NCBI GenBank assembly: GCA_029717555.1
Contig: JAMDHS010000025.1
Location: 62,001-126,000 of the forward strand
Length of the DNA: 64,000 nt
Reading direction: 5' to 3'
Origin: Peribolospora baueri
Lineage: Eukaryota
Made by a program: the position numbers and the translations under genes. Under the pieces are notes generated by a model. It was not told the DNA's origin and searched no databases. It was given only the letters and a program-made list of their open reading frames with translations. Below are positions 1 through 64,000 of this stretch, in pieces; the stretch's first letter is position 1, and the number at the start of each line of letters is the position of its first letter.

Positions 1-1277
1 AAGGAAGAACGGATGAGCGTGCATAGCTACAGGCGGCGGCTGTGGTTTATGTATGTATGTGCCTTTCGGCCGGGGGGAAAGCTTAAAAGGGTCAAAGAGG
101 TTATAGTCTGCCCGAATCTGAAGATGCGGAGATTTCGAAATGCGAGAATGTGACAACACATTTATTTATGACAGGGGCTGGGAGCGAGGCGAGACGGAGC
201 TGGAGTGGAACGGAAGCGGGAAAGAGATGAAGAGAAGAGAGGTGAGATGGAAACGGTCCTGGGCCAGGCGCTTGGGGTTGCTATGGGAAGTGAAGCTCAC
301 CGCCGGCGGCAGCGCCTTGCAAACCATTCGGCGCACAAAGACCACCGCCACAGAAAGCTGCCAGGGGCCATCACATTGAAGGACTTAGTGTTGGAAGTGG
401 GTGCGAAAGCCGAGATGGTCACATAGCGCATCATCCGGGCATCTCCGCCCAAAAGAATTCTGAACCGTTAACGTGGGGTTTGACCAGCTGGACAGGTTCG
501 TTGGAACGTCGATGGCCCAAATAAGGAGCCAACTTCGGCAAGCAGCGATGAGCGGCAGCAGCTGCACACAGGACGACCGCATTGCGTCGTCCCTCGAAGG
601 ACAGGCCGGCGCCAACCACGACGCGCCCAAAGCTATGAGTAAATGTCATGCACGACGACTGGGAATGAAATGAAGTGGACGGACGGATGTAACCCCGCCT
701 GTAGACCGTGCCCGCGCACGAAAGGACAGACGGAAAGCCGATCAGGATGGCGCAGACTGCCCGGGCGACTGATCATGTCGCGGAACGGTGAGAAGGCGGG
801 AGCGATCAGCCGTGTCGGGTGTCCAAGGTTAACAGCGATGAAAAGGAGAGAAAAAAAGTGTACGGGAAAAGAGGGGAGACACGACTACGGCGATGAAGAG
901 GCTTGGACGCGAGAAATGGACAGATCTTGACGAGGAGATTCGCTACTGCATAATCGCGAACACTGTCGCGCATTGGTCCGTGCACTTGACTATGTTGCAA
1001 CGTACAGTGCCTTGCGGTGAAGGGAATGAGGAACGGTGCTGCCGAGGAAGGTGGATGAATAGCCTGACCACTACCGCAGTCAGCCCACACCTAACAACCC
1101 ATCGAATGGCTGGATTCAACTGCGAGAATTGCGAAATCACTGAATACATTCTAGACTGGATGTCGAGACGAGCCAGTACGCGCGTGAGCCTTTCTGCCGA
1201 ATTGACAAGGGTACGACGTCAAAGCAAAGGACCCAAACTACCCACATGTACATATGCACGCAGGAATCCCTCAATGC

Positions 1278-3290
1278 TCAGCGGTCTGATGTGAGAAGAA
1301 GGAGAACCGGTTAGCACGTAAGGGTAAAGTACGGAACGTAAAGATCACTGATGGAATAAAACTCACAAAATTCGAGACTCTCGTCGCTTCTCTTCACCAC
1401 TTGCTTCCACGCCTCTTCAAAGTCCGCCGGCAGGATAACGTATCTATCGAGGACAAAAAAGACCAAGACGGCCGCATGAGACGGGAACAAGCGATCGCAA
1501 ACTCGTAGCCGTCAGCCGCGAAAGCTCACCTGTTCTTCCGGACCGCTGCAAAGGAGGGGCATTAAGTGACTTGTGGTGAGCAGGAATTCGTTCTGTTACG
1601 AGACAGAAAAACCGAAGTCGCATACCTTGGAGACCAGCCGCTTGACAGATGGACGCAATTTCTGCAGAGGAGAGCTTATCTGGTCTTGACACATCTGTCG
1701 GTGGAGAAAACATTGCGAGGTGAATTACGTATTCGGATGAAGCTGAGCGATGCCGGCGGGAGGAGGGTTCCTCACAGTCTTCGAGATCGACGTCCGGCGC
1801 AAGGTTCATCTTCCCGGTGATGGTCTGGAAGATGAGTCGCTTTTCACGGCGATTCGGGTTCGGGAATTCGATCTTGCGGTCCAATCGACCTGGACGGAGG
1901 AGGGCGGGGTCAAGCGTGTCCGCTCGATTGGTAGCCATGATGACCTGGGTGAACAGGACGGACAGGACGAACAAACGTTAAGTCGAACCGAGGTCTCTAC
2001 AGTCGCATGTCAAGTGGGTAACGAACGCAGAGGTGACAAGACAGACTTACCTTAACATTGGAACCCTGATCGAACCCGTCCATCTGGTTCAACAGCTCAA
2101 GCAAAATCCTCTGCACTTCCCTGTCTGCGCCTGTCTGTGCATCAAACCGCTTTGTGGCGATGGCGTCGATCTCGTCGATGAAGATGATCGATGGCGCGTT
2201 TTCGCGCGCCAGGCGGAAGACGTCGCGAACCATACGAGGGCCTTCACCGAGATACTTTTGCACGAACTCGGAGCCGACGACTCGAATGAAAGAGGCGGTC
2301 GTCGAGTTTGCCACCGCCTTGACAAGCATAGTCTTGCCGGTGCCGGGAGGGCCGTAGAGGAGAACGCCACGGGGAGGGTCAATGCCAATTTGCCTGTAGA
2401 GGTCAAACTGGGTAAGCGGCAGTTCGACGGCTTCACGAATTTCTTGTTTCTTTATGAAGAAAAGGAGACACGCGCGATTAGCCGTGTCGCTAGCGTGAGG
2501 TACCGATCGATCGCTCTTTCCATGCAGACATGCTTACCTGCACATCCAATCCTCCGACGTCGTTGTAGGTGACGTCTGGCTTTTCATCGGCTCCAACTGT
2601 TAAAAGAAAAAAATGAATGTGAGATAAGACGCCTCTGTGGCAATCCACGCGGGGGCGACTACGCACGCATGGAAATACTGGAATCGGCCTCTGGTGGGAG
2701 CACATCGACGAGCGAGTTGGAGTGGCGGTGAAGAGCAACGGAAGAGGAAGGCTTGAGGAGTTCTCGATCGATTGTGGAGAGGATGCGCACGACGTAGTTG
2801 GAGCCGGTGGTCGAACCGACGATGCCGGTATTCTGGTCGATGGGCTCGAGGAACTGGCCGATGACCAAGGGCACAGACTGGATGCGCTTCACCTCCTCCT
2901 GTGCGCGTACCAGCTCGCGTTTGAGATTACGCTGCTCGTCTTTCTGCAATCACCAGGGGGATGTCGAAAGGAGACCGCTGAGCTCCGCTCACGTATGATT
3001 AAGGCTTTGAGAGTCGCCAACTCACCACGTACTCCTCCATCGTGTTCAAGAACTCGAGATGTCGCTGGAGCTTCTTCAAGCGCAAGTACGTGTCCTCCTC
3101 TGCCTGCATCTCCTCTTAAAACACGACAGTAGGGGTGGAGGGCATGAGTGACGGCGACCAAGCCGGTCGGCCGAGCCGCCTTGCCCTATCGTCTTCCTCA
3201 GCATTACTCACGGTGGACGTTGACCTTTTCGGTCATGGCATCCTCGAGGGTTGGCTCATCCTTCTTGACGGAGATGCCTAGCTCGTCCAT
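1278..3290 (-). CDS. RPT3: 26S proteasome regulatory AAA ATPase subunit 6B (multi-exon)
   Basis: Exons give [82 protein letters not shown] and [29 protein letters not shown] at 3290 ([10 protein letters not shown]); last micro-exon ends FYR-TGA at 1278. Confidence 0.96.
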
Positions 3291-3599
3291 ACTGACGGAA
3301 GAGAGGGGGAAAAGAAAGGAGAAAGGCTGGAGGTGGTGGTGGGATGGAACGAAGTCAGCCCTTCTTCATGTTCGAGTGAGTGATCGGAGGGCCGCGTCGT
3401 CCCCGGTGACGGGTAACCCTAACTCGAGCGCGCCGTGGTCGCGGCGACCCCGCTTGGTGAAGCGGCTGGTCGTGGTCGTCAGCTGGCCAGCACCATCATC
3501 ACCATCTCCATCCTCCCAAGTCACGCTACTCGCTCCTCTAAGCTTTCGCCACGAGGCTCCTTAGACCCCTTTCCGGCGCTGTCCGCCCGTCACCTTGCC

Positions 3600-6500
3600 A
3601 TGGCGCGCGGAAAGGCAAAGAAAATCCAGGCGGAGCGCATCGCGGCGAAGATCAAGTCGAACAAAGTCGACACCGGAAAGTATGTTCCCAAGGCGGCCGC
3701 CGACTCGTTGCTGGACGACGAGTACCATGAGACTCCCATATGTGATCAGTGAGCAGGCCCACCTCGTGCATTCTCTACCGCTTTATCTTTTGCGTTTTTC
3801 CTTTCCTCACGCATATTCCTCATTTCTCCCACCTAACAGCGACCACTTTCGAACGTCAGATCTGAAACGTGTCTCCACGCTCCTCTCCGAACTCTTCGTT
3901 TCCTCATTTCAAGCAGCCATCCCCGCCCTGTACCGCGGCCTCTGCCAGAATTTACAAGACTCGATGCTTTCAGAGAAGATCAAGTCGTTTATCGAGTGCG
4001 GCTTCACCCCCAACATCATCCAGCAGATGGCTGGTGACAAGTCCACCCGTGACGGCATCCGAGGGCAGATCGAGTTGGCGTGCAGGGAAGAGCTGGGAGA
4101 CGTCGTGCTGCGATTGAGCACCGAAGACGTTTTCGACGTTTTGTGCGACCTCGTGCGTGTCCGTTTCATTTCCTTTCGCGCTACCTTCTCGCACAATGGC
4201 TGATCGACTTATCATACATTTGGGCACCTGACACGCTCTGTCTTCAGGGCGCACGGCACGATCGCAACATCAAGGTATGGGGGCCACCCTGCGCTTGCTC
4301 TTTCACCCACTGTGCCGGCTGCCTGTCCCGTCTCGTTTCCGGCATGAAATCCAACCCGCCCGCCCCGCTCCCCAAGGTTCAGCCCCCCGACCTCACTGAG
4401 CTGCACGCTTGGGTGGAGAGTCTGGTGTGGAAGGGCTTTTTCGACGAGGCACCGTGGAAGATGGGTTGGAAGACGAGGTTGACGAACGCGTTTGAGACCA
4501 TGGCGGACATTCTTTGTGAGTTTCGGCCACCGGTCGTGCCAGCCATATCTCTTCGTGTCCTTCCCAATTATTCTGACGTCTTTTTTTTTTTTCACTACTT
4601 TCGTTTTATAGGGGCCGAGAGTCTCACCCTTGACCCTCTCGAGCTGATCAAGGACACGTGGGATGCCTTGGTGGCCAAGGACGGTATTGAGCTCTACTAT
4701 GATGTCGTCAAGCGTGAGCTTACAGCCGCAGGATTATCCTCCAAAGGTGCCGGCCTCGACTTGACGTCGTCAAGTCTGGCGAAAAAGGGCGAATCTGAAG
4801 ACGGAGGCCGTGGAAAGGCGGATGGGAAGAAGTCGGAGGGAGGCAAAGCATACGACGATATGCTGGCGCTGAAGGAGAAGGCTGCAGAGTGCCGCAAAGC
4901 TCTCGCGCAAACCATTCGAGAACAGGTGCGTGCAGTATCGGCCTCGCGACTCAGAAGGCCTGAGAGACAGATCCTTCAACGCCTTCTCCTTTGATTACTT
5001 TCCCTTGGTAGGGCAACTCTTCTTTCGTGCAAGGCCAATACGAGGATGCCATCGAATCATACACGCGAGCGGAGGGCTATGATTGGCTGGAGCCCATTTA
5101 TCCGCTCAACCGAGCAGCTTGCTACCTCAAGCTCAAGATGTACACCGAGGCGGAGAGGGACTGCTCTCGGGCGATCGAGTTGGACCCCAACAACCACAAA
5201 GCATATTATCGACGAGGAGCCAGTCGAGCGGGACTATGTAAGATCAACGAGGCTCGACAGGGTGAGTCGTATGACGACCGCTTCCCTTGGGTATATCAAA
5301 GCTGCATATATCTGATCTCTGTACTACTTTTGTCTTTTCTGTATTCCCTTCCAGACTTTGAGATGGTGCTGAAACTTCAGCAGACGAATCAGGCCGCTCG
5401 GGATGAGCTGCAAAAATTGGATAAACGAGCTGAAGCGGGCAAGGGCAAAGTCAATGCAGACACAGCATCTGCTGCACCTGCGGTGCCACTGGCAGATGGA
5501 CTAGGTATTGATGAGCGCCGGTCTGATGTGAGACCAGCTTCTCCCTCGCCGGAGGAACCGCCAGAAAAAGCCAAATCGACCCAGAAAGAGAAAGCGCCCG
5601 TTTCACTGTCCGATGCAACAGAACCACCGGTTTCTAACACGCAAGGCAAGGACACTCAAGGCTCGATCGACAAGGGAAAGGCCCGAGCATCCCCTCCGCC
5701 TTTCCCCTCATCCACATCTAGCCAGGGCTCTGGCTCTACGACCAAAGCATCGAGGACGCCGATAGCTCCCGTTGGTGGAGTCTCATTCCCTCTCGCCGAG
5801 TCATCCCAAGCACTTCAAAGTACGGAGCAATTCCACTCTGAAATGCACGAGACTACGTCCGCTGGCCCGCCGAAACGGAGACGTGGGTCCGCCAGTTCCT
5901 CCCAACGAACTTCCTCTCCTAGCTTTGAAGGCAGTCCTTCGAGCGATTCCCTGGATACGAGGCCGCGTGACGCCATCACGTCATCGTCTAAGCGGTCTGC
6001 ATCTCGTTCCATCGCATCCAGTGACGGCAGCCGCTGTTCCTCCGGCACCGCGAGCGTCAATGCTGCCGGCAACTCGAGCTACTCCGACTCGACCTCGTAC
6101 AGCACCAGCTCCGCGTCTTCCTCACCGACGTCGCGCTTGCGACCGCTCGCAGATGTAGGGTCCACAGCGGTCCCATGTGTAGCCGATGGCGGCGCTCACG
6201 AGATGCATCCTTATGTGAGCGGCGAACCGGTTCTTACCCCGACAGCGGACGAGGTCCTTTATCAATGCCTCTTCGCAGCGGCGTTTAACAGCATTGTTGC
6301 TTCCAAACTGGGCAAGGAGGCAGCGGCCAAGGTCGACTTTCCGTTGTCGCCATTGGTCGTCGATAGGCTGTTCGCCAGTTGCGCTTCTGGCGAATTTGGA
6401 TGTGCTGCGAGCGATAATGTCGCTTTCGACTTCCTCGGTCTCAACGGTGGTAGCGACGGCGCCAAGTCTGCGGTGGCGGCTGTTGTGGGCGGTGGTGATG

Positions 6501-6811
6501 GTAACGGCGGCGGGTGCGGCGACAGTGAAGCTAATGACAGGTTGGCGAGCAAGACGAAGACGCAGGAAGGCGGCCATCAGGTGACGATCGGCTCTTCTTC
6601 TCTCGCCGCGGCCAGCAGTCAGTCCGACGGCGTTTGGGACCCCGACTGCAAGGGCGATGGCGAGGACGAAACAAGGAAGTGGATGGTCGACTACATGGAC
6701 CGATTGTTAACCGTTTGTTCGAATCCCACCTTTCCGTCCCTCTGTCTCATCTTCGAGCAGCGGCCGCCGAGGATACCAAGTCAGCCGACGACCAACAGAT
6801 CGAAGACTTGA
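3600..6811 (+). CDS. TPR-repeat protein (Hsp70/Hsp90 co-chaperone-type TPR) with long Ser/Pro-rich C-terminus; multi-exon
   Basis: GN..FVQGQYEDAIESYTRA..YPLNRAACYLKL..AERDCSRAIELDPNNHKAYYRRG forms three TPRs with carboxylate-clamp-like N/N/K/R residues. GT-AG introns link it to ATG 3600 (MARGKAKK). Confidence 0.75.
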
Positions 6812-7486
6812 CAATCAATTGGTTCCGTCGCCGTCCATAGGATGGGGGCCTGTTTGCGTTTTTCTTCATGGTCCCGTTGGGCGGGATGGACCGAGCGCTT
6901 TCTCTTCTCGTGTAGGCAGCCCAGCCGTTTTTTCGCGCGCTATTCTATCCACCTACGTACGATAGCTAGCTTCTTTCCGCCTAGTCTCTTCTCTGGTCTC
7001 CCGTGAGACGACTGTCATACCTCGTAGCTTGTATTTGTTTGCTATTGTGTCCTGACGAGCCTCATACAGGCCGAACGAACGAATGATCTCCGTCGGCCAG
7101 GGTGTCGATTTCTCCACCGTGTTAAGCCTTTGAAGGGCGAGGGCCATATGAGCAATTACTTTCATGAGGCGAGGCGACCCTTCGATCTTGCATGCATGGC
7201 GTCAGGACCGATCGACTGACTGCGGCTGTCTGAGGAGAGCGGTGCACGGGAGAAAAGTGGATTGTGAGGCCTCGGGATGCCCACTATCCACCTCATACCA
7301 CGTCCATCTCAACCTCGTCTACCTTCTCGCCCCTACTTGCACCTCGTTGCTCCTAACTCTCGTCGTCCGCTCTGCATTGGAAGATCACATTACACTCGCC
7401 AGGTCAAGAAGCGCCTTCTGCTCGACGCATCACCCGCAGCCTCCCCATTTGGAAAGCCCTGAGCGACGACCGACTCCAGCGCAGCC

Positions 7487-9900
7487 ATGCCGCCACCACC
7501 TCTGATTGTCTCCTCCACCTCTCGTTCCCCTTCTCTCCGCCTGTCCACCTGCACCCACCCTGGTTGTGCGGCGGCGCTCCAGTACCACATCCCCGACGCC
7601 GGCACTTACACCCGCGAGGCCGGGTGGGCGGTCAAGTGTGCTTCTTGTGGGCGGACATGGAGGCCCACAGATGAGGAGAGCGCCAAGTCGGTGAGGGAGG
7701 AAAAGAAGAGGGAGACAAGGATAGGCGTATCGTCCAGGAGGAGGATTGGCACGGATGAGAACCCTTTGGATACCACTTAGTGAGTTTCCCTTTCCTTCCT
7801 TTCTTGAATCCTTTGCGGCCGGCCGACGTTCGTTCGGACTGACACTTTAGCTTTGCTACTATTTGTCTGAACTTCTCTTCCCGTCAGCTATGACTTGCTG
7901 GGAGTCAATACGCAAGCATCTCTAGACGAGATAAAAAAGGCCTATCGAAAACTAGCTATTAAGCTCCACCCGGACAAGAACCTGGGCGATCTTGAGGCGG
8001 AGGAGAAGGTGAGTCTGAGTCGGGCACCTGACTCCAGTTCCTATGGCTAGAGCTTCGGCGTGCGTTTGACTGAACGCTTGCTGATGGAACATCATCGTGT
8101 CGCGCTTGACCTTTTCCCAGTTTAAACAAATCGCCATCGCGTACCAGGTTCTCTCGGACCCGGCCTTACGTCACAAGTACAACGAGTTCGGAGCACAGCA
8201 GCCAGGACTGGCGCCTGACGATGGCTTCGTGGATCCGGAGGCAGTGTTTGGCTCCTTGTTTGGCGGGGACCGGTTCCTAGACATCATCGGGGTGATCAGC
8301 ATCGGGAGGGATATGAAAGAAGCGTTGCAACAGGAGAGCGGCGAACTGGAGAAAGAAGTAGACCAGGCTGAGAAGGGTGGCGCGGGTGCGGTGGCGAATA
8401 GCAAGGGCAAGGACGCTGCATTAACGGAGGAGCAGAAGAAGGAGAAGGAGGAGAAGGAGAGGAAGAAAAAGGAAGAAAGGGACAAGGCGAGGGCAGAGAG
8501 GGTGGCGAAGGTGGGTTCTTCTTTTCCTTCTTCGATCCGCCGCGTCGGCGTCGATGTCGAAGCCGCCCGTATCGCCGGTTTACAAACTGACGGCTTTGAC
8601 AATGCTTTGACCACCTCTCGCCGTGCATACTCTCCCAAAAGCTTGCGGAGAATCTGGATCGAAAGCTGTCTATCTTTGTCGAGAGCGTCCCGCACGCTGG
8701 ACCGGGCGCCGAATCCGAGGACTCGGAGATCGCGCGGAGCTTCAGGGAGATCACCCGTATCGAAGCCGAGGAGCTTCGAAATGAATCGGTGAGGACATTT
8801 TTTCCCAACCGGCCCGTAATGTCACGGCGAACTGCACGGACCAACGCCATTCTTAATCCCTGCATTTGATACTCATACCCGTCGCTCTTCATTACAGTAC
8901 GGCGTGGAGCTCCTCAACGCGGTTGGCTTCGTCTACAGCGCAAAGGCGCGCCAATACTTCGCCTCCACGGGTTTCCTCGGTGGCGTCGGTGGCTTCTTCC
9001 ACTCGGCTGCTAGCGGCGTGCACGTCTTCCGGGAGACAGTTTCGACGTTGCGGGCAGGTGCGTATATGTTTCTCCCATCGATCGCAATTGTTTGTCGAAT
9101 CAATCTCATAGCATTCGAGCGCGCAATCCTGAGGCTCGTCTTTAACCGTTTGTTCCCTTTTTACCCTTTGGTCCATACCCCTCTCATTTCGATCTGCTGC
9201 TGCCCTCAGCCTTGGAACTCAAGCAGACGTTCGAAGAGCTCTCCAAAGCTGAGGCACAAGGTATCACGGAGGAGCGTAAGCGTGAGCTCGAGGAGCAGGC
9301 AGCGGAGAAGGGGTTGCGGGCATTGTTCAAGGGCGCCAAGCTCGAGGTCGAAGGTGTCATTCGGTGAGCGTCCCTCGGTAGGGCTCTGACGAGCGCATTC
9401 AAGCGCTGTCGTCTCATCATTTGTTATCATTCCTCCTCTATAGCGACGTCTGCGACCGCATTCTATTTGACCCGTCGATCCACAAGGACGTCGCTCGATT
9501 GCGCGCCATTGCCCTCGGCATCGTCGGTTCGGTCTACACGAGCGTGACCAAGGATGGCGTGCCTGCGACGCCTGGCTTGTCTCTCGACCCAAGTCCGAGC
9601 CAGAACCAGTCCGGCCCTTCCCCCGGAGCAGCAGCATCCGCTGGTCCCCACGGCAGCGCGGAGGACAAGAGTGAGGGAGAATATGTGCGCGTCGATACAA
9701 AGGACAGCAAGGCGAGGGATCAACAGAAAGCGGAGGCGAGGGAGCGGTTGGAGATGGAGCGCAACGAGAGAACCGGCGTGAGCGTGGAAAACGGAGGACC
9801 GGAGGGCAACACTGATTCGCCGTTCCCACCTCCGCCCCCGCCTTACCGGCCCTACCGCTCCAAGAGGAATAGCGCAGCGAAGAGCCCACCATTGGCCTGA
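7487..9900 (+). CDS. DnaJ-domain protein with DnaJ-X domain (Djp1/Caj1-like)
   Basis: [24 protein letters not shown] (J-domain HPD), [47 protein letters not shown] and [17 protein letters not shown]-domain motifs. Confidence 0.9.
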
Positions 9901-10255
9901 TCGGAGGGCGGCGCGCATATGTATACGGTCCGTCGTTCGTCTTTCGCTGTCTCGTTGGACCCGCTAGCTTCTCGCCGGAGTTCTTGGGTGTTTTCTTCCT
10001 TCGTGCCGCCGTGCCCTCTGCGGTCGCTGGGTCCTCCGTCTGTTCACGTTCGCCGGACCATCAACTATTCGGATACCACCAATGTCTTTTGCTACCGTAT
10101 ATCATGCAAAGTAGCTACAAAGAACGTCAGGATGGAGAAGGAAGACTGTGGATGACATGGGTATGAGACGAATGGAGTGCGCGAGCGTCAGCGTCTGCCA
10201 TGGAAAGCTTTTCAGATGCAGTCTTCGACCGCCTGGCGCTCCCGACGGCACGTCC

Positions 10256-10470
10256 GGACCCGACCCGACCCGATCCCACGCTCTTGAAGAGCCGATCAGC
10301 AACCGATGCATTTCGCCAAGGGGCGACGCCCACCGCTCCAACATTTGTACACCGTGGAGGGCTCGCGGTCAGACCGCAGGGTGCCGCACCGAAGTTCTGT
10401 CCGCCCATCGGAAAGGTCGTCATCTTCTCAGCTCCCCTTGGAAAGGGGGATCGGGTCGGGTGGTCGGGCC
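10256..10470. repeat. ~215-bp segment bounded by imperfect inverted repeats built of CCCGA pentamers (MITE-like element or structured RNA)
   Basis: GGACCCGACCCGACCCGATCCC at 10256-10277 versus GGGATCGGGTCGGGTGGTCGGGCC at 10447-10470, plus an inner CCAAGGGG/CCCCTTGG pair. Confidence 0.45.
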
Positions 10471-11517
10471 CCCTTCTTTATATACCGTCGGAAGGAAGAG
10501 TACGAAGGACAAGGACAAAGACGAGGGGCGATAGGCATGTGACAGCTCACCGGGACGTGGATCTAGTCGGCGATGATGGCCCGAGCTTGAGCTTCTTCAA
10601 AGACGACCGAGAGGCAAATGGAACAATAAGTTAGCAATAGATCGGTCGCAGCGACGGCGAACCAAAAGGCCGCGCGAATGTGGAAGAATGAAAGAAAAAG
10701 TAAAGGCGGGAAGCTCAGACAAGGCTGAAACTATATTATAAAGACAAATTTCCACATGCGGATGATTCGGTGGATAATTTTTGATCTTTTGTCGATCATC
10801 GTCGCCCCCGCGGGAGGTTGAGAAGGTGGTATGGTAGAGTATGAGAAAGAGAGAAAAAGTAGGGAACTCGGCTCACCTTGGGACGGGTTGGTGTTCAGGA
10901 AGAAGAAAATGCGGGCAAGGCCGACCGAGGTGAAGAAGAAAATGAGGGAGGAGACAAGCGGACGTAAGCGGTCAGTCTGATCGAAGCGTTCATCCACTGT
11001 AAGGGCGGGCCTACACCTAGCTGGGTGGGCAGAAAGCAGAGGATCTGCTCGCTTCGATTGCGACCAGGTCTGTCTAGGCTGACGACCTTTGACGGGCCTC
11101 CGTCTCGGCCTTGCAAGGAGGTCGGAGGCCATGGAAAGTTTATCCATACATTAATATTCCAGAGGAGGTGTTCGAACGTCGAGATGCGGCAGGTCGCCGT
11201 ACTCCTCGCGGCTAGGGTCCGACTCAGGACCATGAGACCGCGGTCGGCAATGAAGTATCTAGACAAAGCTAGGTGCCAAAGGCTCACATGGGTTGGACGA
11301 CATGATAGAAAGAGGAACAAAAGATGCCCGGAGCGAGAATAAGTGCAACGGCACACTGGTTGGCTTAACGGTCTCGCCGTTCGCCGCGACTCCGCAGTAA
11401 GTGCGCCGTCGATCACCTTCGCTTGCGTCGCCCGCCAACCGTCATCATCGTTCCCACTTGATCACCACGTCCTCGCCTTTGCGCTCCAAGGCCCGAGACC
11501 ATCTCGAGCAAGCGAAG

Positions 11518-14500
11518 ATGAACTCCTACCCTCCAGAGTTCCTCAATCACCATGTTCCGCTCATGCTCGTCTCCGGCCTCGGCACTGCACCCCGCCCGGG
11601 CCCTGCTGGCGCGCCCAACGGCGGCGATCATCCGCCGACGTCAGCCGCCGATGTGTTCCCTGCGCTGGCTGGTCAGCTGAAGAATATCCTGCTAGCCAGG
11701 GGAAGGCCGGTTGTGTGGGACTCAAGTAGAGGCACCCAACCCATTTTTCACACTGTTCTGGTGGAGAATGTGAGTGTCTACGTTCCAGGCTCGAGACGTT
11801 CGCAAGATTAGGATACCCGGTCTCATCACTTGCTCGACTTTGGCATGCGCAGAATGTTCGTCTTCCGCCTCGCAAGACCAAAGTGGCCCCCTCTTCAGGC
11901 TCCGAAGCTGCTCCTCCGCCGAACGTCCCGGCTCGGTCCCCTCTGTCTCCTCTTCACCCCACTTCTCCTCTTTACCCAGACGGCATCATGGCACCCATCT
12001 GGTTGCGCAAGCACCGCGACATGGTTCCCTCCGTCTTTACAGCCTTTCATACAATTTGGGAACCCGGACAAGCGGATGGGGACTCAAAAGAAAACTACGC
12101 GGAGGTCGAGCGAAGGAATGACCAGGCGCTCATTGCGGATATAGCGGAAAGGAAAAGGAGCGTGGCCGACAGAGGCATCAAGTTGACCGTCGTCCTGTTG
12201 ACTTCGAGGAGGATGCTAGGTAAGCGTGCGACTGAGTATGTGCTGCAGAGATACGGAAAGGGAACCTGACTGGTGCTTCCCTCATGTCCGAAGACAATCC
12301 AAATCTGGAGGCCCGTCTTAGTTTCATCAGACGCTCGTCAGGTCTGGACACCAAAGCCTCCCTGTTTGTCCTCACTCCCGTCAACCAACCTGAGCTGGTA
12401 GAGTTTGTCTCTAGGTAAGCTTCCGTACTTTTTAAATGTTCTGCTTCTTTTTTCCAGATTGTTCTCCGCGTTGATGTTTGCATTTTTCCCTCTCGCAGCT
12501 TGCAAAGGACGCTCTACGACCACGCGCTCGACTTTTATCGGGACCACAGTCGTCGCGTCCGCCGAAAACGAAATCGTCCGGCGCCGTCTTCGAACGCAAG
12601 GAATCGGGACGCGCCGCCGCCGCTGAGCGCTCGCGGCTGGGCTGTGAGAAGCGAATACAAGCTGGCGACCTTTGCTGAGTTTCGACAGGAGCTGGATGTG
12701 GCCTTGAAGTGAGCTTGGTGAAACAGCTGCTACGCTCCATGCACGACGCATTGCTGAGAAGTATTATGGCGTTTTCGGTGCCGAACAGGCACTACGAGAG
12801 TTGCTATTCGGACCTGGCCGACATGTTTGGCTCAACCGTCCTGTTACCTCCACGAACCAAACGGTGGGCGGAAGCCAAGGTGCTGGCCGACTGCATAAAT
12901 CTTAAGGTGAAGCTCCGTGTCTTCCTTGCATCGGTCTCGTGCGTCTTTTGATCGTTGCTCTTTGATAGATTTGCAAGTTTTTCATGTACCAAGAGGAACC
13001 TCAACGCGCCCTCGTCCAGTTCAACCGACACATCTCGAGGTTTCGTGATCTCTCCAATGGATGGGGCATCGGGGATACCACTTTCGAATACTGGTCATGG
13101 CTGTCTAAACAGTGAGCGATTTCATCACCTCTTCACGCTCTTGGACTCAAACGCTGATCACGCTCTGCATGTCAGATACCGCATTTTCGGCGACCTTGTC
13201 GATCTCGCATCTCGCTCGGGTTTCCGCCTTCCTGTACACTCTCCTCAATTGCCGCCCTTCATGCCGAGTCACGCCGTCGCTCCCGGCTCGAGCGCCATGA
13301 ACTTTGCTGCTGGTCCTAATTTTGGTATCACCCCGCTCTTGACGATGCAGCATGCTGGATTTTACTATTACCTCGCGGCCGCGTGTGCGGTAGAGAGAAG
13401 GGACAAGTTTAAGAAACTGGTAGAAAGCCAGGTAAGTGTTTCTTAGCTTCTGTCGTGGCGAGTCGGGGCATCTCAGCCTCACTTACATGTCGCCTGATCT
13501 CCCACATCCCAGTCGGCAACGGCAGATGACGGTCCTCCAACTCCAACAGCCGGCCTTCCGGCTTTGATGCACGAGAAAAAGATCGATCACACCGCGCAAA
13601 TCATCGAGCTGTACACGAGGGCATACGAGACGTTCAAGCGATACAAGACGAATCGCATGACGCTCTTCGTAGCGTCTCATATCGCTCTTGCGTACTACGA
13701 ATCAGAACAGTACGAAATGGCTCTGAGGTCAGTTCTTAATTATTCTTCCTCCACACCTTAACGTTTGCCGTTGTTCACTCGCGCATTGGACCTACAGATT
13801 CTTCGAGCGAATCGCACGGACCTACCGAAGAGAACGCTGGAACGACGTTCTTGGCTCCACCTTGACCCTGGCGGCCGAGTGCGCAAAGCAGATCGACGAT
13901 GTTGAAGCGGGGGTGAAATCGCTTTTTGAGATCGTATCTTCAGGTGCGTTGGCTTCGCGGAGCAAATGGAAAGCGAGCTTGCAAGACGACACGGCCTGTT
14001 CTGACGCTCAGTTGTTTTGCAGCCTCACAAGAAGTGCCATTGTCCTTGCGTCAGCGGGCGGAAACGGAACTGGCGGCGATACTCGAGGTACGGACAGTTA
14101 TGACGAGCTGCTACCTGTTACACATCGGATCATCTGACAAGAACGTGTGTGCACCTTAAGGAAAAGTCGCTGCCGGAAGAGAAGGGACCTGTCCAGATCA
14201 ACGTGACGAGTCTCCAAATCTGTGAGCGTGTTATCCGTCTTCCATTTTCATGCTTTGTGTGCCCAGTTCTGATATTTTTTTGGTCTGCCAGTCGACGTTA
14301 GCGCACTCTTCTGGTATCCTTCGGTCGAGAGTAATCAGCCAGCACCATTTCAGGTGATCATCTCCGCTCCTCTAGGCACATGCATCGGCGCCATCTCCTT
14401 CTCTTCGCTGCGCCTCAGCTTCGGCGACGGTCTGCCCTCACTGGTCGTCAAGCACGAAGGAGCAGACGATAGTGCGACGTTCTACAAAACCGACGTCGGC

Positions 14501-16625
14501 CCCTTTGTCTTGGACGAAGAAGACGTATCCCGACCCTCTCCCTCTGCCGACCTTCGGTGGCCCGAAGGCGGCGTCAGAATCTTTTCGGGCAACTTGTTTT
14601 CAGCGAAGCCTAGGGAACTCAAGGTGTGTAAATGGCTCATCGATAGGCTGTGTGTCATTTCAACTGCATGTGCTAAGTTTTTCCTTGCTTTTCAAAAGAT
14701 TGCCACTATCACTCTGATCAAAGAAGGGCCAGTGCCGGTGGAAGTCGAGTTGGATTGTTCCTTTTCGGATGCCACCCGACCCCTCCTCGGCCCAAAGTGG
14801 TACATAGGGACCACCGAGCGTCTTTCACTCATTCGCATGCGGCCGCGTGCAGATCCCTGTAAAACGGTTGTCAGGCGTCATCAGCACAAATTGGACGTGT
14901 CTTTCCGCCACGCCCATGTCGCTTTTTTGGACGAGCGCTTGCCGATCGAGGTGGAAGTGCGGAACGGTGGGGACGAAGATCTACGCATACATCTCGACGT
15001 ATTCCTGCAAGGGGTAGTAGAGCAGTCTTGTGAGTGCATTTAGAACTTTATGGATTAACTCGGTGGCCACTCACGCTAACGGTGACATTCATTGAACCGG
15101 CACGCTCTACAGCCGATCGCCTCGCTGCTTCTGGACATGATGCTGCAAGTGTCTTAAAGGGACTGTCGCTTGATATGGTGCCGGCGTCATCGACCGCAAA
15201 GGCGACGTTTTATTTGATTGCCTCGGGCTTAGCTGGACAGCGATCCCTCGACGTCTTTGCCCACAGCCAAACACTAAAGGACTCGAAAGCTGACAAGGAC
15301 GACACTGCGGAGCTGGCAGAGTCCGAAGTCCTGCATACCCTTTCTATTCCGGTGGAACCTTTGTTCAACTGCGCCTTTGTTCCTACCTACCGACATCTCC
15401 GAAAGCCCTTCAAAGCTCTGTTAGACTTTGAAGACTCGGAAGAAGACGACAGGTTCGTCGCCGACGCAGCGGCAACTCTGTCGACTGTCCTCACCTGTTT
15501 GGGGCCGACGAGCGTCAGCTTGGAAGGAGTAGCTTTGCAAGCCCAAGTGAGTTTGCAGAAGCTGTATCAGGTCCGTACTGACAGGAAGGTGAAGGGTGAA
15601 GCTGACGAGACGTTCTTGTCAACAGCCCGAGTCTCAACGCATGCGACTTACCATCTCAGGCAACTATGCGAGTAAAGATGATTTTCCGTTGAGTGAGTGG
15701 ACGTGCTCACTGGGCTTCCAGTCCGGACAACGGTCACTGACTCCGGCGATATGTCGACACTGCACATGGCCAGGCCTAGAGGCCGGAGATTCTTTCTCCG
15801 CGCTTTATTCTCTCGAGATTGGGACGAGCGAACTTGAAAGTGAGGCAGAGGACGCGAAGACGCCAGGCGCGTGGTTGGAGATATCTTGGCGAAGGTGAGA
15901 TCAAAACCAGTCGCTAGTTTCTATTGTCATGAGAGACCGTTCACGTTCCTCCACTTCGGACCGACAGATCTTCGGGCGGAGGTGCGGACAGCCCCTTGAA
16001 CGTGTCCCGCCTTGCCGTACCTCCACTTCGACCACCGCTCCTCTCTGTCCACGTTACCGCCTCCCTTCCGCCGGTCGCCTACCTCCAAGATCCCTTCACC
16101 CTCGTTCTTACTCTCTCCAACCCCAGTCAGGCTCTCTCGGCGGACCTCCGCATACATATAGAGTCGTGCGAAGCTTTCGTCTTCGCCGGCCCCCGCCAGC
16201 TCACCGTACCCGTCTTGCTGCCCGGCAGCCAACGCGAGGTGAAGCTCATCATGGTGCCGGTCGCCGTCGGGCGGGTGCAGCTGCCGCGGATCAGAGTCTG
16301 GGATCGCAGAGCCACCTCAGCTGGGGCCGCCGACGGACCCGACGCGGACTTGGTGGAAGAACCGGCCGATCCGTCCGTTTCAGACGATCCCGTGGTCCGA
16401 GCGGCGGCGGCCGAGGAGAAGGAGAGAGCGGTGCCTGTGATAGACCGAAACAAGGGGGTCCCAGGCCGCGAGCTAAGCGTGTTGATGAGGCGAGAGGTCA
16501 GAGGCCCCGATGGGTTGATCTACGAAGAAGACGGCGGGGCACACGATCATGTGGCGGAGGAGCGGTTGCGAGCGGAGGGAGACCTGCCACTCGAGCTCCT
16601 TGTGCTACCTAGTCGACAATCATAG
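11518..16625 (+). CDS. TRAPPC11: Trafficking protein particle complex subunit 11 (Foie gras/Gryzun domains), multi-exon
   Basis: MNSYPPEFLNHHVPLMLVSGL, SPLSPLHPTSPLYPDGIMAPIWLRKH, YYRDHSRRVRRK-type motif (FYRDHSRRVRRK), RGWAVRSEYK, PRTKRWAEAKVLADCINLKI, WGIGDTTFEYWSWLSKQ; C-terminal FVFAGP..LPRIRVWDR. Confidence 0.9.
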
Positions 16626-16832
16626 AGGCGCGCCGCCGCCTTTCTCTCGGAATATAACGATCGATGCGAGGGTCCTCTGCTGGATCGTATTCCCGACACT
16701 CATGCATCCAGCTGTACGCCATGTAAAACGAATTACGAAGCAGGTATCAAAATGTCCCATGACTTTGTGTCCATCTCAGACCGGAATGGGCAGCTCGTCT
16801 CAAACAGGTCAACAACGCCTGACACAATTTCA

Positions 16833-19423
16833 TCACCGCTTCCCCGGTCGCTTGGGACGGCTGAAGCTAGCCTTGACGGCGGGCTCTTCGGCGGATGTGG
16901 CCGTACGCGGGTGGATCTCCGAGTCGAGGAAAGCTGGCGTCAGGTCGGCCGGGTCGGAGGTCTCGATCTGTATGGGGACGACCGGCGGCAAAACGGCACG
17001 AAGGGGGGAGAGTAAGGCGCCGATGGGGAGAGGAGAAGAGTCGACGTGAGCACGATCCAGAACGGACATGGGCAAAGGCTTGGCGGACAACGGGGAGACG
17101 AGCGTGGATCGTATGCGCAATGGAAAGCACCCGCTGTCTAAAGACTCGAATGAAACGAGACCGATGCTCTCCCCGCAAGAGACGTACCTTCTTAGCAATG
17201 GTGAAGATCTTGACCACCGCGGCGAGGAAGGGTTGGGCGGTGGAGGAATAGATCATGCGTTCCTTTACGCTCGAGGAGCCAGGGCAGGAGTAGAGGTGGA
17301 CTGGACGGCAAGGCAAGGCAAGCAAGCCCCATTCGAGAGGCAAGCGAAAGGATTCCAGTCTGAGCCGCTCTCCTTTCACTCTCAAAGGCCATCCCAACCT
17401 CCTGTCCCATTCAAACTCCTACCACTCACCAATAGGACGTTCATCGGCGCCCTCCCACTCATGCTCATATCTATAGAACGCATATCGAGGCTCGTTAGGC
17501 GGCAAGCTCTGGGCCAGTTCAGGAGGAGAGATATTCCAGGGCGGACAAGCGAGTTGGATCAACTCGTGTTCGAGGTCGATGGACTTTTGTTCAAAGTTTC
17601 GTAAACAAGGCGAGCCAGGGCCGGTTCGAGATGGAGCGGGAGGGAAAGGGAAGAGAGAGGGGCAAGGTGGCCAACGACCGTCAGAGGACAGCCGCTTGTC
17701 TTCATCACAGCAGAAACCGCGAGGATTGCTCACCAAGACCACCAAGTTCGCTTCTTCTCTCCCCTCTCCCAAAGCTCTCAGCGCCTCCTCCACGCCGTCA
17801 TCCCAAGGAAAACCCACACCGCTTACGAGTCCGTGCCCCTCGCTGGCCCCGCTGCCCAACAATCCTCCCAGACCACCTCCATTTCCGTACCGTGCAGAGT
17901 TCTCGCTGGCTCTGATGTCCGCCAGATGGCGTTCTTTCTCCGTCAGAAGCGAGGCGGACTCGGTAGAGTTCGAGGGGTTTGTCGATACCGCGAGAGAGAA
18001 GTGGGGAAGTGCGGAGAGAGGCGTGTTGACCGTGTCGGCAGAACCGATGCTCGAGGAGTGGTGGACATGAGCCCGCTCGGCCTGAACCGGAGCTGGCCGT
18101 GACACAGGTTCCTCCTCGTGCGATTTCTCGACCGCAGGGGCTTGTTCTGAACCGGCATCGACAGCACCCGCGTCAGCCACTTCGGTAGTCGCCGTGGGCT
18201 CGTCCTCCATTTCCTCGGGCTGTTGCACCGGCTTCACTTCATGAGCGTCTTCCGCAAGTACGACAGGATCCTCCGCTTTCACCTCGGTTGCCGGTGAGGA
18301 AGCGGGTGCTTCGGACTCGGCGACGACGGGCTTCTCCTTCTCCTCGTTTGAAACGGTGATCGATTCGGGCTCCGGGGACGACTTAGGATGAGATTCCTGG
18401 ACTGGCGGCTCCGGAGCAGCTGGCGGTGCAGGCTCCGGGGAGGGCGACGGCTCTCGTGCAGGCTCCGGGGAAGGGGCGAGAGCAACGGGGGCGGTCGCGA
18501 CAGCCGGAGTGAGGACAGAAGCGGGAGCAGCGACGGGCGCCACATTCGACTCCTGAGGAGTGTTGTTCCTGACCCTTGAGCTGTCGGAACCCGCTCGATT
18601 ACCGCCGGTCTTGAACGAGCTGGGAAGCACCTTTTTCTCGCTCCCCAGTGGATTCTGATAAGCGTGCCTGCGCGACTCGATCTTGGGCAAGGTAAAGTCG
18701 GACGGTTCCGAGGCAAACAGAACGCGCACAAAGTGGAATTCACCAAGCTTATTGATCAGCGGTATTCGAGAGGCGTTAAAGACAATCTTTTCGCGTATCT
18801 GGAAGTCATAGGGGAGAAGAGGTGGGGAGATGACGAAGAGCGAAAAAAGCAGAAACAAAAGACAAGAAATTGGTGGGGATGAGCTTTGCATCGCCAAGGA
18901 AGCTACTGAGCGTGGCTCTGCCTGGGCGAGCCACGCACCTTGACATTGTCGGGGGTATAAGCTAGGAAGAAAGATCGGAGAAGAGAGAGCGAACGATGAG
19001 GCTCTGCCGATGCTCGACGACACGCCCGTGACCGCTCACCATAAAACAGCCATTGCCAATGGCCATTCGCCTGCTTATCGTTCAGCCGATACAAGACATA
19101 CTGAGGCGTGTCCTTCCTCTCCCTGACGAGCTCTGGCACGCTGGCAAAGTCGGCCGCCGCGTCTTCCGAAGCGGCGTCGGCGGTGGTGGAGACGACGAGC
19201 TGCTTTCCGGAGACGACTATGACGATGGCGCGAGGGGCGGTAGGGGAGGGGAGGGAGGAAGAGAAGAGGGAGAGGAGGTCGTGGGAGGGTGGGACGGGGC
19301 TGGGTTGGTGAGCGCGAGACGGCGGTAAGCAGGCGTTGGAGGCGTCATGAGAGCATGGTACAGAGCAGGCTCGCCCGAGCCGATGCGGACGATCGGCGAC
19401 GTTGCGACTCACTCGGAAGCCAT
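16833..19423 (-). CDS. TWF1: Twinfilin (two ADF-H domains) with a long Pro/Glu/Ala-rich linker insertion
   Basis: First ADF-H (PQYVLYRL..WLF..YTPDNVK.REKIVFNASR), linker LLTEKERHLADIR/GVGFPW, second ADF-H (EPRYAFYRY, YSCPGSSSVKERMIYSS), and C-terminal FSRPKRPGKR capping-protein-binding tail. Confidence 0.88.
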
Positions 19424-19814
19424 TTTCCTTTGTTGCCCGTCTCGCGACACCAAATGTGCTTGGGGGACGGGGAGGTGTATGAGGGTGAGGGTTGGCGAAG
19501 TGAGCGAGCAATGGACGTCAGTCGCAGCAACGCGCACGACTGGGCGGAGTGCCGCAGTCGGCGCCGGTGGAGAGGCGTGCGTGTGAACGCGAACGACGAC
19601 AAGCCGCGACGTGGTGGTGCGAACGACGACATTGGGATAGGCCACATAAACGTCTGGCCTGACAGTCGCTCTGCGCTATGGATGGCATCGCGGACTTCTC
19701 TTCTGAAGGGACATGAGTGCTCTCGCACAGTCCCTATTAGTATTTACAAGAAAACCGGTGGCGCCGAGAGAAGCATCGTAAGAGGGCGAGTCAACCGCCG
19801 CCGCTCGCCCGACT

Positions 19815-21445
19815 TCACAGATCCCAATCGAGATCGTCATCGTCCCCCTCCCCCACCCGAGCCTGCCTGCCGCCCGCGGCGCCCGTCCCCGTGCCGGTAC
19901 CGCTCCGAATGCTCCTGTCGACCTTGCGTCTCCGCCCGCCGAAGCCTTCGTCGCTCTCCTCGTCCGAGCCCTCATCCCTCGAACCGGCACTGGCAGAGTG
20001 GAAGGTCGCGGACGCAGAAGAGGGGCCGCCGCCAGGACCAGGGACGAAGACTTGCAAAGCCGGAGGGGCAGGGAGGTTAGACGGGCGGTTGGTCGGGTAG
20101 GCCGGATCAGAGGGATTGGGTGGCAGGAGGGCTCCGGTTAGGAGGAGGAGACTCTCGACGTCTGTTGATATGTGGCGAGTTCAAAAAGATACAAATAAGG
20201 AAGACGGAAGAGGGCATCCACCGTCTCGAACCACACGCCCACTCTCTCATGTTCTCCCATCTTCACTCCCCTCCTCCGTTTGCCATTCACTCACCTTGCA
20301 AAGTAGTCTCCATTCCCCTCAGCCCGTACTGTGAGCCCAGCCCTACGACCTGCGTGAGCAAATCTCCATTGCGGTAGATGAGGAGGGTGGGCAGGTTGCG
20401 GTCCGGGTAGTTCTCGATACACTGAGGACGATGGCGTTGGAGAGGAAGCGACGATGACGATAGCTACGTGTCAATGAACGGCGCAAGAAGAGTTGCCGAG
20501 ATACACGTAGACCTAGCGTAACCCCATGTCGAGGCAGACGAAGGCAGAAAGCTGTCTTACCTGATCGCCGATAATGGACACGAACTTGGTCGACAGATAG
20601 AGGCTGGCCAGTTGCTCGAGGTACTTGCCAAGCAAGGTGCATTCCGGTATTCTGTGCGGGCACGAGGTATTGCGGATGAGCGGGAGGAAGTGGACGCACG
20701 GGAAGGGTGGAAATGGGGGGAGGAAAGAATATCAGAAGAATGGGACGTGGTTCAGGTGCACTGGTTACTGTTCTCTCGCTGAGAAGGACAGACGAGGAAA
20801 AGCCAACACTCACGAGTCTTTGTAGAGGAAACATACCACGCCCGTCCCTTTCCTATTTTCTTTTTCTTCTCCAGCCTCACCACCCTCCTCTTCCCTTTCC
20901 CTGTCCTCCGCATCAGGATCAACCTTACTAGCTTCGGTGACTTCCCTCGTATAATCCGCTCTGCTGATCGGCAACACACTCCCAAACTTTTCTCTCTTCC
21001 TCGCCCTCATCATCTCCTCCATCCTCTTCCTCCGGTAGCTCAACAGGATCTTATTCTCCTCATCCGAATCCCCATCTAGTTCGTCCAGCTCTGCTTCGAG
21101 GGAAGAAAGGGGAGCCGCAGAGAGGCGAGCGTGACGGGCTTCGGAGGGCGTTGGTCGGAGCGAGGCTTCATCATCGTCTGAGGACGGTTCCTTAGGTTTG
21201 GGAGGAAGGATGCCGTGGGCCCGGAGGGCGTCATTGCTGGTTTGGTGCGGGCGGAGGTAGGGGAAAGGAGTCGAAAAGAAGGAGTGCGCACGAAATCAGC
21301 CACCTGGGCAGGTCGGATCGTACTTCCAAGAACGAGCGCGACGGCCACCGGTACAGCGCGACTTAGCTGATGCGCTGGCGCAAGAGCACGGCACAACGTT
21401 AATCAACACCCACAATTCCGTATCTTCGTTGGGATTGACCGCCAT
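19815..21445 (-). CDS. PLP2: Phosducin-like protein 2/3 (thioredoxin fold, CCT co-factor)
   Basis: [81 protein letters not shown]; acidic tail ending DDDDLDWDL. Confidence 0.9.
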
Positions 21446-22042
21446 GGTGAGCAGAGGGCCACGTCTCGCCTCGTCTTGAGTCGATCGTTGCCTCGAGTAA
21501 GCTGCTGTCCCAAGTTCTTGCAGGAAGGACCTCGGAACGAGCGCTGGTGCCGACTGCGGCTTTATGATCGGACGTCAGCCCTTCGGTTCCTCGTGGACGC
21601 ACGACATGGGATTCTCGCGAACCTATGTTTATTCCAACAGGACATCATAAGGAGCGAAGCAAGTTGACAGGATCAAAAGAGGGGTATGTATGGTTCCATG
21701 ATAACGGAGATGCAGCGACATGGAAAGAATGAGCGGCAATGTAATGGAAGTATACTATGCAGCGTGGGATGGCGCAACTATAACGGATGCGAAGCACTGG
21801 ATATCACGAGATCGCTAAGCGAGGGCGGATAGATGGACAGGACCTGGAGCGATGTCGAAGGGAAGAGGTTTTAGGTAGTCCAAGACGCAAGATAGGCGCT
21901 TGGGTGGGCGAGGTGTCGATAGGCGGAGCCGCGCTACTTGTCCGCCTTGATCCAAGGGCGCCTGGCGTCCACACAGCCAGCGGAGACGAAACGAAGCGAC
22001 GACGTCGACGCCTAATCATTCCCCGCGCTTCACCTCCTCATA

Positions 22043-23102
22043 TTAGTCTTCCTCCTCGTTCTCCTCCGTTTCGACATAATCGGCATCCTCAGCGTCCGCT
22101 TTGGCGCTGGCACCGGCGCTGGCGGGCTTAGAACCGAGGACCGTAGCGTTGACTTGGAATTGGACCTAGGAAGTGATTGAGAGGGCGGAACGGGAGTGGA
22201 CGAAGAATTAGTCAAGCGGGCCATTTGGGGCAGCCGCGACTTGAGGAACGAAGCAAAAATACGTCGCGTTCTCACCTGGAGCTTCTCGCCTCCGTGCTCG
22301 AGCTCGATGACGAGTCTCTGTAACCAAATGGATGGCCGGACACAAGGAATAAGGAGACCAGGCCATGAGAACACGCGACATGGCGTCTCACACCATGAGG
22401 TTTGGATTGACTCTCCTCTCTCTGGATGGAGAGCGGCCAAGGCAGCGCGCCGACATACCTTCACTCCGTGCCAACTAAAATGTGAGGTGAAGAAGAAGGA
22501 AGAACCACGTCGTTCGAGTCACGACGATCAGAATGGAGCGAATCGGTGGGGAAGACTTGGAGGGTCTGCGATGCGACGCGATCCTTTGTTTCTCGCCCGC
22601 AGCCAACCTCTCAGTCTGGAGACTCATCTCCTCTGCATCTCACGTCTACTTCGCCCTGCCCTACTGCACGCCTCCACTCCTACCAACCCACCCTCAAAAC
22701 TCACCCAAAAGACCCGCTGGCGTTCTCCCTTGGCGCGAGGTCGAGTTTGGCCAGCTCGGCGGCAGCACCGCGCTTGGAGCCGTCGGAGACGACAACGTGG
22801 AGGTCCTTTGCGTGGGAAAGAAATTCGGAGACGGTCGGTACCGGCTGGCGGGGAAGGCGCGAGGTTAATGTCGGTTTTGGTTTGGGGGAGGGGAACGAGA
22901 GGTCGATCGTCAGTCTGTCTGACGGTAGCCTGGCGAGCATGGAACATGGACACAGCCAGAAGCCGCCAGCCCGACTAAAGCGCACCTTTTTTCCTCCAGC
23001 CTTCTCCTTCCTGTGAGCCTTCTTGGCGGCGTCCTCCACTTTCTTCTCCTTGCTGGCCGACTTGGGCGACGCGGCGGAGGAGGTAGACTTGCGGGGTGCC
23101 AT
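22043..23102 (-). CDS. Small uncharacterised protein: basic N-terminal tail, compact beta-rich core, acidic C-terminal tail (5 exons)
   Basis: Spliced by eye: MAPRKSTSSAASPKSASKEKKVEDAAKKAHRKEKAGGKK|PVPTVSEFLSHAKDLHVVV..LAPRENASGSFG|WHGVK|RLVIELEHGGEKLQ|VQFQVNATVLGSKPA..DYVETEENEEED*. All junctions are GT-AG and in frame. Confidence 0.7.
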
Positions 23103-23475
23103 TTGTCGCGGCGAGCGGGTCGAGGAGGGAATGGAAGTTTTGTACGCGGTTGGGTCCAGAAGAGAAGAAATGTTGAGGGCGCAGTTACGACGACGTCGGA
23201 CGAAGAAGGCCTCCTCTTCTTTCTCTTCTCTTCTTGCTCCTCGCTGGCCCCTTTTAATCGTCGGACATGTAATTTATGTCATATGCAAAGGCACCTGACT
23301 TACGTCACACGTGCATCCGCAGCAGGCACATGACCGCGTATACACGACCCGCGTCTTATCTCGCACCGGCGTGTTTATCAGATCTCATAGCGTATGGGGC
23401 ACCCGATACTGCCAGAGCACTGTTTTTTCGTCCGCAGATTTACCTTCACCTGCTCCATGCCCGATGTTCCAGCCT

Positions 23476-23590
23476 GGGGACATGATGACTCCATAATCCC
23501 AGCTCCCTAACCCGAGCTGATATTTACGGCGAACGCTGCTCCCAGCTTGTCGAGCTCGGGGACGATAGAGTCTGCTGCCTGACCTCCTGG
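23476..23590 (+). ncRNA. Candidate box C/D snoRNA
   Basis: Box C ATGATGA 23482-23488, D'-like CTGA 23517-23520, box D CTGA 23579-23582; short terminal complementarity GGGGA/CCTCC; internal CCCGAGCT/AGCTCGGG stem; lies in a non-coding region. Confidence 0.3.
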
Positions 23591-24379
23591 TTCGTCGTGC
23601 CGTTGACGCACACGGCAACCTGAGTGCGGAAATAAGGAGAGGAGTACTGGGGGAACGGAAGCGTTCGGAGACGGAAAGGAAAGAAACGAGGTTCTCGTGT
23701 CGAAGAGGAATGATTACGTCACGTGCAAATACAAGGTGACAACTCCGGCTCGTCCAGTTAGGAAAACGTATCCATCTACCACCATCTCGAATCAGTACAG
23801 GGTTCAAGAAGGGCCGGAGGGAGGAAGAGAGCCCCCAGAGTTTAGTGAGGCTGAGACATGGGGTGGTCCCTTGGACCAAGAATCTTCAAACTTCACTAAC
23901 TCTCAGTAATGTCGAGATCTCGTTTTGGTTTGCAGTGCTCACCTTGGATCTCCTCATTCCATATCCGGGTGGTCTCTTGGATCAAGAGTCCTCCGCTTCC
24001 GCTCACTAAAGGTCCTCCCCACAGACGAAGAGCGGTCTTCCCAAGGAGAAAAGAATAAAGAGGGCCCGGTTTCTTGCTTGTCCTCCCTCCATCGTCGACC
24101 TAATCCACCTTACTTCTCCATAAACGTTGCCGGCAATACTTCTCCTCCTTTCTCGTCCGGCTTTGCCATAACCACTCTCCATGCCACCCATCACCCTGCG
24201 CCTGCTCCCACACCAACGCCTGAGTCTTCGGCTTCTTTACCGGCGTCTTTATCATTGCGGCGCGCCTGATAGTACGCTATCCTAGCTACAAGCCCCTCTC
24301 ACACCAAGTAAGCGTCGTGAGGAAGTCAGACCTTCGCTTCTTGGGAACAAAACTCTAACATGCCTTGTGGTCCGTAGTC

Positions 24380-25560
24380 GTCAATGTTCTCACGAACTTG
24401 ACCTGGGCCGCCCTCGTGCACCACTACCACCTTTGCACACGAGCCCAACACCCTCGCCGAAAAGGCCAAGGTCTTCTTCACCCTGGCCCCAATGCCCAGA
24501 ACACCTTCATCAACGATCCAAGAGGTCTTTCTCATCCTGCGGCCTAAACTCTCATACATTCCGTCCGCCGCACGATCTCGGTCGCAAATCTATCTTTGGG
24601 ACAAAGCAAACCGCTCAACGGCGGTACCAACTGGTGGCGCGAACAGGAAAGGCACACAAGCCGCGATCATGGTCCGACCTAATGTTCCTAGGACACGAGG
24701 GATGACGACTACCACTACTCCCCCACCCTCCCCAAAACATCTCCTCCTACTTCCTCTGAATCATCCGCAATGATCCGACCTGTTTCACCCCAACAGGGCT
24801 GCAACGGCTACCCCCTGGTGCTTTGCGCCTTTGGATTTCCCGTTCGAGCTCAACCCACTGGGCAGCTCCTGCGGGAATGGGGAGGGGGAAACACTAGGGA
24901 TGACGACCATCGCTTCTTCAAACCCATCTCTCCGCCCAAATAGATCTCCCATCCTTCTACCCAAGTAGACATCTCCCATCCAAGCCCATCTTCTCACTCA
25001 AGTAGATGCAGACCTCTCCCATCCAAGCCTAGTCCCGACCCAAGTAGCAGATCTGTCCCCCTCCTCCCCAGCCCCGATGATCCGACCTAGTGTTTTCCCC
25101 AGCAGGTCGCAACGGGTACCAAAGTGAGTCGGAAAGCCAGGCCTTGTGCTCTCGAGAATTGAACGAAGACTTACCAGAACGTCGTCGATGTCTTCACAGG
25201 CCGCCCTCGCGCACCATCACTACCGCTTCAGCTAAGTCGCCTGACGCCTATGCCGCACCCGCGCATCACCACCGCTTCAACCGCTTCAATCCGATCGCCC
25301 GTTCTCACACAGGACTTGACCTGGGCCGCCCTCACGCACCACCACCGCTTCAGCCTGCTTGCCTCCGTCGCTCCCGATATCGTTCTCACACACGAGGTCT
25401 TCTTTCCACCAATGCGTTGCCCTGAATACCTTCATTCCCCACCTTGCGGCACACCTTGGCCTCTCATGCCTTCCCTCCCGCCGCACAACCTCGGTCACAA
25501 AACCCACCTATGGAACAAAACAAATCGTTCAGCGGCAGCGGCGGCACTAGCGGGCGGCTT
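24380..25560. repeat. Degenerate dispersed duplication (two ~260-bp related blocks plus sub-repeats)
   Basis: GTTCTCAC..ACTTGACCTGGGCCGCCCTC..GCACCAC at ~24386 and ~25301; CCGCAC.A.CTCGGTC.CAAA at ~24568 and ~25481; TGATCCGACCT at 24771 and 25078. Confidence 0.7.
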
Positions 25561-25702
25561 AGGTACAAGGAAGCGACGCTTTTCCTGAGATTGCCGAGTA
25601 ACGTGGTCCACGCACGTTCTCGCTGCCTTCTCCGCTGTAGAAGGGGTAGAAGGGGAGCGTTGACATTGCAGCCACCTCCATCGTGTCGTTAACCGATCGC
25701 GA

Positions 25703-30563
<4,861 letters not shown>

Positions 30564-30849
30564 CTTCGTCGCTGATCAGCTAGGCAGCTTGGACGGCCGT
30601 CTCGGAGAAGAAGAAGATCGACTTGGGTTGGTGGACGAAGCACATGCCACGCTCCGGGACGGGACCCCGGCTGATCGGTTGATCGGTAGCCGGTGCCGCA
30701 GTCGAAAAGCGGGGGAACCAGAAGACGGACGAGCCGAAAATCCAGTCACGATCGAAGATCCGTGGATACACCACATACACCAGCCGTACCCGTCCTCAAG
30801 CTCGAGAGCCATCTTGGAGAGACGGAAACAAGGAGAGGAACAGTTCAGA

Positions 30850-32208
30850 ATGGCCAGCTACAGTCTTTGCGTGTTGGGTGAGCTCTAGCTCTTTGGACAC
30901 GGACGAGAATGTCTAATTTAACCGCGCCAATTCCTCGCCCTCCGCCCTCGGTCAGGATGCGGCACGATGGGTATCGCCATACTGTCCGGCGTGCTGGACT
31001 CTCAAAAAGAGCTCACCCGCCGGACTTTGCAGTCGCAATCCACCGCAGACGGGACGGACACTCCGGTGTCGGTAGCTTCCTCTGACGAAGACCTGACCGG
31101 GCTCGCCGCCTTGCCGGGTCGCTTCATTGCTTGCGTTAACCGCCCCGAGAGCGGGCGCAAGCTCGCCAAGACGTTCGCTGGCGCGAGCCGCGTGGAGGTA
31201 TTGACGGCGCAGAACGTAAAGGGGGTCAGTGAGAGCGATGTCGTCTTGCTCTGGTGAGCCCCACATGTCTCCTTGCTTGGGGGGATTGTAAAGAAAAGCG
31301 GCCGGAGCCAACGACATTTGGCACTCATGCCCGCCGTCTTTCGACAGCTGCAAGCCGCAAATGTTCCAGTCAATCCTCAGTGAGGATGGCATGAAGTCCG
31401 CCCTCGAAGGCAAGCTTGTCATCAGCATCCTCGCCGGCGTGACCATCTCTCAGATTAAGGCCATCGTCCCCCCTAGCACCGTCGTCGTTCGAGCGATGCC
31501 TAACACTCCTTGCAAGGTGAGACCAGCGAATGCCCTCCCCTTTTCGTCTGCGGCCCGAGCAGGCCGCTGGTAAGGTATCGAAGACTTACAGGTTTGTTCA
31601 ATGATTACCCCTTTAGATCAGAGAAGGCATGACCGTTCTCACTCCTCCGCCGTCCACGACGCCCTCCTTGCCCGCGACTCTGCCGCCTCTACGCTCCCTT
31701 CTCCTCTCCATCTTCTCCTCCATTGGCCGCGCCCGGTTCCTCGACGAAAAACACTTTGACGCCTGTACGGCCCTCGCCGGATCCGGACCCGCCTTCGCCT
31801 GCGTCTTTCTCGAAGCCATGGCTGACGGCGGTGTCATGATGGGCCTTCCTCGCGCGGAGGCACTCGAACTCGCTGCGCAGAGCATGCAGGGCGCTGCGAG
31901 GATGGTCTTGCAGTCTGGAATGCACCCTGCCGCGTTGAAGGACAGCGTGACGAGTGAGTGCAGGAGCCTGTTCATCAGGCTCTGGTGGGCTTCGGTGGTC
32001 GTTAGCTCGCTGGCTCAGGCGCTGAGGAGAAATTCTTACTCGACACGCTCGCTGCCCCCTTCCTTGTCTCTTAGCCCCCGGCGGCTGCACCATCGCTGGC
32101 CTCCTCACGCTAGAGGACGGAAAGGTGCGTTCGACGGTCGCACGGACTATCCAAGCGGCCTCCCAACACGCAGCTGGACTGGGCCAGGTGCAGAGCGCGT
32201 CGAAATGA
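30850..32208 (+). CDS. PRO3: Pyrroline-5-carboxylate reductase
   Basis: LCVLGCGTMGIAIL, CKPQ, ISILAGVT, VRAMPNTP, FDACTALAGSGPAF, LKDSVTTPGGCTIAGLLTLEDG. Confidence 0.95.
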
Positions 32209-32498
32209 TTGTGTGACCGAGGGGCAGTTTCCGACGCGTTTTTCGCTAGGTTTGAAGAGAGTTGTGAATATCGGGCCCCTACTGGCCATGTCACTGCTTA
32301 CTGTTCTCCACCAATAGAGGCGCTTCAGAATGTATGCACGTCGAGATGTCGAAGCGAGACCCTCTCTTGTGCGTCTTGCGTTGAAAATACGCACGGCGCG
32401 CCCTCACGATGGAGTTCCAAGGCCCCGATGATAGTTGTATTTTGGCCAAGAGGGTTCGCAAAATCACCCGCCCGAGCCAATCACGGCGAAAGCGCCAT

Positions 32499-33492
32499 CT
32501 AACAAACAGGACCGACTACTCGTTCCACCATATCTTTGGACATTCGCACCAGCTCGTCTCGATCCCTCTCCTCGCCCTCGCGTCCCGGTGCATCTACGCG
32601 AAGGACCATAGCGTCCTTCCACATCCTTTGGCCGCCGGGCGCTTCGGAAGAACCGCCTTCGATAAGGAAGAGCTCCACCTTGGCGTCCTCCTCACCAGCT
32701 ATGGCCACCACCTCATCCTCTGTCGGCTCCTGGAGCGTGGCCAGCTGAGATTCGAGCATGTTCTCCTTGAAGAAGTGGCCCTTTCGGGCGTGTAGGCGTC
32801 GACGGAGGAGGAGGGGAGAGCAACGAAGGTAGAGGAAGTAGGTCTGCAGGTCGTCCGCAGAAGACGAAGGAACAGCGTCCGCTGAAGATGTCGGCTCAGG
32901 GGACGTCGTGGAAAATTGAGTCCCAGTAAGGGAAATGCCCTCTCCACGTAGGACGTCCCTATATGCCCTCTTGAGCGACGAGCAAGCGATCAAGCACGCT
33001 CTTCTCCGTCCTCTTCCTTTGCTCGCTTCCGTTGATGGCGGCCGTATGTTCTCCGGGTCGGGACCTCCGCCGGACGTGTTCGCTTGTGTCATCTCCAACA
33101 AGCCTACCAGGCTCCTTCCTGTCTCCCTGATCTTCCTCAGCCAAGGCAATCTATCCTCGTCCGTGAGCGGCTCGCCTCTGGACATCTTTTCGACATTGGA
33201 GGGCGGGTGCAGGTCGTCTCCGTCTACGAAGGGGATGTGCAAGAGGTGAGAGAGCGAAAGCGCGAGAGTGCTCTTGCCTGATGCAGAGGTGCCCTAAGGA
33301 AGCGAGTGTGAGAGGCAGGGAGGGTTCATCGGCCGATGAGCAAAGTGGGAAACTGGAGCGCGGACGCCGGCATGGACTCGCTCGGGGACCGGCCCGGTCA
33401 TTCTGACGCACCATGACAATGATCATCGCAGGCCTGGCACTGCCCCTAGCGCTGCCGTTGACGCACCTCTTTTCTCCAAGCTCTTCACCCAT
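32499..33492 (-). CDS. Gluconokinase (GntK/IdnK-type)
   Basis: IIVMGTSASGKST P-loop across one intron, FVDGDDLHPPSNVEKMSRGEPLTDEDRLPWL, IACSSLKRAYRDVLR, RKGHFFKENMLESQLATLQEP. Confidence 0.92.
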
Positions 33493-33837
33493 CGTCGTCG
33501 TCGTCGTTGTCGTCGATGGCGCAGAGGAGAATCAGTGGGAAGTGGGGGGCCTGATCGGATCCAGAAGGGACGATGTTCCTTGAGAAGCCCAAAAGCGGCT
33601 TAGGGACGGGGACGGACCGGTCGGGCGACAAGCGTCCTGCTGCGGCACAGGCCGACCGAGAAGACCGAGGATCCGAGGATTCGCAAGTCGGGGGAAGAGT
33701 CGACGCAAAGAAGAGCAATTCAGGCTGTCTTGTGCGCCTGCTCACTGTCCATCGACTCCACACGCCGACGTAGGACACGTCTAGTTCCTACAGCATTCCT
33801 TTTCCCTTCTCGTCGTTCCTCTGTATCTCCCGTCGCC

Positions 33838-36800
33838 ATGCTGCGTCAGCTCGGTCTTCGAGCTTCTCGGCAGCTTGCCTCTCAGCGCACCGTCCACTTC
33901 GCCCCGGCCCGGACGCTGGCGACCCCGACGGCCCTCCCTCCGAAGGACTGCACCTCCATCACTCCGCCCTACGCTCGCCTGCTCTCCCAGCTCGATGTCG
34001 TGCGTTCCATTCTCAACCGACCTCTCACTCTCGCCGAAAAGATCCTTTATTCCCACCTCTGCAACCCCGAGGAGAGCCTCGCAGGTCCGGCAGCCAAGGG
34101 CGGCGTCAGGGGTCAGGCGTACCTCTTGCTCAACCCGGACAGGGTAGCCATGCAGGACGCCAGCGCTCAAATGGTGGGCTTGTCTTGTCTTTGTCAGCGC
34201 TCAGACCGACGCCTTTTGGAGAGGCTGTCCGCTGTCTGTCAACCGAAGCGATCTTTGTCTAATTCGTCTCTGTCTGGCGATCGTCCGTACAGGCCATCCT
34301 GCAATTCATGACCTGCGGCCTCGAACGCACCGCGGTTCCAACCTCCATTCACTGTGACCACCTGATCCAAGCCTATGAGGGCGCGGAAGCTGACCTCAAG
34401 CGCTCCATCGTGACCAACAAGGAGGTGTTTGACTTTTTGGAGAGTGCAGCGAGAAAGTACGGCATTGCGTTCCACGCTCCAGGAAGTGGCATCATTCACC
34501 AGATTGTGCTGGAGAACTACGCGGCGTGAGTGATCTCCCTCGCCGTTTCTCTTGTCTCGGCTCGTTCCAATTCCACTGACATCTTCTAATATCCTCGCCT
34601 CACTCGCTGCTAAACTTAGACCCGGTATGCTGATGCTCGGTACAGACTCTCACACTCCAAATGCTTCAGGTCTGGGCATGCTCGCCATTGGAGTCGGCGG
34701 CGCGGACGCGTGAGTCGAATAGAGACTGGTGTATGGTCGTCGGACGCCTTCAGCGCTCTCATATCCCCTCATTCTGCTGACCATAATGACGTCGTGCAGA
34801 GTCGACGCCATGACGGCCACGCCTTGGGAACTCAAGGCTCCTCTCGTCCAGCGTATCCACTTGTCCGGTCAACTCTCAGGCTGGGCCTCTCCCAAAGACA
34901 TCATCTTGCACCTCGCCGGTAAGCTCACCGTCCGCGGCGGCACGGGCTCCATTCTTGAATATTCCGGGCCCGGTCTCGAGAGCATTTCTGCTACCGGTTT
35001 GGCCACAATTGCCAACATGGGCGCCGAGGTGGGGGCGACGACAAGCGCCTTTGCCTACACTCCCAAGATGAGAGAGTACCTGGAGGCGACAAGGAGGGCA
35101 CCTGTCGCGCGCGCCGCTGACGAAGCTGCCGTCAAGGGCTTCCTCAAAGCGGACGAAGGAGCTGAGTACGACCAGAACATTGAAATTGTGAGTGTTTGCG
35201 CCATCGCCTTGCTTGAGCAGTTAACTACGGTTGCCGCATGTTCTGTTCGAAAAGCAGTTGACCCAACTCTTCGCATCGAACTTTTACATTCAGAACCTGT
35301 CCGAACTGGAGCCCCACTTGAACGGCCCTTTCACACCGGACCTCGCCACTCCCCTTTCCCAGTTCCGCGCCTTCGCGTCGACCAACTTCCCCAAGACGAC
35401 CGAGATCTCCGCCGCGCTGATCGGTTCTTGCACGAACTCATCGTACCACGACCTCTCTCGCTCCGCTGACATCGCGCGACAGGCAATCCAGAGAGGCTTG
35501 AAGGCAAAGACCAGCTTCATGGTCACGCCAGGGAGTGAGCAGGTGCGCGCGACCGTCGAGAGGGACGGCATTGAGGAAACTTTGACCGACGCCGGTGCTA
35601 CTGTGCTAGCCAACGCTTGTGGGCCATGCATTGGCCAGTGGGATCGACGGGAACTACAAGGAGAAGAGAACGGTGAGTGGACCCCATGGTTCATTGACGA
35701 CGTCGTCTCGTCTTCCGCCGTCGACGATGAACTTGACGCTCACGTCGGACCTTGGCTGGAATGCGAATAAAGTCATTCTCACGTCATTCAACCGCAACTT
35801 CAAGGCGCGGAATGATGGTAACGCTAAAACGATGTGAGTGCTTGGTTTACCGGTCGTCGGTCAGTCGGGAATCCGTGTAAGGGATGGATGGAGCATTGAC
35901 AGATCTGCCGATTGGTCGCAAAATTTTCAGGAACTTCCTCGCCTCTCCCGAGATCGTCACCGCGATGGCCTTCGCAGGTCGCGTCGACTTCAACCCGATG
36001 ACAGACTCCCTGCGTGCGCCAGATGGCACAGAGTTTCGATTCGAGCCTCCCAAGGGCGAGGAGCTCCCTTCTGCCCGAGGCGGCTTCGCCTTGGGCGACA
36101 CTTCCTACATGCCCGAGGCCACGCCGACTCCTCGTCCCGAGACGAAGATCGCCGTGGACTCCAAGAGCGACCGGTTGCGGTTGCTCGAGCCTTTCGAGGC
36201 ATGGGACGGCAAGGAGCCCACGGACCTGCCCATTCTCATCAAGGTTAAGGGCAAGTGCACCACAGATCACATCTCCGCCGCCGGACCTTGGCTAGCCTAC
36301 AAAGGCCACCTCCCCAACATTTCTCAAAATACGCTTATTGGAGCCACCAACGCGGCTAACAGCAAGGTCAACGAGGTGCAAAACGTCTTCACTGGAGAGT
36401 CGGGCTCAGTGCCGTCCGTGGCAGAGTACTACCGAGACCAGGCAAAGACCAAGTGGATCGTTATTGGCGACGACAAGTGAGTGGCTTTTATTCCTAGCCG
36501 TTGTCATACGTCGTGTTCGTTTCGCCGCCCAACAACCTCGCATCATAATACTGGAATAATCCTTCCCGTTGTCCTCTTTGCCTTCCTCCCTTGCAGCTAC
36601 GGTGAAGGCAGCGCTAGGGAACACGCAGCCCTTCAACCAAGATACCTCGGGTGTGAGTCATGGAATTTCCACTGGCGGGCATTTTCGCGCCGGCCCTTCA
36701 CGTTTGCTCACTCTCACCATGCTTGTCTTGAACTCGTTTCCATTTTTGTCATGGATTGTCCGTCGTCCAGTCGTTTGAATGGCCTTCTCTCCACTCGTCT

Positions 36801-37837
36801 CTGATAGGTCAGGCAACCTCGCGGGCTAACTAACCGTTTTCTTTCGAACATTCTTGCCGCCCTCCAGCGGTTTCGCGATCGTTGTGAAGTCGTTTGCCCG
36901 CATCCACGAGGTAAGGGTACCTACCTATTGCACAATATAGATGCTAGATCGAATGTTGAGTCTTGCTATTGCGCCCGATGTCACCACAGACTAATCTCAA
37001 GAAACAGGCGAGTTCTAGGCGATCCCCGCCCTTAGCATGGCGAGGACTCGCTTTTTTCGGAAGAAGTTTTGAAGCTGAACGGTCTGATCTCTTTCGGTTT
37101 GACATAATTTCAGGGCGTGCTCCCGTTGAGCTTTTCGAATCCTTCGGATTACGAACGGGTGGGTTCCGATGACAGCCAAGACGCAGAGACGGATCTGGCT
37201 CGGGCCCATCGGGAACGAGTCGCGTTTCATGTTTGGTCCCCTTTTCCGATCTTGACCCACCCCTTCTCCCTTCGTCTGACTGGATGGTCGTGCCTTACCA
37301 ATGCCAACAGGTTCAGCCCGAAGATAGGGTCTCGCTCAAAGGGATCAAGGAGCTCGCGCCCGGAAGCAAGGTTACCATGGTCGCCAAGCACAAGGACGGT
37401 GAGTTATCGACCTTTGCCAGTGCGAGATTTGCGTCACGCGTTTTCTTGTGCCTGGTTCGTTCCGTGGGTGATATGGAGACCCAGGAGCCCCAAATACCAT
37501 GCTGAATCTGCGTTCCTCCTATCCCCGCACATACTTTTCTCTGCTTCCTCTTTCTACTCCACCACACCCGTCTCTAGGCTCGGTTGACGAGATCCCGCTC
37601 TCGCACACCATGACTTCTGGCCAACGTGCGTTCCGCCTCTTTTTCGTCTCTTCCCTCTCGTCCGCAGATGTTGCGTCGTTGTTGAATCGAAGCTGACTTG
37701 CGATCACTCCTCCGGGTTCGGCGCCCCTGCCCCCTTCCCTCGCATCCTGCTTTCTGCTCTTCTCCTGCGATGCAGTCGAATGGTTCCGCGCAGGCTCAGC
37801 GCTCAACGCCATGGGTGTGAAGGCCAAGTCCGCTTAA
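33838..37837 (+). CDS. ACO2: Mitochondrial aconitase-family enzyme, Aco2/AcoB type (putative homocitrate dehydratase), about 13 introns
   Basis: Mitochondrial-type presequence, [73 protein letters not shown] (Aco2-like rather than Aco1 QDATAQ/YRGHL), SFARIHETNLKKQG. Confidence 0.9.
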
Positions 37838-38250
37838 TAACACGAGATAGGCATCTCTTTCTGGGGCCACGCTCCCCGGTTTCCTTGACATGGTGTTACG
37901 TTGGAAGGACGACGGATGGTGGGCAGTAGCGAAAGGTGGAGGGAAGCGGCGACCTACGAGTGCCTACGTGCGGAACAAGGGAAGAACTTAGATTTCGTTT
38001 TGTTCTGACGAAAAGAACCCCATGACCTCGTTCATGGACTCTGGAGCAGGTGGGAAGGTGAGGTTCAATGTACCGCTAGAAGTTTGTTTGCTAATTTACA
38101 TGCAACGTTGTCATCGACGACTCGCTCAGACGGCGGAGCCATCTTCCATTTGTCCATTCATATGAACGGTAGAAAACACAGCCGTCGTCATGCATGGACT
38201 TCCCCTCCCCCCCTCGCGCGCCCACGCGAAGCAGGCCGGCGGATTGGGCT

Positions 38251-39100
38251 TCACTCGCCCTTATCCTTCTTGTTGGCGTGGACGTTGGTGAACGGAAAGT
38301 TGGACATGTTCTTGCCCTGCGCCTTGCGCTGGCGCTGCGTCTTGTCTGAGGCGAAGAGGAGGACCCAAAAGCCCCAAAAGGCCAAGGCTCCGTTGAGGAG
38401 CGCGAAGAACTTGGCGAAACCGCCGAGGTCGAGCTGGGCGCTGGTGCCGACTTGGAACCGAGAGAGCGCAGCGGAGAGGGCAAAGTAGATTGTCGTCAAC
38501 GCCACGGTGGGCAGGCGGTAAGGGGCTGAGGAGGAGGAGGCCGCCATAGGAGAGGTGGATACGGGGATGGCGCCCGACTGGGTGAGGTGAAGAGTATATG
38601 GGGTCAGATCTTGTACGGCGGAGCGTGCGGTGGAAATCATATGGGCGACGTCCGACTAGAAGAACATCGGCCCTGGTCGACTTGGTACACTCACGAGCAT
38701 AAGCACCATAGAAGCGACGGCCAGCTGACTAACGGCATTCTGGTAGCTCAGGAAGTGCTCCAGCGGCGTGAGGTTGTGGCCGAGGGGGGAGACGGGCGAG
38801 TTGTCCTGGGCGCTATTGCCGTTACCGGTCGTCGATTGGACACCTGCTCCGTGCGGGGTGGAGAGGAGGAGCAGGAGGCGAGGAGAGACGAGTTGCGGAA
38901 GGGCGAGGAGGGCGAGGTAGGCGGCCACCGCATAGGCGCTGAAGGCGCGAAGAAGAGGTGCGCATAGTGAGTTTGGGCAACCGGGCGCAAGCGCCGCACG
39001 GGACACGAAAAAGGCACTCACTCTGATGGATTGCGGAGACGGAGCGAGAAGGAAAAAAAAAAAAAGAAGAAGAAGGAAACGGCCGACGACGACGGATGAG
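38251..39100 (-). CDS. Conserved-looking fungal multi-pass membrane protein of unknown function (start uncertain)
   Basis: Hydrophobic segments (AYAVAAYLALLALPQLVSPRLLLLL; PYRLPTVALTTIYFALSA; LAFWGFWVLLF) and a C-terminal SNFPFTN..KK motif; one internal intron. Confidence 0.6.
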
Positions 39101-39316
39101 CCGCATCATACGTATCCTTGACGTCTCAGGGTTCCCCCGGCCGTCTTGTCGCTGAACTCACAGTAGTACGCAGGGTTGCCGGGCTGGCCGAGCTTTTCGA
39201 GGTGGTCGATATCCGCGCCTCGCGGCTTGGCGGTCTCGTTGACGTCGGATGGGTTCTCTTGCTTGGCGGACATGGTCGCTGACGGTGGTGGTGGGTTGAA
39301 TCGGAGGGATGGTAAG

Positions 39317-39406
39317 CAAGATGGCCAGGGTCACCCATCCATCTCAAGATGACCATGGTCGTCATCCATCCATTTCAAGATGGCCAGGGTCGTCCCATCC
39401 ATCTCC
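39317..39406. repeat. Three-copy ~29-31 bp tandem minisatellite
   Basis: CAAGATGGCCAGGGTCACCCATCCATCT / CAAGATGACCATGGTCGTCATCCATCCATTT / CAAGATGGCCAGGGTCGTCCCATCCATCT. Confidence 0.85.
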
Positions 39407-39551
39407 ATGTTCATGACGTCATGTCGATCGCTTTGCAGGGTCACCGTTACCAGCGCACATGCACAGACCACCACTCTGCGCGCCGAGATCGACCCCGAGT
39501 CGGTGCGAGGTGGTCACAATCCGGTAGTTGCTTGACGCCCGGCACCCCGAC

Positions 39552-41443
39552 ATGTCGGTCACCGACGAGCTCCAAGTATCGATTCACACCTCACGCGATA
39601 CCCTCATAGCGTCCTGTCCGTCTTCGACCCCGCTCTGCCCGCCTCGTTCATTCACTGCCTCCGCCGTCGCCTCGTTCCCCGGCTCCCGCTATCGTTCCAC
39701 TTTGCTGCGCGCGCCATCCGCGCTCGATGGCGGATTGGATGGGAAAGAGGCTGCTAACGGAGAGCTTGAAGGAACGCCGGGAAGCCAGCTGGCGGCGGAG
39801 CGACGACAGTCGCGTTGCGACCGGCAAGGCAGGGCTTTAAAGGGCTACGCTTTCGTGCCGCCCACCTGTGTTTGCGGAGCTCCGATGGAGAGGTGGAATT
39901 TGATTTCGATCTCCACCTTCCCGTCAGGGTTGCTAGCGTCTTGAAGGGTTGGCCGGGAAAAGGACGACGGGAGCAATGGGCGAAGGTGGCTGTGGCCTGG
40001 CGGGATGGGAGCAGGGTCTTGGCTTGGCAGGTCAGTTGTATAGCTCTTTGTCACGCTCGAGGAGGGCAAGGGTGAGATGGCGGATACGCAGTTGGCGAAG
40101 TAAAGGAAGCTGTGGAATGTTAAAGAGCCTCACAAACCGCGGTGTGCTCGCTCTCCTCCCACTGCAGTTGGTGTACCATAACACGCCATACGCACTTCAC
40201 CTCGTCGTCCGGGAGCGACGCGATCTGGCCGAGTGGATGGCAGACGTCCCGGACGATCGACCACTGTCCGCGATGACCATTCCAGGCAGCCATGAGGTGT
40301 GTTCACCGCCTTATTTTCTACGTCGCCATGCATCTCAACGACCACTGATCACCGGAGCGAGCCGGGCGGGCTTTGTATGTCTCCGATCCTGCCAGTCCTG
40401 CTCCCTCTACGGCTGGCCCATCTCAAAGTGTCATTCCTTTGCGCTTCTCCCTCAACTGAACACCGGCATCCGTTTCCTACACATCTGACTGTCGGTCAAG
40501 GGTAAAGGCTCGGGCGCCCGTCTGATAACCTGCCACCGCATCTCGAACCAGCGCCTCTCCTTCTCCTCCGTCCTCGACGCTGTCCTCGCCTTCCTCACCT
40601 CGCACCCTTCAGAGACGGTTGTGATGAGCGTCAAGCAGGAGGACAGCAGGCCAGAGTTTGCGTCGCTCGTGCGCACCGCACACATTCTTCCGTACGGTGA
40701 CCGGTGGTTCAGTCACGCGTGTCGACACTGGGCGAGGAGAGGGGGAGGATAGTGCTTTTCTCCCGGTTCGGGCGCCCGGCGGACACCGGGATCGACGTGC
40801 ACCCCACCGTGTGGCCCGACAACGCGCGGACGCCGTTCGGTGTGGGGGTCCAAGGTGGTGACGCAAGATTGGTACAACATTGGGTGTTCTTGAACATCAA
40901 GGAAAAGTGTGCTCCGCACTTTCCTCCCATGCCCGCCTCCCCTTTCCCATCACCGTCACCGTCATCGTCATCGACGACCGACCTGCCCGTTCAACGTCCT
41001 TTTCTGTCCTCTGTCCCCTGGCCGATCCGTGACTTGATCATCTCCACAGGTGGCGAACGACACACGCTCGCGATTAACTATTGCTCCGCCTCCACCTTCC
41101 CTGCCGCGTTGCCGCCGCTCGTCGCCAAGGGTGCCGGGTATAGGTGTTTGAGAGTCGAGGGCATCAACGAGAGGCTCCAGCGGTTAGTCGGCGTGCAACC
41201 GTTCATGGGGGCGGAGCTGCTTGCTCATCCTTTCCTTTGTTTCTTTCTTTCTTTCTTTCATTCCTTGCTTTCTTTCCTCGTCCGCTGCGCCGCAGATTCC
41301 TGATGGAGTCCTGCGTGCCGATGGGCTTGGAAGGCAGGCGAGTCGTGTCGGGCGCGTTCCTGCTCGACTTCTTCGAGCATCCCGACGCGGAGCTCGTGGA
41401 TCTCTTGGTGGAGTGTAATTTTGCTGGCCTAGGAAATGTTTAA
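39552..41443 (+). pseudogene. Bacterial-type phosphatidylinositol-specific phospholipase C (PI-PLC X domain), disrupted
   Basis: WMADVPDDRPLSAMTIPGSHE, QLNTGIRFLHI*L (in-frame TGA 40486-40488), FLTSHPSETVVMSVKQE, frameshift near 40711 before TLGEERGRIVLFSRFG, INYCSAS, LLDFF..LVDLLVECNF. Confidence 0.8.
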
Positions 41444-42146
41444 GGGAGCGCTGGAGTATTTCAAAGGAGCAATAGTGCGACGTGAATACGTAGACGTAGT
41501 TATGTTAAGAAACGCACACCCGGATGATCACCGTCTTCGCAGGCATTAGAGCCGCCGGTAAGCGCGACTGTAATGGCCATTTGTACCTCCTCAAGCTAAT
41601 CTCCGAACAATATTGCCGCCGCCTCGCCGCTTTCATGCCGTCTCCGTCTTCGTCGTCGTCGCCGGCCCGTCGTCACCTTCGTCGCCATCGTCGACCTCAG
41701 CTCGTCTTGAACGTCACGCCCGCTCCTTTCAGGACCTCCTCTCGCCCTCACACCACCTTCCCTTTCTCCCTCGCCTCGCCCACACCGCTCTCCCTCAGCC
41801 CACCCCCTCCTTTCCGCATCAGCGCCGTCGGCCTGCTGGCGCGCATCTACACGCAAACAACACCACCTCCACCACCGCGAGCTGGCGAGCTGGCTCGTCA
41901 CCGGCTCGCTTGTCACTCGCTCGCACAGGGACATCTCAGATATATTCTTCTGGCCCGAGTGTACGGAGTCACTACAGGACGGGGCCAAGATAATCTCGCT
42001 GACCGGCTCACCAGGTCCATTCGCATTCGGGTAGCCAGGAGCGCCCCCGCCTCGAATACCATTCCGTCTCCTCCGTCCTTTTCTGATATATGGCTTGATA
42101 ACCCTCGCTCGCCTCGCTGGTCACGGTCGACCACCTGGAGCCCAAC

Positions 42147-45100
42147 ATGGACATGCCACCTCTCCCCACCTCCTCGCCCTTCGGTGCCATCCCTCCCTAC
42201 ACCCGCGCTCACGCCGCCGCCAGCGTCGCTGATAATCACGTACCCGCCGTCTCCTCGCCCTCTTATAGACCGTCGTCCTTCAGCACACCTCCCGGCTCTT
42301 CTCGGGGCCACTCCGCCTCCCACTCCGCCTCTTCCTCTCATCTTCACTTCATCGCCTCCTTAAGTTCACCACCCGATCCCGGCCCCTCCGTCCACCCCTA
42401 CCATCCCCATCCTCCGCCTCTGCCCCTTGCCATCCCCGTCACCTCCGCCCCTGCTGCCTCTGTCTCTACTCCCACGTACAGACGCCCCTCCTCACCCCCC
42501 GACCTCCGCGACACCATCTCCACTTCCGACCTCCTCAGCCAGATTCTCGCCCAGAGGCTCGTCTCCAAGAACGGAGGAGACACACTCGACCTGTGCCACA
42601 AGAGGATCGAGGACGTCCCCCTGGAGATGGTGGAGATGGTTCGCGACGAGGTCGTGCGGTGAGCACACGCGGGGTGCCCGAGGTGATTTTGGTCCGTCCT
42701 GCTCACCGGCACATGATCTGCTCTGCCCCCGCGGGCCGAACAGACTCGCCATCGGTTACAACCTCGTGTGGCGCTTGCCCGACGAGTTCGCCCAGCTGAC
42801 CAAGCTCAGATACCTGAACATTCGTGCCAACATGATCACTGTCTTCCCCACTGTGGTGAGTGTGTCACAGTCGTACCGTTTTGTGTGCCTAGAGGGCGGT
42901 GACCACTGACCTTCCTTGTTCCACTCGTCCATCGCCCGTCCTCACAGATTACAGAGTTGCCCTCGCTCGAGATTCTCGACATCAGCAGGAACAAGATTAG
43001 GAAGCTCCCCAGCGAGTGTGGCAATCTCGTGAATCTCAGAGTGAGCCCCCCTCCTTCATGCCTCCTCCACACCTGCGCCTGCTCTTCCTCACCGATCACC
43101 CATGCTCTCATCCGTTTTCCTAGGTGCTATCCATTGCCAATAACAAGCTCCGCCGCCTTCCAGTATACATCCCTCAGATGCACAACCTCCGCATCCTCAA
43201 AATCGATCAGAACCCCATTGAGTGGCCTCCCCACGACATCCTCGCCCCCGCCAGCGCCTTTTCCAAGACTCGCGATCCCGCCGGCGGCAAGCATCGGCTG
43301 AATGATAAGAAGATGCAGGAGTGGATCATGAGCTTGAAGGACTGGATTGCCGAGAACGCCGGTGAGTTGGAGAGCTGTTGCCGGCTGTTCGTTGGGAGCC
43401 TGTCGTTCCACGACGCCGAATGTGGTGTTTCTGTGTCTAGTGAATCTCATTCTGGCAATGTCGCTCAACTCCAGGCGAGCGCAAGGTCCACCACAAGTAT
43501 GCGAGGAGCACGCCGGCGGTGCCGGGCACGGAAAGTGACGACGAGCTAATGACCGAGAACGAGCAGTCGTTCGTGACCAGAGGCAGCCTGTCAGCCCCGC
43601 CCTCTCCGCCGTTGCCGACTAGCGAGTCCCTGAACCACCACCGTCCTGGAGGGATGCGGAGGGAGCTCTACATGACAGCCGAGCCGGACGCAAGCCCGCC
43701 TTTCCCCCCTCCCCCCATCAACACGTTGGCCGCTACTGCCGCTCACGACACTCACGACGTACCGCAAGCCCCGGCGTCGGCCCCGCTCTCTCCACCGGAG
43801 CAGATCGCCGACCTGCCCACCATCACTCCTCCGCGCTCCGCTTTCGTTGTCCGGGGCTCCCACGGGCGCAACAAGTCTACGTCCACGCTCAGCAAAGCTT
43901 CGGCCGCTCGTCCGGACCTCAAGTCGAAAAAGTCTCTCCCCGACCTCCGCCAGAGTCACGCGGACATCCTCTCTGATCGACAGGCGAGCCTGCGCGACCG
44001 TGGCCCGGACCTCCCTTTTCCCGCCTCTCCGCAGCTTCCACAGGGTGGAGGTCCCTTGTCGGCGTCGGCGTCGTCGTCGTTGTCGCGGCCGCCCCGGAGG
44101 CCACCCACTCCTCCGCCGGGGGTGCGAAGGGCGCAACACCGTCAGCCATCTTCTTCGTCCATGCCTGACAGGGCCCGACAGAGGAGTTTGTCCGGCTCGA
44201 GTCAGTCGCAGGCGGCCAACGAGGCCGTGCCCGCGGCCGCCGTCGCCACCTCACGGGAAGCGTCCCTCTTACGAGACGACTCGATGGGTACCTCCGATCT
44301 GGAAGCGTCCTTCTCCTCGGATGTGCTCACCGAGACGCCCCGCAAGGAGAAGCCGCTCTTCCGACCGGAGAGGAAGGACAGCTCGGGTCCCGTGGATGTG
44401 GAGCGCAACAGCTATTTCCGAAGACTCTCCACACTTCCACCGTCAACCATCTCCAAGGCGATCCCCGTGCCGGTGCTCAAATTTATCGACGCCACCCGCG
44501 GCGTTCTCTTCGCCCTCTCCCAGATCTACACCGCCCTCAAGCAATACATCCTCCTCGTCACAGACGACAGGGTCACCTCGCTCTTCAACCGCATCCTCGA
44601 CGGCGCAAGTGGCGTCATGGGCACATTCATCAACGCCCTCGACCGCTTCGACTCTCTCTCCCGCCGGGGCACGCCCGAGCCGGACGTCATCCGCGGTGTC
44701 CTGGGCGCGTGTAGGGATAACGTGAGCACGTTCAAAAAGTTGGTGAGCGTGCTCCAGCTGCAGCTCAAGACGCTTGCCGGTAGCGCGGACGTGAGGTATA
44801 CGCGCACCTTACTCCTCATGCTCTACGGCTCCACCGCCGAGATCTCCAACTCATGGCAGGCGATGACCCCGCTGGTCGAAGCCGTCTTGCCTTTCCTCGC
44901 CGTTGCCCGTACCACCCACCCTTCGTCCGCTAGCGCTTCTAACCCTCCTCTGTCCGCTACTCCGACCTCGCACGCTCCTTCCTCTTCTTCGACCCCCAAC
45001 AGTAAGCCCGCGAATTCTCTGCCCTCCATCGCCGAGGGTGCGGGGAATCGATCGGAGAGCGAAGGTCTGGCCGCCGTCGGAGGCCTGAACAGCGCGGCCG

Positions 45101-46225
45101 TGACGGCCACCGCGCAGCGGCTCGCTCGGACCCGACGCAACGCTGGCTCGTTCAGCGTGCAGGACGTCAAGATCGGCGCCTCCTTGCCTCCTTCCGCTGC
45201 CGCCTCTCAGGTTTCCTTCGCCCTCGAAGATCTCCAGTCGCCGCCACACCCGCCACAACACCAACCACAGCCACAACTGCAGTACCAACACCAGCAGGAA
45301 TCGTCCCCCTCCTCTCCCGCCCAAGGTTCGAGCGTCCCACCTTGGATGCCGAACGCGAACGTGAGCGGTCCTGGCCCGGCGACTGCGCCTTCGTCCTCGA
45401 TCTACTCCAGCCCGCCCCGGACGGCGGTGCCGACGAGGAACGGGTCGGACTCGCCTCACGCGCTCATGCCCATCGGCGGTCCTAGCCCCGGCCCCGCCCC
45501 TGGCTCCGGTGCCAGTGCCATGTTGGCTGGCATGGGACTCGGTCCAGGGGCGATCGCGATGGGCCCCGGTCCCGGAAGCGGCGGGTCTCATCTGGTCGTC
45601 GACGACGACCTTCTCAGCTTGGTGGACGAGGCGACGAATGTGGCCTTTGGCGTTTGGAACGCCTTGCTCGACAATCTCGGAAGTGGCGGCGGAGCAGGCG
45701 GCGGTGGGACTGGGGCAGAACCATCGGCCGGGGGCGCGGCCGGGGGAGGAGGAGGAGGAGCGAGCGAAGGTGCGCTGGCGGCGGGGAACAAGAAGCTGCG
45801 GGACCTGCGAGAGCTGAGCATGAGCGCGAGCGACTTGACCAGACGCCTTCAGAGCACGCTCGTCAAGGTGCGAGGTCAAATTGAGGAGGGGATGGGGATG
45901 GTGGCGAGGTCTCATGGCGGCTCGCGCGGATTCGCCAATGCCGAGCTCAAGCGCCTTTGGGACGAGGTGAACGCTTTCGCAAAGGTGAGTGGCCGGTACC
46001 GGGGAGTCGCAGTCATGGTCTGTGCTCTATTGTCGGCCCGCAATTCGCTCACTTCCCTCCCCTCCCTTATTTGTCCCTCTTTCAAAGGTCGTCATCCAAA
46101 TCTCCACCCTGGTCAAATCCGTCGCCCTCGAGCACTCCTTCCCCCGTCCCCTGCTCCACTTGCTCGGCGACTTGACGTCGAAGACGGCAGAGGTGACCGT
46201 CATCATGTACGCTAGCATTAATTGA
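42147..46225 (+). CDS. SOG2: RAM signalling network leucine-rich-repeat protein
   Basis: N-terminal LRRs (TLDLCHKRIEDVP, LRYLNIRAN, LEILDISRNKI, LKIDQNPIEWPP) followed by SOG2-domain motifs RNSYFRRLSTLP, RGVLFALSQIY, DVRYTRTLLLMLYGSTAEISNSW. Confidence 0.9.
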
Positions 46226-46399
46226 GGGCGTAACGACGAACGGTGCTGCCGTTTTGTGTGACCCAAGTCTTACGACCAGGACCAGGGACGACCGACTATC
46301 GTGTCATTTTCAGACGCACGGTCCGCCGAAATGTTAGGGTCGTTTCCTTGGGTGTATGATTTATGACCCTTTTTGTCCCGTGTTTCCTCGGTCGACAGG

Positions 46400-47874
46400 A
46401 CCGCGCGTAAGGGTTGGCACCACGTCGCCTCTTTGCCCCTCGGGCATCTCCATTTGTTCTTGGCCTCTCTGTCCTACGACCTCAACATCGTCCGCGTCGT
46501 CCCTCAAGGTCGTTCACGCTACATTAAGTTGGTTGGGCAGACTCAGACTCCGTTCAACCCTCGCGACCCACGTTTTGGCCCTGTCATGGTCATTTCGGAA
46601 GCCCTTAGGGAACATTTCCCAGCTCCCGTAACCTCGACATCGGTACTCGACCCTCCACACTGGGCCGCTCGGCAAAGGACCGTACCGCCAGGATGATTTC
46701 CGTCGCCCCTCCGTCGGGTGCCCTCGAACGCCGAAAAGGCCACGACTATGAGCTCGCGTTTCATCGATGCCATTCTAACGCCGGTACGGGGGAGGCCGTA
46801 GCACAGGCAGAAGAAACTCGACGAGGAGGAACAAGAGGACGAGGATCGGCATCAAGACGGCGAGGACAAGGAACGATGGCAGTCTCGGATCGGGAGGCTA
46901 GAAACGGGTGGTAGACAGGCGAAAGGGTGTTCCCTTCGGGTACAGTGCGAGGTAACTTTTACATGGATCACCAGTTTCTCCACGCGTGGTCTCACTCTTT
47001 TGGCTTTGTTTGGTGCGTTTGTCTCTCGCAGGTGCGCGGCGACGATTTATCGAAGGTCCACGTCTACATACAGCATTCGCACATCGATCCTCCCGTTTTC
47101 TGGAAGCTTGACATGGCTGCCCCGCTCATTCGGTAGCCATTCGACTTTCCCGTTTCCTTTCTTTCGGTCCAGGATTTCTTTGGGTAACCATTGCAAGGCT
47201 TTTTCTTCCCCAGCTACGCCAAAACCGAAGGTTTACGGGGTACGCGGGCGGCGCAGGTCGTTGAGGGCCTGCGGGGGCAGTTCCAGGACCTTCTCGAAGG
47301 GGCCGACTTGGCGGTACAACACGGGAGTATTTCCGCAGGGAACAAGACCCTAATCGAAGGCCGGAGGTATGTCCTTCCTCTGATTAAGACCGGTCGTCTG
47401 ACTTGCTGAAGCATCATATTCTATTCTTATTAGACGCCCCGAGCCAGACAAGGCACGTTCCCTGGTGGCCAACATCCGGCGTATTCACAGACGCGGCGTG
47501 GAGGCCGAGAGAGAGACGCACCAAACAAAGCCAAAAGAGTGAGACCACGCGTGGAGAAACTGGTGATCCATGTGAAACAGTTACCTCGCAGTGTACCCGG
47601 AAGGGGACACCCTTTCGCCTGTCTGCCACCCATTTCTGGCCTCCCGATGGACCACTCTCGCGAGTCGGCAATCCAACGTTTCAACAACGGCCGGAATGAC
47701 CGTCTTCGTGCCGCCGGGCTCAACACCGGCAGTCCGCAGAGCGGTGCCCAAGCCCCGTTCAGTCACCATAGCGATGGGCGGGTCAATGGCACGACTCCGC
47801 CTAATCGAGTCAAGACCGAGGCCGACGGCCGGGGTCCGGGCGTCCAAGAAGAATGTCCAGCACCTCCGCCCTAG
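46400..47874 (+). other. Possible orphan intron-containing gene or gene relic
   Basis: In-frame exon chain joined by GT-AG introns (e.g. 46952-47031; ~47368-47433): ..KKLDEEEQEDEDRHQ..|VRGDDLSKVHVYIQHSHIDPPVFWKLD..|YAKTEGLRG... No recognisable family. Confidence 0.3.
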
Positions 47875-47960
47875 CTGGGACGCCGACCTTAATGGCCTGT
47901 AGGTTATGGCGCATTGAGATCTTGTGCTTGTGCCTGGACCCGCCCTTGGAAGACGGCACG

Positions 47961-48284
47961 CATCGGCCATGAGATCCACCCCACTCAGAAGTCCCGCCCG
48001 ACGATCTGCCAGTGTTACCGCTGCTGCGGGTTTGACCATACGGCCGCTCACTGTGCGAATGCCCCCCGCTACGCTCGATGCGCATCAACTACCCATACCC
48101 TCCGCGAGTGCTCTTGTCCCGAGGGGCAGAGGTGCCAACCGGACTGCTCGCACGCGCAGGTATCCTGTGAGCGCAGCGGGGGGCGTTCGCGCAGTGAGCG
48201 GCCGTATGGTCAAACCCGCAGCAGCGGTAACACTGGCGGATCGTCGGGCGGGACTTCTGTGTGGGGTGGATCTCATGGCCGATG
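47961..48284. repeat. 116-bp inverted repeat with 92-bp spacer
   Basis: 47961-48076 is the reverse complement of 48169-48284 with 5 mismatches. Confidence 0.95.
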
Positions 48285-49440
48285 GCGACGTGTTGCTGGA
48301 TGGCCCGGTCGGCAGCTTCTTTACTACCCATAAGCACGACCAGGCTAGATCTAGGCCTAGGGTTGGGGCCGGTGGCACGGGAGGCGATGGCCCACCGGGC
48401 ACGTACAGCATCCTCCCGAAGGAGCCCGTTGTCCGCGGCCAGATAGCCCAGGCACTCGGGGTCATCAGGGGCGAACGTGGTTGGAACGCCGTGCACGATG
48501 ACCGGGTACAGACGGGCCTTAAAGCGCAACCCCTCGTGCAAAGCGCCCACCCAAGAGCGGTCGGACGAGGGACGTGTCACTGCCGCGTCCGACAAGAGGT
48601 GAACAACAATCTCCTTGGACCTGGGTCGAACGGAGGCGGCCTTGATCTTAACGTCTTCTCCTGCCAATTCCTTCACCGCTGCACGAATACGATTGCAGAG
48701 GATCGTCGACGGGAGGTCAACCAGAACTGGGGCATTGGGCTGGAGTTGAGCTAGCGTTACCGAGAACTGGGTAACCGGGGACCGGGGTTCAGACGTCGCT
48801 GTGGTGGCCGTATGCGATGTTGCCTTGCGTTGGACGACGCGCCAGCGAGAGGGGTGACGTTGCTGAGAGGATAGCCCGGAGGATCCAGCGCCGCTGGCCA
48901 GGTCGGTCGGCATGCTCTGAGTCCTGGCATCGATGTTGAAGACGGTGTTTTGGACTTGACACAGGCGTTCGTCGAGCTTGTCGAGCTTTCTGCATGTACG
49001 TGCGGAGGTCGGACTGAATGTCGAATGTCCGATCCGCCGTCGCCTTGTGGGCAGCGTCAACTTTGGCCATCTGGCCGGCAAGGAGAAGGAGGTCCTGGAA
49101 GACAGTCGCATCGACGGTGATCTTGTTTTTAAGTTTTCTGGCACGATCCGCCTGTGGTCCCGCAATATTCTTCAGGGAGAGGATCAACTCGGGGTGGTCG
49201 CTCTTGATGCGCGTGACTGCGCGGTAACCTGCGTGACTTGGCCCGTCGTAGCAACCGCCTCCGGGCGGGCCGGAGCGGGCACTCGAGGAGGCCTTGGGTG
49301 GCATCCAATAGGAGCGTCAGGGGAGCCAAAAGAGGGGAAAGACGACACACAGCTTATGGTGAGGGTCAAGCAGATGTTGGTCGCTCCGTTCGCGGCACGG
49401 GAAGAAAACGCGCTGTGGACTAAACGTTGCCGCAGCCCGA
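47961..49440 (-). mobile_element. Decayed non-LTR (LINE, Tad-like) retrotransposon ORF1/gag fragment with frameshift and inverted duplication
   Basis: MPPKASSS.. from 49304, frameshift near 48985, then PVIVHGVPTTF..RW..SSLVV..A and zinc knuckles CYRCCGFDHTAAHC / CARCASTTHTLREC-like. No RT or endonuclease ORF is visible. Confidence 0.8.
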
Positions 49441-49513
49441 TCCTTGCTGCCGCAGCCACTAATTCCAAACCGACGCGCGCTTGTTTGTTTCCTTTCCTTG
49501 TCGACCACCTAGC

Positions 49514-51340
<1,827 letters not shown>

Positions 51341-52794
51341 GTTGCCGGCTGGCTGGCTGCCGCGAGCGAGCGGGCGGGCGTCGTTACGATCCGCGGCTGT
51401 GGTACGAGATGGTCCGATTGCGCCAGGAGATGACGGGGAATGGCCAGGCCAAGCGAAGTGAGCGGACGAGGGAAACGAATGAGGGACACGATTTGGTCGG
51501 TCGAGTTGGATGGTTCGCAGAAGCGTTGGCTTGGTCCGCCTCGTTCACCAGCGCATCTCTGTCGTCGTGGCCCGTCTCATGCGCGCACGAACGAGGGGAG
51601 ATTCGACGAAAGTCGTGAGTCGCGGTCACACGTCGAGATGCGAACACTTGGTCTTTCTCAGCCTCTCCTTTTCCTCTTTTCTCGCTTCTTCCTTTCCTCC
51701 CTTTTCCTTTTTTTCTCTCTTTTGTTCGTCCATTGCACACGTCCTCGCCGTCCCTCCTCGCCGTCCCTCGTCCTCTCGTCTGCATGACCACTCGTCAAAC
51801 AGATGGAATGGGATCGCCCATCCCTTCTTCCGTCAGCGGATGTTCACCATGAGCCGCTGTCTGGTTGGTTTCCCGGCGCGGAAGGTGCAGGCGCCGGTAG
51901 ACACGACTCGCCTCCTCTTCCCGAGCTTTTGACTTTGGCGGGGAGCGCGCGCTCGAATTGAGTCTGGTAAAAAGGGGATGACGGTAGGCGTTTCCCCTAT
52001 CCGAATCCTCTCCATCTCCACGTCCCTCTGATCAATATATTTAGAGGTACATAGTAGATAGACGCCCGCGTTCTTCCCTCTTTTTCACCGGATAACAGCT
52101 TTCCGGCGTCTGTTCCGGTGGCGTTGTTTTATGTATGTACTCTAAGCCCGCGCTTGTGAAATGACGCGGGGAAGACGCTCGTGGGTCATCATCACGAATC
52201 GTGCACACAGAACAAAGAGATGTGTAAGAATGTTTCCGCGGTTCTCATGGTGGAGCGAGCCCTTTCCTTTTCCCCGTTGCGTTCGACTCCTTCCGCTCCG
52301 AGTCGTTCGTTTCAAGGCCGCTCGCTAGTCAGCGATCCTTCGTCTTCCTGTCCTTGCCGGCAAGGTCGGAGGACGATCATCTAGCCGAGGAGACGTTTCT
52401 CATTAAAACAGCTTTCCGAACCACGAAAACTAAGCTACTCCAAGACTGCCTTGTCTATTATCAAAACGAGCACAAAGCAAAGCACCGAAGCATTCGCAAC
52501 GAAACTGCATCCAAAAAAACGAGGCGAGAAAGATGAAGTGAACCGAACCGAACCGAACCGAACGAGACTGAGGAAAGAGACACCCCCCCCGGGGAAGCTG
52601 CGCGTGGAAAGCCCAATCCTCACAGGCGGGGCGAGGCGGGGCGGGAAGAGACCAAGTCGAGCGCGGATGTATACTCCCCTCTTCCCCATCCATCGCCCGT
52701 TCCCCTCCCTTCTCCGTCGTAGATCGCCGTCCAGCGGCAGGGTCGGCCCGTGCTCGGAGACAGCGCCGGCCTACGTTTGCAAGGGCCGCCTACA

Positions 52795-55245
52795 TCATTT
52801 CTTCGCCTCCCTCCCGCCGCTTTCTGTCCCTCCTTCCCCTTCCCGCTCCGGGGGCAAGTCCAACAAATGCCCCATCTTCTCCACTTTGGTTCTCAAATAC
52901 TTTTCCAGCTCCGGGCCCCTCGTGACGCTGCCTCCGAGCATCGTTGCACCGGCGCGTCGGAGGAGGTGTGAGATGTAGGAGGTGTGAGAGGCTGAGGAAG
53001 AGTCGCTCTCGAAGGAAGAAGAGGCGGAGTCGGAGCCAGAATCGGAATAGGAATCGGACGAGCCCGGTGCGGTGATGGCAGAGACATGCGCACCGTCCTC
53101 TTCGTCCTCGTCTTCTGAGCCTTGTTGACTCTGGACAGAGACGGGGGTGGACTCGTCTTGCCGCAGAAGCTCGTCGAGGAGACGGTTCTTGGATGTGGAG
53201 GACTGGAGTCTGTTTGACCGGTCGCGATGGCGGTGGTGGCCAGGGGAAACAGAAGAAGAGGAGAGCTCCTCGGCGCTGTTGACCATCCCATTGTCGACCA
53301 TGCCCTTCTTGCGTCTGCCCTCCTTCCTGCCTTCCGCAGCTTCTTCCTCCGCTTTGCTCCTCCTTCGCTCTTTCTTCTCCTTCCTCACCTTCTTCTTCTT
53401 CTTCTTCTTCCTCTCGCCAGAGTGGTGCACGCCGCACCTCCAGGCCCTTGGCACCATCCCGACCCTTTGTCTGACTACGACGCCCTCGCTCTCCAACGCC
53501 TCCATCTTCTCCGGGTTATTCGTCAAAAGCCTACACTCCTCCACGCCGAGATCACGGAGGATCTCGGCGGCGACGTCGTACCGACGCGCGTCTGGAAGGT
53601 GGCCAAGGAGGATGTTGGCGGCGACGGTGTCATGGCCCATGTCCTGGAGGTTGTAGGCCATGATCTTGTCTAGGAGGCCTATGCCACGACCTTCTTGACG
53701 GAGATAAACGACCACACCTCGAGGGAAGTGACGACGGGACGACGAAGATGAAGACGAAGGGGGAGGCGTGCTGATGAGACGGATCGCCTCGTCGAGCTGC
53801 TCCCCACAATCGCATCGCTGGGATCCGATCGTCTCGCCGGTGTAGCACTCGGAATGAATGCGCACGAGCGGAGCTGGCGGCCCTTCCTCTTTTTCGTCCT
53901 CCATGGCATGGTGGGAGGAAGACGGCGCCTGCGGCTTGGAAGCACTGATGCTGTTCGGACCGAGCCTGCCGACGTAAGCGCCCCTTACAATCCTTTCCAT
54001 CTCCGTCTCTCCCTCCCACACCTCGTCGAGTGTCTTGCTCCTCAACAGCGCGTGCCGCTTGCCCACCGCGTCCCCGTTCGCTCTCCCTTGACCTTCACCT
54101 CCATTCTCGACGATAGCTTGGGCGGGGTCGACGACGAGCGCGAGGTGCTCCTTGTCGTCGCGGTTGTTCTTGTAGATATGCAGGAAAACCTCGCCGTGCG
54201 GGGTTGGGATCCGCGTCCGTGCATGACAGCGCACCTTCAAAGGCTCCGCAGGTTCCCTTCCTCTCGCCGCCGCCTTGGCTCGAGCGGCGGTCGCGGCGGG
54301 AGTGGGAGGTAGCACATGAGGGCTGATAGGTGTACTCGGTCCGCCGCCGCCATCGGCCAGCGCGCGATCAGGTTGCGCGGCTGAGCGTCCCAGGGATGCG
54401 TACATCTTGGCGAGCGCGGCCTCCCTTTCCCTGTCAAATGCGATGCGCTCCTTCCGTCTCTTCTCCTCGTCCTCCTTCCTAAGCTCCTCCTGCTGCGCGC
54501 GCTTAGCCGCCTCGGCACGAAGGCGCTCGTAATACTCCCTTTCCTCCTTCTCGCGCTGCAGACGGATGTGCCGAGGTGCCTGACGAGACGCATACAGCTC
54601 GCGCGGCTGCGTCACGGTCGGTGCGGTGGACAGACCAAGCAAGTCGCCGGAGGGGCCTCGGCCGCGGCCGTCGAGCTGAGAAGGGAGGGCCGCTGTGAGC
54701 TCCGGCTGGGCAGGATGCTCAGAATCGCAAGAGGAGTAGGCCGACTGGTGCGAATACCGTCGTTTCTCTGTCACCGCCGCTGCCGGCCGCTGCTCCGCGG
54801 GCAGAGGGCCGGTGGTAGCAGGCGGTGGCGGCAGAGGGGGGAGGACGACATCGACGGTCGGTCTGGCGCCGCCCTCTCCGCCGGCGCCACCTCCAAACTG
54901 GTGATGAAAATGGTGCCGAGTGACGTGGGGGCCGGAGCTGAGGCTGGCAGCCAGGACGATTGGGTCGAGGGGAGGTCGTCTGAGCGCGGAGAGCGTTGCG
55001 AGCGGGCGGCTCTTGCGTCGGGCCTGCTGGGATTGACGGGTGTGCGAAAGGGGAGACATGAGGGGCGAGGGGTGAAGATGGAGATGGGGTCCGGAAGCGG
55101 GCGAAGGGTGTGAGTGAGGGAATGTGGACGGCATGGAGCAGAGGAGGTCGAGGAGCTCGAGGTCCGATGCGGTGGGTTGGGAATGGTGGTGGCCATGAGG
55201 AGTGCCGGCCTGGGCTGGGCGGGATGCGAAGGCGGCGGAGGACAT
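52795..55245 (-). CDS. RIB1: GTP cyclohydrolase II, single-exon, with long N-terminal extension and insertions
   Basis: [79 protein letters not shown] within an 816-aa ORF. Confidence 0.93.
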
Positions 55246-55319
55246 GGTGTGGGGTGTGGGGGATGGAGGGAGTGGAAGGAGGGCAGCAAGCTGGCGGGGT
55301 CTGTTGAGGTTGTGGACGA

Positions 55320-55391
55320 CGTATATAAGGATATCCGACCTGATCTGACCTGGCTTGACCTCACCGGACCTGACCCGGCCTGACTGGACCT
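55320..55391 (-). promoter_or_regulatory. TATA-like element and degenerate GACCT/AGGTC pentamer array upstream of RIB1
   Basis: TATATAAG at 55322-55329, about 80 bp upstream of the RIB1 ATG, flanked by about 10 degenerate GACCT units at 55337-55391. Confidence 0.35.
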
Positions 55392-55885
55392 CGGCAGGCG
55401 GGGCGACGTCGTGTGGCCGGAGACGTGCGGAGGAGCTGCGGCAAGAAGACTCGATGGCTCTCGGCGCTTTGCCGGGCCGGTGCGAGGTGGTGAGACGTGG
55501 AGGAGACGTAAAGGATGGCGAAGAGGAGAGCGAGGTGACGACGACGACGACGACGACGGCGACGACTATGACAACGAGCAGGTCCTGAAGAAGGAGAGCT
55601 TCGTCGCTGCTCTCGACTTCATCCGCTCTTGATTCCTCCCTTCCATGTCCTTCCTTCCCTCCGCCTCGCTCTCTCCTTCTCGGCCGAACACCCGGCCGCC
55701 CGGGATGGTGGAAGCAGGTTGCCGCAGCACGGGACGATCACGTGCGAGATCGTGACGACCGCAGTCATTTCAGAAAGAAACCCAGTCCGCGCGGGGGACG
55801 GACGGGAAGGGGGAGGAGGGAAGGGAAGGGAGGTATAGAGAGAATCAGCGAAGACGGCCGCGTCCATCCCATCTCCACACCGAAC

Positions 55886-57943
55886 ATGGGCGCAGATCAT
55901 TCCAAGCCGGCCGCGCCGGAGAGCCAGGCGCACAAGGCCGACCAGCCGACAGGAAGGCTTGACATGGCCGCCGTGAACGAGACCCGAGCGACGGTACGGG
56001 ACACCGTCGAAGACGGCCTGTCCCCCACGCCTCCATTCGTCAAGGAAGCCGACGCCAGCGGCCCACCTGAGCAGGACATACTCGAAGGTGCGCGAGATCC
56101 AGACGAGGTGCCAGAGACAGCAGCACCATCAACGTCGTTGGCCACGCAAGAGGAACAGCAGGAGATCGATCGCGTTCGCCAGGAAGTCATGCGAGCTATG
56201 GCGACGGCCAGTGGAGGCTCTTCTTCTTCCTCTGCCCCGACCATCTCCTCTTCCCCTCCTTCTGCCACCGCTCGCCTTGCTCTCGCAATCTCCCCCTCGT
56301 CCCGGCCAGCTCCATCCCCAGCACGCTCAACCTCCATTGCCTCCGCTGCCGTCCCAGAAGACTTGGCCCTCATCCTTCAGTCTGGAATCCACGAGGTCCC
56401 CACCGAACCCAGTCTCGAACTAGACAGATTAAGGATGCGCGTAGAGGCTAGTCGTCGGACAGCGGCGGGAAGAACGACAAATGGGAGCGCTATTATTTCG
56501 ATCGACGGACAACCCGAAGGCGAAGGAGATGTACTGGGGATGGCACCTGCGAAAAAGAGGAAGAGGAACGGCTCAACGTGGGTTCCTTTCCGCCAGTGCT
56601 CGCTCGTATCGCTTTCGACCCTAACATAGCGTGCACCCCTTCTTTTCTGTTCTGTGTGGTAACAGCTCTTCTACCTCTTCGGCATCGTCTTCCGGCTCCT
56701 CCTCCGTCACTTCAACTTCGTCATCATCTTCTTCGTCGGCAGCCTCCTCAGACTCGGAGGAAGCTGCGAACGAGGACGAAGGACAAGCTGCAGACTACGA
56801 CGACGACGAAGAGGAAGCCCCCGTCCCCGTCGGCCCCGGAGCTTTTGCAACAAAACACGAGATGGTCGTGCCAGATGTACTCAAACCGGACGTGGACGTC
56901 GTTCCGTCGGAGATGCCGATCACATTCATCGGACGTGTACACAGCGTCGTGGATAGTGTCGTCGTTGTCGAGGCTTTTCCTCCTTCTGCCGAGACGGACG
57001 ACGAGAAGAACCAAGGGCGGGAGCGGGGATCGTCGGATTCGGATGTCGGGGCAAGAATGGGTGCTGGTGCTAGTGCCTCCGGGAAGGAGACCGGACGCGC
57101 GATGGAGGAGTTGAAGGTTCTCGATACGGAGAGCTTGCTTTGCTTTGCCGACAGGACGGTATTGGGTTTGGTAAGTCATCCCCTTCTGTCAGAATAGGCC
57201 AATCAGTGAAAGTGGCGCGCTCTCGGCACTGATCTTGCGTTCCGACCTTTGCCCAACGGATTGACCAGGTTTTCGAAACTTTCGGCCCCACCACCGCGCC
57301 GCTTTACTCCATTCGCTTCGATTCCGCCACTTCTCTTCGTACCCAACATCCGAGCCTCCAACCCGGCGAGCCCGTCTATCATGTTCCCTCCCGTTCCTCG
57401 TATGTGTTCACCCGTCTCTTGGTGAAGCAGAAGGGTTCGGATGCGAGCAATCAGTGGGACGAGGAGCCCGAGTTGCACGAGCTCGAGTTCTCTGATGACG
57501 AGGAGGAGGCGAAGTGGAGGAGGGAGCTGAAGATGAAGAAGAAGGGCGGTAAGGCTCACGAGGGCGCCTCGGGCGGCGCCGGTCCAGCGGGTCCGGCGGG
57601 ACGTCGAGGAGGACGAGGAGGGGCGGGCGGGAAGAGGGGCGCATATCGACCAGGGAGCGTCGGTGTCAGAAGCGCGGCCGCGGGCGCCGGCTCGTCTTTG
57701 ACAAGGCGCGACCTCGACGCCCCGGCGCCCCAGGATGTCGCCATGTCCTCCGCGCCGCCTTTGATGTACGATCCCGACGACCTCGGCTACGCGTTCCTCG
57801 CTCGCCGGGCCGCCCCATCGCCTCTCGCGGGGATGGGTGCGCCTTCAGGGACGCAGCCGACAGAAGGCTACGATCCCACACACGCCGCCGTTCCTCTTCC
57901 TCCTAGATCCTTCTACCCGCCCCAACCCCCGTCCTACTATTGA
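55886..57943 (+). CDS. NAF1: H/ACA RNP assembly factor (Gar1/Naf1 domain)
   Basis: Acidic/Ser-rich N-terminus, IGRVHSVVDSVVVV, LDTESLLCFADRTVLGL|VFETFGPTTAPLYSIRF, KGSDASNQWDEEP..EFSDDEEEA, RGG-rich tail. Confidence 0.9.
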
Positions 57944-58176
57944 AGACATGTAAATCTGTCGTCGGCCATTCCTTTATCTCTATGCCACACCCACGCTCGC
58001 CCCGTCGTCGGTAGTCAATGTCCATTGCATTGCATTGCATTCCAATCGACCCGAAACCCGATCGCATGGAACTCTACATCCATCACGCCCGTCGCTCGCG
58101 CTCCCGTCGCCCTGCAAGAACGGCCGGCCCGGCCGGAATGGCCGAGCAGCACGCATGACGATGTGCAAATGCAAGT

Positions 58177-61085
58177 TCACCACAGCCAGCCACCCTTCTT
58201 GCGGATCACCAGTTCGGTCGGCCCGTTCTTTTCTTCCACGTCCTTCCATAACAGTTCCCGTGTCCTGCCGAGGCTTTCGATCGCCTTTGGGAGCACCGAA
58301 CGCGAACCGAACCGAACGAGGTTGAGTAAGGATAAAAGCCATTCACCTGGTCAGAATGTGCGAGCCACGGAGTGGCTAGAGCGTGCCGGCCGAGCAAGGG
58401 CAGACTCACCGCGACACGATCCATGACACGTTCAAGCTTGTCCGCGAAGCCGTCCTGCTCAGAGATCTTCCTGAACACTCGCAGGAGGACCGTGTTCTCT
58501 GCACTGACTTCGTGGAACGAATTGATGTGAATGGCATTGATCTGCAATGGTGGAATGGAGGTGGCAGTGCGGAAAAAAGTTTATGAAGTGAGTAACGGCG
58601 AATCGGAGCGAGCGACATGGACGAATCTATCAGGGCACTATGAAGGCGGCCATGATAGGGATCGGAAGGAAAGACAAACTAACGTGATCCAATTCGCCGA
58701 TGTAGTCCGGCCTTGTCATAATCTGCCGAACCTCTCCCCACGGGATCTTGGGCTCGACGAGGACCTTCGTGGCCGCCTCTTCTCCCATCTCTTCTGCAAT
58801 CTTCTTTTCTCCTTCTGCTTGTCTTCGAGCCAACTCGGAGAAGAGAAGCCAGGAACATGTGGACCATTTCTGCTCGTCCATGACGTCTATGCGCCAAAAA
58901 AGGCCATAGAGAACAAAGGTAAAAACGTTATGGTGAGACTGGGTGGACGATGGAACGCTGAGATGAGGATGGAAGCAACGACGCACCGTCGTCGTGGTCT
59001 TCGATGATGGATGTCTTGGACAGAATCCAAGCCTCCTCGTCCCTGACCTTGTGCTGACAGGCGACTGTGAGGTAAGAGCGATGGACGAAAATGCCTTTCA
59101 GCCCTTTTTCACGGGGCGAGTAAACCCGCGCTACAATGAAAGGAACGGGGCTTTGGCACTCACGGAGCATATCAGGCTTCCGAGCCGCCATGTTGATCAG
59201 ATTCAGGCGGCCACCGACAATCTGGTAGATTTGATTGAATTGCTCGTCCGTCACGGCTTCGGCTGCCTCATCGCCCCAATACTGTCGCCTGCATTCTCGC
59301 AGGGCGTGGAAGGCTTGTTCACGGTTGAGATTGTTGAACGTTATGCTGGGGGACAAGAGGATATGATGGGTGAATCGACGGCCGGCGCGCTTTGCCTGAT
59401 GCCTCGTCTCTGCCAAAGACACTCCTCACACGTCCATTCGACTGGCGGTTTTGCCTTGTCACGCCACGGGGACAAGAATAGCGCCCTCCAGCAACGGTAA
59501 GCCAGTTCGTCCGAGTACAGCATACTGTAGATCTTCGTTTGACTCACGACACCGATCATAAACCCAGTAGTCGTCCGTGGTGATCACGAAAGTAGCCGCG
59601 CCTGCGCTGGCCCACGCCTCTGCACGCTGCTGGAAGAGCGTGAGCAAGCGCCAGCCGTCCTCGTCGTTTGGAAGGAGGTGAGCGGCGTTCATCACGATCA
59701 CCACGGGCTTCCTGCGGGTTTGATACATCTCCAGGACGGCCTGTTTCGCAGAGGGCCAGCATGAGCAAAGCATAGCCGGTCGAGCCATGAGATGAAGGAA
59801 GGCCTGGACGCTTTCCGCCCTCTCCTTGCTCACTTTCTCAAGCTTGTGCAACGCCCTCTCCAAGCACTGGTTCGGCAACATGTTGGACAGATCCGAGAGG
59901 CCAAGTAGGTTGCCCAGATAGTCGCGATTATTGGTGAAGTTGATGGCTTCACTGAAGCGGTCGATGGTGACCGCTGGGTCCGGATGGCAGTCGAAATATG
60001 CGACGCCTATGTTAGTGGGCGAGAAGAGCGGGGGAGGACACGGTGCCAGTGCCTGTCAGCACAAGTTATAAAGATCCTAAGCGCAAGATTGGACAGAGCT
60101 CAAACCGACCATCTGCATCAATCCCCTTCATCGCATCGAGCAGCATGGTGGCTTTCCCCTGGCCCTGTTCAGGGCATGACGCTCTATCATATCAGCACGA
60201 ATACCGAGCACGGTCTCAGGTCTACCTCTGAGAGAACCCCACCTTGGTGCCCATGATCAAGTAGTAGTGTCCTCCCATTTTTCCTTGCAAGATTTCGTCA
60301 ACCAACTTGCGCTCCGGTCGGTCCACGAGGTCGACGTGGGCGAGATGAGCACCACTGTTGAGCAAGGCCAAGCAAGGGTCGTTGCCTGGCTGGAAGGCGA
60401 TCTTCATCTTGCGCTGCACGTCCCATTTGTACCATTTCACATAGGCAGTGCCGGCAAACTGGAGGGGAGAGACCATTTGGGACGAAGAAAGAATGAAAAT
60501 TGTGAAGGAAGCGAAAACAGACAGACGCTGTCGAGGAGGGAGGGTGATCAGGGTGCAGAGAGAAGACTACCGTAGACTCACACCAAGTAACACGATGCCT
60601 AAGCTTGTCCCCAACGCCGTCTCCGCCGCCGTACTATTGAAGAACCCGGACCGCTCCCTTTTCTCTCCCGCCCCACCACGCTCATGGCTCGGCCCTCCTC
60701 CTCCTTCTCCTCCTCCTCCACCGCCGGCACCACAGCCACCTCTGGTACGAGCGGCAGAAGCCTGAAGGTCGCCTCCATCCGACGTTTCCCTGATTACCTG
60801 CTCCGACGCTGCATGCTGCTGCGCGACGACATTGCCCGTATTCTCCGGCCGAGCTACCTTGGACGCCACGGGCTCGTGAGGATATGAGGGCCCAGAGGGA
60901 GAGTGGGACGGGCTTCCAAACGATGAAGAGGCGGGCGAGGGTCTTGAGAGGTGGAAAGGGCGAATGGGCCGCCTCAGTGCGGTGGTCGGGTAAACAGGAG
61001 CGGAGTGAGCGGTCGTCCTCGCAATTCCTAGTGATGAAATGGAAGCTCGAATGAGAGACGAAGTCGAAGCCCTGGTGGTCGCCAT
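58177..61085 (-). CDS. Mitochondrial-targeted membrane-anchored P-loop NTPase (AAA-like) of unknown function, multi-exon
   Basis: Arg/Ser-rich presequence, transmembrane ALGTSLGIVLL, YYLIMGTK|GQGKATMLLDAM Walker A-like motif, LERALHKLEKV, QQRAEAWA, VGGRL, last exon AIESLGRTRELLWKD..W-TGA. Confidence 0.75.
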
Positions 61086-63003
61086 CCGGACTTGAGGAAG
61101 AAGACGAGTCCACGAAGGGAGCGCGCCTTAAGAAACACGGCTGAGAAGTTGGAGACTGAGGAACCGGAGAACAAATAGGCAACTAGGGGATACAGAGACA
61201 CGTACGGTACACCGCCGCGACCGAACCTGGCGCTGGTAGGTGGTCGGGACGAGGAGCATCCGCGGCTTCTTCCAGGCTATGACGCGCACGAACGCGTTTC
61301 AGTGCAGTCAGTGAGCGCAGTCAGCGATGCATGCGAACTGCCCTCAGCTTGAAAAGCATTCCATGTCGTCTCCCGTGGACTTTACAGGCAAGAAAGAATA
61401 CCGCAGGAAAGCAGCTACGTAGTATTGAACACGGAGGAGCCTTGGCGACGGATGCAGAGGAATTGATCGTAGACAGGCTCCCTGAAAACGTCTTCACTCG
61501 CTTCTCGCGATTCTGCACGTACAAAAGGAGGAGTCCTTTCTCCATCTCTACCTAGAGAGTTGCTCCCCTATCCGGACTGTGGCCTTGAAGGTGGTCATCC
61601 CTTGTACGCGCACGGTACTCATAAATGGATTCCCTCGCGTTACCGACGGTCGAAAATGATCGCGCGGAGCTCGGGATGTGCTTGGTTACTCTCTTTGGCA
61701 ATCGCGAAGACAAGGCCGCCAGAGCGTAGGCAAAGGTGTGAGAAGGTCAGGTCATCTTCAGTGCTGTTGATGGAGTGCAAATTCCACTGGGTCTTGCTAG
61801 GGGTCCTGGGGAGGGCGATCGTCTTGGGTAGGGGGGCAGCACTGGGGAAAGGGGAAGAGGTAATAGCAATAAAAAAAGACGGGGAGAACGACAACGCTGA
61901 GAGGAAGGAGATCAATAAGACCAATCCGGAAGGGACTTTGTCTCGCTTGTCTCCACCTCCGCCGCCCATGGCGTCAAGATCTATCGTCAAGCGACCGAGC
62001 GCTGTTGCCATAGTCCCCTCGTCGTCACAGCGCCCCTTCTTGACCCTCATCGCTCGTCGTCGCACATAACCACTATCGGCCCTTGGAGTCGGGGCGAAGA
62101 AACAAACGACGTGCCTTGACTAGCGCTAATCTCATCAGTTGAAGAACCTGCTACCCATCTGATGGGGCTGAATAGAACATCCCGAAGCGCGTATCGTCGT
62201 TGGGCTCCTTCGCTGATCGGGCCACTCAGCAGAGGCGGACGCTCAGAAGCAGGGGTATCCATTCACCGGTAAGGCTCTGTCTGAAGCATCCTTCTCGGTA
62301 TTTCCCCAACCCTTCTCCGCAATATATCAGCCGTCAAGTGATCCTCTCCAGTCGTCAAGGCGATCTGAAAAAAAAAGACGCAAAAGGGTCGCCTGCGATG
62401 CTAACGGACAAAGAAGAGGAGCCCGCCGACCTCGAGCATACAGCGTCGGCATCCGCGGCAAGCTTCTGCCCTCCCCTCGGACGAGATGCAACTTGTTTGA
62501 TGCCGGAGCGACGAAGGACAACAAGCAAGGTATGAAAGGAATCAGTATCTAGTCACCGCAAGCACTCTGCAAGGCCCAGCTCAGACTCGAGTTGAGAAAG
62601 GTCGACGCCCAGGCGGCCCACCGACTGAAGAACCATCGTCCTCATGAGCACATGCGCGTGCAATGCATTTTGGTCACGTGCTCGCCAAGTGGCCCGACCA
62701 CCAGCGCCTTTCACGCTCTTCCCCTCCCTCTCCTTCCGCCATCAGATTTCCCCCGCAAACCTCCACCCCCGCATGCCCTGTCTGTATCGCGGGGTACACG
62801 TATACTAGGCCAGACAAGCAGAACGGCACGCAACGCTCAGCAACCCATCGCTTCTGGTCCGCCTGGATGCTTTGAGGTGAGCTTCCCCGTCTGCGCGGTA
62901 CTTTCGCCATCTCGCTTTTCCCCCCGCTGACCTCCTGAGTCGATCTTCCGCGGTCATCTCACCCCGCTACACCACTCTTCGACGTGCGCAGTCACGAGCT
63001 GTC

Positions 63004-64000
63004 ATGATGGAGCAACCTGAGACTCAGCCTCCCTTCCAGCCCACCTTGGGTCCTGGGCCTGCGGACACCTTCGACTTGGGAGACGCCCAGCAGCCTTCCA
63101 CTTCGTTTACGTCCTCCTCGCCAATGTCGTCTGACGTTCCGACTGAAGCTGCCGGCAACCCGCTCTTCACGCCGCTAGAGTCACAGTACATGGCCGAATC
63201 GATGCGCAACATGGACGTCTTCGACCCGTTTTCTGCCTCAGCAGCAGCAGAAGCAGCAGCAGCAGCAGGAGGCTCTGCGAGCTCCGGACAGACGTTCCAG
63301 GGCCCGCCGGCCATGTATCCGCCGACCTCTGGGCCTAACCCCTTCGGCATGTCGACGAAGGACGGCTCTCTAAATGTGGACGAATTGCCCCTTTACCCTC
63401 CTGCCGCCTCAACCAGCCTGCCCTTGCGTTCATTCGCCCAGCCGGGCATGCCCCGCGAGGGCTACAGCGAGCAGCACGTTGCGGCCAGCTCGAGGCTAAG
63501 CCTTTTGACTGCCTTCGCACCCAACAGCGATGTTGCTATGAGGATAGACAGGGAGGTGCGCGAAGAGCAAGAACGGTATAAGTGGGATCGCCGGGGACAG
63601 GCGGGAGGAAGGAACAGCTTCAGTGGTTTCGTGCACGGAGGAGGCGCGCATATCCTCGAGGGCGGACTGGGCTATGGCGTCCCGCACCCCAGAGCACAAA
63701 GCTTCTCTAGCGGTAGCGGACCCGGAAGCTCCTCTTTCACCTCTTCTCTTTCTTCCGCAATAAACGCTCCCGACACGCGAGAACGTCCGTCCAGCGCCTC
63801 CTCTTCTTCCCGCTCCGGATCGCTGAATGGTCGGTTAGGCGACTCCCTCATTGCCCTCGGCCTCAGCTTTCCTTCGTCTCATACCTTCCCCGCTGCGCCT
63901 CGCGCCCAAGGGATGGTCGTCGAATCCCCTTCGGCGCCATCTGCGACGACGACCGCCACTTTCTCTACCAGCCTTCCTCACACATATCGCGGCTCGAGCA
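63004..64000 (+). CDS. Partial ORF/exon of a Ser/Pro/Ala-rich protein running off the window edge
   Basis: Stop-free reading frame from ATG 63004 (MMEQPETQPPFQP..) to 64000; preceded by a GT-AG intron (~62877-62991), so upstream exons are likely. Confidence 0.55.
   Translation, partial: MMEQPETQPPFQPTLGPGPADTFDLGDAQQPSTSFTSSSPMSSDVPTEAAGNPLFTPLESQYMAESMRNMDVFDPFSASAAAEAAAAAGGSASSGQTFQGPPAMYPPTSGPNPFGMSTKDGSLNVDELPLYPPAASTSLPLRSFAQPGMPREGYSEQHVAASSRLSLLTAFAPNSDVAMRIDREVREEQERYKWDRRGQAGGRNSFSGFVHGGGAHILEGGLGYGVPHPRAQSFSSGSGPGSSSFTSSLSSAINAPDTRERPSSASSSSRSGSLNGRLGDSLIALGLSFPSSHTFPAAPRAQGMVVESPSAPSATTTATFSTSLPHTYRGSS

Follow-up and report, generated by a model that had tools for sequence, protein, structure and literature searches.

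Among the described systems closest to the locus considered here is the [D2,3] spliceosomal twin intron (stwintron) of the biotin gene bioDA, known from Sordariomycetes and Botryosphaeriales according to the cited part of that report (Flipphi et al., PMC5639578); the initial annotation of this DNA, which proposed a further candidate of the same type, described stwintrons as coming mainly from ascomycetes, in agreement with this literature. A second group of relevant findings concerns the choice of 5' splice sites. At the tandem donor of STAT3, splice-site choice is, in the sections cited, independent of the exact position at which U1 binds (PMC11162779), and use of a 5' splice site is rescued by an engineered U1 that binds downstream of it (PMC4822034); as these sources present them, such findings indicate that the cleavage site and the U1 position can be uncoupled. 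Intron 8 of an aconitase gene in the window (the whole 64,000-nt stretch analysed) can be compared with both, as the donor demanded by its reading frame is overlapped by a consensus donor two bases further on. Judged from its sequence, this intron is, on a modest balance of probability, an ordinary U2-type intron with a weak donor, GTGTGA, that would be removed in a single step.

The gene runs on the plus strand from 33838 to 37837 (ATG at 33838, stop at 37837 in the gene model) and comprises 14 exons and 13 introns encoding a predicted 796 aa. Its identification as an aconitase in the initial annotation was borne out by a match of exon 7 to a PDB aconitase (E 5.5e-55) and by the alignment of 5/5 aconitase homologues, from each of which spliced alignment derived the identical 13 introns, 36651-36867 among them. 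The encoded protein is 60-62% identical to basidiomycete aconitases, which are 74-91% identical to one another, and the attribution of the DNA to a basidiomycete-like host is judged right; in protein searches, which used single-exon queries, the closest proteins reached ~63% identity at best. A metagenome scan with exon 7 returned two related loci, both intronless and 49% identical. On this sequence comparison, the gene is a divergent paralogue of mitochondrial-type aconitase, and a modest inefficiency of splicing may therefore be tolerated.

Exon 8 (36597..36650, 54 nt) ends two bases into a Gly codon, and exon 9 (36868..36910, 43 nt) opens with the rest of that split codon; the gene model and the spliced alignment agree on both. 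Between them lies intron 8 (36651..36867, 217 nt, phase 2), and the conserved reading frame is restored by joining 36650|36868, as had been claimed, so that the mature junction is fixed by conservation of the protein sequence. The 5' end of the intron reads GTGTGAGT, in which the frame-required donor GTGTGA (register A, 36651..36656) is overlapped by GTGAGT (register B, 36653..36658), which was put forward as donor for the inner intron; a GT is thus followed directly by a complete canonical inner donor (36651-36658). Given the 2-nt spacing of the two GTs, the second donor site is out of frame, and the 36652|36868 join reads ...PRYLGSVSRSL*, a frameshift with a stop after 6 further codons, in accordance with the earlier expectation that GTGAGT paired with the distal acceptor would shift the frame. 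AG dinucleotides inside intron 8 end at 36657, 36770, 36807, and 36812, and none of these is a frame-restoring partner for the GTGAGT at 36653. The remaining layout is likewise as first described: excision of 36653-36770 (118 nt), ending in the proposed inner acceptor CAG (36768..36770), leaves GT joined to TCGT (36771..36774), which would make the external donor GTTCGT, and a 99-nt remainder with its own tandem branch-point motif, GCTAAC/CTAAC (36825..36834, A at 36833), and the distal acceptor CAG (36865..36867), which spliced alignment identifies as that of the mature mRNA.

Comparison was made with the homology-verified introns of the window, 36 in all, namely intron 8 and 35 others, the spliced alignments having covered four genes (with 8 homologues for PEX1). 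Left out were the PEX1 intron 29824-29756, which is supported by 5/8 homologues and has a donor without G at +5 that is overlapped by a GTGAGT 4 nt upstream, and variable PEX1 calls near 27750, 26290, 26130, and 30850-30900. Intron 8 is the longest of the 36, followed by introns of 179, 152, and 150 nt, the median being ~103 (32 introns counted). Scored with a position weight matrix that spans -3 to +8 and was built from introns of the window, GTGTGA reaches 4.30 bits, just below the weakest of the 35 other donors (4.64), and the rebuilt GTTCGT reaches 2.09, whereas GTGAGT, the commonest verified donor (13/31 other introns counted), scores 8.43 and beats the frame-required site by about 4 bits. 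GTGTGA retains G1, T2, G3, and G5; its T at +4 occurs in 3/35 verified donors and its A at +6 in 1/35, while T at +3, as in GTTCGT, occurs in 0/35. A better-scoring GT near the used donor is found in 0/35 other verified introns, the used donor being the local best in 35/35, and intron 8 departs from this pattern; the oddity of its donor is real. The octamer GTGTRAGT is not enriched in the window (4 seen vs 2.18 expected, a count reached by 16/100 shuffles). The 10-mer of the intron 8 donor recurs on the minus strand at 60574-60583, where it appears by ORF and codon-usage logic to be cut at GTGAGT, a reading short of proof because an alternative start codon exists there.

At the distal 3' end, the signals are typical of the window, with an acceptor of 5.46 bits (real median 5.29) and a branch site (ACTAAC) scoring 6.28 whose A lies 34 nt before the end of the intron. 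Intron 8 agrees with ordinary U2-type GT-AG introns in having a GT donor with G at +5 and a branch motif that falls 10-55 nt from a YAG, and its length, though the maximum of the 36, is counted as within the range of the organism. The proposed inner acceptor scores 0.37 bits, a value so low in only 9% of real acceptors and equalled or exceeded by 70% of 44 decoy AGs, and it looks like a decoy AG. No YTRAY branch motif is present in the inner part (36653-36770), where the published model places a DYTRAY element 4-20 nt before the HAG; the best branch-point-like site, TCTCACC (36712..36718, A at 36716), scores 5.74 against a real median of 5.37 and lies 54 nt before the AG at 36770, at the edge of the range of real branch distances (10-55, median 31).

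The frequency of such a layout by chance was assessed by shuffling the interior of the intron 5000 times with dinucleotides preserved; 12% of these shuffles have an internal HAG with NNGT after it and neither part shorter than 42 nt. Given the same head, 2/35 other real introns show this layout as well. The AG-free run of 110 nt from the inner donor to 36770 is matched in 11% of shuffles, and is equally unusual under the one-step and stwintron readings. Copies of intron 8 that would mark it as a repeated or mobile intron are absent within the window, a 17-nt imperfect repeat (36761-36777 / 36880-36896) considered as an internal duplication is matched by 11.6% of shuffles, and no site-pairing RNA structure or terminal stem was found in the intron, the fold of which is less stable than those of shuffles (z = +1.60). 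Two further candidates were rejected. The AGs at 36807 and 36812, taken as inner acceptors, would rebuild GTGTCA and GTGCAA, donors without G at +5 that reach just -2.65 and -2.16 bits, respectively, and recursive splicing at AG|GTCAGG (36807/36808) works only from the weak register and would leave a second intron of 60 nt, shorter than all 36.

The favoured explanation, removal in one step, envisages a single reaction that takes the GT at 36651 as donor and the CAG ending at 36867 as acceptor and proceeds via the strong CTAAC branch site (36826-36834): U1 would be recruited to this run rich in GT, perhaps in register with GTGAGT, the cleavage position would be set later, at the upstream GT, and some transcripts would probably be cut at GTGAGT and, being frameshifted, be lost. 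The conserved mature junction, the typical distal 3' end, a direct donor that scores above the rebuilt one and has bases at +4 and +6 that recur among verified donors, the published uncoupling of cleavage site and U1 position (PMC11162779, PMC4822034), and the appearance of the nested layout in 12% of shuffles support it; against it stand the overlapping GTGAGT, a competitor 4 bits higher with a counterpart in 0/35 other introns, the minus-strand 10-mer apparently cut at GTGAGT, and a length of 217 nt, about twice the median, where each putative half, at 118 or 99 nt, would be unremarkable in length. Two-step removal as a [D2,3] stwintron, in which the inner intron (36653-36770, branch near 36716) would leave first, create GTTCGT, and permit excision of the 99-nt external intron through CTAAC and the CAG at 36867, is a live minority hypothesis, rated unlikely, against which the sequence tests lean. 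A perfect donor nested at this point is just the element that such an architecture requires, and nested splicing would explain why a strong GTGAGT does not ruin the aconitase gene; the halves are of typical length in an intron that is the longest of 36, no AG intervenes between the inner donor and 36770, and the CTCAC-type branch candidate exceeds the real median. Published work, in the portions cited, also lends it precedent, for GTTCGT is among the 24 donor hexamers of a search tool from which GTGTGA is absent (PMC9024468), the nearest sites are held to pair by intron definition (PMC6616335), and bioDA provides an example of the [D2,3] type (PMC5639578). Nevertheless, its inner acceptor is decoy-like, its inner part lacks YTRAY and offers a branch candidate 54 nt away where 4-20 nt is given in the published account (PMC9024468) and 31 is the median here, and its external donor falls below all 35 verified donors as well as below the direct donor. 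Moreover, the two obligatory reactions that define a stwintron in the cited part of the bioDA report (PMC5639578) are not demanded by the sequence of this intron, in which the external donor need not await inner removal because GTGTGA keeps G1, T2, and G5 and, unspliced, already outscores the rebuilt site. Chance occurrence of the layout (12%) and of the AG-free run (11%), together with the lack of sister copies in the window and of a terminal stem (z = +1.6), also weighs against nested splicing. GTGTGA acting as a weak ordinary donor, which the initial annotation had itself offered as a caveat, is accordingly more likely than the stwintron it proposed.

The unusual donor might, alternatively, reflect splicing that is mostly unproductive, with GTGAGT at 36653 as the main donor for the CAG at 36867 and the resulting frameshifted, early-stop mRNA degraded or useless; enzyme would then come only from the minority of transcripts that are cut at 36651, and the paralogue would be leaky or down-tuned. 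The advantage of ~4 bits of GTGAGT over GTGTGA, together with a distal 3' end that is the strongest available, fits this account, as does the low identity of the paralogue (60-62%, vs 74-91% among basidiomycete aconitases), which suggests that constraint may be relaxed; direct use of the distal sites, with a frameshift, is also documented, in the passages cited, as an occasional error in the splicing of stwintrons (PMC9024468). Nonetheless, the gene has kept its 12 remaining introns, its frame of 796 codons, and its conserved motifs intact, which argues for selection on a functional product, and we regard mostly unproductive splicing as rather unlikely. It is quite improbable, in turn, that the extra GT stands outside the working gene, whether through 2 bp added to GTGT by an assembly or sequencing error or through a recent real insertion. 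With one GT deleted, the whole 5' end would be ordinary and the intron a plain one of 215 nt with the junction CGG|GTGAGT, and none of the other 35 introns shows the oddity; yet the spliced alignments of four genes called for no frameshift in the conserved regions, and the assembly accordingly looks clean. Two-base insertions are, in addition, rare errors.

Either of the two splicing routes would be of wider interest. If ordinary, intron 8 would be a clean natural case in which cleavage by the spliceosome falls 2 nt upstream of a perfect donor motif, and would bear on the selection of a cleavage site independently of the best U1 match. Should it prove, against expectation, to be a working basidiomycete [D2,3] stwintron, it would by the literature searched be the first stwintron reported outside Ascomycota, extending nested spliceosomal introns to Basidiomycota and adding a second [D2,3] case beside bioDA; its GTTCGT and inner 3' signals would lie far from consensus, and nested splicing would serve to neutralise an out-of-frame consensus donor.

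The resemblance to bioDA is close at the level of layout, as both introns begin with a GT and then a full consensus donor, and the possible inner intron of intron 8 ends in CAG and gives on removal a donor of the form G1-T2-N-N-G5-T6. The differences are that in a true stwintron the external donor arises only after inner removal, whereas in intron 8 GTGTGA outscores the rebuilt donor, and that the putative inner part of intron 8 has a poor branch site and a poor acceptor and lies in a basidiomycete. With the [D1,2] stwintrons of Hypoxylaceae and Xylariaceae (Fekete et al., PMC9024468, PMC12403724), as the cited parts of those reports portray them, intron 8 shares the idea of a nested donor and a frameshift upon use of the distal sites alone; those introns are split after G1, the present layout after T2, and many of them are sequence-similar copies with near-terminal inverted repeats, whereas intron 8 has neither copies in the window nor a terminal stem. 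Tandem or overlapping 5' splice sites are a further parallel; the well-studied cases, from animals, lie 3 nt apart and in frame, in contrast to the 2-nt spacing and out-of-frame second site of intron 8. In STAT3 exon 21, as described in the cited sections, two GTs likewise lie a few bases apart, one of them far closer to consensus, and the cut site need not match the U1 register (PMC11162779).

The intron under study (intron 8; 36651-36867, plus strand, 217 nt, phase 2) lies in a plus-strand gene for an aconitase of mitochondrial type, for which a hand-built model runs from an ATG at 33838 to a stop at 37837, with 13 introns separating 14 exons that encode 796 aa; exon 7 alone matches the pig and bovine aconitase structures (E 5.5e-55). 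Cross-checking with a custom spliced protein-to-DNA aligner, whose sole splice-site requirement was GT/GC...AG, gave the identical 13 introns, 36651-36867 among them, from all five homologues. Joining 36650 to 36868 yields the aconitase protein without a gap, whereas joining 36652 to 36868 reads ...PRYLGSVSRSL and then a stop, and every coordinate in the initial annotation is thereby confirmed. That annotation had placed the intron in an aconitase frame requiring 36651-36867, with GT-GTGAGT at its head, a frameshift if GTGAGT (36653) is paired with the distal acceptor, a CAG ending at 36770 whose use as an inner acceptor leaves GT+TCGT and an outer part of 99 nt, and a GCTAAC at 36825. In the sequence this branch motif reads GCTAAC/CTAAC (36825-36834), and the distal acceptor CAG occupies 36865-36867. 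Further downstream, an 18-nt micro-exon (36990-37007, plus strand, encoding TNLKKQ) and a GC-AG intron (37008-37113, plus strand, donor GCGAGT) were recovered in all five homologue alignments, GCGAGT at 37008 being the sole GC donor among 36 verified introns.

The proteins most like exon 7 come from basidiomycetes, namely the aconitases of Ustilago tritici, Thecaphora frezii, Pseudozyma flocculosa, Cystobasidium and Laccaria, which are about 62-63% identical to it, and the neighbouring proteasome ATPase RPT3 is about 90% identical to that of Ustilago bromivora and Thecaphora frezii. The probable basidiomycete host named in the initial annotation is upheld by these relatives, and probable membership of Ustilaginomycotina is a fair call. 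As the full-length enzyme shares 60-62% identity with a basidiomycete aconitase set whose members share 74-91%, it counts by this measure as a divergent paralogue and not as the usual orthologue; it is about as far from a Mucor enzyme as from the basidiomycete set, and may act in the TCA cycle, the lysine pathway or elsewhere.

The signals of intron 8 were judged against introns of the same window with junctions set by homology: 13 from the aconitase gene; 8 from RPT3 (1368-3290, minus strand, 8 introns), on all of which five of six homologues agree, the other moving a single intron by 4 nt; 11 from PEX1 (25706-30560, minus strand, at least 12 introns), each with 5 to 8 of 8 homologues, ambiguous ones being left out; and 4 from a gene for a protein kinase whose kinase domain is C-terminal (49700-51330, plus strand), with support from 5 to 8 of 8 homologues. 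Excluded from the statistics was an ambiguous PEX1 call (29756-29828, minus strand), where GTGAGT at 29828 overlaps GTAAAC at 29824; five of eight homologues pick GTAAAC, and two pick GTGAGT with a different acceptor. The window also encodes a SOG2/RAM-pathway protein (43444-46212, plus strand) and a long GTP cyclohydrolase II protein (52798-55737, minus strand), together with DnaJ, P5C reductase, Gar1/Naf1 and TRAPP-related ORFs. The resulting 36 verified introns (35 without intron 8) span 66-217 nt (median about 103 nt for the 32 counted), and intron 8 is the longest. Three of the 36 end in AAG instead of YAG (aconitase intron 5, 35770-35772, plus strand; RPT3, 3115-3117 and 2450-2452, minus strand). 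The 35 other donors carry G (28) or A (7) at +3, A (26), C (3), G (3) or T (3) at +4, G without exception at +5, and T (24), C (8), G (2) or A (1) at +6.

A weight matrix spanning -3 to +8 gives the frame-required donor CGG|GTGTGA 4.30 bits, the overlapping GGT|GTGAGT 8.43 bits, and the donor rebuilt by removal of the inner intron, CGG|GTTCGT, 2.09 bits; the 35 verified donors range from 4.64 to 12.29 bits, such that excision in one step or in two needs a donor weaker than every verified one. The 5' end is a genuine oddity, since none of the 35 other introns has any GT within 8 nt that outscores the donor in use. The octamer GTGTGAGT (10-mer GGTGTGAGTC) recurs at 60574-60583 on the minus strand, where it stands at the start of what is probably a 123-nt intron in a gene for a fungal AAA protein (60459-60583). 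The ORF upstream, which opens with a presequence-like MATTRAS..., extends exactly to the second GT, that of GTGAGT, and this GT alone joins it to a coding-like frame downstream (codon usage +0.23 versus -0.49 and -0.37 per codon). This copy thus seems to be cut at GTGAGT, a control that is no more than suggestive, because the intron would be non-coding if translation began instead at the alternative start codon, 60476.

The initial annotation had proposed a [D2,3] spliceosomal twin intron (stwintron), with an inner intron (36653-36770, 118 nt) nested between bases 2 and 3 of the external donor and excised first. In favour of this reading, which we consider unlikely, are the perfect nested donor, the apparent cut at GTGAGT in the 60574-60583 copy (suggestive only), a total length about twice the median that divides into ordinary parts of 118 and 99 nt, and the lack of any AG after the inner donor until the one ending at 36770. 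That lack is just as improbable for a plain 118-nt intron, and 11% of shuffles reach an AG-free run of the same length. By itself the layout, defined as an inner HAG with NNGT directly after it and neither part shorter than 42 nt, carries no evidential weight: it arises in 12% of 5000 dinucleotide-preserving interior shuffles, in 37% when G at +5 is the sole requirement, and in 2 of the 35 other real introns given the head of intron 8. On a 23-position matrix the inner acceptor scores 0.37 bits; among real acceptors, scored leave-one-out, just 9% are as low, and of 44 internal decoy AGs 70% equal or exceed it. YTRAY is absent from the inner part, as from 10 of 33 introns examined; a learned branch motif picks TCTCACC there (score 5.74), its A lying 54 nt from the AG, close to the limit of the real range (10-55). 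The published motif model for stwintrons, as set out in section 2.1 of its source, places DYTRAY 4-20 nt before HAG (PMC9024468), and the putative inner intron fails it. The list of 24 accepted donor hexamers in the same source includes GTTCGT and lacks GTGTGA (PMC9024468), but T at +3 occurs in none of the organism's 35 verified donors. According to the Background of one report, the external intron of a stwintron becomes functional only once the internal one has been excised (PMC5639578); GTGTGA keeps G1, T2, G3, and G5, so this defining dependence is not seen on sequence grounds. Searches found no copies of intron 8 within the window, no significant internal repeats and no stabilising RNA fold of the intron. 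An imperfect 17-nt direct repeat (14/17 identical, common AGTCGTTTG) links the inner acceptor region (36761-36777) to exon 9 (36880-36896, both plus strand); it is probably due to chance, as 11.6% of shuffles reach its score.

Somewhat better than even, in our estimation, is excision in one step from the weak first GT at 36651, although the stronger GTGAGT lies 2 nt downstream, probably with partial loss to that out-of-frame donor. The distal acceptor scores 5.46 bits, where real ones have a median of 5.29. Two published results show that cleavage is not bound to the best U1 match: splice-site choice at a STAT3 tandem donor was independent of the exact U1 binding position (PMC11162779), and use of a 5' splice site was rescued by engineered U1 binding downstream of it (PMC4822034). 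Splicing that is for the most part unproductive, in a paralogue under relaxed constraint, is slightly less probable than two-step excision, and a 2-bp GT insertion, spurious or recent, is the least probable account of the unusual 5' end. These rankings are judgements rather than computed posteriors; against the overlapping-donor oddity and the length they weigh the low prior frequency of stwintrons, inner signals that fail or are weak, and the rate at which chance alone yields the layout.

Stwintron types other than [D1,2] are described as seldom met even in ascomycetes (PMC12403724, in the part cited), and basidiomycetes appear, in the cited parts of two further reports, only as lineages without the stwintron (PMC5639578) or without the gene (PMC6616335). 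As an ordinary intron, intron 8 would be known biology, notable for its odd tandem donor; as a stwintron, it would bring a known kind of element to a new phylum.
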